Shown: in pieces, positions 1 through 64,000 of the stretch
Layout of the letters: the number at the start of each line of letters is the position of its first letter
Numbering within the stretch: the first letter of the stretch is position 1
Origin: a virus
Length of the DNA stretch: 64,000 nucleotides
Virus record (IMG/VR): IMGVR_UViG_3300026488_000012
Location: 64,001-128,000 of that record
Strand: one strand, 5' to 3'
Translations under genes and position numbers: made by a program
Notes under the pieces: generated by a model
What the model was told of the DNA's origin: nothing
Seen by the model: the letters and a program-made list of their open reading frames with translations, nothing else
The model's database searches: none

Positions 1-1850
1 ACGGTTTGGTCAAATATATACATCCTGAATGGTAAATCTAAACATATCATAACGTTAGCAGCTATTAGAGGTACTCCGGTAGATAGTGACTTATATGTAG
101 TAACTAAAGGGTTATAGTTATTCTTTAAATCCATAAATAAGGATACTGTTTCGTCTAGCTTCTTAGTTAACTCTCCATATACTCTTAAAGGGTTGTATTT
201 TAGTTTTTTGCATTTCTCATAGGCTATATCACATACTTCTGTATAGTTAGAGAATATCAATGTCTTCTTAGGAGTAGATTCTATTATATCTTTATACTTC
301 ATAACCTTAGCTATCTCTTTATAACAATCTATTCTTCTCCTTAGTAAGATTTTACCTAATGCTTCTCCTAGTGCTTTTAACTTAGGATATTTAACTATAG
401 GAGCTACATCTCTAAACTCTTTTAATAAATCACCTTCCAACATAGGTGTAATATAATTCTTCTCAAATTCATTAACAGTTCTTATTATAGGTATAGCAGC
501 CATAAGTTTTCCATTTTCAACAAGGTTAAATACTTCCTTAACATCTTTTAAATAGTTCCTAAACATCCTATCTATCTCTATTTTGGTATAACCTCGTTTT
601 TTCTTTTTATACCATTTGTCCTTTACATAGTTAATTATCTCTATAAATCTATTATAATATTTATCATAATCTTTAAGTAACTCTTTATGTCTTTTAGTTT
701 TATATTCTTCCATATCTTTTTGTATAGTAGAGATTAAATACGGTTCATAATTGTCTATAGTTACTTTATATTCGGTAATAACTAAAGGAGGAAGGTTGTC
801 TGTAGGCTTTTCTATGCGTCTTCTATATAATCCAAATCTATATTTTAGAAGATTTAAGGATACAGGGTCTGTAGATTTATACATATTTAAAAACCAGGTT
901 AACGCATATGGGAATTTCTTATCCAGAATATATAGTAGTGGTATTAATTCCTTTTGTTCCATTTTTATAGGTGTACCTGTTAATAAAAACATATCTTTAG
1001 GGTCTAAGTAGCTAACTACTTGTAATAACGATTCAGTTCTTAAAGATTTAATATTGTTAAAATTGTGCCATTCATCTACGATTATATTAGGTTTAAGTCT
1101 TTTTAGTTTTTTAAGAAGAACTTCATCTTTAGCTAATTTCTCCAAGAATTCGTAATGAAGAATAATAAACCTTTCTCTACTTACTTTTCTATCTTTAGTG
1201 GATAATATTTTATAGGTCTGCGGTCTCTTAAATACTGATTCAGTAACTGATTTAACCCATACTTCTTCTAAGGTCTGTCTGGGAGCTATGATTATAGTAT
1301 GTTCGTATTCTAATCCTACAGATAGTGCTAAACTTACAAATGTCTTACCAGCTCCAGCTGCTGCGTCTATTAAGAACCCTCTTAAGTCTGCTAAACGTTT
1401 AACTTCCTCATATTTTTCAAAAGCAGGTCTTTGAAAATCTAAAACATCGAATTTAAGCTCCTTTTTGATTCTCTTATAGTTAATAGATGTTCTTGTTTTT
1501 ATGTATCTCTGAGATACCCAAGTCTGGGTTCTTATGAAACTTAACAAATCTTCTACATTAGTTATACCTATACCAAGGTTGGCCTCTATATCAGGATGAT
1601 TAGATATATAATCTAATACAACTTCTAATTCTAATAAGCCAAACTCTGGTATAGAGATAGTATCTCCTCTCTTACCAAATATAATATCAAACTGATAACC
1701 TGAAATAGTTAAATCATCCTCCGATAGCGGTTTTACAACCATAGATTTAACAGAACGTATTAAATCCAAATAAGGTAATTTAAATTCATAATACCTGAGA
1801 TTACGTCTATATCTATAAGTTATAGATTTATATCTTAGATAATTAAGCAT
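1..1850 (-). CDS. Superfamily-2 (DExH) helicase, phiKZ gp75-like; C-terminus truncated by the left window edge
   Basis: Not in ORF track; hand translation from ATG 1850 (AGGA RBS upstream): MLNYLRYKSIT..., Walker A DAAAGAGKT, Walker B IVDEWH, motif III LTGTP, motif V KSLSTGVPL; open to position 1. Confidence 0.9.
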   Translation of the reverse strand, partial: MLNYLRYKSITYRYRRNLRYYEFKLPYLDLIRSVKSMVVKPLSEDDLTISGYQFDIIFGKRGDTISIPEFGLLELEVVLDYISNHPDIEANLGIGITNVEDLLSFIRTQTWVSQRYIKTRTSINYKRIKKELKFDVLDFQRPAFEKYEEVKRLADLRGFLIDAAAGAGKTFVSLALSVGLEYEHTIIIAPRQTLEEVWVKSVTESVFKRPQTYKILSTKDRKVSRERFIILHYEFLEKLAKDEVLLKKLKRLKPNIIVDEWHNFNNIKSLRTESLLQVVSYLDPKDMFLLTGTPIKMEQKELIPLLYILDKKFPYALTWFLNMYKSTDPVSLNLLKYRFGLYRRRIEKPTDNLPPLVITEYKVTIDNYEPYLISTIQKDMEEYKTKRHKELLKDYDKYYNRFIEIINYVKDKWYKKKKRGYTKIEIDRMFRNYLKDVKEVFNLVENGKLMAAIPIIRTVNEFEKNYITPMLEGDLLKEFRDVAPIVKYPKLKALGEALGKILLRRRIDCYKEIAKVMKYKDIIESTPKKTLIFSNYTEVCDIAYEKCKKLKYNPLRVYGELTKKLDETVSLFMDLKNNYNPLVTTYKSLSTGVPLIAANVMICLDLPFRMYIFDQT

Positions 1851-2035
1851 AGTCATTCCTTTATTTAATTTCAATGTAACCGGTTTATGACTAATAACGT
1901 AATAGTAATAGTTAAAAAGATTCATAATTAATAAAGCAGTAACTCTTGATATACAGGATTTATTCCTCGTATATAGTTTTTATTTCGACTTACCTGAAAA
2001 TTCATTGATTTAACTTCAATCATAAAGGAAAACCT

Positions 2036-2983
2036 ATGATAGACTTATACCAAGGAACATTAGGACATAAGTACAACGTTGACGATATAAAATCAGAGTT
2101 AATCAAGTATTTAATTAAGACAGAAGAAGATTTATCTTACGGAGTAGTAGAAAAATACTCTAAGGTAATCTTTATAACAGGTAGGAACGAGTTAGAGAAG
2201 AACATTAAGACGTTCTACCATCCTATCATATTTGAACATAGTGGTAATACATATATAGCTATGGATGTAAGACTCTTCAGTAAACAAAAAATAAATCCGG
2301 ATGATAATATACTAGACATAATAAAAGACCCTAATAACGGTAAATTAGCGATATATAGAACTATACTAACTAAGTTATTCTTAGATAAAAACTTAAAATT
2401 CCTACTAGCTATAGATAAACAAGTATTTAAAATGTTTGATTCAGTAATAACTACTCTATATAGAAATGCTTTAATGTCTCCTGATGTTACACCATATGTT
2501 AGTCTGACATGTAACTACCATTATCAGACTTACGAAGATAGAAGAATAGAACCAAAAGAATTTGAAAGAATCATATACGACTACATAAGAACACAAATAA
2601 ATATGATAGATAGAGGTTTAATTAAGAGGATAGAAAATGCTCTAGTTACTAATGAAATACCTAATCCATCTAAAACTATAGGAGACTTAGTAGAAGTTAG
2701 TAAATTCATAGGTGCTAATACGAGAGTAGAAAAAATGACAACAGATGTTCTCTCTACTATACTTGGTAGAAGTATGATATTCCTGAATAGTTTTGAACTC
2801 GGCATAGCTTTCGTAGAATCTAAAGCTAACACTATAGCTATTCTAACAACACTATTAGAAAACAGTTTTAATAGAAAATCTATTATGTATAAAGCTATAG
2901 ACTTAAGAAAAAGATTTATAGACCCAAATAGTTTCTTAAGAACTATGCAAAGAGTCATTAATGAAAATATTTTAAAAGGATAG
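2036..2983 (+). CDS. Conserved phiKZ-like core hypothetical protein (gp77-like)
   Basis: 315 aa ORF with AAGGA RBS, divergent from the helicase; family assignment from recalled synteny and N-terminal pattern only. Confidence 0.65.
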   Translation: MIDLYQGTLGHKYNVDDIKSELIKYLIKTEEDLSYGVVEKYSKVIFITGRNELEKNIKTFYHPIIFEHSGNTYIAMDVRLFSKQKINPDDNILDIIKDPNNGKLAIYRTILTKLFLDKNLKFLLAIDKQVFKMFDSVITTLYRNALMSPDVTPYVSLTCNYHYQTYEDRRIEPKEFERIIYDYIRTQINMIDRGLIKRIENALVTNEIPNPSKTIGDLVEVSKFIGANTRVEKMTTDVLSTILGRSMIFLNSFELGIAFVESKANTIAILTTLLENSFNRKSIMYKAIDLRKRFIDPNSFLRTMQRVINENILKG

Positions 2984-2987
2984 GAAA

Positions 2988-3593
2988 ATGATAGATTTAA
3001 GAAATAGAGCATTATTATTCAAAGATAAAAGATTTCTAATAAACAATAAAAATGTTTATATTTTTGCTAAAGCTAATTACTATAACTACGGGAGAGATAA
3101 ATCATCTCCTTTTGAATTCTTCTATAGAGTATTTAGAACAGATGAAGAGGCTAAACAGTATTTTGACTTATATAAGAACGATTGTTTACCGAATGAGACA
3201 ACTTACAACGGAGCAGAGAACTTCCTTAAGCTTATATATATAAAACCTCCACATACTATAAGTCTGTTAGCCCATATATTAAATTTAGGTATAGAAGACT
3301 ATGTAGGAAATTTGGACTCAGTAATAAGTAATAAAGATATACTTTTTATAAAGAACTGTGAATTAAAACTAGTTAACTATGACAAAGAAAAAGATGAATG
3401 GATTTTTAAGAATAATAAAGATAACTATTATATAGTACAGAAACCATATCTATTATTAGAAGAAATAATAAGTGAAAACAATAACAGTAAAAACAAAAAC
3501 TCTATAATAAACGTATTATTTATAAAGAAGCCTATAGAAGATTTGATATTATTAGAAGATAGTGGAAACAAAACATTTTTTAGATATAAGTAG
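2988..3593 (+). CDS. Hypothetical protein
   Basis: 201 aa ORF, AGGA RBS, 4 nt after previous stop, followed by a hairpin. Confidence 0.75.
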   Translation: MIDLRNRALLFKDKRFLINNKNVYIFAKANYYNYGRDKSSPFEFFYRVFRTDEEAKQYFDLYKNDCLPNETTYNGAENFLKLIYIKPPHTISLLAHILNLGIEDYVGNLDSVISNKDILFIKNCELKLVNYDKEKDEWIFKNNKDNYYIVQKPYLLLEEIISENNNSKNKNSIINVLFIKKPIEDLILLEDSGNKTFFRYK

Positions 3594-3615
3594 GGTATGT
3601 ACCCTACTTATATCT
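3582..3615. terminator. Hairpin terminator between convergent genes
   Basis: 16-bp perfect inverted repeat agatataagtagggta-tg-taccctacttatatct overlapping the stop at 3593. Confidence 0.7.
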
Positions 3616-3744
3616 GTATTTTAATAGCAATGACAAAAATAATAAAAAATAAAGGAGGGGTAAAATCACAAAATATTAAAAATCCTAATATGCTCTTATG
3701 CTTAAAGTCTCAAAAAGGAAAGGAATATGGGTGGGCAAGTCTAT

Positions 3745-5880
3745 CTAAAAATCTTTAAGAACCCCGAGCTTCTTCAACCTCTTGTAAAATTTCATCTCTT
3801 TTAAAATTGTATCCAAGTTAAATGTTTTCGTGTATTTCGGGTCAAGTTTCTCTTTCAAGATTCTTATCTTCCCTATTATACGATAAGCTTCAATCTCGGA
3901 TGCGACATTCTCTAAACTCTCAAGTAGCTCTTCTATTTTTTCTTTAAGCTCTTCTTGGAACATAATATACTCACGCTCTTCCTCAGTGGCATCTTCTAAC
4001 AACTCCAAGTTAACTGCTCTTGCCAGGACTTTGCTTCCATCGATTCCGTAAACTTCTTTGTTTTTCGCATTATTCAAAAACCAGTATGCTAGGAGCCAGG
4101 CGATGACCATATCATCATGTCCATCTTTTTTATGGTCAACTCTTCCATTCACAACACTCAATGATAATATCTGCTCCACTAAAACTTCATCTCTTACTAC
4201 ATCACCAATATAGGAGGCTGCGCTTTTTAAAACGGGACCGTAAAGATTACTTCTTGCAGTAACACCACCACCCGAAGTCACAAACCCAAACTTGCTCTTG
4301 AACTTTAAGTACAGATAGTTACTGTACATCTTATCCTCAAGTATCTCTGAGTACCTATCCACGTATAAGTCCAAATCATCAATCACCCAGTTAAAGATTC
4401 TTCTGAATGGATTAACACCATTCTTAACCATTAACTCAACAACTCCGTCTAAAACTGCTACACCAGTTGATTTTCTCTCTACGATTAATACGCTGTTAGG
4501 ATAGGTACTCAATAAATCATATACAAATTTAGAAAAACTTGGAATAGAAGCTTCGTTGTAATTACCTGCTCCTACTACTTCACCAGTATATACGTTCATA
4601 ATCACTAACGCTATATCATCCCTACCTATCCCTTCTGAAGGGTCTATAGAGATAACATATGGTGTATACCTGTTGTCTCTAACAGTGTCTTTAAACTTAT
4701 CGTAAAGCCTTAATACATATCCGTTAAATATCTCAGTATCAAGAGGTTGCATCTTACTGTTTTCTATTATCTCTAACTGTTTCTTAGTTAGAGGATGGTT
4801 TAAACTACCACTACCCCACTTCATAAGGAAATCAGCTTCAGCATCTTCTCCTTCAGCTCTAGCTACCTCCATCCTCTCTAACAACCAATCATCTGTAAAA
4901 CCTAACTGTCTATGGTTATACTCTAATAAACATATAACGTGTGCTTTATACTTACTGTTCTTAATCATAACTTCATTAAGCTCTTTCCTATCTTTGACGT
5001 CAAACAGCTTCTCCGTCCATCTAAATGCTTCCTTATATATCTCGTACGCAAACTGACCTTCCTTAGTTTTTAATTTACCAGGTGTAGTTAATAACGTGTT
5101 ACCATAAGGTAGTCCCTTCTCCTCAGCTATCTCTCTAACTGCTGTAGTAGCTGCAAATATAACTGGTAATATCTTCTCTATGTTGTAGACATATGCAAAC
5201 TCGTCTATATCAACTACAGGAGTACTCATACCCCTACCTATGTTATCTGCTGTCTTAGGGTCCTTCTGACCTACATATAAGTCTATAACGTTCTCAAATG
5301 CTTTAACAGTTATCCTTTCACTGTTTTTAACATCCCTATTACTTATCATCTTCAAATACCAAGGAAACCCTTCCTCTAACTTATCTACTATCTTCCTACT
5401 AACCCCTGCTCTTAACTTATCATCTTTCACAAGTATAGATATGTTAAACTTCCTTACTTTTAATCCACTTAGATAAGCGTTCTTAGTCTCATAGCTTAAT
5501 GACTTACCTGTCTGTCTAGGTTGTATCAGATACGTAGTTACGTGATTAAAGAATAACCAAAAATAACTTATGTTAGCCCTATTAGCTATCAATGGTAACA
5601 GGTTACCACCTATGCTTGGTATTCTAAATACCTCTCTTAAAAAATACCAAGGATTTAAAAAACACTCCTCTGATATCATAGATATCTCTTCGTTTGTTAA
5701 ATTGTCAGACCAAGGGTCTACATCCAGTAATTTAGGATTTAAAAGACTTAGCATAAATGCGTGATTCTTTATGCCCATATGCTTTAACAGTCTTGCTACA
5801 TGTAAAAAACTATCATTCTTCGTATTTAACTGTAAGACTGCGTTAGGATACTTCTTCCAGTCATCGTAGAATAAAATCAT
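3745..5880 (-). CDS. terL: Terminase large subunit (phiKZ gp25-like)
   Basis: 711 aa; Walker A PRQTGKS, Walker B DIDEFAY, RNase H-like nuclease motifs SIDPSEGIGRDD and GHDDMVIAWLL; AGGAG RBS. Confidence 0.93.
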   Translation of the reverse strand: MILFYDDWKKYPNAVLQLNTKNDSFLHVARLLKHMGIKNHAFMLSLLNPKLLDVDPWSDNLTNEEISMISEECFLNPWYFLREVFRIPSIGGNLLPLIANRANISYFWLFFNHVTTYLIQPRQTGKSLSYETKNAYLSGLKVRKFNISILVKDDKLRAGVSRKIVDKLEEGFPWYLKMISNRDVKNSERITVKAFENVIDLYVGQKDPKTADNIGRGMSTPVVDIDEFAYVYNIEKILPVIFAATTAVREIAEEKGLPYGNTLLTTPGKLKTKEGQFAYEIYKEAFRWTEKLFDVKDRKELNEVMIKNSKYKAHVICLLEYNHRQLGFTDDWLLERMEVARAEGEDAEADFLMKWGSGSLNHPLTKKQLEIIENSKMQPLDTEIFNGYVLRLYDKFKDTVRDNRYTPYVISIDPSEGIGRDDIALVIMNVYTGEVVGAGNYNEASIPSFSKFVYDLLSTYPNSVLIVERKSTGVAVLDGVVELMVKNGVNPFRRIFNWVIDDLDLYVDRYSEILEDKMYSNYLYLKFKSKFGFVTSGGGVTARSNLYGPVLKSAASYIGDVVRDEVLVEQILSLSVVNGRVDHKKDGHDDMVIAWLLAYWFLNNAKNKEVYGIDGSKVLARAVNLELLEDATEEEREYIMFQEELKEKIEELLESLENVASEIEAYRIIGKIRILKEKLDPKYTKTFNLDTILKEMKFYKRLKKLGVLKDF

Positions 5881-5929
5881 CTATAACTCCTATGTTTAAA
5901 TTCATTCACTACAAAACAAAAAAAGATTC

Positions 5930-5959
5930 ATAGTTAGTAGGGATATCCCTACTAACTAT
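5930..5959. terminator. 30-bp perfect loop-free palindrome
   Basis: atagttagtagggatatccctactaactat equals its own reverse complement. Confidence 0.6.
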
Positions 5960-6781
5960 TTAATTCTTAAATCTATACCCAGGAGTTCCTTATGCCAAGA
6001 GGATTTAAAGACAGGTTTTTTTTTTCTTTTCTGAAGTCTTTTCTTTATCTTCAGTCTGTCTTTTCTAATCCTCTCACTAGATAGGAGAACTAAATCAAGT
6101 ATCTGAAATATTTTTTTCTGTTCTGAAATCCCTCTAGTAGAGTTAAAGACTAATAACCTGTAACTTGGTTACCATTCATGTACGTTAGCTCTGAGTCTTT
6201 TAAACCCCTTTTAGCTCTTATCTATCTCTCTTATTTTAAAACTTTTTTTATCAATATTTTTTTATCGTTAGAGTATATATAATATATATTATACTAACGT
6301 ATAATATATTACATATTATTAAAAAAAAAAGGAGAGGGGTACAGTCCCCCTCCTACGGAGCCTTCGCTCACGTAGGTTTGTCCTACTCTGTCTCTTCTTC
6401 TACCCAACTAAATACTTCTATATGTCTGTTCCTCCGTTCGCTCGTCTCCTACCTTCCCCATCAATAGAATTATGTACAAGACTACGTCTTGTAAACACTT
6501 TTTATTAAATTAGATTTAATAAAAGCTTAATTAGTTGGATATTGCTTAGAATATGGTATAGAAATAATGAAAAAACTGTATAAGAAATGAAGAAAACTAA
6601 TTAAGCTATTCCTATGTAAGATTAGATACATATCCTATATACTCTCTTATAAGTCTTTTAGAAGTAAAAGAGAATATAACATGTCTTATATAGAAAAAGA
6701 AAATAAGAAAAAGATATAAGTATATACAAGATAGTATGTTAAAAGATAAAAAGAAATAGATAAGATAAAAGGAGTAGAAAC
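5960..6781. other. Large non-coding region with hairpins and strand asymmetry (candidate origin / packaging / ncRNA locus)
   Basis: No ORF >=60 aa; T-rich left part, purine-rich right part; inverted repeats at 6332-6353, 6475-6493, 6500-6524 and 6524-6536/6595-6607; TATATTAC at 6305-6312. Confidence 0.45.
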
Positions 6782-7207
6782 ATGGATAAGATACTTGAAA
6801 GAATATGTAAGTTCTTGTTTAAACCCAAGATAGTTAACAGCATGCTTATAAGAAGTAACTTATTTGCTAGAGAACATGTATTAGAGTTTAAAAAGATGTT
6901 TTGTAGGATAAAGGGTAAAATAAGACTTGAAGTAATTAGATACAGTATAACTCTAACACTGTTTAGGGATATAAAGAGTGGTAAGAGATACGTAGATTTG
7001 ATTATACAGATAAAGGATAAAGATGGATTAGTACATAAGGATTTAAACTACAATTTAGAAACTTGGTGTATAAGAGAGATATCTTATTCCCTATACAGTT
7101 TTATGACATCTGATCAATCCTTTAATAGAGTAATGAGTAAAGATGAGATATATGACATAATAGAAGAGTTAAGCTCTTATATAGAAGAACATGTATTACC
7201 TATGTAA
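6782..7207 (+). CDS. Hypothetical protein
   Basis: 141 aa ORF, AAGGAG RBS. Confidence 0.8.
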   Translation: MDKILERICKFLFKPKIVNSMLIRSNLFAREHVLEFKKMFCRIKGKIRLEVIRYSITLTLFRDIKSGKRYVDLIIQIKDKDGLVHKDLNYNLETWCIREISYSLYSFMTSDQSFNRVMSKDEIYDIIEELSSYIEEHVLPM

Positions 7208-7210
7208 AAT

Positions 7211-7522
7211 ATGAATGCTAGGAAAGGATATGATATGGACTTATTGAGAGATCATACTTTAGAGATGTTAAAAGAGGATGTATCTGGTTCTGAAATTAGC
7301 GATATGATAGGTAATGTGTTTAGAAATATAGGGATAGAAGACATTAGTGGTAAGATAGGTTCATTACTGAATTCTAAAGGACATCGAATAGATGGAGATA
7401 TCACGTGTAGAAGTGGTTTATTAATTAATGAAGATGATACTGTGGACTCTTTTAAAATTACAAGTAGTAACTCTTCTGAAAAAGAAAGAGAGTTTGAGAG
7501 ATTTGTAAACGAGTTACTATAA
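7211..7522 (+). CDS. Hypothetical protein
   Basis: 103 aa ORF directly after previous gene; start could be a downstream ATG. Confidence 0.7.
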   Translation: MNARKGYDMDLLRDHTLEMLKEDVSGSEISDMIGNVFRNIGIEDISGKIGSLLNSKGHRIDGDITCRSGLLINEDDTVDSFKITSSNSSEKEREFERFVNELL

Positions 7523-7586
7523 GTTATTTTACATATCCCCATGTAGAAGAACACTATATACGTTATTTGATTAAAAAGAAAAATAG

Positions 7587-7616
7587 AAGATACGGGATGG
7601 TACCATCCCGTATCTT
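7587..7616 (+). terminator. Intrinsic terminator, 30-bp perfect palindrome followed by T-run
   Basis: aagatacgggatggtaccatcccgtatctt then ttttt. Confidence 0.75.
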
Positions 7617-7642
7617 TTTTTGGTTTTAAGAACATTTAAAGA

Positions 7643-7665
7643 TATATTATTAAAGTGTAACAAAA
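7643..7665 (+). promoter_or_regulatory. Early-type promoter motif
   Basis: TATATTAT-TAAAGTGTAACAAAA, matches window consensus TAT(A/C)TTAC-TAAA(A/C)TG(C/T)AA; phiKZ early consensus is TATATTAC. Confidence 0.6.
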
Positions 7666-7685
7666 TATAAAAAAAGGAGTTGAAA

Positions 7686-8258
7686 ATGGAAAACAAATCT
7701 TGTAAAGTTAAAAACATTACAAAATGGTTAAAAGAAGTGTTACGTAAAAAGGATGTTAAAATTCATGTGGATAAAAACGATGATTCGTCTATGGATGTTA
7801 CCATAGAACACGATAATCTCAAATTGAGATTGATAATCGGGGATAATCCATACTTATCGTTTCACAGTAGTGAGTCTATTTGTGAAACTTATAACAAGGA
7901 TAAAGTATCTAAGGTATCTAAATTAATATTAAGTTATTTTAACGTTCTAATATGGAAGGTCATAAAGACCGCTGATTTTATAACAGAGTGTTCTAAATTA
8001 ATCGGAGACAAACCTAAGATTAAAAAAGATAAACAAGGACGTTTGAAAAGAGTTAAATACTTCAACGTCACTATTAAAAAGAAAAACAACGATATCGTAA
8101 TTAAAGATGAACTTTTTGACGATAAGTTCAAGGTTAAACAATACGACAATGAATTTGTAAGATTATTGTATAGAGACGTAAAGGTACTTGCACCAGTTAC
8201 TCTATACAAACAAATCAATAGGGTATTAGACAAAATAGAGGAGGAGTTAGTGGATTAA
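7686..8258 (+). CDS. Hypothetical early protein, paralog of 12789..13634
   Basis: ATG 7686 behind AAGGAG; C-terminal half aligns by eye with 12789 ORF (D-LxD-K(F/Y)...Y-N...YR-(V/I)-VL-P-xLY-xI-xV). Confidence 0.8.
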   Translation: MENKSCKVKNITKWLKEVLRKKDVKIHVDKNDDSSMDVTIEHDNLKLRLIIGDNPYLSFHSSESICETYNKDKVSKVSKLILSYFNVLIWKVIKTADFITECSKLIGDKPKIKKDKQGRLKRVKYFNVTIKKKNNDIVIKDELFDDKFKVKQYDNEFVRLLYRDVKVLAPVTLYKQINRVLDKIEEELVD

Positions 8259-8267
8259 TCCACTAAC
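8246..8267 (+). terminator. Intrinsic terminator, 22-bp perfect palindrome
   Basis: gttagtggattaatccactaac overlapping the stop, T-run downstream. Confidence 0.7.
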
Positions 8268-8310
8268 CGATATCTTTTTTTTTTTATTAATTTCCAAGTT
8301 TAAATAACTA

Positions 8311-8332
8311 AAGATTACTAAAATGCAATAAA
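8311..8332 (+). promoter_or_regulatory. Early-type promoter motif
   Basis: AAGATTAC-TAAAATGCAATAAA; TTACTAAAATGCAATAAA is identical to the core of the nvRNAP-gene cassette. Confidence 0.65.
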
Positions 8333-8354
8333 CGAAATTAAAAAGGAGTTAAAG

Positions 8355-8519
8355 ATGAAGAAATCAAGATCTTATTACCTAGTTGTAAATGGAAAAAAGT
8401 TAGATTATGAATACAAGAATCCATTACACGTGAACAAAATAATGTTAAAGATGATCAGAAATGGATTTAATCCGGAGGATATTAAAATAAGAGTAAGTGG
8501 AAGGAGACAACATGTATAA
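8355..8519 (+). CDS. Small hypothetical protein (54 aa, not in ORF track)
   Basis: AAGGAG RBS, MKKSRSYYLVVNGKKLDYEY...RRQHV*, overlaps start of AAA ATPase. Confidence 0.7.
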   Translation: MKKSRSYYLVVNGKKLDYEYKNPLHVNKIMLKMIRNGFNPEDIKIRVSGRRQHV

Positions 8520-9714
8520 CAGTATTTTGCCAGTAGGTAACCCTATAAACCTAATAGAAGCTATGGGTGGAAATAGAAAACTCCCTCCAGGCGTATATAA
8601 AGTAGTTTATGATAGTAACACTAAGAAGCTGGACTTCTACAAGTTACCTTACGATAAATTTAAACTACCGAATAAAATATACGGTAAGTTGCCTAACTAT
8701 GCTAAGCATTTTTGGTATGCTTATAGGAACAGTAAAAATAACTTAGGTGTTATCTTAACTGGTGAGAAAGGAACCGGTAAGACTGAGTTAGCTAAACTTA
8801 TAAGTAACTTGGCTATAGACGATGGTTATCCTGTTATTATGGTGGATGAAGCTGGTAGTTACGATATAGCTAAGTTACACGATTTATTAGAGAATCTAGG
8901 TGATGTAGTTGTCTTCTTCGACGAATTCGGTAAAAATTTTTATATGGGAGATCAGAATAGGTTATTAACCACTTTAACATCAGACAGCGGTGGCAAGAAG
9001 TTATTCTTGATAACTGAGAACAAGTATTACAATTTAAGTCCATTCATAAGGAGTAGACCAGGTAGAGCTAGATATCATCTAGATTTTAAAAAATTAGAGT
9101 CGGATATAGTAAAGGAATATCTAGACGAGCATGTTAGTGATTCTAAATTTAAAGAGGATGTATTAAGAGTATATGAAAAGTCTACGAGATTTACTTTTGA
9201 TTATTTAAAAGCGTTAGTAGAGGAGCATAAGTTGTTCCCAGACATGAAATTTGAAGAGATGAGTAGATATCTTAATATAGACGAAATAAGAACAGAATTC
9301 TACGTTATAATTACAGATGCTTTTAAGGTAGACGATAAAGGTAATAAGAAAGAGGTTTATATGGTGTTACAAAATACCATACCTAAGTTAGAAGACTTCG
9401 AAGAAAGTATGATTCCTATAAGTGTAACGCTTCTTAAAGAAGATAAGAGTAATAACGAAGATGAGAATCCCGCTCTTATACCTGAAACTATGTTACAGAT
9501 AAATGTTAACGATATCATTCAGGAAAAAGATAAGACATTGACTTTTGAAAAAGAATTCAACGGAGTATATTATAGGTTAGTAGGAAAGATTGTTCCTAAG
9601 GAGGAGATGATAGAATTTAGGAAGTTACAATCGCAGTTAAAAAACAGAAAACTGCCAGTAGGACAAGGTATTCAAGCAGCTAATGTAAATCAACAAGTAA
9701 ATCCATTTGTATAA
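8512..9714 (+). CDS. AAA+ family ATPase
   Basis: Walker A GEKGTGKT, Walker B VFFDEFGK, sensor-1 ITEN, arginine finger SRPGR; ATG 8512 follows AAGGAG (track start 8497 is an upstream GTG). Confidence 0.9.
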   Translation: MYNSILPVGNPINLIEAMGGNRKLPPGVYKVVYDSNTKKLDFYKLPYDKFKLPNKIYGKLPNYAKHFWYAYRNSKNNLGVILTGEKGTGKTELAKLISNLAIDDGYPVIMVDEAGSYDIAKLHDLLENLGDVVVFFDEFGKNFYMGDQNRLLTTLTSDSGGKKLFLITENKYYNLSPFIRSRPGRARYHLDFKKLESDIVKEYLDEHVSDSKFKEDVLRVYEKSTRFTFDYLKALVEEHKLFPDMKFEEMSRYLNIDEIRTEFYVIITDAFKVDDKGNKKEVYMVLQNTIPKLEDFEESMIPISVTLLKEDKSNNEDENPALIPETMLQINVNDIIQEKDKTLTFEKEFNGVYYRLVGKIVPKEEMIEFRKLQSQLKNRKLPVGQGIQAANVNQQVNPFV

Positions 9715-9726
9715 AAGGAGATAAGA

Positions 9727-10161
9727 ATGAAATATATAGATATATTTAAATTAACAGATGATAATGGTTATGTTAGGTTGGATAAGAATATATTAGAAGA
9801 GTTTAAATATACGGATGCTAATAATTCAGATAAGGAAATAGCTGAAGTTGGATTAGATATTAGGTCTTATGAAAGTCCAACGATTTTCGTGAAATATAGC
9901 GACCTTACGACTGTTATGGTTCCGTTATGTAATTTAGTGGACTTCTTGCATAAGAAATTTAAATCTAGAAACAGACATTATGTATATAAGAATACTTTTA
10001 CAAGAAAAGGTAAAGGTACAGTGGGGATTGGTTTTGGGTGTAAAGATGAATATTATACTTATTCCATTATTTCTAATAATCCTGACTTGGCATTTTTGTT
10101 CGCTATACAGTGGTATACTAATAAAATTAGAAAAGTTAGAAAGGAGGATAAGGCTGAATAG
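9727..10161 (+). CDS. Hypothetical protein
   Basis: 144 aa ORF, AAGGAG RBS, followed by hairpin and T-run. Confidence 0.8.
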   Translation: MKYIDIFKLTDDNGYVRLDKNILEEFKYTDANNSDKEIAEVGLDIRSYESPTIFVKYSDLTTVMVPLCNLVDFLHKKFKSRNRHYVYKNTFTRKGKGTVGIGFGCKDEYYTYSIISNNPDLAFLFAIQWYTNKIRKVRKEDKAE

Positions 10162-10194
10162 TCTTATCCTTTTTTTTTTAAGTTTGTATACTAA

Positions 10195-10215
10195 TATCTT
10201 ACTAAAATACATTAA
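10195..10215 (+). promoter_or_regulatory. Early-type promoter motif
   Basis: TATCTTAC-TAAAATACATTAA upstream of A-rich leader and AAGGAG. Confidence 0.6.
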
Positions 10216-10234
10216 AACAAAAAAAGGAGTGAAT

Positions 10235-10635
10235 ATGAAAAATGAAGAAAGATATGCAATCATTGATAGAGAAGAAAATAAAGTACTTTCAGAAGCGAAC
10301 AAGGTTCAGTATTTAAGCGGTGGTTATCACACATACAAAGAGCTGTATGACTATCGTATGGTATATAGTACTATTGCTTTTAACGCTTTATATTAACAAG
10401 GTTACAATGTGGTGAAGAGTTGGAGGCATGATGATGGCGAACTGTGTTTTGGCGGGAGCGGTTCGTGGTGTACTTGTTACACCCGGAAATCGGACAGATT
10501 TCGAACCATTACCCTACTGAGACATGGGAATTACTTAAGGTCCCTGAGGTTGAGACTGCTCCTAAATGGGACGGACATACGTCTCAAGAAGCATACGAGA
10601 GGTTACTAAAATTAATAGAGCCACAGGGGAAATAA
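10235..10635 (+). pseudogene. Disrupted WDGH-motif phage protein
   Basis: GYHTYKELYDYR ... in-frame TAA 10394-10396 ... VVKSWRHDDGELCFGG, then a -1 frame change near 10456 to ERFVVY...GQISNHY...APKWDGHTSQEAYERL; the pieces join into one recalled phage family. Confidence 0.75.
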
Positions 10636-10645
10636 CCCTGTAGCT

Positions 10646-10852
10646 CTACTTTTTCTTTTTATTTTTTCTCATGTTTTTAAAAGCTTTAGCTAAAGCTGCT
10701 CTTTTTCTAACAGTTTTACTAGGCGATTTTAAACCTTCATTTATGCAAGCTGTATTTACTTTACTATATCCTTTGCGTTTACAGTAAGCTCTAAACGCTC
10801 CAGGATGTTTAACCGCAGTCTTAACCCAGTTTTTATTTTGTTTCTTAGCCAT
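10646..10852 (-). CDS. Small highly basic protein (possible nucleic-acid-binding)
   Basis: 68 aa, AAGGAG RBS, K/R-rich, no acidic residue except one E; KNWVKTAVKHPGAF...RKRAALAKAFK pattern. Confidence 0.75.
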   Translation of the reverse strand: MAKKQNKNWVKTAVKHPGAFRAYCKRKGYSKVNTACINEGLKSPSKTVRKRAALAKAFKNMRKNKKKK

Positions 10853-10885
10853 AACTTACTCCTTAATTAAATATTCATTACAATC

Positions 10886-12109
10886 TTAAGTTTTCTTCAA
10901 TGCTAGACTATATACATAAACGATAAATGCTATAACATCTGCAACTATCATCCATTTTGTTTTTCTACCAGTTGCTTTTACAAATGTTTTAAATAATGTC
11001 TTCTTAATATTATCCATGTCTTTGTTTTTCACCTTACTACTACTCCAGTAGTTCTTAATATTTGTGATAATTAGATATATCTTAGTTTTGTCTAAAGGAT
11101 TTATTCCAAGTCTATTCAGGTACTCATAGTTTAGTATAATTGATTTCTCTAATATTTCTAACATATCCTTGGCTTTAATCAATTCTTCCTCTTCATCGTT
11201 TACTAATTCGTTAAGTGTTTTTAAAAGTAATCCCTCTGGTAAACTATTAAACATTCTCTCTATGAAACTTACTAATGGTTCGTCTATGAAATCTGTTTTA
11301 TTTATATACGTAGTTTTTATTTTCTCTATCATAGGTTTAACTCCAGTAGATACTTCTTTCATATTCCCGTCTTCGTAAAACATACTATCACTTTTTATAT
11401 GGTTAGTCTCTTCTAGGAGACCATACATAATCCTAGCAAGGTTTTTTAATACTGAGCGTATCTTAGTTTGTAGTGTGATGATTATATTAATAGCGTCTTC
11501 TGTAGAATATCTTATTAACCTCTTATAGTATATACCGTTCTTCTCTATAAAGTCGTCTATCCTTTTCTCGAAGAACTGTTCCCAGTTGTCTAACTGTTTT
11601 ATTAAGTATTTATTACTTAACTTCTGTAATGCTGTTATAGCTATTTCCTTACCAAAAGGAAATCTGAACATATGAGTATGGATACTACAGAACATACGGT
11701 ATTCCATTATTAACAAAGGTTCTAGAAGATATTTTCTAAGTTTCTCCTTATTTTTATTTATTTTAGGATCAGTAATCCATACATGCATAGTGTATAATAA
11801 CAAATGGTATATAAAGTTACTAGATACTTTTCTATCAGGGTCTATACCTTTTACTTTTTTAATTTCCTCTACACAGTAGTTTAAGTCTAAGTTATAGATA
11901 TTTTCTACTAACTCTATATCGTCCAAGCTACTGAATCTTACTTTATATACTCCTACTAACTTATCTCCAAAGAACTCTATATGGTCTTGGTTCTTTACCA
12001 TAAATGCTCTTCTGAAATGGTATAACTCTTTCCATAACCTATCGTCAAGCTTTTTATTTTTAAGTAGAATAGAGAAGAACTCTTTTAAGTCTTTATATTT
12101 TTTCTCCAT
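10886..12109 (-). CDS. Conserved phiKZ-like virion structural protein
   Basis: 407 aa; motif KNQDHIEFFGDKLVGVYKVRF recalled from phiKZ-like structural proteins; AAGGA RBS. Confidence 0.6.
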   Translation of the reverse strand: MEKKYKDLKEFFSILLKNKKLDDRLWKELYHFRRAFMVKNQDHIEFFGDKLVGVYKVRFSSLDDIELVENIYNLDLNYCVEEIKKVKGIDPDRKVSSNFIYHLLLYTMHVWITDPKINKNKEKLRKYLLEPLLIMEYRMFCSIHTHMFRFPFGKEIAITALQKLSNKYLIKQLDNWEQFFEKRIDDFIEKNGIYYKRLIRYSTEDAINIIITLQTKIRSVLKNLARIMYGLLEETNHIKSDSMFYEDGNMKEVSTGVKPMIEKIKTTYINKTDFIDEPLVSFIERMFNSLPEGLLLKTLNELVNDEEEELIKAKDMLEILEKSIILNYEYLNRLGINPLDKTKIYLIITNIKNYWSSSKVKNKDMDNIKKTLFKTFVKATGRKTKWMIVADVIAFIVYVYSLALKKT

Positions 12110-12194
12110 ATTTTTCCTTTAAAATGTTTTTACTTCAACGGATTTTAAAGATATATCCTTAGTAAGAAACAATACAAAGTAAAAGGAGTTAGAT

Positions 12195-12719
12195 ATGAAC
12201 AGAAGTTTAAGTCTGCCTGAAGTAATTTCACATATTTCGCATAACGGAATATCAAAACTGATGGAGACAGAGAAAACTATTAACATAACAACTGACGAGT
12301 ATTTGATAGTTAACGTTAAAGACGATTATGACGAATATTTAAAATTAAATAACATAAATTACCCTGGTGATACTGATTTTATAGACCTATATGTAGTTTA
12401 TGATTTAAATAAAAATTATTTAGTTATACCAGACATGTCTATGGACTATAAGATATTTAACGAGGTAATAGCTAATAACACCAGACTATATGTCGAATTA
12501 TTGGAGAATATAAGTTCATTACCTCTATATGAAGAATTCCTAGAAGGTATGATAAATGATGACTTTGTGATAGAATTAATTAATAAAGAGACTGAAAAGT
12601 TGTTTAAAGCTACACTAAAGAGCATCAACGAGTATAAATTTAGAATAATCGTAAAGGACGATAAAGATAATACAATAATGAGTCTTTTAAGAGACAGAGT
12701 TAATAAATTACCAAGTTAA
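12195..12719 (+). CDS. Hypothetical protein
   Basis: 174 aa ORF, AAGGAG RBS. Confidence 0.8.
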   Translation: MNRSLSLPEVISHISHNGISKLMETEKTINITTDEYLIVNVKDDYDEYLKLNNINYPGDTDFIDLYVVYDLNKNYLVIPDMSMDYKIFNEVIANNTRLYVELLENISSLPLYEEFLEGMINDDFVIELINKETEKLFKATLKSINEYKFRIIVKDDKDNTIMSLLRDRVNKLPS

Positions 12720-12744
12720 TTTTAATTCTAATTTTGATTAGTAG

Positions 12745-12765
12745 TATATTACTAAGTTGTAAAAA
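12745..12765 (+). promoter_or_regulatory. Early-type promoter motif
   Basis: Exact TATATTAC followed by TAAGTTGTAAAA and an A-run leader. Confidence 0.7.
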
Positions 12766-12788
12766 AATAAAAAAAAAAGGAGTCAAAA

Positions 12789-13634
12789 ATGAAAAGAACC
12801 ATTAATATTGAAAAAGTAGTAACGTGGTTACGTGGTGTATTGGCAGATGTTGATAACGTAGTAGTAGATATGGAGGTTGTGAGTAACGAAAATTATGTAA
12901 ATGTAAAACATCCTACGGGTGAGTTAATCATAGAAGGTGGGATTGTTAATACTAGAATTAACGACATAGATTATGAATTAGAACTTAAAGATGTTGATTA
13001 TTCTAGGATTCTGGATATCATAGTGAGTCCTGGAGTAGATATCTCTAAGGAGATTTTAGGACGAATCGAATATTTAGAGAATATCGGAGAAGATTGTACG
13101 GATTTTGTAGGTTTCTCTAGAGGTGAATATATGGAATTCGTCATATGTGACACGTCTAGGTATATAAAAGGTGTCGTAAAATTCAGAAAAGTGAAAGAAG
13201 GCGTTATAGAGGTTACGGACATACTCAACGATTATAAGTATGTGATTAGAAAATATAGTAACAAACTTGATAAAATAACCTATAGAAATATTAACGTATT
13301 AATACCTAAAGGGTTATATAATAGAATAGAGGAAGTTATAAATAAAGGTATCTGCGATATTAAAGAAGTACTAAGATGGATTAAGACGGTTGTTAATAAT
13401 ATTAACAATGATGAACTGGATATAAAAGATATCGTCGATGTAGAAAACATTGGTACCGACCAACCAGTTCTAAAGATAAAGCACAATGGAACATATTTTA
13501 ATATATCGGATGTTATAGAATTTGGATACGAAGACAAGAATTGTACATTCGAGTTTAACTTACACTCAGCTGAATATATGGAGATAATGGATGTAGCGAA
13601 CGAGCTATATACAAAGTATATTGATCAGAAGTAG
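12789..13634 (+). CDS. Hypothetical early protein, paralog of 7686..8258, with internal domain repeat
   Basis: 281 aa; IEKVVTWLRGVL (N-term) resembles IKEVLRWIKTVV (C-term) and VKNITKWLKEVL in the 7686 ORF. Confidence 0.8.
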   Translation: MKRTINIEKVVTWLRGVLADVDNVVVDMEVVSNENYVNVKHPTGELIIEGGIVNTRINDIDYELELKDVDYSRILDIIVSPGVDISKEILGRIEYLENIGEDCTDFVGFSRGEYMEFVICDTSRYIKGVVKFRKVKEGVIEVTDILNDYKYVIRKYSNKLDKITYRNINVLIPKGLYNRIEEVINKGICDIKEVLRWIKTVVNNINNDELDIKDIVDVENIGTDQPVLKIKHNGTYFNISDVIEFGYEDKNCTFEFNLHSAEYMEIMDVANELYTKYIDQK

Positions 13635-13735
13635 TAGAAGAGGTAGTTAAACTACCTCTTCATTCGTATTTCTTTTTTCCAAGGAGGATTAACAATGTCA
13701 GATATTAATGAGATTAAAAATGAAAGGATTGTAAA

Positions 13736-15541
13736 ATGTCAGAGAGAATTTCAAGAAAGGAGTTACTGGATGTAGCGAAGAGTAACAGTACTGAGTTATT
13801 AATACCAAATAGGACAGTGTATAAATATGTTTTAGAGAAGACTAAGAGTAGAGAGAGAGCTACTATAGTTGGTAATAGATACAAGAACACATATCATTAT
13901 CAGAAGTACTACACCACTCCTTTGTCAGTAATAATGTCTGCTAAGTTTATAAAGAAACTACCTGATATAGATAAAGCTATAGATATCGTAGATAAACATA
14001 TTAACAATAACTCCAGGATATTACAAGTTACTGATTATGACGTCGACGGTATTACTGCTGGAGTTATAGGACATAAGATATTTAAAGGTATATTTAAGTA
14101 TAAGAGATTTAAGGTAATGATTAATAAGAGAGACTGGAAGAACGGGATGAATGAAACCATAATAAATAAGATACTTGAAGAACATAAACGTAAGCCTATA
14201 GGGTTAATTATTACATCTGATCACGGAAGTTCGGATGGAGATAGACTTAAGAGACTAAAAGAGGCTGGTATAGACGTTATAGTAACAGACCATCATATAC
14301 CATCAAATACTAATAGTCCAGAAGGTATAGTAGACGCATTTGTAAATCATAAGAGAAGTGAATCTCTTTATACTTCAGATATAACAGGAGCAGCTGTTTT
14401 ATTCTTTACTTATTACTATTATTATCTAAAAAAGAGAAAAGTAACTAAGGACATGATAGACAAGTTCTATACACTACTTATATATGTAGGATTGACTGTT
14501 ATATCAGATAGTGTAGATTTATCAGAATGGGTTAATAGAAAGATTGTAAAATATATGTTAAATAGACTTAATAGTAATAAAAGCATAGATCCTTTCTGGG
14601 ATGTAGTTAGAGATGAAATATTTTCTACTTGGTTTATAGATCAGGAATTACTATCGTTTAACCTTATTGCCAAATTAAATAGTCCTGGTAGGATACATGA
14701 CCCTACTTTAACTTTTAGACTTATGGTATCTGATAATAAAAAAGAAACAGAAGAACTACTTAGTGAAGTAACTGAGATAAATAATAAAAGAAAAGAGATA
14801 CAGAACGAAGCTATAGATGATTTAGAAATAGAGTATGTTAATAATAACTTAACTATTGCATATAGGGATGGATTATCTGGTATACAGGGTATTATAGCTA
14901 GTAAGCTTATGTTTAGGAACTCTACTCCTATTTCATTTTGTTTCACAGATACAGAGGATGGAGTAGTCGTGGGTTCTGGAAGGTCACTAACAGAGGATTA
15001 TAACTTAGTGGAGATATTAAGAGAACTAAAAAATAAACCATACGTGTTAAATTTCGGAGGACATGCCGGTGCTTGTGGTATAGATATAAAGAAAGATTGT
15101 ATCTATAATTTTATTAAAGATATCAACGACGTAATGGAAAGAAAATATAAAGGTATAAAAACTAAACTAAAAATAGATGATATTATTACTACTGATAAAC
15201 AACTTAATAAAGTATTCTTCGCTAACTTATCAGAAAGTCCATATGGACAAGGATATCCTAAACCTATGTATTTATCTAAATTTAAAGTAGTGTCTAAGCG
15301 ACTTTTTGAAAAACATAAAAATAACTTTCTAGTAGCCACTGTAAGATTAGTTACTAATAACGGATTAGGTCACGCATATAAGCTACTATATAGTCTTAGT
15401 GCGAATGAACTTAATATAATAAATAGAAAAGATTTAGAATATTTGATTATAATATATAGTATAGGTCTTAATAGTTTTAAAAGAAACAATGAACTCAGTA
15501 TAGCTGTAGAAAAGATACTCTCGGTAGAATATACCGAGTAG
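13736..15541 (+). CDS. recJ: RecJ-like ssDNA 5'-3' exonuclease (DHH/DHHA1 family)
   Basis: 601 aa; DYDVDG, ITSDHG, VTDHH, TVISD, GSGRS and FGGHAGACG motifs in canonical order. Confidence 0.88.
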   Translation: MSERISRKELLDVAKSNSTELLIPNRTVYKYVLEKTKSRERATIVGNRYKNTYHYQKYYTTPLSVIMSAKFIKKLPDIDKAIDIVDKHINNNSRILQVTDYDVDGITAGVIGHKIFKGIFKYKRFKVMINKRDWKNGMNETIINKILEEHKRKPIGLIITSDHGSSDGDRLKRLKEAGIDVIVTDHHIPSNTNSPEGIVDAFVNHKRSESLYTSDITGAAVLFFTYYYYYLKKRKVTKDMIDKFYTLLIYVGLTVISDSVDLSEWVNRKIVKYMLNRLNSNKSIDPFWDVVRDEIFSTWFIDQELLSFNLIAKLNSPGRIHDPTLTFRLMVSDNKKETEELLSEVTEINNKRKEIQNEAIDDLEIEYVNNNLTIAYRDGLSGIQGIIASKLMFRNSTPISFCFTDTEDGVVVGSGRSLTEDYNLVEILRELKNKPYVLNFGGHAGACGIDIKKDCIYNFIKDINDVMERKYKGIKTKLKIDDIITTDKQLNKVFFANLSESPYGQGYPKPMYLSKFKVVSKRLFEKHKNNFLVATVRLVTNNGLGHAYKLLYSLSANELNIINRKDLEYLIIIYSIGLNSFKRNNELSIAVEKILSVEYTE

Positions 15542-15609
15542 TATCTTTTTTATTTTTTACGCTGTAACCTCGGGATAGCTTGATGTTATACCATACCAAG
15601 GAGAATATT

Positions 15610-16497
15610 ATGTATGTTTATGTTACTGATTATATAGTTGCTAGAATTAGTGATAAACAGAATAAAACAGATTCAGAAACAGATACTTCTAAAAAGACTA
15701 ATCATATAGTCTTCAAAGATAAAGAATACTCGTCTATATTAACAAGTAATATTGATAAAGTTACTTATGTTACGCCTAATGAAATTATAAGACACGTGAT
15801 AGGATTAGGTATAAATGAATTCAACGCTATACTTAACAAATATGACATAGTGTTTGATTTTAAAGATGAGATGTTGGATAATAGGGATTATTTAAAGTTA
15901 ATAGTAAAATCTAAATACGAGATGGATTTCACACAGGGATATGATAGCTTAGTTATGTCCATACCGAATACGAGTAAATTACTTATTATAACTCCTTCAT
16001 TAGTTAAACTACTGTATAGTAAATTACACAGTAATCTAGGATTTGAGTTCATAGGAGAGGTTGTAAAATCTCCATATAAGATATTTATGTATACGGTTGA
16101 TATTATGGAAAAAGTACCGATGAAGTATATGGATAACATAGATATTATCTATGATGTTTTTGGTAAATATCAAGAAACATTTAGAAACTTGGATAGAGTT
16201 TTTCAATTAGCTATAAAGGACCTTAAACAACGTAAAATCGATGATAAATTTATGAATGAAGTTAATAATATATATAATATTTATAGAAAAATGATTAGAA
16301 CTACGCCAACTATTTCAGAGTTGATTATAAAAATAGATTTACATACGAACAATTGGAAGTTCAAGAAGAACATTAAAACCGGAAATACTAAGGCTATACT
16401 TATAGACCCATTTGTTTTGTTTATAGAAAATCTAGAGGTTTATTTAGATGTACAGAAAAACTTACATAAAGAGTTAAGAAAAGCTAAGATATTTTAA
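15610..16497 (+). CDS. Putative atypical Ser/Thr protein kinase (T7 gp0.7-like fold)
   Basis: Catalytic loop IDLHTNN, metal-binding LIDPF, P-loop remnant QGYDSLV; ATG 15610 behind AAGGAG. Confidence 0.6.
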   Translation: MYVYVTDYIVARISDKQNKTDSETDTSKKTNHIVFKDKEYSSILTSNIDKVTYVTPNEIIRHVIGLGINEFNAILNKYDIVFDFKDEMLDNRDYLKLIVKSKYEMDFTQGYDSLVMSIPNTSKLLIITPSLVKLLYSKLHSNLGFEFIGEVVKSPYKIFMYTVDIMEKVPMKYMDNIDIIYDVFGKYQETFRNLDRVFQLAIKDLKQRKIDDKFMNEVNNIYNIYRKMIRTTPTISELIIKIDLHTNNWKFKKNIKTGNTKAILIDPFVLFIENLEVYLDVQKNLHKELRKAKIF

Positions 16498-16563
16498 TTT
16501 CCAAATTTAAACGGATATAACTTATTAATCTGCAATAAGAAAAATAAAAAAAAAGGAGTCAAA

Positions 16564-17607
16564 ATGGCAAGATTAGAAGGAAAATTAATTATTCATGGCG
16601 TAGGTGGAGCAGGAATTAATATAGCGTCAGATGTGCTAAGAGGGTTAGAAAACTATAACGAAATTTCAGATATAGAAATCTATACTCTAGACAGTACAGA
16701 TAAAACTATCCAAAAACATCCAGAATTAGAAGAAACATTTATGAAAATAACATCCGGTAAAAGAAGCGGCACACAGATAGATGGTGCTGCTGGTGAGAGG
16801 AAAAATACAGAACTGGTAAAGATTTATTCTGAAAATGTTAAAAACTACATGGATGAGTTTGAGTTTACTAAACCGAACACCAACGAATTCCATGTAGTTA
16901 TATTCAGTGGTTCAGGAGGTACTGGTAGTGTAGCAGGACCTTTACTAATTCAAGAGTTGATACAGACAGGTAATATCGTCTATCCTATAGTGATAGGGGA
17001 TGCGTCTAACTTATTATTTATAACAAATACCATTAATACATTATCAACTATAGAAAGAATCGCTACTAAAAATAAAGTAGCAATTCCATTTACTTTTTAC
17101 AATAATACTATAAATGGTGTTACGAATATGCAAACTGAAAAGGAGATTAATAATAGGGTTATTAAGATGCTGTATCTGATAAGCATCGGTATTTCTGGAA
17201 ATATCCAGAATATAGACTTACAAGATATGAGGAATTTTATGCAGCCGTCTCTGTATAAAACTATCAGAGTTCAAAATGGTGCATATGGTCTACACGTAGT
17301 TAGAAAGACTTTGGATGTGGAAGATGCAATTATAGCTAGAACCGTCACTACAGAAGAATTCGATATAGATATCAAATCTGATCTCCTACACAATAAAGTA
17401 GGTATTCTTCTCTCAGAAGAAGCTATCGAAACATTGGGAGACCAATTACCAGTGTATCTGTATCTAAGAACTAATACACTGGTAGACACTGTTGAGGAGT
17501 TAGAAGAGACCTATGAAAAATTAGAAGAGAAGACTAGAAAGAAGAGAAGGTCTCTCAGGTCTAATCTAAACAACGTAGAAGACGATGATACAGGATTGGT
17601 ATTGTAA
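16564..17607 (+). CDS. phuZ: PhuZ phage tubulin (tubulin/FtsZ GTPase)
   Basis: 347 aa; GVGGAGINIA, signature SGSGGTGSVAG, T7-like loop NIDLQDMRNF, acidic tail DDDTGLVL; own early-type promoter (~16518-16538). Confidence 0.93.
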   Translation: MARLEGKLIIHGVGGAGINIASDVLRGLENYNEISDIEIYTLDSTDKTIQKHPELEETFMKITSGKRSGTQIDGAAGERKNTELVKIYSENVKNYMDEFEFTKPNTNEFHVVIFSGSGGTGSVAGPLLIQELIQTGNIVYPIVIGDASNLLFITNTINTLSTIERIATKNKVAIPFTFYNNTINGVTNMQTEKEINNRVIKMLYLISIGISGNIQNIDLQDMRNFMQPSLYKTIRVQNGAYGLHVVRKTLDVEDAIIARTVTTEEFDIDIKSDLLHNKVGILLSEEAIETLGDQLPVYLYLRTNTLVDTVEELEETYEKLEEKTRKKRRSLRSNLNNVEDDDTGLVL

Positions 17608-17658
17608 TACCAGTCCTTCTTTATTTTTTTTTTGATTAAATTAAAACAAGGAGTGATT

Positions 17659-19278
17659 ATGTTAGCTAAATATCTTACTAAGAAAAAAGATATCGATTTT
17701 GTAAAAGACTTAATTAAAATAATGAATAAAATTGTAGAGTTAGGGTATAAGAGTAAAAAGCGTAAAAATGTGATGTTAAAGGATAGTGAGAAAATATCTA
17801 AAGAGTTCACTAAGCTTATGGAAAGAAGATTCGGGATAAGAGCTAAGTTAGACTTAAAAAGAGGTAACACTATAGCAACCATACCTCCCGTTACAGCTTT
17901 AGATTCTGTTGTGTCTGAGTATAATTATAAGAAAGCGATACAGGACCACGCTGCGATATCCGGTACTAACGATCCTATAGTTAAAATGTATGAGAGAAAT
18001 AATGAAATATTAAGAGAATTTGGTAAGATAGAGATAGATATGGATTCCCTGTTTATACATACAGATGAACCTTTAGAATCTTTCGTATTAATAGACCCTG
18101 TGTTTGTTGTTGAAAACGGTATAACACCTACTGAGTTAGCTGCTACAGTCTTACACGAAATAGGACACGACTTTGAGTATATAAGATATCAAGCGTATTT
18201 ATCTGTACAATATGTTAGAATATCGGATAAGATTAAAGAAGTAATTGACGGCAAAAAAGGAGTTATTGAGCTTATATTAGAATTAGAAAACACTAAAGAT
18301 ATAGAAGTTAGTGAATTAACATTTAGCGATAAAGTAGAATTGATTATGAGACTTCCAGATAAACTATTAGAAGATTTCTCTGAGGAATATAGAAAAAAAT
18401 ATATATTACCGTCTAAGGTTATTTCTAGAATTAAAGAATTCGAAATAAGAGCTGATGATTTTGCTTGCAGATTTGGTTTAGAGAAGGAGCTAGCTACAGG
18501 ACTTCAAAAGTTATTTACTGTAAGAAATGTTTTAGATACCTTAACAGCGTCTTTTTCAGCAGTAGGTACTCCTGTTAGATTTTTATATAGGAAGTTCATC
18601 GGTATAAGAAGTATCTTTGATATATATGTGATATATCTACTCGAGACATTTGTATTACATAGCTTAACAGCTTTTCTATCGGAAGTTATAAACTCAGAGT
18701 TAGGTGAAGATGAGAGAAGATTTGCATTAAAAGCAAGTAGAGTATTAACATTCTTATTGTTCACTTTTAAAATTTACGATAATGCTAGTATGTTGATTCA
18801 GATAAAACGTTTATTCGGTAATCAAGCATTTTTTAAATTAACCGCATATGGTTTAGCATACTCGTTGATAACGGTATTTATTTCTTATAATGCTGTATAT
18901 TCTAAAGATGATGAAAGTACATTATGGTATATGGTAATGGGTGATAGCACTATCTATGAAAATCCAGTTAAAAGATTAGAAAATATTAAAAGAAGTATAA
19001 TAAGTAAACTTAAAACAATAGATGATAAAGAGATACAGAAAGAGATGCTTGACGAATTATACGAAATCGAGAGAATAATTTTAGATTCCAAACAAGAGCT
19101 AAATAAATTGTTTATTAGTATTCTAGATATAGTATTACCTAGCTATACGTTTAAAGAAAAATCGGAGATGAATCCTATGTATATCTTAGAAATGTTAAAT
19201 AGGAAACATATAAATAATGACTTATATGTTAAATCAGTAGAGATATCTTTAATTCCAAACGATGCTAGTGATAAATAA
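17659..19278 (+). CDS. HEXXH zinc-metalloprotease-like membrane/virion protein (paralog 1)
   Basis: VLHEIGH, downstream EIRADDFA (M48/M56-type third ligand), several hydrophobic helices; ATG 17659 behind AAGGAG. Confidence 0.7.
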   Translation: MLAKYLTKKKDIDFVKDLIKIMNKIVELGYKSKKRKNVMLKDSEKISKEFTKLMERRFGIRAKLDLKRGNTIATIPPVTALDSVVSEYNYKKAIQDHAAISGTNDPIVKMYERNNEILREFGKIEIDMDSLFIHTDEPLESFVLIDPVFVVENGITPTELAATVLHEIGHDFEYIRYQAYLSVQYVRISDKIKEVIDGKKGVIELILELENTKDIEVSELTFSDKVELIMRLPDKLLEDFSEEYRKKYILPSKVISRIKEFEIRADDFACRFGLEKELATGLQKLFTVRNVLDTLTASFSAVGTPVRFLYRKFIGIRSIFDIYVIYLLETFVLHSLTAFLSEVINSELGEDERRFALKASRVLTFLLFTFKIYDNASMLIQIKRLFGNQAFFKLTAYGLAYSLITVFISYNAVYSKDDESTLWYMVMGDSTIYENPVKRLENIKRSIISKLKTIDDKEIQKEMLDELYEIERIILDSKQELNKLFISILDIVLPSYTFKEKSEMNPMYILEMLNRKHINNDLYVKSVEISLIPNDASDK

Positions 19279-19368
19279 CTAAAATATACAAAAGGTAGGG
19301 GATAAAAACCCCTACCTTTTTTAATGTTCTTTGTTTTCACTGAATATTACAAACAAAAAGGAGAGTAT

Positions 19369-20190
19369 ATGAATTTCGTACCGAGTATAGATGACCCGTC
19401 ATATAGAATAATGATTAAAAGTATAAAGACTTATATCAAGACTATTTCGTTAAATGTAGCCGATATAATAATTTACATCATTGATACATTGTTAATAAAT
19501 AAAGAATTAATCAGGCTACCGTATATAAATATGGTAAACAATGTACCACTTCTTAAACATAACTTATACATGGACAAAAGTGATAACGTTTACAGAAGAA
19601 ATGCTATAAATAACTTAGAAGCTTTATTAGAGTTATTAAACAGCGTTGACGTGTTAATGCCGATAGAAGATAATGGTGCAATAATCTCAGCTGAAAATAT
19701 GGTAATAAGTAAAAATAAGTTACTACATATGATAAGTAAAAACACAGTATCTATGTACTTAGACCCAAATAAGACAGCTGGAGATATTTTAACCATTTTA
19801 GCTAAGTATAATCTTCTATCCATCAATAAACAAAAAGAGTATATCTGGGAGTCATTAACGCCGTTAGACCAGAATATAATTCTGGAAGAAGTATATTACA
19901 ACGATGAACAGTATCCGGAATTATATCTGATAGAAAACCTATACAAACCATTATCGAATCTAAGTGATATGCTAAATGAAGTTAGCTTTATGTTAAGTAG
20001 TAGGATTATAAATAATAACATCGAAAAAGAGGTTAACATATATAGTTTAGATACCTTTATGGTAGATAGGTTAACATTAGGAATAAATATACATCAAGGA
20101 TATCCTGCATTAAGAGCTATGGCTATTAAAAAATTAAGAGATATCATAGGAGGCAATGATGAAAAAGATAACAACAGTAATGAGTATTAA
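19369..20190 (+). CDS. Hypothetical protein
   Basis: ATG 19369 behind AAGGAG, in frame with track ORF 19324. Confidence 0.8.
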   Translation: MNFVPSIDDPSYRIMIKSIKTYIKTISLNVADIIIYIIDTLLINKELIRLPYINMVNNVPLLKHNLYMDKSDNVYRRNAINNLEALLELLNSVDVLMPIEDNGAIISAENMVISKNKLLHMISKNTVSMYLDPNKTAGDILTILAKYNLLSINKQKEYIWESLTPLDQNIILEEVYYNDEQYPELYLIENLYKPLSNLSDMLNEVSFMLSSRIINNNIEKEVNIYSLDTFMVDRLTLGINIHQGYPALRAMAIKKLRDIIGGNDEKDNNSNEY

Positions 20191-20599
20191 CTTAGTTAAT
20201 AAGAAACTTTACAATTATATAAAGAGTAGGTTTAACTATAGAGATAACGACATGGAATTTCTGATAGGTCTACTTATGAAGTATGCTGTAATGGCGTTAG
20301 ATAATGAGTTATCATTATCTAATAACACGTCTATATTCGAGATGTCGTTAAAAGTTGACCATATAAAAGACGTTATGTTTTCATTTATAGATAAAGTACT
20401 AGATAGATACATGTATAATATACTGGAAGAAGATGAAATAGAGATAGTAGACTTAACAGTGGATGGGTTATTATTATCATTACTCGAACATATAAAATTG
20501 TTAAGTATGATAACCAAAGTAGATTTAAATATAAAGTCTCTATACTATAATCCGTTTTTACAGGATAAGTTATTGATAGATTTAATAATCAAGGATTAA
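20156..20599 (+). CDS. Hypothetical protein
   Basis: 147 aa, AGGAGG RBS, overlaps previous gene. Confidence 0.8.
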   Translation: MMKKITTVMSINLVNKKLYNYIKSRFNYRDNDMEFLIGLLMKYAVMALDNELSLSNNTSIFEMSLKVDHIKDVMFSFIDKVLDRYMYNILEEDEIEIVDLTVDGLLLSLLEHIKLLSMITKVDLNIKSLYYNPFLQDKLLIDLIIKD

Positions 20600-20601
20600 A
20601 T

Positions 20602-20913
20602 ATGAACCACGTTATAATAAATGCGTCAGGGTTATTACCCTTGATGTATCACCCGTTATATTTTATTTTTTCTGATTTTATAAACAACTTAGATACCGAA
20701 TTCTTGGATTTACACTTCGAGAGACTTCTTAACGAGTTAGAAGATGAGTTAGATGTTAAAACAGTGTTCGATATATGCACAAAGATTCATTACTACATTA
20801 CAACACTTGTTCTAAGTAAAGTTCCAAATGTACTCAATTATAAAGTTACTAAAGTGGAACAAGATGAACGAAGAGGTTATTACTTATTAAAAATAGAGTA
20901 TACAGAACTATAA
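20602..20913 (+). CDS. Hypothetical protein
   Basis: 103 aa, AAGGA RBS, operon spacing. Confidence 0.75.
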   Translation: MNHVIINASGLLPLMYHPLYFIFSDFINNLDTEFLDLHFERLLNELEDELDVKTVFDICTKIHYYITTLVLSKVPNVLNYKVTKVEQDERRGYYLLKIEYTEL

Positions 20914-20922
20914 AGGAGTACT

Positions 20923-21414
20923 ATGATTTACGATTTAAGTAAGACCAAAGTTAAAAAAGGATTGTTGAAGAGACTTGGTATCGAGATGGATTTAACTGAT
21001 GACGTAGGTGTTAGGAACAGGTGTTTAAAAGCTTACTATAGATTTAGTTTACTAGATAAGAGTAAAGTTGTACAATTTAACATTTACGACAAATTACTAA
21101 GAGCTATGTTTGGAAAAAAGAAAATAACTGAACATATTGAACTAGTGTATTTAGAGTTATTAGTGGAACTTATAACTAAGTCTATTGTCTATGATATCGA
21201 TTATAAAACATTAATTAAAGAAACACTTATTATAGACAATGATAGTATTAAACTAACAGATGAAATATTGGATATGTTGTATGTGATATTAAACAATGAG
21301 TTAGGTAGGTTTAAAGAATATATCAAACCTAATACGTTAATTTATGCGTATGTTTGTAAGATAATAGACGTCATAGATTTAGCAGCAGTTACTATTTACA
21401 TAGAACTAACATAA
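20923..21414 (+). CDS. Hypothetical protein
   Basis: 163 aa, AAGGAG RBS. Confidence 0.8.
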   Translation: MIYDLSKTKVKKGLLKRLGIEMDLTDDVGVRNRCLKAYYRFSLLDKSKVVQFNIYDKLLRAMFGKKKITEHIELVYLELLVELITKSIVYDIDYKTLIKETLIIDNDSIKLTDEILDMLYVILNNELGRFKEYIKPNTLIYAYVCKIIDVIDLAAVTIYIELT

Positions 21415-21420
21415 GGAGGG

Positions 21421-22239
21421 ATGGTGATGTTAACAAGAACTACTGATAATAACAGAGACTATTTACTATATATTATATCAAAGCTTTCCGCATATCGTAA
21501 TGACGATGTGATGGAATCCATCGATACTTATATCTACGATAGAACTATGGAATCGAAGTATATCTTAAATACTGATATAGACTCCGATCCATTTATAAAA
21601 TTCTCAGCTATAACTTTAACAAAATTCATATTTGATCTTGGCGCATATAGTGGTTACTTGGACCAAGATTTATCTACCTTTATAACCTTATTAACGAAGG
21701 AGTTTAAATATGACGAAGTAATTTTCTATAATAAAGTGTATGAAGTTATTAAAACGCTCAGTGATTCTACTAATAAACTCGTATTTGCTATGTATTCCAT
21801 TTATGAGTTTGTAAATGAGATATCTACCGCTTTAAGTAGAGGTGAGACAGAGAATTATATTAATGGAATAATATCAAACATTATATCTACATCTGGCCCG
21901 TATTTAGAAGTAACGTTAACGGATATGTTAACAACATTTATAAAGTCATTAATTAAAGATAGAATTTATAGAGAAGAGTTATTAGACCTATTTGGATTAT
22001 CTAACTATGACTTTATGGAGATTATAGTAGAGATAATTGACGATTTCTTTGCTAGAGAGAAAAACGAGTTATGGTTATATAAGTCTGTTTCAGAATTAGC
22101 GGACTTTACTACGAGTTACTTACTAGTAAATAGAAATCTAATTTCGTTCGACGAGTGTCTTGTACTCGGACCACAATATAAAATAGTTAATGGTGTAGAA
22201 GAAGTATACAAATTTAATCTACTTTTCTTAAAAGGATGA
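21421..22239 (+). CDS. Hypothetical protein
   Basis: 272 aa, AAGGAGG RBS. Confidence 0.8.
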   Translation: MVMLTRTTDNNRDYLLYIISKLSAYRNDDVMESIDTYIYDRTMESKYILNTDIDSDPFIKFSAITLTKFIFDLGAYSGYLDQDLSTFITLLTKEFKYDEVIFYNKVYEVIKTLSDSTNKLVFAMYSIYEFVNEISTALSRGETENYINGIISNIISTSGPYLEVTLTDMLTTFIKSLIKDRIYREELLDLFGLSNYDFMEIIVEIIDDFFAREKNELWLYKSVSELADFTTSYLLVNRNLISFDECLVLGPQYKIVNGVEEVYKFNLLFLKG

Positions 22240-22685
22240 ATATGTTAAATACTAATAGTTTGGCGACATTCGGACCGTGGAGTGAATCCTACCATTCGAT
22301 TATAGAAGCTAGATATGTCTTAAAGTTACAGACGCACAACCATACGATACTTAGTGAACTTTCTAAAGTTCTAATGATTACTAACATAGATGACAGAGAG
22401 AAAATTTTACTACAAAACGATCTCTCTAATTTAATCTATATTTTTAACGCTGATTATAGATTAGAGAACACTGATAAACTACTTGATGAGTACTTTAAAT
22501 TTAGAAAGATTAATTTAGAACCTGAAAGTAAGGATATTTTAAACCATATAGTCAGAGAACATAGAGAAACATTTATGTATTATCATAAATCCGTCTATGA
22601 TATTTCCGACTCTATTATCCTTTACGAAATATATACAGTTAAAGCTTCACTTATAGTGAATTTAGCCATAGGCGTTAAGGAGTAA
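22236..22685 (+). CDS. Hypothetical protein
   Basis: 149 aa, ATGA start/stop overlap. Confidence 0.8.
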   Translation: MNMLNTNSLATFGPWSESYHSIIEARYVLKLQTHNHTILSELSKVLMITNIDDREKILLQNDLSNLIYIFNADYRLENTDKLLDEYFKFRKINLEPESKDILNHIVREHRETFMYYHKSVYDISDSIILYEIYTVKASLIVNLAIGVKE

Positions 22686-22688
22686 ACT

Positions 22689-23090
22689 ATGATTGCAGAT
22701 TTTAAAATAGGTAATAGGTATAAGTTTAGGACTATAGCACCTATTACCCTTAAACCTGAATACGTTAATGTTAAACTAGTGGGTACCCTAACATTCGATA
22801 TGGCCACTGCATTCACAGATGTAACAGGGTTACACATAAGGGTACAAGAAGAGGTAGGTAGAAATATTAGAGGTTTAGAAGACTCGAGTTTCTACGTTTT
22901 TGAAAACGATGATAAAGAAAGAATAGTCTTATCTTCGCTATGGATAAATCTTGATACAGTAGAAATTGTACAGGAGATGAAATTAAAAATAGAGGTAGTA
23001 GTAAAAGATTTAACAGATAAGTATGTTATAGAGAATATGCTAAAAGAATTAGGTTATGATAACGTAAAAGTAGAACTAGTAACGACATAG
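22689..23090 (+). CDS. Conserved phiKZ-like core protein preceding the DNA polymerase (gp49-like)
   Basis: 133 aa; FKIGNRYKFRTIAPITLKPEYVNVK pattern and position directly before polB. Confidence 0.65.
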   Translation: MIADFKIGNRYKFRTIAPITLKPEYVNVKLVGTLTFDMATAFTDVTGLHIRVQEEVGRNIRGLEDSSFYVFENDDKERIVLSSLWINLDTVEIVQEMKLKIEVVVKDLTDKYVIENMLKELGYDNVKVELVTT

Positions 23091-23170
23091 TCGTTACTAG
23101 CTTTTTATTTTTTCTCTTTTTTACTTTAGTTTAATCAAATCGACTGAAATAATAATATATGGGAGTATAA

Positions 23171-25321
23171 ATGAGTAAGTTCCTTAAAAAACAACATAAT
23201 TATAAAAATCTGGTTGACCCGATAAATCAATATGTGAAAGTGGCCGCTAATTTTATAAAGAAAACAAAAGAACTTGATGACAATATAGAAGTTATAGAGA
23301 GTAAAATTAAGAAACTATTAAAAGAGAAGTTCGAGATAAAGAACCCTAAAGTTAAATTTAGAGAAAGGGATTTAAAAGGGGATGTTACTACTAAAACAAC
23401 ATCTCTATACTCATATATAAAATATCCTAAAAAGACAGGACATATCATTGTTCCATCTTTTACTGTTTATTTTAAACCAGAGGTTAAAAGAAGTCTCCAT
23501 AGTGACTTCATTGATGAGAACGTTAAAGAAAGGAATAAGCATAAGAAACTAGCTTTCAAGTATGAAATAGAAGGAGAAATAGAATTATTTAAAAAACATA
23601 ACACTATTCAGAAAACTAAAAAGATATTCAATAACAGTTTATCAGGAGCATATGCATCATCAGGAACTATCCTTTATAACCCATCAGCACATTATACTTT
23701 AACATCTATAACGAGATGTGTATCAGGTACAGGTAATTCTCAGTCAGAAGTAATAATATCAGGAAACCTACATTTAGCAACTCCTGAGATAGCTCTTAAC
23801 TATATAGCCACCATAATAACATTTATGAATAGACATAAGTTATTAGAGATAGTAAAGAAGTATAATTTATATATACCTACTCCTGAGGAAGTATTAAGTT
23901 TATTACTTAAATCTACTAGAAAATACTGGCAGAGTAAATCTGAAGAGGAGTATTTGCTAAACTTCCTTAAAAGATTAAGTAAATTAGAATTAGTATGGGT
24001 AGCCTATTTAAATAATCTATACGCTATTAGGGAATTTAATTCCGACCTATTAAGAGAGTTTTTTGATTTAACACTAAGGAAACCTGATATATCAAAAATA
24101 GATACACCTAAAGAAGAAATGGTCAAATTTCTAAATGATCATCCTGAATACCTAAATATGTTACATCACCTAAGAGCGGATGTATTAATGGGTAAAGAAC
24201 CTATCTATGATAAATTAGAGCTTAACGATATAAAAGAGTTATACGGTAGCTTAAAATATGCTATCGAAGCATTCGATAAGTTTGATGATTTGCTAACAAC
24301 ATTCCTAATGACTGATTTATTACCTATTAACATCGCTTATATTAAAAATATGTTAAGAGAAGTTATAGTGTTATCAGATACAGACAGTACCTGTGCCACA
24401 TATGAAGACTGGGTGGAGTGGTATTTTGGAGAGAATAAGTTTTCTGTAGAGGGTATGGCTACTACAGGTGTAATAATGACTATAACAGCTACCGCAGTAG
24501 ACCACGGGATTAAAGTATTTGCAGCGAATATGAATATACCTAAAGATAGAGTACATGGTATAGCTATGAAGAATGAATTCTACTGGGATGTATTTGTTCC
24601 TACTAACGTATCTAAACACTATTTTGCTGATTATTGGATTAAAGAGGGTAATGTAAGAAAATCACCTAAGAATGAAACTAAAGGTGTTAATCTATTAGCT
24701 CCTAATGCTTATAGTAAAGTAAGAGACTTAGAAGACTGGTTAAGGAATGATATTTTTAGAAGAGTAAGAAATAAAGAAAAGATACCTATGAGAAAATATC
24801 TTAAAAAAGTTATGTTAATGGAGAAAGAGATTATAGAGAAAGTTTATCAAGGTTCGGCTGACGTTTTAAGATTAGACAAGATTAAAGATAAAGATGCTTA
24901 CAAATTAGATCAATATCATAGTCCATATTTCCATTATCTATTGTGGCAAAGAGCTTTCTCTAAAAAATACGGTAATGCACCAGACCCTACATTTGTAGCA
25001 TTGAAGGTTAACGTGACTACGGATAGTAAAACAAGATTCAAAGAGTTCCTAAATAGTTTAGAAGATGAAGAGATAAAAGAAGGATTGATTTCAATAATGA
25101 AAGAAGCTGGTAAAGACAGTATCGGTACATTTAGATTTCCACTGGCTAACGTTATGGAAAAAGGATTACCTAAAGAAGTAATTCCATTTATCGATATAGA
25201 TAGAATCGTATTTGATAACTGTAACCCACTTTATATGGTCTTAGAATCTATAGGTTACTATAAGAAACCAAAAACTAAAATTTTGGATATCGAATTAGAG
25301 TTAGCTGAAGAGTTAGAATAA
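23171..25321 (+). CDS. Family B DNA polymerase, polymerase half of the split phiKZ-type enzyme (gp50-like)
   Basis: 716 aa; motif B QKTKKIFNNSLSGAY, motif C LSDTDST, KHYFA, ETKGVNL; no exonuclease motifs seen. Confidence 0.88.
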   Translation: MSKFLKKQHNYKNLVDPINQYVKVAANFIKKTKELDDNIEVIESKIKKLLKEKFEIKNPKVKFRERDLKGDVTTKTTSLYSYIKYPKKTGHIIVPSFTVYFKPEVKRSLHSDFIDENVKERNKHKKLAFKYEIEGEIELFKKHNTIQKTKKIFNNSLSGAYASSGTILYNPSAHYTLTSITRCVSGTGNSQSEVIISGNLHLATPEIALNYIATIITFMNRHKLLEIVKKYNLYIPTPEEVLSLLLKSTRKYWQSKSEEEYLLNFLKRLSKLELVWVAYLNNLYAIREFNSDLLREFFDLTLRKPDISKIDTPKEEMVKFLNDHPEYLNMLHHLRADVLMGKEPIYDKLELNDIKELYGSLKYAIEAFDKFDDLLTTFLMTDLLPINIAYIKNMLREVIVLSDTDSTCATYEDWVEWYFGENKFSVEGMATTGVIMTITATAVDHGIKVFAANMNIPKDRVHGIAMKNEFYWDVFVPTNVSKHYFADYWIKEGNVRKSPKNETKGVNLLAPNAYSKVRDLEDWLRNDIFRRVRNKEKIPMRKYLKKVMLMEKEIIEKVYQGSADVLRLDKIKDKDAYKLDQYHSPYFHYLLWQRAFSKKYGNAPDPTFVALKVNVTTDSKTRFKEFLNSLEDEEIKEGLISIMKEAGKDSIGTFRFPLANVMEKGLPKEVIPFIDIDRIVFDNCNPLYMVLESIGYYKKPKTKILDIELELAEELE

Positions 25322-25370
25322 TAAAAAAGAATCACGTCAAGAGAGTCATTATCGACTCTCTTGGCATACT

Positions 25371-25835
25371 CTATTTCTCTTTTACTAAATTTCCATAATC
25401 TGTTCTATACTTTTCATCTCTTCTTTTCTTAATTAAGTAGTTAATTCTTTCTTCATCTTCTATATCCGTCATTATCTTTCCATCTTTATCATACTCTAAT
25501 TTACCTACTAACTCTTTTCTACAATTATTAGAACTATCTTCTGCATTTATCCAGATATTAAGTCTTTTAGACCTATTTATAGGAATTAAATACCATTCAG
25601 TTTCACAGCTTTCAAAATGGAATTTAACCCTTACGTATAACTCATCATCTTCATCATACCAGCTTCCATCTTCTTTTTGTAATCCTACTCTTATCTCAGT
25701 TAAGTTTTTTGTATCCTTTAATGATTCATATATGATGTTTTTAAATTCCTTATCAGTAGCTACTTGCCAACTGGTTGCTTTTATACCTGTGATACCACCT
25801 ATAGTAAATATATCTGTTATTTTAAAATAAGCCAT
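25371..25835 (-). CDS. Conserved phiKZ-like hypothetical/virion protein
   Basis: 154 aa; ATSWQVATDKEF and YVRVKFH beta-rich motifs; opposite-strand gene after polB as recalled in related phages. Confidence 0.65.
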   Translation of the reverse strand: MAYFKITDIFTIGGITGIKATSWQVATDKEFKNIIYESLKDTKNLTEIRVGLQKEDGSWYDEDDELYVRVKFHFESCETEWYLIPINRSKRLNIWINAEDSSNNCRKELVGKLEYDKDGKIMTDIEDEERINYLIKKRRDEKYRTDYGNLVKEK

Positions 25836-25894
25836 TTGTAACTCCTTTGCATAGTTTTGTTTGAATTAATTAATTAATAAAAAAGGATAAAGCT

Positions 25895-27244
25895 ATGTTA
25901 AATACAGGTATAATCTTATTTAACGATAAGGATATTTTAAAAGCAGAAATGTTGTTAACTAAGGTATATAACGCATCTGAAAAAGGTTATTACGGTAGTC
26001 CTGATGAAAGAAAGTATTTTCAAGACTACTTAGATAATGCTTTTTCTAAATTAGAAGAGATATTCACAAACAGGTTTGGAATAACTATTAAGTTTAAACA
26101 CGACAAAGAAGGATTACCTATAATATATCCATTACCTACTAGAACTATACTAAACGAGGTTAAAAAGATTAGAAAAGAGATGAGAGAAAAACTAATCACT
26201 AGTAGTAAAATACCTTCAGATAAAATATCATTAAAGACCATTGGGTCATTAGGCAAGCTAGTAGATGTTTTAGAATCTAACAGTATTTCTATAGATATAG
26301 AAGAATTGAGATTTATCAATGGCAAGGATATAGAGGTAAACATAGAGTTCAGTATAGAGTATATGTTAAAAGATCTTAAACTAGCTCCTAGAGAGATTTT
26401 AGCGTCATTCCTACACGAAATAGGACATATCTTCTTAGCATATATTAAATTAGGTAACGAAGTGTTATACACTATGAAAACAACTTATAATCTACTTAAT
26501 AGTATTTATAACGAAAACGATATTGTAAAGTTTGTTAAGATTTATTATAAACAGAGCCCTGTAAATGAAAAAGATGCTATTAATATAGTAATAAAGGATA
26601 TAAGCGACCATACTGTAAATGCGGTAGACTTTCAAAGTTACTATAACACTTCAGTGGATAATGAAGATATTTGTGATTACGTAGCTGTTAAATTTGGGTA
26701 TAGTAGTGATTTAGCTAGTCTTATATATAAGTCCAGTGAATCTAACTATAGTAGCCTGAATAGGCTAAAATATGTTTACTTGTTAGAAATGTTGATAATA
26801 ACTATATTTGTAGGATTTGAAATAGCTTTAGGATTTATAATATTAGTCCTATTCTATAAGGGATTATTTAAGTTAATAGGATACATATTAGGATTTATGT
26901 TCTTTGGTTTAATAGGGATTATATTTGTTAAAGGATTTAAATCTAAAATGCTTAGGGACGGTAATACACATAGAGATTTAAAATCCAGAATTAAACAAAT
27001 AAGAAAAGACCTTATCTCTATAATAAGGGAACACCCTGACAAGAAAGACGTTATAGAAGAAACGTTAAAACAACTTAAGACTATATCAGGTATCTTAGAC
27101 GATGTCGATAAGTTATTAGGTAAGACAGATTTTAAAGATTTATTAATTTATGATAACGTATCTTATCTCTATGAGAAAATCGATAGCTTGATTAACAATG
27201 AACTATACGTAAAATCGATAGAAATAGAAAAAGTAAGGAGTTAA
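25895..27244 (+). CDS. HEXXH zinc-metalloprotease-like membrane/virion protein (paralog 2)
   Basis: FLHEIGH, EDICDYVAVKFG, hydrophobic hairpin, C-terminus INNELYVKSIEI nearly identical to INNDLYVKSVEI of paralog 1. Confidence 0.7.
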   Translation: MLNTGIILFNDKDILKAEMLLTKVYNASEKGYYGSPDERKYFQDYLDNAFSKLEEIFTNRFGITIKFKHDKEGLPIIYPLPTRTILNEVKKIRKEMREKLITSSKIPSDKISLKTIGSLGKLVDVLESNSISIDIEELRFINGKDIEVNIEFSIEYMLKDLKLAPREILASFLHEIGHIFLAYIKLGNEVLYTMKTTYNLLNSIYNENDIVKFVKIYYKQSPVNEKDAINIVIKDISDHTVNAVDFQSYYNTSVDNEDICDYVAVKFGYSSDLASLIYKSSESNYSSLNRLKYVYLLEMLIITIFVGFEIALGFIILVLFYKGLFKLIGYILGFMFFGLIGIIFVKGFKSKMLRDGNTHRDLKSRIKQIRKDLISIIREHPDKKDVIEETLKQLKTISGILDDVDKLLGKTDFKDLLIYDNVSYLYEKIDSLINNELYVKSIEIEKVRS

Positions 27245-27245
27245 G

Positions 27246-27800
27246 ATGTTGAACTTATTTATTAATGATTATAGGGACGTAATAGAGTTAAAGCCAAATG
27301 AGGTATTTAACGGAAATAATGTTTCCACTAGGAGTATAAGTTATGAAAGTATTAATCTTATAAATAGGTTAATTGATAGGACTTCGTTACTGAAACCCGA
27401 TGACGTTATTTTAGAGAACAATACACTTATAGTTTTTAAAGATGGTATAAACGTAGCCGAATACCTAATAAGTATTGGATTATCTAAAGTTATTTTTCCA
27501 TCCGTTAATTATGGCGTTTATGAAAAAGAATATAGACTTATTACGGAGAAATCTATTAAGTTTTTTGTTTACTACTTGGTAGATAGTGTAATAGGTAATA
27601 GACTTGTAGATAGTAAAAACATTATAAGTATGCTGGGGAATATATTATCTAGTAGAATGTGCGCAGATCTTGAAGGATTTAGTCAATGCGGCGGTTTTAT
27701 CTTTACTGAGACCCCTGTGGTATTCGATAAAAATATGGATACATTAGGTTTAATCGAACAAGTTAAGTGGTTAGTATTGAGTTTAAGAAAAAGAGTATAA
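27246..27800 (+). CDS. Hypothetical protein
   Basis: 184 aa, AAGGAG RBS. Confidence 0.8.
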   Translation: MLNLFINDYRDVIELKPNEVFNGNNVSTRSISYESINLINRLIDRTSLLKPDDVILENNTLIVFKDGINVAEYLISIGLSKVIFPSVNYGVYEKEYRLITEKSIKFFVYYLVDSVIGNRLVDSKNIISMLGNILSSRMCADLEGFSQCGGFIFTETPVVFDKNMDTLGLIEQVKWLVLSLRKRV

Positions 27801-27825
27801 GGAGTGGTTAACCACTCCTTATACT
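27794..27825. terminator. Bidirectional terminator, 32-bp perfect palindrome
   Basis: agtataaggagtggttaaccactccttatact spans both convergent stop codons. Confidence 0.75.
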
Positions 27826-30686
27826 TTAATTAACTTTAACTCATAATCCAGTTCTGGTACATATATACCAGTAAGTGTAGGTGCTAATTTCTTAGACACG
27901 GAGAACATATTACTAGTAGGAGTGTATTCATATATTTCTATCTCTCCTAAGTTATCTAAGTTTTCTACTTTAACGAACTGTATATTACTGTCGTTTAATC
28001 TGTTTAATATGTATTTATCCATATCTATTCTTTTATTAAATTTCCTAATAGCGTATTGCAAAGCTAGACCTGTTTTTCTTTTTAGTTCTTCTAACTTAAT
28101 ACTATCAGTTACATCGTCTATTACATAAAGTGTGACTGTTGGTTTTACTATAAAAGGAGTATGGAATGTTACGTTATTTTTAATAATTTCAACGTCCCTT
28201 AGATTATAAGTAGGTTTGTATAATATTTTAGTATTTTCCAGTAACATACTATTTAATTCTTCTAACTCGTTAAATATGTAGTTATCGAGTTCTAAGTATT
28301 TACTTATCATAAATGTTCTATAATCCTTATCTTTAGTCAATAAGAACTCTAATTCAAATGTTAAAATATCTATGTAGTGGTCGAATCCATACGTATAATC
28401 TATAATAGGTTTAGAGTTATCGTCTAAGATAACTTCTCCTTTTTTATGTATTAGTATAGGGTTCCCTTCTTCATCAAGAACAAGGTCTCCTTTCTTATGT
28501 AGTATTTTTACTATTTCAGTATCCTCGATTCCATCTCCATTGGTATCTATTTTTTCAAATATGTAATTACCATCTTCATCCGTAGCTAACACGTCTTCTT
28601 TATACGTAAGGTATACGTCATTCTCATATTTTTTATATATTCTAAGGTTAGGGGATACTCTATAGTTTGTAAATAAATATTTAGCTCTTTTGAATAACTC
28701 TAAAGATAAATTACTTACAGCGATAACATTTGCTACTTCTGAATCAAACTGTTCTATCTCTCTGGTATAAGTGTTATTTATTTTACCTAAGACTGTAGGG
28801 TCTGTTACATATATGTAAAGCTTTGCATTTTTTATCACATTACCTATTCTAACATGGTCTAAAACAGATATGAAATCCATTAGTTCAACAGTATCATCCT
28901 GACCTATATAATCAGAAACATTGAATCTAAACGTTATTTCTTCATCTCCTATCTCACCTTTAATAGCTATCTTAGACATACTATTATTAGGTTTAAATAC
29001 CAACATAGCCTTCCTAAAATTATTAGGAATATTTCTAAAACTATCATCTGCGTTATATCTTAATTTAAGTACATAATCCTTACCGTTTCTAAGTACCGTA
29101 GTGTTTACTAACTCTAATACAAAATTACTATTAGCATTATAGTATTCAGATTTACTATAAATAACTTTAGGAGTATTTACTTCGTATACCCTTATAAATA
29201 CTCCATCTTTAAAATCGAATATGTACTTAAACGTGTTATAGAAATATTTCTCTTTTCTAAGTACCTCCGATAAATCACCTTCTGTTAGTGTTTTTAGTTT
29301 ATCAACATCCGTTTGTGATACCAGTTTAAATTTATAACCATCTTTCTTAAAGAACGTCATAGGTCTTATTATACCTATCCCATTGTCTATAGTAACGCTG
29401 TTAGGTAAATTAGCTATTTCTTCATGTGTTATTTCTAAAGTATCCATAAATACATCTGGATTACTATACAGATATGACTGGTCCTCTATGAATACTAATT
29501 TCTTCTTAACTACGTACTCTCTCTTAAGTATCGTGTCTATGGTGTTATCAAGTTCGTATCCATATCTACTTAACTTCTCTTCTATATCGTATGTCGTTAT
29601 AGGTAACTTGTTATCTCCTGTAGTATTATAAATAACTAACTTTCTAAGATCTTCTAAATCTAACATATTTCTACCACCTGAAGTGTAACTGGATGATAAT
29701 ATTATAGGTGTGAATGAAGTTATAGCAGGTGTTTTACCAGTTATCTGTGTAGGTAATGAAAAATCCATCGTGAAATCGTCTTTAATGTAGTTATCAAAGT
29801 TTAATATAACTTCTCCTTTAGTGGTATAGATATAATTACTAATATTAGTAATGTTAAAGTTCTTAGTATATGTATCATATAGCGTAGTTTTTAGTGTTTT
29901 TTCATCTTTTAGAGAACATCTTAGTACTGGATTTTTTATATCGTATACGAAATCAGAGAAAGTTATACAGGTATCTATCTCACCTACTTCTGTGGTTAAT
30001 TTACTAAATATCGTATGGAACTGATCATTAAGTTCATATGTTTTATTAAATCCTTGAACGGGTATTATAGATTGTTTATCGTATATCATATCTAATTGTT
30101 TTAATTCTACATCGAATAGAATCCATCCGTTACCATCATTGTCTGTAACTATATGACTTTTAAGTATTCTATTACCAGGTAGCGATATACTAAGTTTATT
30201 TGGCATTAGTATAACTACTGATTTATTCGTACTTTCGAAGTATCTTATTATTACGTCGTTTAGGAACATAAAGCTATAGTAGTTTTTTACTATTATTCTT
30301 GTATACATAGGAATGGTGATTTCGTAATATTGTTCTTTTTTTATACCGAATTGTTTAATCTGGTCTATCGATATGTATATATGGAACGTTGTAATACTTG
30401 GATATGCGAATACATTATCGTATTCCCTGTTTATCATATGGTGGTATAAGTCCTCTCTAGTCGTTGCTAATGATGGATATAACTTTCTTAAGTTTATTAC
30501 CATCTGTTCTAAAAGCGTGCTACCTACGGTAGCGTTACTTTCTATTAGAAACATAAACGGATTGGTTGGGTCTGGTATATCATTACCATCCATTAAAGTT
30601 TCCATATATTTGTATAAGTCTATCTGAACCATATTAGGGTCATATGCATACTTTATTAATTCGTTTTTAATATCTAAAAATCCCAT
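27819..30686 (-). CDS. Virion baseplate protein (phiKZ gp87-like)
   Basis: 955 aa; DIPDPTNPFMFLIES, LYPSLA---EDLYHHM, GGRNMLDLEDLR---I, HKKGD/E-V-D repeats recalled from this family. Confidence 0.75.
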   Translation of the reverse strand: MGFLDIKNELIKYAYDPNMVQIDLYKYMETLMDGNDIPDPTNPFMFLIESNATVGSTLLEQMVINLRKLYPSLATTREDLYHHMINREYDNVFAYPSITTFHIYISIDQIKQFGIKKEQYYEITIPMYTRIIVKNYYSFMFLNDVIIRYFESTNKSVVILMPNKLSISLPGNRILKSHIVTDNDGNGWILFDVELKQLDMIYDKQSIIPVQGFNKTYELNDQFHTIFSKLTTEVGEIDTCITFSDFVYDIKNPVLRCSLKDEKTLKTTLYDTYTKNFNITNISNYIYTTKGEVILNFDNYIKDDFTMDFSLPTQITGKTPAITSFTPIILSSSYTSGGRNMLDLEDLRKLVIYNTTGDNKLPITTYDIEEKLSRYGYELDNTIDTILKREYVVKKKLVFIEDQSYLYSNPDVFMDTLEITHEEIANLPNSVTIDNGIGIIRPMTFFKKDGYKFKLVSQTDVDKLKTLTEGDLSEVLRKEKYFYNTFKYIFDFKDGVFIRVYEVNTPKVIYSKSEYYNANSNFVLELVNTTVLRNGKDYVLKLRYNADDSFRNIPNNFRKAMLVFKPNNSMSKIAIKGEIGDEEITFRFNVSDYIGQDDTVELMDFISVLDHVRIGNVIKNAKLYIYVTDPTVLGKINNTYTREIEQFDSEVANVIAVSNLSLELFKRAKYLFTNYRVSPNLRIYKKYENDVYLTYKEDVLATDEDGNYIFEKIDTNGDGIEDTEIVKILHKKGDLVLDEEGNPILIHKKGEVILDDNSKPIIDYTYGFDHYIDILTFELEFLLTKDKDYRTFMISKYLELDNYIFNELEELNSMLLENTKILYKPTYNLRDVEIIKNNVTFHTPFIVKPTVTLYVIDDVTDSIKLEELKRKTGLALQYAIRKFNKRIDMDKYILNRLNDSNIQFVKVENLDNLGEIEIYEYTPTSNMFSVSKKLAPTLTGIYVPELDYELKLIKV

Positions 30687-30697
30687 TTAAAACTCCT

Positions 30698-31786
30698 TTA
30701 ATTATTGTTACCATTTGTTAACTTCTCAGTTGCTAAAGAGTATGATTGACTGTCTTTAGGAACTAACCATTTAAATTCAAGTGTATCGGGGTCTATATAC
30801 GGGTAACACCTATAGTTTAAATAATTTTTGAGTAAATCATCTACTTCATACATAGAGTTCTTATCTCCTTTTATGTAATAGTCTTCGTAGTAAGGATTAA
30901 AGTATGTCTGGACTAAATTAAACTCATGGATAAGCCTAGGATCGTTATATTGTCCTCCAACGCAAACGAATTTGATATCCAGTGTTTTATTACTTTCTTT
31001 CATTATTTCGTTTCTATCGTATTCGAAATATTTACCGAGATTCATAGCTGTAGGGAACGCAGCTCCCGGTGCGAATATCATACTTACATATTTCCCTGTT
31101 TTATCTAATAGGATTATATAAAATCTCGTATTGTAGTCTAATTCATTTTCAGATATAAAATCCACATATGGAACTAACTCCCCTTCAAATACCTTACTCT
31201 CATACATAGTCCACATTTGGAATAGTAACGGTAATACCCCTGTTTTAATATTGGAAAAGGTAGCAGTAACTTCGTAAACATCATTTACTTCATAAGTACC
31301 ATCAACCATAGCATACTGTTCCCTACGTAACCCAGCTTCAGTTGTCATATGTGGTACAGCTACGTCTGGTATACCTGATAATGTTAATAATGTGTTGGTT
31401 AGAACAGGTATAAATGCTTGATATTTATCAGACAACGGACAATTAACTACTTCGTTAGTTATTAGAATACTTCCTTCTTTACTCTTAACAAATGGTCCAT
31501 ATAAATCCCATTGTAATCTCGGGTCTAACATAGTTCTAACATATGCTTCTTTACTTACAAGGTTTTTAGTTAGTAATGGATAGAACTCTCTGACATTTAG
31601 TAAATTAGGAGTAGTAAGATTTAACTGTGGTCTTGTAAAGAATACATAACCTTTTCTATATCGTTCCATAGGTATAATAGGTGTAGAATGTGTCATATTT
31701 ATGCCGTATAAGAAGTTACTGATACCCCTATCGAGTCCTCCTATATACGTATTGTCTAAAACATCGTTAAAGTTTTTTAAAACCAT
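30698..31786 (-). CDS. Virion baseplate / tube-like protein (phiKZ gp88-like)
   Basis: 362 aa; GYVFFTRPQLNL, LTNTLLTLSGIPD, DYNTRFY; paired with gp87-like gene. Confidence 0.75.
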   Translation of the reverse strand: MVLKNFNDVLDNTYIGGLDRGISNFLYGINMTHSTPIIPMERYRKGYVFFTRPQLNLTTPNLLNVREFYPLLTKNLVSKEAYVRTMLDPRLQWDLYGPFVKSKEGSILITNEVVNCPLSDKYQAFIPVLTNTLLTLSGIPDVAVPHMTTEAGLRREQYAMVDGTYEVNDVYEVTATFSNIKTGVLPLLFQMWTMYESKVFEGELVPYVDFISENELDYNTRFYIILLDKTGKYVSMIFAPGAAFPTAMNLGKYFEYDRNEIMKESNKTLDIKFVCVGGQYNDPRLIHEFNLVQTYFNPYYEDYYIKGDKNSMYEVDDLLKNYLNYRCYPYIDPDTLEFKWLVPKDSQSYSLATEKLTNGNNN

Positions 31787-31919
31787 AAAATCTCCTTATT
31801 TATTATAATATCTCCATTTACTTCATCCCAAGGTAACATATACAATATATAACGACCCCTCAAATGTTATGATTAGACGCCTGATAACTAGTAAATTTAC
31901 TTAAAAATAAGGAGAAAAT

Positions 31920-33191
31920 ATGGCTAAATACGAAGTACATGGTAACATAAGCTATGGCTTATGTAGTGGATTTGTTTCAGTAGCAGCTGCTACAAGTATA
32001 TTCAGAGCGATAACTGATCTATTTGAAAATACTAAAGATTTTGCTAATGACCCTAGTCTATTAGTAAAGAAATATCCAGATTTAATATTTAGCGGAAGAA
32101 TAACTAAGGTTGTATCAGATAGAATAATAAGACCTGTTATAGTTATATCCGATAAGTTAAAATATATGGATAAAAAGGACCTTACTAATATAATTAAGTT
32201 TAATATAAATATGTATGGAGCGTATCTATTACAGGCTATAAAAATATTAGCCAACATCTACAATGTCGACGTATCTATGTTATCCAGAGTAATGACTAAT
32301 AGAAGTATGTTTAAGACTATATACAAAATTACTAAGGATATGAATCCGGGTACTGAGAGTAATGAAGATAATCTAACATCTATTATACTTAAAGAATATG
32401 GTAACAAACTTACAGCTGGTATTTTAGATAACGATGAAGATGAGATAGATGAAGTAGAAGAGGATAGAGATGAGAAACCTTCTAGTAGGACTAAAACATC
32501 CAGTAAAGTTGATTTTAAGACGGTAGACCCAAAATCACTAGGAACACCAGAAGAACTATTTAAAGTAATAGAACTTGATTTAGTTGTTAAGAAAGATGTA
32601 GATGGCGATAAGTCAGAGATTAAAGTTAGTTTACCGTTTATCATAGCTCCTATTATAGTCTATACTGATTCTGAAACATTCCTTAGAAACGTTTTAGGTA
32701 ATGAAAGTAAAGAATCTTTTTCATATAGATGGTTACAGTATAAATCAGGAGAAATTAATCTATCTGATTTAATATTTGCATCCGACCTAATTAGAGAGTA
32801 TAAAGAAAATAAAATAAGGAATAAAAACGACGTAGCTAAACTTATACAGGATAACTTATATTCAGAAAGTATGCATAGTGTTATAACAAGAGAGGGTAGT
32901 TTTGCTACTTATAATCAAATCTATATCTTTGATAGGTCAGATCAATACCTAGTAGAGGAGCTGATACAAGATAATTTATTAGACCCTGAAGTATGGCAAG
33001 ATTTAGCTTTATCTTTAAAAGCATTTAGTATCAACTTCGTAGACAACGACGAAGAAGCGTTATTGAATTATATAACTGATATGCCTACTTATAACGTATT
33101 AACCTTTAGACAGATTAAAAAAGATACTAATAAAAACGATGACTTAATAGAGCTTATGAAAGCTATGTTAGTTAATAAAAATCCATTTTAA
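31920..33191 (+). CDS. Virion head/inner-body protein (phiKZ gp89-like)
   Basis: 423 aa; FSYRWLQYKSGEINLSDLIFASDLI motif; acidic G-T-E/S-N-E possible cleavage sites; synteny. Confidence 0.7.
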   Translation: MAKYEVHGNISYGLCSGFVSVAAATSIFRAITDLFENTKDFANDPSLLVKKYPDLIFSGRITKVVSDRIIRPVIVISDKLKYMDKKDLTNIIKFNINMYGAYLLQAIKILANIYNVDVSMLSRVMTNRSMFKTIYKITKDMNPGTESNEDNLTSIILKEYGNKLTAGILDNDEDEIDEVEEDRDEKPSSRTKTSSKVDFKTVDPKSLGTPEELFKVIELDLVVKKDVDGDKSEIKVSLPFIIAPIIVYTDSETFLRNVLGNESKESFSYRWLQYKSGEINLSDLIFASDLIREYKENKIRNKNDVAKLIQDNLYSESMHSVITREGSFATYNQIYIFDRSDQYLVEELIQDNLLDPEVWQDLALSLKAFSINFVDNDEEALLNYITDMPTYNVLTFRQIKKDTNKNDDLIELMKAMLVNKNPF

Positions 33192-33207
33192 TAGAAAGGA
33201 ATAAACG

Positions 33208-34221
33208 ATGGCTACTTTTAGAAAATATAGACGTCCAAGTAGAAGTTACAATAAAAAAACAGTTTTTAAAGTTCTAAGCAAGGACCAGATAGAGTATATG
33301 TTAAACCTGTTAAAAATGGAAGGACCTATTTATCTTAAAACTATAGAAGAACTTAAAGATATAGCTAAGAAACATAATCTAACCATCTTAGCTGGTATGG
33401 GTGTTAGAAAAAAATTTAAGAATGATTACGAGGTATTAGACTTTTTAGAAGAACTTGTTAAGATATTTATAAAATATAGCGATGATATAAAATCCAAGAT
33501 AGATGAAGAGTTACCTGAGACTATAAATCTTTACTCAGATAACCTTAACATTTCTACAGCTGTGTATCTTCTAACTATTATAAGCGATATACTATACATG
33601 CCTAGGTTATTAGACACGATTATAAGTATGTATGATAACGCTTTAAATAAAAAAGTTACTCTTTTTAAAGTAAGGGATAAAGTATTCCTTAACAAGATAC
33701 TATTTAACTTAGAGGAACTATATATTAACGATATGTTAAACAGTAAAAACATAAGCGCTATTATTGATAGTATAGGTAACTATCCATCTACTAACGTATT
33801 AAGTAACTCTGTTCCACTTAAGATAAGGAATGAGATAATCTCAGGAATTCTTGGTAGTAACAAATTAGGTAAAATCTTATCTACTATACTATCAAGCTTT
33901 AAAGTAGCTTCCAGTGATAAATATACTCTACATTACGATAGTTTAACAAGAAATAAAAACCTTAAAGCAGGGTTTGCTGGTAATCCTATTTATTACATTA
34001 GGAAAATTATAGCTGATTTAGAAATTAACAGATATGAAAAAAGAAAACTGGAAAAGAAAAAACTTGAATTACAGTTACAGTATATAAAAGAGAAAGCTTC
34101 TAAAGAAATGGACCCTAAAAAAGCTGAAATTTATAAAAAGCAAATAGAAATATTAGAAGATAAGATTGAAAAGTTAGAAGCTAAACAACGTATGTTCGAA
34201 GATAAGTTATCTAGAAAATAG
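33208..34221 (+). CDS. Virion head protein (phiKZ gp90-like)
   Basis: 337 aa; GFAGNPIYYIRK then C-terminal coiled coil; synteny. Confidence 0.7.
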   Translation: MATFRKYRRPSRSYNKKTVFKVLSKDQIEYMLNLLKMEGPIYLKTIEELKDIAKKHNLTILAGMGVRKKFKNDYEVLDFLEELVKIFIKYSDDIKSKIDEELPETINLYSDNLNISTAVYLLTIISDILYMPRLLDTIISMYDNALNKKVTLFKVRDKVFLNKILFNLEELYINDMLNSKNISAIIDSIGNYPSTNVLSNSVPLKIRNEIISGILGSNKLGKILSTILSSFKVASSDKYTLHYDSLTRNKNLKAGFAGNPIYYIRKIIADLEINRYEKRKLEKKKLELQLQYIKEKASKEMDPKKAEIYKKQIEILEDKIEKLEAKQRMFEDKLSRK

Positions 34222-34232
34222 AAAAAAAGGAG

Positions 34233-36581
34233 ATGATGATGAAATTTTTAGATATGGACGCTACAGTAGATGACGCTACTGTAGCGTCTTCTTATAACGA
34301 AGAAGACTATATAATTAAAGACGTAGGTGAAGCCCTTGTTTTACTTAAAGCGGTAGATGATGTTCAAACAGGATTAGAAGAGATAGATGCAACTGAGAAT
34401 GCATTAGGTAAATCGATGGAAGCGTTAGCTTTAGCTACTGAGCTATGGATGGAGTATTCATCGATAAGTCCTGGTTTGGAAGATAGTTATGCTATAGAAG
34501 ATAAAACTAATAAGCTATTCCAACTTACTGACGAGTTAAATATAGAATTACCTCCATCTGCGGGTATGTTAGACAGCGATAAGGATGACGAAAGTAACAC
34601 TAACATCATCTTTAAAATATTAAAGGGTATATGGGATTTTGTAATTAGGATAGTTAGAGGATTTATAAGTCTTATACGTAGAATAATTAGAGGATTTATA
34701 ACTATAGTTAAAAAGATATTCGGTATAAATGACGTCTATGAAAAAGCAGAGAAAAAGAAAGAAGAAGATTTATCCAGACTTGCTGGTGGAGGAGGAGGTT
34801 TCTCCATAGGAGGCGTATCTAGATCAGGAGGTAGTTCTAGTAGCGAAAAAGCTGAGAAGGTAGTAGAAGAAAATAAAACAAAAACAGAAGAAGCTAAGAA
34901 GATATCTGAAAGCGTAGATAAAGCAACCGAGACTAAAAAACCAGAAGAAGCAGATGTGACTAAAACAGGTGTAAAGTCTATAGACGAAGCTATAGAGGAA
35001 TTAGAGAAAATGCCACAAGAGTTTAAAGACGATATATTAGAAGCAGCTAACGACATAGTTAGAAGAACTAAAAAATTAATCTATGAACACTTCAGAGCTA
35101 CATATAGCGGTACCAAGTATAGCATAAAACATATACAGACTTCTTTAGCATTTCCATACATACATGCTTGTTATCTAGCCGCTACTATTAACACATATGT
35201 AGATGTTATAGAATCTCATAAATACGTTAACGGTAGGACAACACTAAACGACTTTATTTCCAGTATAAACGGTAGATTAGCAGAAATAGAAAAAGTACTA
35301 GATGAAAAAAGGATACGTTCTTTTATAACTAACGATGAGTACAGTAACATATATGAGCTTATAGATACGTTAAATAAAGTATTAGGTTATACAGATACTC
35401 GTGAGTTTGCTAATGGTAGAACTATAAGAGGTGAGTTATCTGTTTTAGACTTACTATTTATTCTTATGGGATTCTTGGAAGAAGAGGCTGGTTACATAAT
35501 GGATAACAAATTCACAGAAGTTGTAAGTCCTATTAATGAAGCATTTAGAGGAAGTTTAACTCCTTTAATTAAATTTGAACATACAGCTGGTGATAGTTTA
35601 AAGAATTTAGAAAAAGAGATATTTAACAAGATAGGGTTTAAACTTGTGGATAATAAATACTACGTAGGTAAGATGGGAGATGTTAGACGTTATCTATCAG
35701 GTTCTTTTGAAAAGATAAAAGATAACGAAGAAATAAAGATAGATGTTCTGTCTATAAACGGTAATATACTACATATATTCGTAATTCCTAAAGAGGTTAA
35801 TCTTACGATAGATTACGAACCAGAGTTTATGAAAATGAGGATAAGCTTTAGTACCTTAATGAAGGAACGAAAAGGTGATTTAAAACTAATTAAAAAAGAT
35901 TTAAGAGAGTATATAAGATATATAAAAGACGTTAATGATTATTTACAAAGTTTCTTTGCTACTGTACGTGTAGGCAACTTTGTCATAACGGAAGATTTAT
36001 TCGATTATGATAGTATAACGTTACCAGGGTACGAAAATCCAAGAACTTATGAAGACATTAAAAGTATATTTGGTTATTTACAAAAGGTAAGTTTTCCTAG
36101 AATAAGAGACGAATTAGGGCTAGGAAAAGTACCTATAAATATGGTAGAGGATATGTTGGAAAACAGTATTTTAGCTAATTTAGACAAGTTAGAGAAGACA
36201 GTTGAAAGACTTGATAAATTAATAAAACGTTCTATTAAGTATACGTATAAATTAAACGTTAGAAAAAGTAAAGAGGAATATAAGAAAAATCCTATTTATG
36301 TAGATGGTAAGCCTATGTCTTATAACGAATATCTGGAATGGAAGAGATCAATTATAAATGAATTAACAGGTCTATATGTTAATGTCTCCGTTAGTATAAA
36401 ACAGGTTATATCTTCAGTACTAACTAAGTTTATTAAAAACATAGTTATGATGGCTGTTACTGATTTAAGAGTGATATTAGATAACCCTAATTTAATAAAG
36501 GCATACTACATAGACTTAGATGCAGAGAAAGCGTTTTTAGACAAATATTATAAATACTTAGAGGAAAGGGAGAAAGTATGA
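34233..36581 (+). CDS. Internal head (inner-body) protein, paralog family member 1
   Basis: 782 aa; acidic N-terminal propeptide with SPGLE/YAIE sites, amphipathic KILKGIWDFVIRIVRGF helix. Confidence 0.7.
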   Translation: MMMKFLDMDATVDDATVASSYNEEDYIIKDVGEALVLLKAVDDVQTGLEEIDATENALGKSMEALALATELWMEYSSISPGLEDSYAIEDKTNKLFQLTDELNIELPPSAGMLDSDKDDESNTNIIFKILKGIWDFVIRIVRGFISLIRRIIRGFITIVKKIFGINDVYEKAEKKKEEDLSRLAGGGGGFSIGGVSRSGGSSSSEKAEKVVEENKTKTEEAKKISESVDKATETKKPEEADVTKTGVKSIDEAIEELEKMPQEFKDDILEAANDIVRRTKKLIYEHFRATYSGTKYSIKHIQTSLAFPYIHACYLAATINTYVDVIESHKYVNGRTTLNDFISSINGRLAEIEKVLDEKRIRSFITNDEYSNIYELIDTLNKVLGYTDTREFANGRTIRGELSVLDLLFILMGFLEEEAGYIMDNKFTEVVSPINEAFRGSLTPLIKFEHTAGDSLKNLEKEIFNKIGFKLVDNKYYVGKMGDVRRYLSGSFEKIKDNEEIKIDVLSINGNILHIFVIPKEVNLTIDYEPEFMKMRISFSTLMKERKGDLKLIKKDLREYIRYIKDVNDYLQSFFATVRVGNFVITEDLFDYDSITLPGYENPRTYEDIKSIFGYLQKVSFPRIRDELGLGKVPINMVEDMLENSILANLDKLEKTVERLDKLIKRSIKYTYKLNVRKSKEEYKKNPIYVDGKPMSYNEYLEWKRSIINELTGLYVNVSVSIKQVISSVLTKFIKNIVMMAVTDLRVILDNPNLIKAYYIDLDAEKAFLDKYYKYLEEREKV

Positions 36582-37894
36582 AATTCTTAGACTTAGACTC
36601 TCAGTATAGGGAGAGTGAAAGAATTGTTTTAAAAGAAGTAGAAACTGCAAAAGAGTTACTAAACGACTACCTTGAACATAGTCTAAGTGATATAGAACTT
36701 AAAAGGGAAATAAACTCAGGTATAGAGGAACTAGATTATTTATTAACGCTTATAAATAAAGAAGGAATAACAAGTCCTTCTGTTTTTGCTTATACTGGGA
36801 TTAATATATCATATGGTACTGAAGATGCCGATGCTATGGTTGAATCAGCTAAGAGAATAGCTAAAGGTATATTTAAGTTTATTTTAAAGATTTTAGATAG
36901 GATATTAACGTTTGTTTCCAGTTTCTTTAATAAAGGTATATCATTAACAGAGAAATTATATCTGGCAGCTATTATACGTTACAGAGATATATTAGGTAAA
37001 AAAATAGATGAAAAGAATGGAAACAAAAATCAACCTCTGGATTTAAAAGAATTTAAGTTTAAATCTATAGTTAAGTATAAGGACTTCTTTATACTAACCG
37101 CATTAAAGAACAACAATACTATAGACCCTACTATGACTATGGAATATGTTAGGTCCACTCTAACTCTTTTTACAGATAATGTTATTACGTTTGATAATAC
37201 AGTAGATAGTCTAAACAATATAGTCAAAGGTATGAAGAACGACACAGTTAACGATAATACTTTAGTAGGTTATCTTGTAGAAAAGAATAAATCGATTATA
37301 CACGCATTGAGTCCTTTAAAAACTATGTTTAATAGAAATGACCTACTTAAGAAAATAATAGAAGAGGGTATGAAAAATAGAAAAGATGGTTTTGAAGTAT
37401 TTGTTATACCGTTTCCATTAAAAGGTATAGAAAACGGAAGTGTTAAATATCTTAAGGTATCTATCGTTAAACCTGAAACTTTATCTAAAATGAAAGCAGA
37501 TGAAATCAAAGGTCTAGACGACTTATACATAACAAAAGAGGAAGCTCTCGAATTAAGTAAACTCGGTATTAACATAGATAAGGTAGAAAACATTAAGATA
37601 AAATCTATGTCTTACAATGAAATCGATAACGTAGTAACTGCGTTTCAGGAAGCTAGTGAGAAGATTAAGAAGAAACTAAATGGGGATAAGATAGTTAAGA
37701 AGATAGAGAAACTAAGAAAAGCTACTATAGCAGTAGAATCAGGTAACTTCGATAGTAAGACATCTGGGATTAAAGTACAATATTATAATGCTGTACTAAA
37801 AACAGCAGTAGCGTTATTAGAATCTAGTAAAGAAATATATAAAAGCGGATATTGTGAGTCTCTTAAAAACTACATTATGGCTCACGAATATTAA
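36578..37894 (+). CDS. Internal head (inner-body) protein, paralog family member 2
   Basis: 438 aa; MKFLDLD start, SYGTE site, KRIAKGIFKFILKILDRI helix. Confidence 0.7.
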   Translation: MKFLDLDSQYRESERIVLKEVETAKELLNDYLEHSLSDIELKREINSGIEELDYLLTLINKEGITSPSVFAYTGINISYGTEDADAMVESAKRIAKGIFKFILKILDRILTFVSSFFNKGISLTEKLYLAAIIRYRDILGKKIDEKNGNKNQPLDLKEFKFKSIVKYKDFFILTALKNNNTIDPTMTMEYVRSTLTLFTDNVITFDNTVDSLNNIVKGMKNDTVNDNTLVGYLVEKNKSIIHALSPLKTMFNRNDLLKKIIEEGMKNRKDGFEVFVIPFPLKGIENGSVKYLKVSIVKPETLSKMKADEIKGLDDLYITKEEALELSKLGINIDKVENIKIKSMSYNEIDNVVTAFQEASEKIKKKLNGDKIVKKIEKLRKATIAVESGNFDSKTSGIKVQYYNAVLKTAVALLESSKEIYKSGYCESLKNYIMAHEY

Positions 37895-37959
37895 AAAATT
37901 CTTTAATAGGAAAGTCGACATATTTTGATATTTTAAATCAAAAAAACAAGGAGAACAAA

Positions 37960-39498
37960 ATGAGATTTTTAGATTTAGACTTAAGAGATGACAGATTCAT
38001 AGGTAAAGATGATATCGACCCAGCTATCGTGGCGTTAGAGATCGGTGCAGGACTTAACGACCTAAATATGGAAATGGTTAAACTTGAAATGTTAGGTAGA
38101 GCTGAAGAAGCACTTGCTGAAAGTATTGATTTAGACGAACAAATCGCAGCACAAGGTGTTGCTAATAAAGCTACAGTAACATACGGTATTGAAAGTTTAG
38201 CTATTACTGCGACATTTCTAGGTGTAGACATTCCTGTAGAAGAAGTAGCTGCAGGTATTGAAGACAATGACCAAGAAGGAGCAGCTTCTACTAAGAAAGG
38301 ATTCCTAGATAAAGTTGTTGAAGGAATTAAAAAAGTAATTAAGAAAATTATAGAGTTCGTTAAAAAACTTGTTGATAAAGTTAAAAGCTTTTTCGAAAGC
38401 AAACAACTAGAAAATGTAGCTAAAAAAGCTGAAGAAACTGCTGAGAAACTAGAAGAGAAAGGTGTTACTGAAGTAAAAGATTGTAACCTTGATGACGAAG
38501 ATGTAGAGAAAGCATTCTTTAAAGTAGTTAAAGAAGTACCTGAATATCTATACGCTGGTGGTAAACTAGAATCTATTCCTGATGTTGAAAAAATGGTTAA
38601 CTGGTATGTTGATAAAGAAGTAGTTAACTTCTATAAAAAACTACACGAAATGATTAAAAACTTCAACCCTAAAGGTGCAATGGGAGATTTATTAAAGGCT
38701 CTTAAAGAAGCAGAGACTGGCTGTAACAACAATACTGAAGAGAAATGTAAAAAGAATTCTGAAGTATCTAAACAATTTAAAGACTTAGTTGCAAAAACAA
38801 TTAAACTTGCTAAAGATTTAGATGTGAAATTCACAGGTATTAACAAATTTGTCGTCGATGAACTTAATGGTAAAGCAGGTAAAAGACTTGCTAAACTTGA
38901 AAAACAAAATGGAATTAAATATAAATCAATTCTAATTCCAGGTAGTACAACTATTACAGCTGATGACAAAAATAGGGACGAAATTAAACTTAGAATACAA
39001 GGAACTTTATACCATATTCCATCTGATATTGACGCTGTTGCTGAAGAATTCGAAAATAAAAAATTCAGTAAAGAAGCAGTTGAGAAATTACTGAAATTAA
39101 TTAAATGGCAAACAGAAGCTATAGATAAAGAATTTACTATCAGCACTGAAAAACTTTACAAAAACGTTAAACCTTTAAGTGTTAAAGAACTAATGGATTA
39201 TAGTAAAGTAACTGAGTTCTATAGAGAGCAGGCTAGTAGTATCGCTACAGACATTAAAAATATATCTGATAAGGTCAAAGCAGAAATAGAAGATATAGAA
39301 GAAAAATTAAATACAGAAATGGGTAAAACAGGTGCAGGTACTAAAGCTGATATTCCGATACTAAGCAATGTAAAAAGTATAGTACAGGCAGTCGGTGACA
39401 AGACTTCTACGTTTACTAAAGATACAGGAAAAGTTACAAAAGCTATATCAGCTTACGCTGAATTACCAAAAGTTTGTTCAAAAATTTCTCTTGATTAA
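37960..39498 (+). CDS. Internal head (inner-body) protein, paralog family member 3
   Basis: 512 aa; MRFLDLD start, YGIE and AGIE sites, KVVEGIKKVIKKIIEF helix. Confidence 0.7.
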   Translation: MRFLDLDLRDDRFIGKDDIDPAIVALEIGAGLNDLNMEMVKLEMLGRAEEALAESIDLDEQIAAQGVANKATVTYGIESLAITATFLGVDIPVEEVAAGIEDNDQEGAASTKKGFLDKVVEGIKKVIKKIIEFVKKLVDKVKSFFESKQLENVAKKAEETAEKLEEKGVTEVKDCNLDDEDVEKAFFKVVKEVPEYLYAGGKLESIPDVEKMVNWYVDKEVVNFYKKLHEMIKNFNPKGAMGDLLKALKEAETGCNNNTEEKCKKNSEVSKQFKDLVAKTIKLAKDLDVKFTGINKFVVDELNGKAGKRLAKLEKQNGIKYKSILIPGSTTITADDKNRDEIKLRIQGTLYHIPSDIDAVAEEFENKKFSKEAVEKLLKLIKWQTEAIDKEFTISTEKLYKNVKPLSVKELMDYSKVTEFYREQASSIATDIKNISDKVKAEIEDIEEKLNTEMGKTGAGTKADIPILSNVKSIVQAVGDKTSTFTKDTGKVTKAISAYAELPKVCSKISLD

Positions 39499-39503
39499 TA
39501 AAC

Positions 39504-39531
39504 TAGATAACGGACTATAGTCCGTTATCTA
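39504..39531 (+). terminator. 28-bp perfect palindrome terminator
   Basis: tagataacggactatagtccgttatcta. Confidence 0.7.
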
Positions 39532-39569
39532 TTATCTTTTTTCATTGAGAAAACATTCAAGGAGTTTAT

Positions 39570-40106
39570 ATGTTAAATATGTTAAAAAAAACTAATAACG
39601 CGATTACGCCGAAAGTAATTAATTTACCTTTATTTTTTAAATTTAAAGACAAATACGAGAATCCTTTTATAAGTAATTTTTATTACGATATGACAGATAG
39701 TATTGTAATGGGATTAGCAAAGACGTTAGAGTTAATAATAAATGATGAAGAGCTTAATGGATATATTTTTAAAAATAAACCGTTTATAACTAATAATGCT
39801 TTAAGTAAATTAGTCGACACAGTATACACTAATACTACGGATGTATTTGCTAATGATTATAATTTACAAACAGAATTCAAAAATGTATTAAAAGATTTGT
39901 CTAAGGTATTTGAAAACAATATAACCAGTAAAGACCACTGGGAAGTGTATATACTAAAGGTAATTAACCTCTATAATCAGTCTACATTAAAACTCTTTGA
40001 TAAGTGTAGAAGTCTTAACGATGATTATAAACACTACAACGATGTTCTAGTGTATCTATTAGGACAGCTTACAAATAGAGAAATAATAGAGAGTGTAGTA
40101 GGATAG
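39570..40106 (+). CDS. Hypothetical protein
   Basis: 178 aa, AAGGAG RBS. Confidence 0.8.
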   Translation: MLNMLKKTNNAITPKVINLPLFFKFKDKYENPFISNFYYDMTDSIVMGLAKTLELIINDEELNGYIFKNKPFITNNALSKLVDTVYTNTTDVFANDYNLQTEFKNVLKDLSKVFENNITSKDHWEVYILKVINLYNQSTLKLFDKCRSLNDDYKHYNDVLVYLLGQLTNREIIESVVG

Positions 40107-40161
40107 TCCTACTACACTTATATGCTTTTGTTTTTGATGAAAACACTATTAGGAGTTATCT

Positions 40162-41916
40162 ATGATTATAGCTAGAGTACCTTTGAACAATTTAGAATAT
40201 ACTATATATAAACCACTTATAACATCGGTTGTTAAGTCTTTTTCTATAAAATACTTAAAAGACCCTGATCCTTATTTAACATTTACAGCTGATGCCGATG
40301 TTTTCGGTTCAGGTATGTATGATACCGATTACTCCACGCAATACCAGAAAAGATTTATAGACGTAACATATGAGGTCAGACATGATGATGAAGGCAGTAT
40401 CGTTAATAGTATTAGATTTAACGACGGTTTAGTTTTATTCGACGATAAAGATTTGAAATACTTTAAAATCTTTGGAGAACCTATATCACATACTTTTAAT
40501 TTAACACTTAAGATAAGAAGTAGATTTAAAAATGAACTTAAGCAATTACTTAACCATTTTCAGATGGGTCAGATAGATGATGTTAACTATTTAGTAACAG
40601 ATGCAGATGTATTTTTCTCCATACCTAATAACCTATTAGACTTAGTTAGAAATATCTGCTATTTAAAGTATAACGACGAAGAACTATGGTTCAAATATTT
40701 TACTAAGTTTTCTACTATAGAACTTGATTTCTTAAATAGTAAATCAGGGAAGAAACAACTGCCTATATATCGTATAAAATATAAGGATTTAGCTATCCCA
40801 TTTTCAGCAGAGTTCTTAGATAAAGAAATAGAAAGAGAAGATGGATGGTTTTCTATAGAGATAGGTCTAAGGTTTAATTTAGACATAATAACATCTTTAA
40901 AAGTTCAATATCCTATACTAGTAGCTAACAGACCTATAGAAAAGAGGTTTATAATAATACCAGATAGACTTATAGAGTCAGTAGCATTACCTATAGAAAG
41001 GTCTCTTTACAACGATAAACTTATAAACACTTATTTGGAAAGAGTTAATAACCTCGTTTATAAAAAGATGCGAGAGTTAATGAACACTATAGATGTTGAT
41101 AAGTACATTAAAATATTTAAAGACATAGAAGACGATTATGATATCTTATTCGATTATAAAAAGAAGATAGAAGAATTACATAGCTTAGATAAGAATGTCA
41201 CTAATTATAACAAACTAAAAGAATTAATATTGGAAGCTATACATAAAGATATTAGTAAATACCTAGATACGTTCTATAGATTAAAGAACAATTTAAAAAG
41301 GGTATATCCTATCTATGATATTTGGAGAAACTATCTTACTTATAACGGGTATGAAGTTATTAACGTTTTATTATTACGTATTAGTCCTCGTTCTATGGTT
41401 TACCTTAATCTATACGAGTTATTAAACTTAGGATATAGTAAGGATGTTATTGACTACATCATCGACAATCATAGCTCAGAGATATTTAAATTAAAGGGGT
41501 CGGTATTTCATATGGAAATCTATATAGACGATTTACCATATAAGTATCTAGAAATAGTTAAGGAAGATACATATATAGAAGATTTAGATTTAGAGCTTAA
41601 GAGAGGAGATTTGATAGATAAAAGGATATTAGATCATAATCTAAATAACGAGGATCGTGTATATATAGACTTAAGACCAGTTTATCATTTGGTTATACGT
41701 ATCGCTAATGATTTTAGAAATATTAACTATAAAGTCAATACTGAGTATTTTAGTGTCTTAGGTCAGTTCTTTGCTATTAGAGACATAGAGAACTATTATC
41801 TTATGTCAGATAGGTCTATAATGAAAACAATCAACGCTTTAACTATAACGGCATTATCCGCTAGAGAAATGAGTCCTTTACTGTTAGAAGCTGTAAAAGA
41901 TATGAATAAGGAGTAA
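40162..41916 (+). CDS. Virion structural protein (phiKZ gp98-like)
   Basis: 584 aa; VQYPILVANRPI motif, position in structural block. Confidence 0.6.
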   Translation: MIIARVPLNNLEYTIYKPLITSVVKSFSIKYLKDPDPYLTFTADADVFGSGMYDTDYSTQYQKRFIDVTYEVRHDDEGSIVNSIRFNDGLVLFDDKDLKYFKIFGEPISHTFNLTLKIRSRFKNELKQLLNHFQMGQIDDVNYLVTDADVFFSIPNNLLDLVRNICYLKYNDEELWFKYFTKFSTIELDFLNSKSGKKQLPIYRIKYKDLAIPFSAEFLDKEIEREDGWFSIEIGLRFNLDIITSLKVQYPILVANRPIEKRFIIIPDRLIESVALPIERSLYNDKLINTYLERVNNLVYKKMRELMNTIDVDKYIKIFKDIEDDYDILFDYKKKIEELHSLDKNVTNYNKLKELILEAIHKDISKYLDTFYRLKNNLKRVYPIYDIWRNYLTYNGYEVINVLLLRISPRSMVYLNLYELLNLGYSKDVIDYIIDNHSSEIFKLKGSVFHMEIYIDDLPYKYLEIVKEDTYIEDLDLELKRGDLIDKRILDHNLNNEDRVYIDLRPVYHLVIRIANDFRNINYKVNTEYFSVLGQFFAIRDIENYYLMSDRSIMKTINALTITALSAREMSPLLLEAVKDMNKE

Positions 41917-41919
41917 TAA

Positions 41920-43176
41920 ATGGGATTGTTTAATGATGGAATCGATTATGAAAGTTATACAAGGTCAGTTATAAATGAAAACGATAAACAAATAGACACT
42001 GGTATAGCCATAGCGGATAAAACTAACTATAACTATATATTCGAATCTCAAACACCTATAGATTCGGTTATAAATCAGTTACCTGGTTATGTTATTAAAG
42101 TAACATATTTTAACAAATCACAAGGTAATGCTGAGGTCTACGAATATCCAGATTTTACACTTGATGACTTAATAGTTGAATATACAAAAATAGACAATAT
42201 GTCTTTATACTTAGAGTCTCCTATAGAAGCTACTGAGTTAAACAATTACGAGGGTACTGGTTATATAAAATCTCGTATAGAACCTCAACCAGGGGATTTC
42301 TTTTTAGCTAAGTTATACGACGGTAGATTAGGTTTATTTGTAGTTACTACTACAGACGCTATAACTTATAACTTTAGTAGGATATTTAAAATAACATTTA
42401 AGTTTTATTTATTCCCTTCTGATAAGGATTTAAATAAAATAGAAAAGAACACAGCATTAGAGTTAATAGCTGATGATAAATTAAACAGCTCTAGAGAAGA
42501 AATACTCTATGAGAAGTCCAGATATATAACGATTAGAGAAGTTATAAAAAGAGAGAATGAACTATTAGAAATATGGAAAAGAAGATTTATAACATCGTAT
42601 AATAACTATAATATAGGTTTCAGAGATGAGAACGGTTTCTTGGTAGTAGACCCGTATTTTGAAAAATACGTCGTATCTTTGATAGGATTAACTAACATTA
42701 AAGACGTAACTTTAACTAATTTAAATATGGAAGAACGTTCTATATTTGATGTTATCTTAGATAGAGATAAGATTGCATATGGTCTAATGAAACACTACAC
42801 CATAGAACCTGCTATAGATACGTTCTTCACACCCTTCTTGAAATCCTATGCTTATAATCAAATGGATAAGATAGTTAGATTAACTAAAGATGAGAATGAA
42901 CCATATTACGTATTTTCTAAAACACTATATGATAATTTAATACCAGAGGATAATGATGAAGAAGTGGTATTTGATTCTCCTATAGAATTAGGAGTTTATA
43001 GCGTTATTAACGATATTAACATCGATTTGAATATCCTAGATGAAATCTTAGATGAAATAAATGAATTAATAAAATCTGATAATGAACGACATATGTATTA
43101 CAAGATCCCTGTGGTTATTAATATTTTAAGATTTTACAAATTTAAGAATAACTATACTAACCATTTTCTATTTTAG
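41920..43176 (+). CDS. Virion structural protein, probable head-tail connector (phiKZ gp99-like)
   Basis: 418 aa; EPQPGDFFLAKLYDGRLGLFVV motif, DPYFEKY. Confidence 0.65.
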   Translation: MGLFNDGIDYESYTRSVINENDKQIDTGIAIADKTNYNYIFESQTPIDSVINQLPGYVIKVTYFNKSQGNAEVYEYPDFTLDDLIVEYTKIDNMSLYLESPIEATELNNYEGTGYIKSRIEPQPGDFFLAKLYDGRLGLFVVTTTDAITYNFSRIFKITFKFYLFPSDKDLNKIEKNTALELIADDKLNSSREEILYEKSRYITIREVIKRENELLEIWKRRFITSYNNYNIGFRDENGFLVVDPYFEKYVVSLIGLTNIKDVTLTNLNMEERSIFDVILDRDKIAYGLMKHYTIEPAIDTFFTPFLKSYAYNQMDKIVRLTKDENEPYYVFSKTLYDNLIPEDNDEEVVFDSPIELGVYSVINDINIDLNILDEILDEINELIKSDNERHMYYKIPVVINILRFYKFKNNYTNHFLF

Positions 43177-43185
43177 GAGTTAAAA

Positions 43186-43785
43186 ATGTTACCAAGAAAT
43201 CATCCATTGTTTAATAGTAGAGCTACTATTATGGAGATACTTACTAAAAATAAATACTTTGTGAAAGTTCCACGTATTTATTTATATTCTCCAGAAGAGT
43301 TAAAATACTTTGGTATGCATACCACTGAAATTAATGGTCGATTTGATAAAAAATCGAGTTTAGAACTAACAGACAGTTATAAGTCCCTATTAGAGATAGC
43401 GGATATAATCAACGACGGTATGCCTGTGCTTGTAAAAGAACCTGTTAAGTATATACCTAATATATACGAAAAGTTAACAGAAGTTATAGATATATTAAAA
43501 AACACGCCATTCCCTAATGAAGAAGAGAGAGAAGAACTTCTATTTAAACTGGAGATAGCGTTAGAAAAAATAGTTAAAGAGAACGGTGAGTATATAGGGA
43601 AGATTATTAACGATAATGATAGGTATACTAATTATACTAAACAAAGATTCGGTAAATTTATGACACCTAGAAGTATAGAGCATAAAGTTAAAATTGATAA
43701 TAATAATACACCTACTGACACTAATAAAGGACTAAATAGAAGATATGGTATGTATAAATTAAATCTCGATGATATAGAGGGTTAA
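43186..43785 (+). CDS. Conserved hypothetical protein (phiKZ gp100-like)
   Basis: 199 aa; SPEELKYFGMHTT motif, synteny. Confidence 0.6.
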   Translation: MLPRNHPLFNSRATIMEILTKNKYFVKVPRIYLYSPEELKYFGMHTTEINGRFDKKSSLELTDSYKSLLEIADIINDGMPVLVKEPVKYIPNIYEKLTEVIDILKNTPFPNEEEREELLFKLEIALEKIVKENGEYIGKIINDNDRYTNYTKQRFGKFMTPRSIEHKVKIDNNNTPTDTNKGLNRRYGMYKLNLDDIEG

Positions 43786-43796
43786 CCCTCTATATC
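43771..43796 (+). terminator. 26-bp perfect palindrome terminator
   Basis: gatatagagggttaaccctctatatc then T-run. Confidence 0.75.
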
Positions 43797-43845
43797 TTTT
43801 TTATATTTTGGTTTCCTATGAACTAATAGAGATAAAGGAGTATTT

Positions 43846-45258
43846 ATGAGTATTATTAACGTACCGTTGGAAAAACATATACAACAGGTTATATCTAGTT
43901 CTTGGAAATTAGAATTTCCTACATTTTATCTATATTTACATACAGAAGAACATGACTTAGTTATAAAACAGATAAAATTCATCGACGTGGTAAGAGATTT
44001 TTATAACAATTTTACAGATGTTATTACGGTTGAGTTTATACTTCCTAAAGGAGACTATAATAAATTTATTCTTCCTAATAAGGATAGGTTAGAATTTACG
44101 TTATGCGTAAAAAGAGAAGATAACATATTTAAAGATAAACTAAGATGTAGAAAATATAAAGGAGTTGTTTTAGACGCAGGTAGCGAACAAAAAGAAACAA
44201 TAGCAAGTTTACATAACATAGCAGATAGTGAAATGCTTAATAAATCCGATTTTGTATACGTTAAAGCACAGTTAGTGATAGGAGAGTTATTGTTCTTTAA
44301 ACAGACTGAAGTCTACGGGACTTATAGAGATACACCTGTTGGTATATTAGGTAAACTTATAGCTAATGAAGTATCTAAAGCCTTAAGTAAGAAAATGTAC
44401 TTATACATAGCTCCTGGTAATAATGATGTACATAGGATAGTCATATCACCGGTTGTTAAATTACACGAGTTACCAGCTTATCTACAAGAGAATTATGGAC
44501 TGTTCTCGGGATTACCTAACATATATTTTAGTAAAACATCTGAAAAACATACAAACTGTCCCGATTGCCCAGTTGTATATGTATATCCTAAAGCTTATAG
44601 TTTAGAAGGTCCTAGATTACGTATCTATAACTCGGCTAGAAGCATTATGGATTACAACGATATGAGTTTTAAAAAGGTAAAAGGAGGCGATGTTGAGGTA
44701 GTAGCGTCTAAGGTAGATGTATCTAAGACAGGATTTGAACATTTACTACAAGAAGAGGTTGGATACTACGGTATAGATGTTTCGGATGTTTTTAAAGATT
44801 ATGTCGAAGATAATGGTTCTTTAAACACCAAAAACTGTTCAGATAAGTTTAAACAAAATATAGACGATTTACTAAAGATAAAAATGTTAACTTTAGATAA
44901 CGATGTATTAGGAGCTAAAACTAAGAAATATGTAGGATATACGTCTAACGAATACGCCATGGCTCAAATGCTTAATAGTAAAAAAACAACCAAAATGAGT
45001 ATAAGTATTAAAAACTTTGATGGATTATGGGATAGAGGTGCTTTAGAAGAAGTTGTTTATCCAGGTATGGGTATAACTTATCTTTATTCGGTATCTGATA
45101 CCATTAACGGTAATAAGGTCTATAAAATAAAAGCTCTACAGGGTGGAATTGATCAAATGCATATATCCTACGATGTTTTAAATAGAGAACTTACCAGTGC
45201 ATTAGTTTTAGATGTTTTAAATCCTGTGGTCGTACAGAAAGAGAAGAGGAACAAATAA
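43846..45258 (+). CDS. Virion structural protein, probable baseplate hub (phiKZ gp101-like)
   Basis: 470 aa; LPAYLQENYGLFSGLPNIY...VYVYP motif, synteny. Confidence 0.6.
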   Translation: MSIINVPLEKHIQQVISSSWKLEFPTFYLYLHTEEHDLVIKQIKFIDVVRDFYNNFTDVITVEFILPKGDYNKFILPNKDRLEFTLCVKREDNIFKDKLRCRKYKGVVLDAGSEQKETIASLHNIADSEMLNKSDFVYVKAQLVIGELLFFKQTEVYGTYRDTPVGILGKLIANEVSKALSKKMYLYIAPGNNDVHRIVISPVVKLHELPAYLQENYGLFSGLPNIYFSKTSEKHTNCPDCPVVYVYPKAYSLEGPRLRIYNSARSIMDYNDMSFKKVKGGDVEVVASKVDVSKTGFEHLLQEEVGYYGIDVSDVFKDYVEDNGSLNTKNCSDKFKQNIDDLLKIKMLTLDNDVLGAKTKKYVGYTSNEYAMAQMLNSKKTTKMSISIKNFDGLWDRGALEEVVYPGMGITYLYSVSDTINGNKVYKIKALQGGIDQMHISYDVLNRELTSALVLDVLNPVVVQKEKRNK

Positions 45259-45272
45259 TAAAAGGACAGAAG

Positions 45273-45620
45273 ATGGAACTGAGGAAGAACGATAAAAATG
45301 AATATGTTATTATTTTAGATAAGAAAGATATTGATGTAGTTATAGATATATTTAAATCCATAACTCCTAACTATGATAGGTATTTACCACTGCAGAATGA
45401 TGATTTATGGTCTAGATTATTATTAAGATATACTGTAGATAGAGTCTTAGACAAGTTAGAGCTCAATAAGAATATTCCTATCCTACTTACTATAATAAAT
45501 GGTAACAGCAAGTTTATAGTCTCTATTACAGACGTAGAACAAAACTATGATGAGAACAACATGGTAAGAGGAATAATGTATGGAGAGATAATTAATACAA
45601 AAATAGTTAAAGAAGTATGA
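45273..45620 (+). CDS. Hypothetical protein
   Basis: 115 aa, AAGGA RBS. Confidence 0.75.
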   Translation: MELRKNDKNEYVIILDKKDIDVVIDIFKSITPNYDRYLPLQNDDLWSRLLLRYTVDRVLDKLELNKNIPILLTIINGNSKFIVSITDVEQNYDENNMVRGIMYGEIINTKIVKEV

Positions 45621-45641
45621 GGAGTAATTACTCCTCATACT
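45614..45641. terminator. Bidirectional terminator, 28-bp perfect palindrome
   Basis: agtatgaggagtaattactcctcatact spans both convergent stops. Confidence 0.75.
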
Positions 45642-46215
45642 CTAATAAATCATAATCGTCATCTTTGTCTTGTTGTTCTACTTCCTTACTCTCTTCAAGC
45701 AAGCTACCATATCTCTCTTTTATCATATTGTAAAACTCTATTACGTTTTTTATATCTCTTGGATTAACTTTAACAATCTTACTTATAGCTTCTAGTACAG
45801 GTTCTAATTCCTTTTCAGCAAGTACTCTGTTATTCTCTACTGTTAGGTTATAGTTGTTAACTATTGTTGCATAACTTATCTCTTCTAGTGGAGTGTTAAC
45901 GTTATCATAATCTCCTAATAACGGAGGTACTGTAAATAACTTTTCATTAGTCTTATCATCTACTACTATAAATGGTCTTTTAGGATCGCCTGCGATATTG
46001 TAAAAGTTTATAAAGAACCTTCTATTATTCTCCTCGTTATGTTCAACTTTACCTAATAAGTATGGTAGGATATATTCTACAAACACAGATTCACTAACTC
46101 TGTTTAAGTCTTCATCACTTTCTACTTCTACGAATTTCTTTATTTCTTCAGCAGATGAAGCTATCGCTTCCTCTAAAAGATGTAAATATTTCTTGTTGAT
46201 TTCAGGTTTCATCAT
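45628..46215 (-). CDS. Conserved phiKZ-like hypothetical protein
   Basis: 195 aa; ESVFVEYILPYL, IAGDPKRPFIVVDD...LFTVPPL motifs. Confidence 0.7.
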   Translation of the reverse strand: MMKPEINKKYLHLLEEAIASSAEEIKKFVEVESDEDLNRVSESVFVEYILPYLLGKVEHNEENNRRFFINFYNIAGDPKRPFIVVDDKTNEKLFTVPPLLGDYDNVNTPLEEISYATIVNNYNLTVENNRVLAEKELEPVLEAISKIVKVNPRDIKNVIEFYNMIKERYGSLLEESKEVEQQDKDDDYDLLEYEE

Positions 46216-46243
46216 TTAGTCCTTTACTTTGGTTGTAATGTAG

Positions 46244-46639
46244 TCATCTTAGTAAATATCTGTCAATATTTATATTATCATTAGCACTGATCTCTATTAT
46301 CTCAGATAGATAATAAGTCTTATTATTCTCGTATGTAGCAGCTACTTCTATACCTATTGTTCTTGGTTTGTTATCGTTTTCTTTTATGTTTACACTAACA
46401 TTTACTTCTTTAAAATATAGAAGATAATAATCTGTAAGAGCTTCTTTTATTCTAGATACTAACTCACTATCATCGTTTTTGTAATTCTGATATATCCATT
46501 TAAACGATTTTATTTTACCGTAGAATGTTACCGATTGAGAATAGTCTGATGTTACGAAATATAGAAATATCTTTTCCATTAGAATAACTGGATCTTTTGT
46601 TAAACCAAATATAGTCATAGTTGGTAATAGATTTTTCAT
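46244..46639 (-). CDS. Conserved phiKZ-like protein (possible gp25-like baseplate wedge)
   Basis: LPTM...LYFVTSDYSQS motif; ATG 46639 has AGGA at proper spacing. Confidence 0.6.
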   Translation of the reverse strand: MKNLLPTMTIFGLTKDPVILMEKIFLYFVTSDYSQSVTFYGKIKSFKWIYQNYKNDDSELVSRIKEALTDYYLLYFKEVNVSVNIKENDNKPRTIGIEVAATYENNKTYYLSEIIEISANDNINIDRYLLR

Positions 46640-46663
46640 TTTCAAATCCTTTAGGAGGTATTT

Positions 46664-47782
46664 ATGTTTAGATTTTTAGTTTTATCGGATATACATTTAG
46701 GTCATAACAAAACCCCTACAGAGTTCATAACTCATAACTTAAGAATATGGTTTAAAGATTACGAACATTTGTTTAATATAAATAACTTAGACGCTATATT
46801 TATATCAGGAGATGTTTTTGATAGGTTATTGTCTCCTAATAGTATAGAAAGTATGGAAGCGTATACGTGGTTATCAGAGTTAGCTAAGTACTGTAGTGAA
46901 AACAATATAAAGCTTAGAATACTAGAAGGTACACCAAGCCATGATTGGAAACAGACTAAATTACTGTATAAGATTATTGGAAATTTACATCTCGATATAG
47001 ATTTTAAATACTACGAAGATGTCGATATTGAAGTAATAAGAACTGATAATGCTGAAGTTTCTGTTCTATATATACCGGACGAGATAAGAGAAACTAGTGA
47101 GGAAACATATGAGCTAGTTAAATCAACACTCAAGAAGCACAATATGGAGAAAGTGGACATAGTAATAATGCATGGAGCTTTTAATTATCAATTACCTGTT
47201 AAAGGATTAGATTTCTTACATAATGAAGATGATTATCTATCCATAACTAATGATTTAGTAATTGTAGGACACATTCATAACCAGTCTATTTTTAAAAACA
47301 ATAAGTATAAATCGTTTATACTATGTCCTGGTAGTTTTGATAGGTTAACATTCGCAGACGAAGATATCAAGAAGGGTGGTTGGTTAGTTGAAATAAATGA
47401 AGACGGTGTGAATACTATGTTTTTGGAAAACAGATTAGCTATTAATTTTAAAACAATAGATATTTCAGATAAGAATATAAACTCTTATAAGAAAATAATA
47501 GAATCCATACCAAAGTATTCTAATATCAGACTTATAGTTAACGAAGAGAACAACGTTAATGAACTTGTTAAATACGTAAAATCCGTTAGACCAGATATAA
47601 ACATAGTAGTTAAGGTAAATAAAACAAAAAACAATAATGAGAATAAAGTAGAGAATGTGTCACATACCTTTAAGATAACAGAAGATAATATAAGGGAATT
47701 GATTTATGAAGAATTAAAAAATGATAATTACGATAAAGAACTGCTTAATGAAGAGTTAGACTTGATATTAAGCTCCTTATAA
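46664..47782 (+). CDS. SbcD/Mre11-family metallophosphoesterase nuclease (phiKZ gp65-like)
   Basis: SDIHLG, GDVFD, EGTPSHD, MHG, GHIH motifs. Confidence 0.9.
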   Translation: MFRFLVLSDIHLGHNKTPTEFITHNLRIWFKDYEHLFNINNLDAIFISGDVFDRLLSPNSIESMEAYTWLSELAKYCSENNIKLRILEGTPSHDWKQTKLLYKIIGNLHLDIDFKYYEDVDIEVIRTDNAEVSVLYIPDEIRETSEETYELVKSTLKKHNMEKVDIVIMHGAFNYQLPVKGLDFLHNEDDYLSITNDLVIVGHIHNQSIFKNNKYKSFILCPGSFDRLTFADEDIKKGGWLVEINEDGVNTMFLENRLAINFKTIDISDKNINSYKKIIESIPKYSNIRLIVNEENNVNELVKYVKSVRPDINIVVKVNKTKNNNENKVENVSHTFKITEDNIRELIYEELKNDNYDKELLNEELDLILSSL

Positions 47783-47825
47783 TAATATTTAATTAATTTG
47801 TATATAGAGTAACAAGGAGTAAATA

Positions 47826-48674
47826 ATGGATGTTACAGTATGGACAGGAGATATACTTCCTATAAATTACCCTACCGAAGCTGTTATTTTATCTTACGAG
47901 AAAAGACGAGGTGATTATGATTATTTACTTATTAATTTCACTACTTTAGTAAGAAATTTTATTACTGCGTTAAATCCGGTAGAGGATATATCTGAAAAGA
48001 GTAAATGGAAGAAAGAAATATTAACAGGAAATAGGTATAAAGATAAAATAAAAAATCTGTTTATAAAAGATTTAGAGATATTCCTAAATATCCTAAACGA
48101 TAAACATCTGAAGGTTAAATTTTATTATAGAAAAGATATCGACCATAAGAAGATAAAGAAATGCTATAACAATTATAAGTTGTTGGAGGAATTAAATTTC
48201 AATAACCAGATATCTGAAGAATATGCTAAATCCTTTGTAAGATATGTAACCGACGAAGCTGTTGTAAAGATAGAACCATTACCACAACCCGATCCTTCGG
48301 TTAATTATCTTATACTAACACATAATTCCATAGATTTGATAAGATTTCAGTATAAGAAATATGTGAATCTAATCGAATCTTTTACAGGAGACATAAAACC
48401 TTACACTTTATGGTATACTAAATTATCTAAATTCGGAGACCATGATTTATCTATTATACCATTTAACTATATCACTCTAGCTATATTTGGTTGTAATAAC
48501 TATGTAAAACCAGGTAAGATTAAACTTAAGAAACATATATATGGGATAGCTAAAAAGATGAAGTGGACAAGTTCTACTACCTTAAGTAAAGTAAAACTTG
48601 ATTTAGAAATAAAGGATCCTATGCTTTATAAACTACTCAATGAACAGATAGGTAAATGTTACAAGAATATTTAA
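47826..48674 (+). CDS. Conserved phiKZ-like core protein (gp66-like)
   Basis: 282 aa; INFTTLVRN, LTHNSIDL, LIESFTG..WYTKL motifs; synteny. Confidence 0.65.
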   Translation: MDVTVWTGDILPINYPTEAVILSYEKRRGDYDYLLINFTTLVRNFITALNPVEDISEKSKWKKEILTGNRYKDKIKNLFIKDLEIFLNILNDKHLKVKFYYRKDIDHKKIKKCYNNYKLLEELNFNNQISEEYAKSFVRYVTDEAVVKIEPLPQPDPSVNYLILTHNSIDLIRFQYKKYVNLIESFTGDIKPYTLWYTKLSKFGDHDLSIIPFNYITLAIFGCNNYVKPGKIKLKKHIYGIAKKMKWTSSTTLSKVKLDLEIKDPMLYKLLNEQIGKCYKNI

Positions 48675-48721
48675 AGAATTCTATTTGAGCTGAATTTAAT
48701 AAAAACAAAAAGGAGTTATTT

Positions 48722-49354
48722 ATGGAAAATAAAGTAAGGTTGATACCGAAATCAGTATTTTTAAGATTAAGAAGACTTACACTGTTGGATAAAGTCGGTG
48801 ATAAAGAGTATATACTAAACTGGGGATACAGAGATGGTTATGTATCTTTGGGTGTTATAGACAGAGAGACTAACAGAAGTATTAAAGATGCTAGAATTGC
48901 TTTGAATACTGTCCTTCTAAGAACAGTTGTTCAATATTTAAGAAAAGTAATAGATAGTCAGGAAGAGATAAGTTATACGATAGAGTCTAAAAGTAGGGAT
49001 TTTAACAACAAGGATAATAATAGTTTAATAATTAAAGGTAAATTACATATCGGTAAAAAGAAAGTTAAAGACCACTTAATTAACTACATAATGTTGGAAA
49101 ATGGGGTTAAATACCCGTTTAAATTATTACCAAGCAAGTATTATGTATTCTACAAAAATGGAGAGAAGCTTAACGATTATACAGAGCTTAGTAACTTCTT
49201 TACAGAAGCTTATATAAAAGAACTTAATAAGATTTTGGACGAGATACCGCCGTTTACAGAAGAAGATGTATTTGAAGTTAACCTAAACTTTAATAAAAAC
49301 GACAAGACTGACAAAAATAATAAAACAAAAGAGGAGGATGATGATTTATTTTAG
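48722..49354 (+). CDS. Conserved phiKZ-like core protein (gp67-like), acidic C-terminal tip
   Basis: 210 aa, ends EEDDDLF; synteny. Confidence 0.65.
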   Translation: MENKVRLIPKSVFLRLRRLTLLDKVGDKEYILNWGYRDGYVSLGVIDRETNRSIKDARIALNTVLLRTVVQYLRKVIDSQEEISYTIESKSRDFNNKDNNSLIIKGKLHIGKKKVKDHLINYIMLENGVKYPFKLLPSKYYVFYKNGEKLNDYTELSNFFTEAYIKELNKILDEIPPFTEEDVFEVNLNFNKNDKTDKNNKTKEEDDDLF

Positions 49355-49380
49355 TTATGGAGGATAATTCCTCCATAATT

Positions 49381-49486
49381 GGTAATATTTTTAATTTTAA
49401 CTATATATATTGTTATCTTACTAAAATGCAATAAAACTACAAGATTAGGAGGTAAATATGAGTAATGAATTTTACAAAATTAAGGA
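49381..49486 (+). repeat. Promoter-RBS-start cassette, copy 1 (106 bp identical to 57946..58051)
   Basis: Base-by-base match from ggtaatattttt to atgagtaatgaattttacaaaattaagga; contains TATCTTAC 49414-49421 and AGGAGG. Confidence 0.95.
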
Positions 49487-51014
49487 CGTATATAAAGATA
49501 CAAGTGTCCTTGTTAGTTACAAAGATAAGGAGATAGAATTTCCGATAGAGATTCTAATTAATCGTAGAAGTAGAGATAGTTACGATAAAGGCATGTTTAC
49601 CGTACTCAATAAGTACGTAGACTGGAAAGGAGTCGGTTTTAAAGAAAAACTATTTAATAGAAATGTAGAAGTGTATAATAATATCCTAGAACTCACTAAC
49701 TACGACCATATAACAGCAGAGGATTATAAGGTGGTTGGTCCTATCTTGGATATGTTTAATTTTCAAGAAGTTAAAGATTTCATAAAGAAATACAATATTG
49801 TAACACCGTTATCTCATTTAGACGATGAGTTTAACTTATCTATAGAGATAAACAAAGAAGGTAGTAGAGTTCAAACTTATCTCAAGGAGGATTATATAGA
49901 GCTTGTTGCGTTATTGACTATTATTAAGTCGGTTATAGGTCCTATCGGAATGTACGCTGAATTCAATACCGGTAAAATACCAGAGAATTATAGAGAGCTA
50001 ATTCTAATCAATTTTCTACTGGAGCATGAGATATCAGAAACCCCTCCATTTAAGAAGTTAATAGGGTATATAGAAAAACTTGTTAAGAACATAGAGACGA
50101 ACGAGGAAGAGCTTAACATACGCTTAATTAAAAGGGGTATAGATAAGGAAAATCTCATCTATAGTATACTTGGAGGAGTGTTGTTTACTAAACTTTGTCT
50201 AAGAAACGAGATTAACGATACTGAGGATAAGAGTATAATAAATACTCTTTATAGTTACGTTAGTAATAAATTAGAGATTAAGAATACTGCTACTTCTAAT
50301 ATCAGGATTAAGAAGTATTATATAAGTAGCCAGGATGGCGAAGATACTGAGAGTATTATAGAAAGCTATAGGATACCTACTGAATTAACACAAGGTTGGA
50401 TAGAGGAGTTCAAATTTGCCACTAGCGATATACGTAGGATGTATAGGTTTTATACAGGTAAGGAACCAAGTGAAGAATTAAAAATGTTTGAACATGCCAT
50501 ACATAGTATATCTCCTAAAGAAATACCAGAAGTAAATATCAAACTAGCGTTTATTATATTAAAGAAGATTATAGACCCGAGAGCTTATTTGTATGTAGAC
50601 GCTAAGAATATTAAAAATGTATTAACAGTAGCAGCTACTGTGGCTTGGGAATTAGATTTCCAAAACATGTCTTTGGTATTGTCTAGTCAAAAAGCACCTG
50701 GTGGTATTGGTTTTAGTATAAATAGTAAAACAAAACTTGATTCAATTACTAAGGAATTGTTAGCAAAGGAATTTCCTCTTAATGTTTACAATTTTAATAA
50801 AAGAAAGAATATCATAACTAAAGTGGATAATGTTGTAGAGAAATATATAACAAAGATTGCCGAGAAGATGTTAACTACTCAGTATTTATGTATGTTACCA
50901 GAAAATATTATAGAAGAAGTAACAGGTAGTAGAAAGAGGATAATAGAGGTTCCTACGTCTATTAGAAGTATACTAACAGAGCTACTAATTAAGATAGAAT
51001 ATACAGTTAATTAA
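49458..51014 (+). CDS. Non-virion RNA polymerase promoter-specificity subunit (phiKZ gp68-like)
   Basis: 518 aa; position after gp65-67-like genes and before gp69-like; shares promoter cassette with the two catalytic nvRNAP genes. Confidence 0.65.
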   Translation: MSNEFYKIKDVYKDTSVLVSYKDKEIEFPIEILINRRSRDSYDKGMFTVLNKYVDWKGVGFKEKLFNRNVEVYNNILELTNYDHITAEDYKVVGPILDMFNFQEVKDFIKKYNIVTPLSHLDDEFNLSIEINKEGSRVQTYLKEDYIELVALLTIIKSVIGPIGMYAEFNTGKIPENYRELILINFLLEHEISETPPFKKLIGYIEKLVKNIETNEEELNIRLIKRGIDKENLIYSILGGVLFTKLCLRNEINDTEDKSIINTLYSYVSNKLEIKNTATSNIRIKKYYISSQDGEDTESIIESYRIPTELTQGWIEEFKFATSDIRRMYRFYTGKEPSEELKMFEHAIHSISPKEIPEVNIKLAFIILKKIIDPRAYLYVDAKNIKNVLTVAATVAWELDFQNMSLVLSSQKAPGGIGFSINSKTKLDSITKELLAKEFPLNVYNFNKRKNIITKVDNVVEKYITKIAEKMLTTQYLCMLPENIIEEVTGSRKRIIEVPTSIRSILTELLIKIEYTVN

Positions 51015-51034
51015 TTTGTAAGTTTTATTAAAAC

Positions 51035-51056
51035 TATCTTACTAAACTGCAACAAA
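51035..51056 (+). promoter_or_regulatory. Early-type promoter motif
   Basis: TATCTTAC-TAAACTGCAACAAA then A-run and AGGAGG. Confidence 0.7.
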
Positions 51057-51080
51057 ACAAAAAAAAAACAGGAGGTAAAT

Positions 51081-52565
51081 ATGAATCCAGAAGGACTATT
51101 TAATCAACCAACAGTTCCAAATTTTACAGTGGAACAATTCTATATCATCCCTACTGAGGGATATAAAGATATGGTCATTAGACCGATTAATCTTAATGTA
51201 GACCGTGAGGATTTAAACAGGATAGTAGACTTATTAAAGACTAAACTATCTGGCTATGACGTAAAAATAAACCCGCTTGAGTTGTCGGGTATGAACATTA
51301 TAGAACCCGGGGACAAAGTGCTTCCTACAGAAATACCAGGCGGATGGGGTCAACCAAGAGGTGTGTTTCTACTAGTGATTAAGTATACTGACGCTGTGAC
51401 AGGTGTAGACGAGATGGTGTATTTAACAGGATTTACCGATACGCCTAATTTCAATCCAGTTACAGGTGCAGTCGATGAGAGCATGTTACTATATCCTAAC
51501 ACTATGGTAATACTAACAAAAGTTACAAATGTTGACAAATTTGGTAACCCGTATACTTATTATAGGGTTACTAATACATTAAATCTTGAGTACGATATCA
51601 GTACAGGTGAGTATTACACTATTGATGATCTAACCAACGCTAAGTTTATGTTAAGACCTGTGGACATTATGAGAAAAATAGAAGATTTGGAATTATCAGG
51701 AGACGCTATTTCTAGCGCAAATACTTCTTCAACTACTAAAATTATATCGGCTATTAAGAAACCCGACTTATTACCAACTATACATGTCACAGAGACATTG
51801 AACGGTCTTATAACGGGCGCGATTATGACCGATGGTACAAATGTTTATGATACATTAAAAGCAAGCGATAGCGTACTCGATCCTACATCCATTCTTCTAT
51901 ATAACTCATTTATTAAATCGTTATTAAGGATAACAAAAGGTCGTATGTATTTTAGTATTAAAGAATTAGCATTGTTGGATAATTCTGTTTTAAACAAAAT
52001 AACAATCATAAGACAAGTAGGGCAACCTACTATGGAAATGCCTGATATACTAACAAGTAACGTTTCTGAGGAGGTATATATACCTACCATAGAAGCTAAG
52101 TTATCAACTATGATAAGAGACATGGTATCAACGCTAATAACAAAGAACATGCTAATGTCCATTACATTCACGATGACTAACGCCACCATAGACGGTAGTA
52201 TTTACCTCACGCCTATTCACGCTACTCCTGTAACAGGAGATCTCGATGTTAAGTACTTGGTAAACAAGTTTAAGTTAGAGTTTGAGCAATTAGTGGTCCC
52301 TGCTATAACATATAATAATAGTTTAGTGTTGAATATTAACGTTTATGCTAGTATACTTGGAGAAACCAAAATCTCAATATCTGTGAACGGTGGACCTGAG
52401 ATATTGTTTATATATCCTACGTTCGCAGATAATCTCTATAACTCACTATTATCAGACGTTAATAAATTTAACGAAGTCACCAGCAGTTATAAAAATATTG
52501 TAGATGTCGCTCTTGGTGAACTCAAATATATGACAGATTCTCAAACAGCAAAAATTGTACAATAA
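51081..52565 (+). CDS. phiKZ gp69-like protein (PicA/Imp1 phage-nucleus import factor family)
   Basis: 494 aa; GGWGQPRGVFLLVI, YLTGFTD, MLRPVDI motifs; position directly after gp68-like. Confidence 0.6.
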   Translation: MNPEGLFNQPTVPNFTVEQFYIIPTEGYKDMVIRPINLNVDREDLNRIVDLLKTKLSGYDVKINPLELSGMNIIEPGDKVLPTEIPGGWGQPRGVFLLVIKYTDAVTGVDEMVYLTGFTDTPNFNPVTGAVDESMLLYPNTMVILTKVTNVDKFGNPYTYYRVTNTLNLEYDISTGEYYTIDDLTNAKFMLRPVDIMRKIEDLELSGDAISSANTSSTTKIISAIKKPDLLPTIHVTETLNGLITGAIMTDGTNVYDTLKASDSVLDPTSILLYNSFIKSLLRITKGRMYFSIKELALLDNSVLNKITIIRQVGQPTMEMPDILTSNVSEEVYIPTIEAKLSTMIRDMVSTLITKNMLMSITFTMTNATIDGSIYLTPIHATPVTGDLDVKYLVNKFKLEFEQLVVPAITYNNSLVLNINVYASILGETKISISVNGGPEILFIYPTFADNLYNSLLSDVNKFNEVTSSYKNIVDVALGELKYMTDSQTAKIVQ

Positions 52566-52584
52566 AAAAAAAAAGGAGTTAACA

Positions 52585-53775
52585 ATGGAAAGAATAAATG
52601 AGTTTTATAAAGATATATTAGAAGCTTTAGGTTTAGTTGTAGATGAAAAAGGAAGAATATTCGTTAAAACGGGTAAAACTCTTACCCCTCTTGTCATGGA
52701 TGGTTTACAATTTGTGTTACCTACTAAAGAGAATATAGAAAATCTTATAATCAAAGATGAGAACGGTAAATATAAAGCTGCTTATAGATTTTTCAATCCA
52801 GCATACGAGGACCCTATTAAAGGAGTAGATGTATCTCTTAATAAACTAAGAGAGATTATGTATAGAAGATTAGAGAATAGAGTTGTTTCCATTATGGAAG
52901 TATTAATAAATATCGCTATGGGCGAAGCAGCTAGCCCAGGCGCTATAGAATTTATAGAATTACTAAACAGGTATAAAAACTCAAACATTAAGAAACTCGT
53001 AGATACGGGTATCTTAGATGCATTAAGAGCTCTCTATAAAAACAGCACCAGCTCTAAAAATCCATTAGATAATTTCTTACATATATATCTTCAGAAAGGT
53101 ACTACCATCAATAATGAAAAGTATAATAAGATAGCTTCTACTCAATTCCATATGTATAATAGACTCATAGACTTTAAAGTAAAGCAAGACGATATTAATG
53201 GAATTAAATTAAGAAATAAAGACAAAGGAGCTATTTTATCAGGATACGAATATATATTCAAAGATGTTGATGAGCTCATTAAAGGCATCATCATAGGTAG
53301 TAAAAACAATGTAGCACCTGGACTACATTCATTATTGCTAACCTATGACAAATTAGTCGATAAGACTAATAAAGCTATAGAAGATATTAAGGAAGATATT
53401 GAAGAAGAATTGTTTGTAGAACTTAAGCTAAGGAAGTTGAAAATAAATGTAAATGATTTAGATAAGTTCTTAACTGAACTCAAGGAAGATTTAAAATTCA
53501 TACCTAAAGATTCTGAAATCGAGCAAATGATTCAGCAACAAACTACTATAGGTTATGTAACGCCTAATAGAAAAACAGTACAACCTAATCAACAAACGAC
53601 TCAATCTGAACTAGACCCTGTTGAACTTGCTGCTATGGAATCAGTAAACGAACCTGTGACTATGACTGGCGGATTCGTTAATCCTATGACACCGGTACCT
53701 CAACCACAACAAATGAATAATATTCAATCACAAGTAAGTAACCAGGGTGATTATGATCCTGTACTAATGATGTAA
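52585..53775 (+). CDS. Conserved phiKZ-like core protein (gp70-like)
   Basis: FFNPAYEDPIKG motif, Q/P-rich tail; ATG 52585 behind AAGGAG. Confidence 0.65.
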   Translation: MERINEFYKDILEALGLVVDEKGRIFVKTGKTLTPLVMDGLQFVLPTKENIENLIIKDENGKYKAAYRFFNPAYEDPIKGVDVSLNKLREIMYRRLENRVVSIMEVLINIAMGEAASPGAIEFIELLNRYKNSNIKKLVDTGILDALRALYKNSTSSKNPLDNFLHIYLQKGTTINNEKYNKIASTQFHMYNRLIDFKVKQDDINGIKLRNKDKGAILSGYEYIFKDVDELIKGIIIGSKNNVAPGLHSLLLTYDKLVDKTNKAIEDIKEDIEEELFVELKLRKLKINVNDLDKFLTELKEDLKFIPKDSEIEQMIQQQTTIGYVTPNRKTVQPNQQTTQSELDPVELAAMESVNEPVTMTGGFVNPMTPVPQPQQMNNIQSQVSNQGDYDPVLMM

Positions 53776-53792
53776 ATTAATATAAGGAGACA

Positions 53793-53990
53793 GTGATGAG
53801 ACAAACTATGACAGTTGATAATAAAGGAAATATCATTCTGCTTACAGAGAGGAATAATAACCTCTCTGTTAATTACAAAAATATAAAGTACAGTAACTTT
53901 TCAGAGTTCATGAAAGACGCTTATGGTGTCGATGAAAATGCTTCATCTATAGATGAAGCTATGAAAGCGATTGAAAAATATAATAAATAA
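53793..53990 (+). CDS. Small hypothetical protein
   Basis: 65 aa, AAGGAG RBS. Confidence 0.7.
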   Translation: MMRQTMTVDNKGNIILLTERNNNLSVNYKNIKYSNFSEFMKDAYGVDENASSIDEAMKAIEKYNK

Positions 53991-54016
53991 CACGTGACTA
54001 TATAGTCACGTGTTAT
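53987..54016. terminator. 30-bp perfect palindrome between convergent genes
   Basis: ataacacgtgactatatagtcacgtgttat. Confidence 0.75.
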
Positions 54017-54026
54017 GTTTATTTTT

Positions 54027-54383
54027 TTATTCTTTATATTTAACGAGATAATCGTTATATAGGTCTTGTAGTATCTCACCTTTTATTATCTTAAGTTTTG
54101 TAGGTAGCTTACCTCTTTCAAAATCTATCTTAAAATCATAATTACTTAGATTGTTTATTCTAATATTAGGATAGATATATACATCAGGTATTTTAAATTT
54201 AGTCTTAATAAGTCCTCTTAAGTCTCTTATCCATTTATAAACTTCATATGGTTCTATTGTTACTATATCAACCATATCGTCCGTTATATAACCGGATGCT
54301 ATTATATTCTCCCAGTAATTTAACAATCTTTCATCAAGTTGAGGATTATTATAATTAGTATAATCAGATAAAACGGATAACAT
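54027..54383 (-). CDS. Conserved phiKZ-like small protein
   Basis: 118 aa; YKWIRDLRGLI...IYPNIRINN motif; AAGGA RBS. Confidence 0.7.
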   Translation of the reverse strand: MLSVLSDYTNYNNPQLDERLLNYWENIIASGYITDDMVDIVTIEPYEVYKWIRDLRGLIKTKFKIPDVYIYPNIRINNLSNYDFKIDFERGKLPTKLKIIKGEILQDLYNDYLVKYKE

Positions 54384-54454
54384 ATCTAAGTCCTTTCTTT
54401 TTTTAATTCACTAAAAAAGAAATACATCTATGAGACCGTTAAGTCTCATAGATG

Positions 54455-54691
54455 TCATAGTTTCTCTTCTAGATTACTTACAATAAAATATGTACCGTTT
54501 GTCTCTACATTCTCTTCTAAGTGTGTTATTACACCGCATATATCTTTAAATTTAGTATTAGGTGCATAGTACATCCAACCATCTTCTCCTGGCTTTAAGA
54601 ATCTCAATAACACCCTACTGTCGTTTATTGGTTTATTTGTTTCAAATTCTACTGTAAACTTAGCTCCTGTAACTGATTCCAAATGTAACAT
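54455..54691 (-). CDS. Small hypothetical protein
   Basis: 78 aa, AAGGAGGT RBS. Confidence 0.75.
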   Translation of the reverse strand: MLHLESVTGAKFTVEFETNKPINDSRVLLRFLKPGEDGWMYYAPNTKFKDICGVITHLEENVETNGTYFIVSNLEEKL

Positions 54692-54759
54692 ACATACCTC
54701 CTTATTGATTTTTTTACACCTTATTAGGTATATCTTAATTTTTTTATAAATTTCATTTA

Positions 54760-54780
54760 TATCTTACTGAGATGTAATTA
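54760..54780 (+). promoter_or_regulatory. Early-type promoter motif
   Basis: TATCTTAC-TGAGATGTAATTA then A-run and AAGGAG. Confidence 0.6.
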
Positions 54781-54813
54781 AATAAACAAAAAAAAAGAAA
54801 AAAGGAGTTGAAA

Positions 54814-55359
54814 ATGAGATTCTTATTTATTTTAATTTATACGTTAACCCTATATGGGAAAACAATGAATACGACTGAAATATCAGTCGTACATAAAGAT
54901 AGGAGACTGGTAAATGAGTATTATCAAGAGTTAAAAAACCTGTCTGATGACCAGAAATTCTGGTTGAGTGAGGTGTACAAGACCTGTCTAGAGTATGATC
55001 TAGGTTATACTTGCGTAGCGATAGCTTGGGAAGAATCCAAGTTTAATAAATGGGGAGATAACGAAGCAGGTGACTACGGTTTAATGGGTATAAACCTATA
55101 CTGGTACATGATAGACAACGGACTTAATTATAGAAACAAATATAGGAGAATAGAAGTCCGCACTAGGTTAATAAGAGATAGTTACTATAACTTAAGGTAC
55201 TCTATATCTAAGCTTATAAAATTAAGAAAGAAGCATAAGAACAACTGGTTTAAAATATGGGGTTGTTATAACGGAGGTACAACCCCTAACTATTACTATA
55301 GTAGAAGAATATTGAATAGAATTTATGCTTTTAGAAAATGGTTAAAGACAAATAACTAA
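54814..55359 (+). CDS. Lytic transglycosylase (SLT family) with N-terminal signal peptide
   Basis: AIAWEESKFN (catalytic Glu), DYGLMGIN, WGCYNGG; N-term MRFLFILIYTLTLYG. Confidence 0.85.
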   Translation: MRFLFILIYTLTLYGKTMNTTEISVVHKDRRLVNEYYQELKNLSDDQKFWLSEVYKTCLEYDLGYTCVAIAWEESKFNKWGDNEAGDYGLMGINLYWYMIDNGLNYRNKYRRIEVRTRLIRDSYYNLRYSISKLIKLRKKHKNNWFKIWGCYNGGTTPNYYYSRRILNRIYAFRKWLKTNN

Positions 55360-55373
55360 AAAGGAGGGTAAAG

Positions 55374-55613
55374 ATGAATAGAAGATATAAAATACTTCTA
55401 ATGGCGTTAATAGTTATCCTAAGTGTATTATTAGTGATGTATGAAGACACAGAATATAAAAAAGTTAAAAAAGGGGAGTATGAGTTACAGTGTCTAATAA
55501 GAGATAAAGGATGGGTCACCATAGACCCGTCTAAAGTTGACGGACACGATCCAGAATCAGACTGTTGGTCTTTTACTAACGGATGGGCTTGTAACTGTGA
55601 AGTTACAAAATGA
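55374..55613 (+). CDS. Small membrane-anchored Cys-rich protein
   Basis: 79 aa; N-terminal TM helix, four Cys, WSFTNGWACNC. Confidence 0.75.
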   Translation: MNRRYKILLMALIVILSVLLVMYEDTEYKKVKKGEYELQCLIRDKGWVTIDPSKVDGHDPESDCWSFTNGWACNCEVTK

Positions 55614-55679
55614 CCCCCCTATCTTTTTTCTTTTTATTATATACTGAGATTCAATATTTACCTCCTAATTTTATAGTTT

Positions 55680-55709
55680 ATAGACTATAGGGATATCCCT
55701 ATAGTCTAT
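55680..55709. terminator. 30-bp perfect palindrome
   Basis: atagactatagggatatccctatagtctat; shares the core tagggatatcccta with 5930..5959. Confidence 0.65.
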
Positions 55710-55800
55710 GTTTTTTTAATAGAATTTTGTGTTGTAAAATATTTCAATTACATTATATTAATTAGTAAAAAAGGACAAACTAACTAAAAGGAGAAGCAAT

Positions 55801-56415
55801 ATGAGCAAAAAGACAGTGATCGGGATTGTAGGGTATGATAATTGTGGTAAAGATACTTTTGCCAGATATCTAAAAGAAGAATTAATTAAAACTTACAACA
55901 GCAGAGTCGAAATACTACATTTTGCAGATATCTTAAAGAAACTTGTTTCTAATATTTTGGAAACAGATATTGATACAATTGAACGGTTTAAGAAAGATAA
56001 TGGTATTAAACCTATTAATATTGTATTTGACAATAGTAGCAGAGAATACACAATGAGAGATTTTATAATTAAAATAGCTAAGACTGTAGTTAATGTTTTT
56101 GGTATTGATATTTTTGCAAGAGTAGTAGAACGAAATATACTAGAGTCTGAATCGGGTATATTTATTATACCAGATGTAAGATTCTTAATAGAAGCAGAGA
56201 TAATGAAAAAAGAGCTGGGAGGTATTTTAGTAAAGATAAATTCAGATATAGATGGTTGTAATAACACAGGTTATGAGTATGAAATATCGTTAATAGAAAA
56301 ACATGGACTTATAGATCATTATGTCAAGTTTAAAAATTTAGAAGAATCTATAAGAGAGTCTAAACGTATAAGTGTAATAAACGAAATAAAAAATAAATTA
56401 AAGGATGAACAATGA
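55801..56415 (+). CDS. Deoxynucleoside monophosphate kinase (T4 gp1-like)
   Basis: VIGIVGYDNCGKDT P-loop, FADILK, IIPDVRFLIE. Confidence 0.85.
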   Translation: MSKKTVIGIVGYDNCGKDTFARYLKEELIKTYNSRVEILHFADILKKLVSNILETDIDTIERFKKDNGIKPINIVFDNSSREYTMRDFIIKIAKTVVNVFGIDIFARVVERNILESESGIFIIPDVRFLIEAEIMKKELGGILVKINSDIDGCNNTGYEYEISLIEKHGLIDHYVKFKNLEESIRESKRISVINEIKNKLKDEQ

Positions 56416-56972
56416 GTATATCATATATAGTAAGATTTATAAATGGTGGAGAAGAGTGGTTTTCAGTTGTTGTGGATGAGGATAACGAAGCTAACTTTAA
56501 GAATGGTTTAATAAAGACAGGTGATAATAGACTTTTTGATGATGAAGATACGGTCATACTCACATCTAAACTTGATTTAGATGGAATCGCACATTTATTA
56601 GACGTGTGTATGTCTGATAGTAATGGCGGTAGAGATCATATCCTAATGAATACAAGACTTGTAAATAAAAACGATCGCATAGCAGATGTACACGTGTCTA
56701 TACTGGTTTACCTTACTATAGGAGCTCTAGAGATATTAGAAACACTATTAGGTAAACCGAATATTAATATAGATGAACTTATAAATGCTATAGACGATGG
56801 TGATGACGAGGTTATCGATATGGTGTACTCGTTAGTAAACACTATAGCTGCGTTAGATGCTTTAGAAGTATTAGACGAGATGATTAAATATTATCCTATG
56901 TTGATGAAGTATGAAGAAACGATTAAAACAGTGAGAGAACACTGGAGAGAGTTATATGATAAAATTATGTAA
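56412..56972 (+). CDS. Hypothetical protein (acidic)
   Basis: 186 aa, ATGA overlap, AAGGA RBS. Confidence 0.8.
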   Translation: MSISYIVRFINGGEEWFSVVVDEDNEANFKNGLIKTGDNRLFDDEDTVILTSKLDLDGIAHLLDVCMSDSNGGRDHILMNTRLVNKNDRIADVHVSILVYLTIGALEILETLLGKPNINIDELINAIDDGDDEVIDMVYSLVNTIAALDALEVLDEMIKYYPMLMKYEETIKTVREHWRELYDKIM

Positions 56973-56984
56973 AGGAGTATAGGT

Positions 56985-57854
56985 ATGTTGTTTAGTTATT
57001 CAGAGAAAGATATAGGAGACTATACTAAATGGTCTCCTATAAAAGAAATAAAAGAGCGTGTAGGTAATTTTATTTTTGCTATTGATAAAGATGGAGAGCT
57101 ATACGGATATCTAACGAATGAAGATAACAAGACTTATAAAGCTGTAAATAGGGAAGGTTACTTTATAAAAGAGACGATTGATTTAAGTTTTACATTTGTT
57201 ATCTCTAATATAGAGGATGAGATTAATGATTTATTAGCTAATCCTAATGTTTTTATTAAGAGAATAAAGGATGAGTTATACGACAACAGAGATGAGATAA
57301 ATAGTGGTGATGGTCATATTTTAAACGATAGTGTTATTGTAAAATTAAATACGGAATATCCACTGATAGATGACGATGAAGATGAATTTAAAGAATCCAC
57401 TCTGAGTAATACGTTAGCACAGTTAATAAAAGCAGGTCTTATTTTTTCTTTAGTCTTTACAAAGTCGTTAGGAGATACGAGTAAACCTGTAATATATGAT
57501 AAATTAAGTGTTGATAATAGAGAGATTATCCTTCCTCACTACGAATATAATTCTTCTGTTTTAATAGTTGATATAGATGAAACAGATAAAAATGTAATAG
57601 TACTTGGGAAAGGCTTAAATTTACATATTGACTCTAAAGTTGAAAAGCTACCAAAGGATTTATATTTCTTATTACATGTTTATCTAACTAAGTATGCTAA
57701 TATTACAAAGGATAATCCTCTTAGTATTATCCTAACTAAAGAACTTATTAACGAATATGTATCTAACATATATAGTGTAGAACCATCGGAAGGATTATTA
57801 GTTAATGAAATGTCTAGAGTAGATATAGAGACTAACTTAGGTATAAGTATTTAA
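56985..57854 (+). CDS. Hypothetical protein
   Basis: 289 aa, AAGGAG RBS. Confidence 0.8.
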   Translation: MLFSYSEKDIGDYTKWSPIKEIKERVGNFIFAIDKDGELYGYLTNEDNKTYKAVNREGYFIKETIDLSFTFVISNIEDEINDLLANPNVFIKRIKDELYDNRDEINSGDGHILNDSVIVKLNTEYPLIDDDEDEFKESTLSNTLAQLIKAGLIFSLVFTKSLGDTSKPVIYDKLSVDNREIILPHYEYNSSVLIVDIDETDKNVIVLGKGLNLHIDSKVEKLPKDLYFLLHVYLTKYANITKDNPLSIILTKELINEYVSNIYSVEPSEGLLVNEMSRVDIETNLGISI

Positions 57855-57919
57855 ATATTTTGACGGTTATTCGGGTTATATAGTAATATATATTATGAAC
57901 CGTCATATTCTTAGTGAGT

Positions 57920-57945
57920 CCTATAGAGCGATATCGCTCTATAGG
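57920..57945. terminator. 26-bp perfect palindrome directly before the promoter cassette
   Basis: cctatagagcgatatcgctctatagg. Confidence 0.65.
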
Positions 57946-58051
57946 GGTAATATTTTTAATTTTAACTATATATATTGTTATCTTACTAAAATGCAATAAA
58001 ACTACAAGATTAGGAGGTAAATATGAGTAATGAATTTTACAAAATTAAGGA
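57946..58051 (+). repeat. Promoter-RBS-start cassette, copy 2
   Basis: 106 bp identical to 49381..49486. Confidence 0.95.
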
Positions 58052-60263
58052 TATTATAAATAGATACGCAAAGTATTTTAAAGATAACAACTCTGAGTTA
58101 AGACTGAGATATGAGTTATTTTCAATTCACGCGCTTAACCCGTTTGTTATATATAACTCTTCTCCAAGAGGATTGATGATGGCGTCGCATGTATCACAGA
58201 TACTTGTTATAGATAATCCTGAGAAAGACATAATACAGACGCCTACTATGAATGATCTTAGTAGATATGTTATATCTAAGAAGTTTCTACATGATGCAGA
58301 GATAATTGATGTAATAAGTAGATATAGTAATCCATCCATAGGTAAAGAGGTAGAGTATGATATCATCTATAGAAGACTAGATGACGGTAAGGTTGACGTA
58401 ATGAAAATACCATTATTTAATAAATTTCACACCTATTTTGGATTCCTATACAAATTCCTATTAAATCATAGAGAGTTATACCCGGGAACAATAGTTAAAA
58501 AAGATACATACGTAGCAGTACCGCCTACTGTTATAGATGTTGATGACGAGGGCAATTTTGACTATGGGTTTGGTTTAAATGCTAACGTAGCAATGATAAC
58601 TATACCGGAGACTGCAGAAGATGGTATAGTGATATCCGAATCATTCGCTAAGAAACTTAAATTTAAGACTATAGAGAAAAGAGTTTTATTCGTAGAACCT
58701 GATGAGGTATTACTTAATCTTTATGGAAATGATGAACATTATAAGCCTTTCCCTGAGATAGGAGAGGAAATAAACCCAGACGGTGTTTTAATGGCAAAGA
58801 GAAAGATAGATGATGAGATAATAATAGGACTATTGTCTAAGGATGAGTTAAGAAGAGTTAATCCTATGTTCGACGAGGCTGTATATTGTAAAGGAAAAGT
58901 TATAGATATTAAAGTCTATAAAAATTATAAGAACAAGATGATACCTATGGAACCAGACGAGTTTATTAACAAATATGTACAGGGTATGAGTGATTACCAT
59001 AGAAGAATAGTTGATATATACAACGTTCTTAAAAGATCAGACCCTAACTTAGAAATGACTCCACTGTTTATAAAATATGTATCGAACAGTATAGGTTATT
59101 TAGAATCAGAAGAGTATAGAAGAAAGAAAGTATATAGAAAGGAGGAGATAGAACTTTACAGAATAGAAATAGAAGTAGTTAGGGAAATAATACCTACTAA
59201 AGGATTTAAGTTGTCAGACTTCCACGGGGGTAAATCTGTGATAGTGGATGTATGGAAAGACGAAGATATGCCAGTAGATGAATTTGGAAATAGAGCTGAT
59301 ATCATAGCTGACCCGTCTGCTACCGTATCCAGACTTAACATAGGTAGGATGTACGAGAGGTACATAAAGGCTGCGTCCAGAGAAGCTAAGAGACAGCTTA
59401 TAAATAAAATAAGAGAGTTACTTAATCTAACTGAAGTATCTTCTCAAGATGTCGATATATTATCAGACGAACAAGTAGTTAATTTATTTAAAGAATATGT
59501 AATAGAATTTGTAAATATGTTCGATACTGAACAAAAAGCTGCTTACAACCAAGTATTACAGGGTAATGATATTGTCTCTATGAGAGAGATAATTAAAGAG
59601 ATAGTAGATGAGGAGTTCTATATCTATCTAACTCTGGATAATCCGAAAAGAGCTTATGAGATAGTGGTAGATATAGAGTTGTCTAAATTTAAACCTCCAT
59701 ATGGTAAGGTTAAGTTCAATTATTATGGTACTCCTGTGGAAACTAAAAATCCGGTAATGATAGCACCGATGTATTACATACTTCTATCTAAAATAGCAGA
59801 TGACTATCTCGTAACATCTTCTGCTAAGTTAAATCATTTCGGTACTCCTATTACTGTATCATCAGTGGATAAACACAGGTTACCGCATAGGAATTCTCCT
59901 ACAAGAGTATTAGGAGAGACTGAAACTAGACTATATGCGTCGTATTGTGGTAGAGAGTTTCTAGCCGAGTTAAGAAATAGAAATTCGTCTATAGAACAAC
60001 ACGCTACAGTCTATAGAAATATATTAAACGCAGATGAACCTACAGATATAGATGATGTTATACCGAGAGACGTTTATCCGTATAAGAACGATAGACCTCT
60101 AACTATGTTAGAAGCATTATTTCATTCAGTAGGACTGGATTTGAAATATACGGAAGATATAGATTTACTTCACGAGCCACAGCAATTAAAGACTAATGAA
60201 AATCTCGGTGATGATATAGAAATATACGAGGAAGATAAATCATCTTCAGATAGAGAGGGTTAA
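58023..60263 (+). CDS. Non-virion RNA polymerase beta subunit, C-terminal half (phiKZ gp71-73-like), uninterrupted
   Basis: 746 aa; NSSPRGLMMASHVSQ, TAEDGIVIS, GFKLSDFHGGKSVI, ADIIADP, SRLNIG, RVLGETE. Confidence 0.92.
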   Translation: MSNEFYKIKDIINRYAKYFKDNNSELRLRYELFSIHALNPFVIYNSSPRGLMMASHVSQILVIDNPEKDIIQTPTMNDLSRYVISKKFLHDAEIIDVISRYSNPSIGKEVEYDIIYRRLDDGKVDVMKIPLFNKFHTYFGFLYKFLLNHRELYPGTIVKKDTYVAVPPTVIDVDDEGNFDYGFGLNANVAMITIPETAEDGIVISESFAKKLKFKTIEKRVLFVEPDEVLLNLYGNDEHYKPFPEIGEEINPDGVLMAKRKIDDEIIIGLLSKDELRRVNPMFDEAVYCKGKVIDIKVYKNYKNKMIPMEPDEFINKYVQGMSDYHRRIVDIYNVLKRSDPNLEMTPLFIKYVSNSIGYLESEEYRRKKVYRKEEIELYRIEIEVVREIIPTKGFKLSDFHGGKSVIVDVWKDEDMPVDEFGNRADIIADPSATVSRLNIGRMYERYIKAASREAKRQLINKIRELLNLTEVSSQDVDILSDEQVVNLFKEYVIEFVNMFDTEQKAAYNQVLQGNDIVSMREIIKEIVDEEFYIYLTLDNPKRAYEIVVDIELSKFKPPYGKVKFNYYGTPVETKNPVMIAPMYYILLSKIADDYLVTSSAKLNHFGTPITVSSVDKHRLPHRNSPTRVLGETETRLYASYCGREFLAELRNRNSSIEQHATVYRNILNADEPTDIDDVIPRDVYPYKNDRPLTMLEALFHSVGLDLKYTEDIDLLHEPQQLKTNENLGDDIEIYEEDKSSSDREG

Positions 60264-60297
60264 ATCCCTCTCTTGTTATTTCAAATTTTTTCATTTA

Positions 60298-60320
60298 TGT
60301 ATTACTAAACTGTAACAAAA
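60298..60320 (+). promoter_or_regulatory. Early-type promoter motif driving the structured RNA
   Basis: TGTATTAC-TAAACTGTAACAAAA. Confidence 0.65.
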
Positions 60321-60325
60321 CAAAA

Positions 60326-60446
60326 AACCTCTCTACCAAGTACTGCTCCTCTGGTGTGAAGGAGAAGGTCGAGACTAACCCCGGTGGTATAAGGGGAGTC
60401 AGAAGACCTTCTCGACGAAGAGGAGACGTGGAACGGTAGAGAGGTT
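60326..60446 (+). ncRNA. 121-nt rod-like structured RNA / 5' leader of 60461 gene
   Basis: Nested stems: 60326-60337/60435-60446 (12 bp), 60346-60352/60419-60425, 60362-60370/60405-60413, 60373-60376/60397-60400, 60379-60382/60393-60396; visibly GC-rich. Confidence 0.7.
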
Positions 60447-60460
60447 AAAAGGAGTAGATA

Positions 60461-60967
60461 ATGAAAAAAATTAAAGTGGAGTACGATTATAAAGAAATTT
60501 CTTCCCCTGATATTGACGTTATAAAGGAGATAAGAATTGGCGAGAAAGTAGTCTCGCCAATAGCAGTAAAAGGAGTAGAATCCATTAGTCCCAACAGATT
60601 ATTTAGCAATGTAACTAGTGCAAGAGCAATAGTTCTTGCTTATCTTTTTGAGGATGAGATAAATAATTTGTTGCCTTACCCTATGATGATTTTCGATAAT
60701 AGAGGAACAAATGTGGTCGCTACGGAAAGAGAGGAAGATGAATTTCTCTCTTATGATTATGTAGATATGACAGGGGTTAATTGTGGAAGAAGTCAACCGA
60801 CTTATAAGATATTTGAGTTAACCGGGGACCTAATGACCGATGTTTATCACATCATTAACCCTCCGGTGAGGATAGATTATATCTATCCTAAGTTTAGAGC
60901 GGATATTCTTTATTTAGGGAATCAGGCGTTCGCTCTACTTGATGTAGAATTTATAAAACCATATTAA
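60461..60967 (+). CDS. Hypothetical protein
   Basis: 168 aa, AGGAG at 60450-60454; 18-bp palindrome 60969-60986 follows the stop. Confidence 0.8.
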   Translation: MKKIKVEYDYKEISSPDIDVIKEIRIGEKVVSPIAVKGVESISPNRLFSNVTSARAIVLAYLFEDEINNLLPYPMMIFDNRGTNVVATEREEDEFLSYDYVDMTGVNCGRSQPTYKIFELTGDLMTDVYHIINPPVRIDYIYPKFRADILYLGNQAFALLDVEFIKPY

Positions 60968-61102
60968 TGGGAGTTTATAAACTCCCTTTAATTTCTTCTT
61001 TTTTTTTTATTTTAAACATATATATATATATGTATGTATTTCGAACTGATTTCGTGTATATACTATTAAAACGCAATAAAACAAAAAAAAAAGGAGTTAA
61101 AA

Positions 61103-62107
61103 ATGGTACTTAATCAAAATTTAGCTGATCAAAATTCAGTAAGTAGAGTAAAAAGATGTACAGTTTGTGGAGCAGTATACGGTCGCTCCATAGGAACGCT
61201 GGAAAGATGTGATATCTGTGGCGGTATACTCATAGACGCGACACAAGATGCTTTTCTACAACAAAGAATGAATCAAGGATTCGCGCCATCATATTCGTAT
61301 ATTCCAAATACGCCTAATCATATACCTGGACATATGAATATGTCCAGTAATTCTAATTTATATACACCTCATGTAGGTAATAAAACATTCTTGAAGGACC
61401 TATATGAAAACGGTCTCATCGATACCTATGTGAAAGTCACTTATAGTTTTCAAGAGGCGTACGAGGATAAAAATTGGATTTTACACTACGGTTATGGTAC
61501 AGGTATGTATGGTCTAAAAAATGAAATCACACAAGTAGAACAAGGTGATGTTGGTAGAGATTCATTAACGCTAGGAACGTTGTTTAATGACACAGTAACT
61601 TTGTTAAAAGAAGTGGTACTTGATGAGGATAGTAAAGGAACACTGGATATAGATGCCAGTGTTACGTATATTCGTGGAGACAATAATATAGACAGTATAT
61701 TACAGGTGATTGAATTAGATAACGACGGCGAAAAAGCATTGACCGCAAGTTTAATAAGTGAGGAAAGCAAATGCATAGACGGCGTTTATAAAAAAGCTAT
61801 GCTTCTCACCGTTTATTATTTAAATAGAGAATTAATATTAAGTAATGAAGTCTCTATTACTATCGAAGACGTTGAGTTGGAAGATGGTAATAGAGTACTT
61901 TATATAAGTTCTGATAACTCAAAAACTGTAAGAAGAGTTAACTTTAGAGAAAACACAAACAGTATTTATATCTACGATAACATTAATCTTCTACCAGAAG
62001 AGATTAAATATGTTTACAGTTTAAGGTTAGTAGATAGTGAATCTTACAAAATCGCAGTTGACAGTTTAAAATTAAAAGTAAACTACAGAGTAAGAAAGAC
62101 TACATAG
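61103..62107 (+). CDS. Hypothetical protein with N-terminal zinc ribbon
   Basis: 334 aa; CTVC-x13-CDIC; early-type motif near 61059-61080 and AAGGAG RBS. Confidence 0.8.
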   Translation: MVLNQNLADQNSVSRVKRCTVCGAVYGRSIGTLERCDICGGILIDATQDAFLQQRMNQGFAPSYSYIPNTPNHIPGHMNMSSNSNLYTPHVGNKTFLKDLYENGLIDTYVKVTYSFQEAYEDKNWILHYGYGTGMYGLKNEITQVEQGDVGRDSLTLGTLFNDTVTLLKEVVLDEDSKGTLDIDASVTYIRGDNNIDSILQVIELDNDGEKALTASLISEESKCIDGVYKKAMLLTVYYLNRELILSNEVSITIEDVELEDGNRVLYISSDNSKTVRRVNFRENTNSIYIYDNINLLPEEIKYVYSLRLVDSESYKIAVDSLKLKVNYRVRKTT

Positions 62108-62131
62108 TCTTTCTTACTCGTCATCTTTTTT

Positions 62132-62206
62132 TTTTTAATTTTAACTATATATATTGTTATCTTACTAAAATGCAATAAAACTACAAGATTAGGAGGTAAA
62201 TATGAG
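62132..62206 (+). repeat. Promoter-RBS-start cassette, copy 3 (75 bp identical)
   Basis: tttttaattttaactatatatattgttatcttactaaaatgcaataaaactacaagattaggaggtaaatatgag matches 49388..49462 and 57953..58027. Confidence 0.95.
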
Positions 62207-64000
62207 AATAGGCGTTAGAACACTTTATAGATTACCATTAAAAGACATAGTTGAGTTAAGAACTAATTTAACATTAGTATTCGAAGACGGTATAGAGATA
62301 CAAGCTACGTATAAAGAGGTTATAATATTTAGAGCATTAACAGATTTTCTTACCAAATGGGAAGTACCCATTACGTCAGATATGTGGTTAAGTAACTTCT
62401 ATACGAAAGGTTACTTCAGTAAGGATACTTACTTAGAAATGTATTCTCTTATGTATCAGAGAATCGTTAAACTAATTCTTGAACCGCAAGGAAGATATGG
62501 AGAACATTCCGAGGTATTAAAAGACATATTCAAATCTGTTAATATTTTCGTAAATGAGATTGTATCTAAGATACAGGATTATAATATAGGTATAGAGATT
62601 ATAGATATTTTACCTATAGCGTTAGACGAGGAACAGCTGTTATCTATTATGGAAGTAGAGAAAAATCCTACACAAGAATCTATCGAACACACGTATCAAG
62701 TGTTAGATAAAGTTATACATAAACCTGAGAATAGTGGAAAAGTTATGAGACTCGTTTATGATTCAGGTATGGTTAATCTCAATCAGCTAAGACAGCTATT
62801 CGGTAGTAGGGGATTCTTAACAGAGATAAATTCACAGATATTTAAGAAACCTATGATAAATAGCTTTACATTAGGTTTTAGGGATATGTATGAAGCTATT
62901 ATAGAGTCAAGAGCGGGTGCGAAAGCTCTTAACTTATCTACAAAAGCTATTCAGAAATCTGAGAAGACAGCAAGAGAATTTCAGTTAGCTACTATGCCTG
63001 TCGAAGAAATAGTTTACGGTGACTGCGGTAACAGAGACTATATGGAGATAACTGTAAGACCTAAAGAAATAGATGAAGATGGTAATGTAGTACACCAAGG
63101 AGACCTTAAAAACCTGTTAGGTTCTAAGTTTTTAAACGATAAAGGAGAATGGGAAACAATTACTCCTGAACATAAATATTTAGAAGGACAGACTATTAAG
63201 TTAAGGTCAGTATTACACTGTAAATTAAGAAACAAGAAGCAAATATGTACTGCGTGTTATGGAGACCTCGCTTATGGTATGTTTTTACATCAAAATGTGG
63301 GACATATAAATACTACAAACATAACAAGGGATATTTCACAGTCACTACTATCTACTAAACACTTATTAAAGTCAGCATCATCCGCTCCACTTAATCCACA
63401 TCCATCTGTATTTGAGTTCTTTAACCTTAAGGATGAGAAGCTATTTATAAAACCTGAGTATATAGCTAAAAAGAACAAAAACAAAATTTATATACTTGTA
63501 CCACAATCACAGGCTAGAGGGTTAAGAGGAATAAATGATATCAATATCCTTAACGTCAATATTAACAAGATATCAAGAATAACTAACATCGCAATAGTGA
63601 TAGAAGATCCAGAAGGTAATAAAGAAATACATCCGGTGTCTATACTATCGGATAGAAGATATGGATTTTTCACATTCGATTTTATCAGATATATAAGAAA
63701 GAACGGTTATTTTGTAATGGCAGAGTTTCCTGATTTTTATGCTATCGATATCTCAAACATCGATAGGAAGCTACCTATTATAAAATATGAGAGAGCAGAG
63801 TTTGACTTTAATATCTTAAGCGATGAGTTTAGTAAGCTTATAGCGGATAAGAAATACGTTATAGTAGGAGGTAAACGTAAATCTGAATATACTCCTGAAG
63901 TATTAGTTCAGAAACTATTTGACTTACTTAACAAGAAGCTATCTATAAATATTAAAAAGATAGAAGCTATGGTTTACGGATTTACTGCTTATAACTTAGA
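62202..64000 (+). CDS. Non-virion RNA polymerase beta' subunit, C-terminal half (phiKZ gp74-like); truncated by the right edge
   Basis: Not in ORF track; hand translation MRIGVRTLYRLP..., QLFGSRGFLTEINS, ESRAGAKAL, DCGNRDY, Zn site LRSVLHC...ICTACYG, SQSLLSTKHL; open to 64000. Confidence 0.92.
   Translation, partial: MRIGVRTLYRLPLKDIVELRTNLTLVFEDGIEIQATYKEVIIFRALTDFLTKWEVPITSDMWLSNFYTKGYFSKDTYLEMYSLMYQRIVKLILEPQGRYGEHSEVLKDIFKSVNIFVNEIVSKIQDYNIGIEIIDILPIALDEEQLLSIMEVEKNPTQESIEHTYQVLDKVIHKPENSGKVMRLVYDSGMVNLNQLRQLFGSRGFLTEINSQIFKKPMINSFTLGFRDMYEAIIESRAGAKALNLSTKAIQKSEKTAREFQLATMPVEEIVYGDCGNRDYMEITVRPKEIDEDGNVVHQGDLKNLLGSKFLNDKGEWETITPEHKYLEGQTIKLRSVLHCKLRNKKQICTACYGDLAYGMFLHQNVGHINTTNITRDISQSLLSTKHLLKSASSAPLNPHPSVFEFFNLKDEKLFIKPEYIAKKNKNKIYILVPQSQARGLRGINDINILNVNINKISRITNIAIVIEDPEGNKEIHPVSILSDRRYGFFTFDFIRYIRKNGYFVMAEFPDFYAIDISNIDRKLPIIKYERAEFDFNILSDEFSKLIADKKYVIVGGKRKSEYTPEVLVQKLFDLLNKKLSINIKKIEAMVYGFTAYNL

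Follow-up and report, generated by a model that had tools for sequence, protein, structure and literature searches.

For jumbo phages equipped with multisubunit RNA polymerases (RNAPs) of their own, what is known of gene regulation concerns almost only promoters. In the phiKZ-related group, the virion RNAP (vRNAP) uses conserved AT-rich promoter motifs of extended length, and the transcription start site (TSS) of phiKZ and phiR1-37 is found ~6 nt past the early motif (PMC5312081). When we searched the literature for a covarying leader common to several jumbo-phage early genes, we found only the uncharacterised motifs of the Bacillus jumbo phage AR9, which has two multisubunit RNAPs and whose 5' UTRs are unusually long and carry recurring motifs with no assigned function (PMC5312081). 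These motifs have not been described as covarying structures, and AR9-like phages share only ~30% RNAP-beta identity with the phage studied here.

Several better understood systems resemble in part this RNA, a 121-nt leader that we call the rod and that is unusual in being common to five unrelated, presumably early genes of one jumbo phage. Protein-binding leader operators, such as those of T4 gene 32, gene 43 and RegA, the ribosomal-protein leaders and the archaeal L7Ae K-turn, are likewise structured, lie upstream of an exposed ribosome-binding site, and carry conserved non-Watson-Crick loops of the kinds usual in protein platforms. The rod differs from them as a single putative operator of 120 nt standing on five unrelated genes, and it shows no kinship to them in sequence or in Rfam. 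T-box Stem I and the P2 arm of the lysine riboswitch are long helical arms that combine a loop-E/S-turn with a K-turn and, like the rod, carry both an AGUA/GAA-type loop and, in series with it, an asymmetric one rich in GA, but compared with T-box Stem I the rod has the reversed motif order and neither a specifier or T-box sequence nor an antiterminator or multi-helix junction. The RNase III sites of phage T7 (R0.3-R18.5) are several related irregular hairpins in intergenic positions near ribosome-binding sites; the rod, by contrast, is twice as long, follows directly after a promoter instead of lying between cistrons, and has loops conserved across phages. The put elements of HK022 (putL and putR) and the nut elements of lambda (nutL and nutR) are promoter-proximal RNA elements on early phage transcripts, present in several copies per genome, yet the architecture of the rod is unrelated to theirs, and its units are monocistronic, each with its own promoter. 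The PeSL (promoter-early stem-loop) cassettes of T4-type phages and the ERIC and MITE repeats share with the rod the character of repeated regulatory modules before accessory genes with signs of recombination, whereas the rod hairpin lies downstream of the promoter within the transcript, is complex, covaries and keeps a fixed orientation.

The window, by which we mean the whole analysed stretch of 64,000 nt, comprises bases 64001-128000 of an IMG/VR virus record of 179,975 bp with 30.5% GC; positions below refer to the window unless the contig (C1) or another locus is named. The source record is a jumbo phage. The genes on both sides of the locus (58023-60263 and 62202 onwards) encode pieces of a multisubunit RNAP (PF00562; phrog_3295, phrog_3015), the upstream one being RNAP beta-like (phrog_3295, RNA polymerase beta subunit, 7e-161). 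Their best isolate matches are phiKZ-like phages, with only ~30% identity in RNAP beta; relatives nearer than these (60-63% and 44-47% identity in RNAP beta) are metagenomic only, and wherever their source is named it is a hydrothermal vent. A blastn search of the rod locus against 50,697 phage records gave no match. An intrinsic-terminator-like hairpin on the plus strand (60252-60273; 8-bp stem and T-rich tail) ends the RNAP beta-like gene and marks a separate transcription unit starting after it. This unit holds the rod and a gene for a 168-aa protein on the plus strand (60461-60967, ATG at 60461), an ORFan for which no homologue was found among 5.8 billion proteins; another terminator-like hairpin (60969-60986) follows the gene.

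The rod occupies 60326-60446 on the plus strand and scores 141.5 bits with our covariance model R1. Both the minimum-free-energy (MFE) and the centroid structure of RNAfold give a single dominant fold of -60.7 kcal/mol, compared with -36.8 +/- 3.6 kcal/mol for dinucleotide shuffles (z -6.6), none of 200 of which folded as well, and with a weaker fold of -55.8 kcal/mol for the opposite strand; at 75 C the energy is still -22 kcal/mol. The five stems of 12, 7, 9, 4 and 4 bp reported in the initial annotation were reproduced in both structures. P1 (60326-60337/60435-60446, 12 bp) closes the rod and is separated from P3 (60346-60352/60419-60425, 7 bp) by an internal loop that resembles a loop E, or bulged-G, motif (AAGUACUG, 60338-60345, opposite ACGUGGAAC, 60426-60434). 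Between P3 and P5 (60362-60370/60405-60413, 9 bp, with an AGAA bulge next to it on the 3' side) lies a purine-rich asymmetric, K-turn-like loop, GGUGUGAAG (60353-60361) opposite GACGA (60414-60418). The apical hairpin consists of 4 + 4 bp and the 10-nt loop GGUGGUAUAA at 60383-60392. The Shine-Dalgarno (SD) sequence AAGGAG (60449-60454) begins 2-3 nt 3' of P1 and is predicted to be single-stranded. At ~52% GC, compared with 30.5% for the genome, the rod is a GC-rich RNA island within an AT-rich genome; in AT-rich hyperthermophiles, this signature has served to locate genes for non-coding RNAs. Two other islands of the window (6321-6418 and 10394-10532) have at least 50% GC and no open reading frame (ORF) of at least 80 aa over them, the former folding moderately on the plus strand (mono-shuffle z -3.2), the latter not.

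Upstream of the rod, at 60302-60321 on the plus strand, is the promoter-like motif TTACTAAACTGTAACAAAAC, which matches the consensus TTACTAAAnTGyAAyAAAAC found at ~30 sites on the plus strand of the genome. The promoter of its own that had been claimed for this RNA corresponds to the phage's recurrent motif and is not sigma-70-like. By analogy with the phiKZ-related phages, the motif probably belongs to the early (virion-RNAP) promoter class. The distance from the end of the motif to the ATG is usually 16-22 nt but 139-145 nt where a rod is present, corresponding to ~120 nt of additional sequence, and every copy of the rod is placed between the motif and the SD that belongs to its gene. The majority of genes behind this motif have no rod. 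Because the rod starts ~5-6 nt past the end of the motif and the TSS of phiKZ and phiR1-37 lies at a like distance, the rod would begin at, or within a few nucleotides of, the 5' end of the mRNA, with P1 at the extreme 5' end.

The same motif also precedes the RNAP subunit genes as an identical 106-bp cassette. This promoter and ribosome-binding-site cassette occurs three times before RNAP subunit-like genes (49381-49486, 57946-58051 and 62125-62230), two copies agreeing at all 106 bp, the first ~29 coding bases among them, and the third being 81% identical. Like the rod, it points to intragenomic copying of regulatory cassettes. A 26-nt stretch at 55654-55679 forms inverted repeats (I24 and I25) with the ribosome-binding-site cassette that the RNAP genes share, to which it is 92% complementary; the region around it (55470-55740) folds strongly, is partly GC-rich, and has no ORF of at least 80 aa over it.

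BLAST of the genome against itself first showed additional copies, and a search with R1, built from three genome copies, identified five in total, all on the plus strand and all co-oriented with the gene they precede. The window copy (C1:124326-124446) precedes the gene for the 168-aa ORFan, and the others those for proteins of 138 aa (C1:1-117 joined to 179902-179973), 255 aa (C1:3114-3232), 282 aa (C1:62621-62742) and 728 aa (C1:142670-142789). The five genes are mutually unrelated and share no known function; searches of their products against Pfam and PHROG assigned a family only to the 282-aa protein, which belongs to MYG1/UPF0160 (1.6e-25). This DHH-type protein (PF03690) is encoded at L005:1639-2487 (G000:C1:62761-63609), and its orthologues in the relatives G001 and G006, 31% identical, have a short promoter-SD spacing and no rod, so either the present lineage acquired the rod or theirs lost it. 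The window copy and the contig-end copy are exactly alike over all bases present, promoter included, which together amount to ~185 bp, whereas C1:3114 and C1:142670 are 96% and 87% alike in their middle and apical parts and 68% in P1. The exact pair and the mosaic copies support recombination between copies.

One copy also bears on the completeness of the record, since both ends of the contig sit inside it (C1:1-127 and C1:179902-179973) with an overlap of ~64 nt. The final two bases of this overlap mismatch, which probably hid it from the IMG/VR end-repeat test. Two relatives with direct terminal repeats measure 185-186 kb, from which the record, at ~180 kb, probably represents a complete or nearly complete genome, and the CheckV estimate of 66% completeness looks too low.

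Homologues of the rod in other phages are found directly upstream of orthologues of the 728-aa protein (41-47% identity) and occur once in each of those phages. L116/L117, obtained from two independent samples, carry one upstream of the orthologue P0123 (40.8 bits, E 1.5e-8) with R1, which had been built without them; this leader keeps GAGUACUG, GGUGUGAAG, GACAAAG, GUGGAAA and the apical GUUGUUA, and has an additional hairpin. The ENA contig k141_60306 starts (L116:1-34) with what we take to be a Nextera transposase adapter (GTCTCGTGGGCTCGGAGATGTGTATAAGAGACAG); if so, the first 34 bases of L116 are not phage DNA and the promoter of its leader has been cut off. Upstream of the orthologue P0129, in L124, another homologue was identified (41.5 bits, E 7e-9) with a second model, R2, built without it; this leader keeps P1, UAGUACUG/GUGGAAA and the GUUGUU loop, and has no K-turn-like loop. 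The leader of the orthologue in L070, a 60% relative, has a 12-bp P1 and UAGUAC/GUGGAAC around a different interior, and, scoring just 12 bits, it is counted as a possible member only; this marginal match was the only one at the loci of the 60%-identity relatives. The orthologues L118, L120 and L121 have long leaders with other folds. Neither R1 nor R2 matched in seven related IMG/VR jumbo-phage records (41-47% RNAP-beta identity). Pattern scans gave 39, 0, 0 and 18 stretches in viral contigs, 17 in metagenome contigs and 16 in genome contigs; the 39 viral, 17 metagenome and 16 genome stretches failed the covariance model and the 18 viral ones a helix check. With no match in the seven related records and only chance pattern matches elsewhere, the rod family is narrow.

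Besides the window copy, the family members score 41-134 bits. We propose to define the family by a P1 of at least 9 bp around AGUACUG...GUGGAA, a long covarying arm, an apical GUUGU loop and placement between promoter and SD; the window copy belongs to it, although its apical loop deviates. As a new family within a known kind of structured mRNA leader, it may be named the rod leader of vent jumbo phages. The rod appears to have had its original place in the leader of the conserved 728-aa early gene of vent-associated jumbo phages (G000:C1:142809-144995; L075:2810-4996), and in the simplest history the rod and its promoter were copied from there onto four other early genes in the present genome. 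The 728-aa protein itself is one of a large family that is still uncharacterised, with 2,529 representatives at E<=1e-3; its N-terminus is very basic, and its C-terminal domain is conserved and rich in Cys and His (DCCQH...C.KAGWR). Searches of Pfam and PDB gave no match for the family, and the Atlas gave only weak leads (PcfJ, score 0.83; a GNAT-like fold, TM ~0.5). In two related phages, a GC-rich element (50-60%) with a terminal T-run precedes the leader of the 728-aa orthologue (L121:2600-2780 and L124:2700-2790), which may be a further structured RNA with its own terminator; Rfam gave no match to it.

The helices of the rod are maintained by compensatory changes. Among the five genome copies, 96% of the cells pair and double changes occur in 15 of 38 pairs, and among six sequences from three phages 93% of the cells pair with compensatory double changes in 24 of 38, these counts coming from alignments fitted to the model and from sequences that are mostly paralogues. 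For the six sequences, none of 500 shuffles reached as high a value, and slid partners were only ~50% paired. P1 alone occurs as CUCUCUACC/GGUAGAGAG, CUCCCUGUC/GACAGGGAG, CUAUCUGUC/GACAGAUAG and CUUUUUGA/UCAAGAAG. G.U cells outnumber A.C cells by 15 to 3, or by 9 to 3 without one invariant U.G, and no reading frame is conserved across the rod. The covariation, the G.U excess, the lack of a conserved frame, and the fixed orientation and placement together indicate an RNA of the sense strand and not a DNA palindrome. We conclude that the rod is a genuine structured RNA on which selection acts in the sense orientation.

While the helices covary, the loops are kept constant, which is the pattern to be expected of a recognition site and not of a plain hairpin. 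In the loop next to P1, AGUACUG is invariant (6 of 6 family members) and the opposite strand reads GUGGAA(A/C) in five of the six, c62623 having AAGGAAC; AGUAC opposite GGAA(A/C) is common to all six and fits the loop-E consensus, AGUA/GAA between Watson-Crick pairs. By this consensus match, the loop may be a loop E (bulged-G, sarcin-ricin-like) motif, the three-dimensional motifs of the rod being assigned by sequence alone. The apical loop reads GUUGU(U/C) in five of six members, the two foreign homologues among them, and GGUGGU in the window copy. The K-turn-like loop is kept in the five genome copies and in L116 (GACAAAG) but, being missing from L124, is not universal in the family. In a K-turn, a C-helix is followed by a 3-nt bulge and tandem sheared G.A/A.G pairs; C1:3114 and C1:142670 would fit this with GGA-GAAG opposite GACGA and a 3-nt bulge (GGA), and the window copy has a 5-nt bulge (GGUGU). 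The non-canonical stem has strands of unequal length.

The locus was compared with known RNA families. An Rfam scan at gathering thresholds gave zero matches in the window and likewise at six related loci; at E<=10 on 60100-60700, nothing spanned the rod and nothing came near the threshold of its family. ARAGORN found no tRNA or tmRNA in the window or in the whole genome, and an SRP RNA has neither an Rfam match nor its architecture here. Together with the covariation, these results uphold the view of the initial annotation that an undescribed structured RNA occupies this 5' leader. Its suggestion of a 6S-like promoter mimic found no support: 6S RNA is a rod of ~180 nt with a large central bubble resembling an open promoter, whereas the rod described here has 121 nt, no central bubble, internal loops of at most 8-9 nt per strand, and no match to the 6S family. 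The location between two RNAP subunit genes, to which attention had been drawn, is incidental, since the four other copies precede unrelated genes elsewhere. Autoregulation by the 168-aa product alone is unlikely, because this protein is an ORFan and the rod is common to five genes and to other phages. Three further candidates were considered and rejected: a T-box leader, as there is no Rfam T-box match and no terminator between the rod and the SD; a classical attenuator, for the same lack of a terminator; and a pairing of the apical GUUGUUA with UAACAA of the promoter region, which shows no covariation among the copies.

The rod most likely controls the five early messages. We favor the interpretation that it is a protein-recognised 5'-leader operator combined with a stability element, to which we assign a probability of roughly 45%. 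Loop E and K-turn motifs are common docking sites for proteins or RNA, and the presence of a loop-E-like and a K-turn-like loop favors recognition by a protein. According to this model, the rod would form the 5' leader of an early phage mRNA, starting a few nucleotides from the presumed TSS, and a protein would recognise it through the invariant loop-E-like motif (AGUACUG/GUGGAA) and the apical GUUGUU loop. Bound beside the ribosome-binding site, this protein could set the translation and/or the decay of the five mRNAs jointly, making them a post-transcriptional regulon, while the 5'-terminal helix would shield the mRNA 5' end. Since the free RNA leaves the SD open, any repression would depend on a bound and so far hypothetical factor. 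The phage genome encodes neither an L7Ae-like protein (PF01248) nor an RNase III (PF14622).

Without a dedicated regulator, the rod could serve as a passive 5'-terminal stabiliser and/or as a site for endonuclease processing. P1 at the mRNA 5' end and a fold stable at 75 C would suit such a role, the multiple intergenic copies are reminiscent of the R-sites of phage T7, the 5' stem-loops known to block decay that depends on the 5' end offer another parallel, and stems of 12, 7 and 9 bp would suit an RNase III site (an irregular helix of ~20 bp). A plain hairpin would suffice for passive protection, though, and would not explain why the asymmetric loops are invariant across phages whose orthologues are 43-47% identical, or why most genes with the same promoter lack a rod; the missing phage RNase III speaks against processing, and we consider this explanation rather unlikely. 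The same multiplicity, with a strong recurrent promoter before each compact and very stable RNA, could instead provide a high early dose, from five promoters, of a trans-acting small RNA or protein decoy cut from the 5' UTR, whose invariant loops could mimic the site of a cellular RNA. Between the rod and the SD there is neither a terminator nor an obvious processing signal, and in other phages the rod occurs once, tied to one orthologous gene as is typical of a cis element, making a trans-acting product improbable. Promoter proximity and copy number would also suit put- or nut-like processive antitermination, in which the phage RNAP would read through the terminators flanking small units, and terminator-like hairpins do follow served genes, as at 60969-60986. 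The rod has no likeness to put, with its two short hairpins, or to boxA/boxB, and the downstream genes each have their own promoter motif, so that read-through seems unnecessary; we regard antitermination as quite improbable.

Sensing of a small molecule or ion has in its favor a structured leader with conserved internal loops, a loop E plus a K-turn being part of the architecture of lysine riboswitch and T-box RNAs. An unbranched rod with no expression platform (no terminator, and an SD that is never sequestered), placed before functionally unrelated genes and matching no Rfam family, nevertheless makes a poor riboswitch, and this reading has little to recommend it. As for a selfish palindromic repeat of the MITE or ERIC type, or a recombination cassette without RNA function, the rod is indeed an imperfect palindrome of ~120 bp in several copies, including the exact ~185-bp pair and the mosaics. 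Compensatory changes in the helices, the excess of G.U over A.C cells, the same orientation and placement in 5 of 5 copies, flanks without target-site duplications, and conservation before an orthologous gene in other phages render it very improbable. Least credible of all, in our estimate, is the anti-SD switch or RNA thermometer advanced in the initial annotation, in which CUCCU (60346-60350) would pair either with an internal AGGAG (60421-60425) or with the AGGAG of the SD (60450-60454). These elements, and the ATG at 60461, were located correctly and are complementary as described, but the SD is 0.99 unpaired at 37, 60 and 75 C, and the alternative pairing crosses and breaks P1, its enforcement costing +21 kcal/mol at 37 C and +12.4 kcal/mol at 75 C. 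P3 shows the covariation of an internal helix, and L124 does not keep the CUCCU tract, which also disfavors a thermometer.

A broader reading, which we advance tentatively and hold to be rather doubtful, is that the rod is a portable tag giving chosen virion-RNAP early transcripts a special fate and movable as a promoter-leader cassette. The tag might be a docking site for a phage or host factor that grants privileged ribosome loading or, equally, protection from takeover nucleases, in a lineage of phages known from hydrothermal-vent metagenomes. If true, phiKZ-like jumbo phages would have here their first post-transcriptional regulon whose members are marked by a common structured leader. The rod shows a regulatory RNA spreading inside a phage genome as a promoter-leader cassette. 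With five natural variants in one genome, natural minus controls that have the same promoter and no rod, and two recognisable candidate docking motifs in an RNA of only 120 nt, the rod family offers a testable handle on post-transcriptional control in jumbo phages with their own multisubunit RNAPs.
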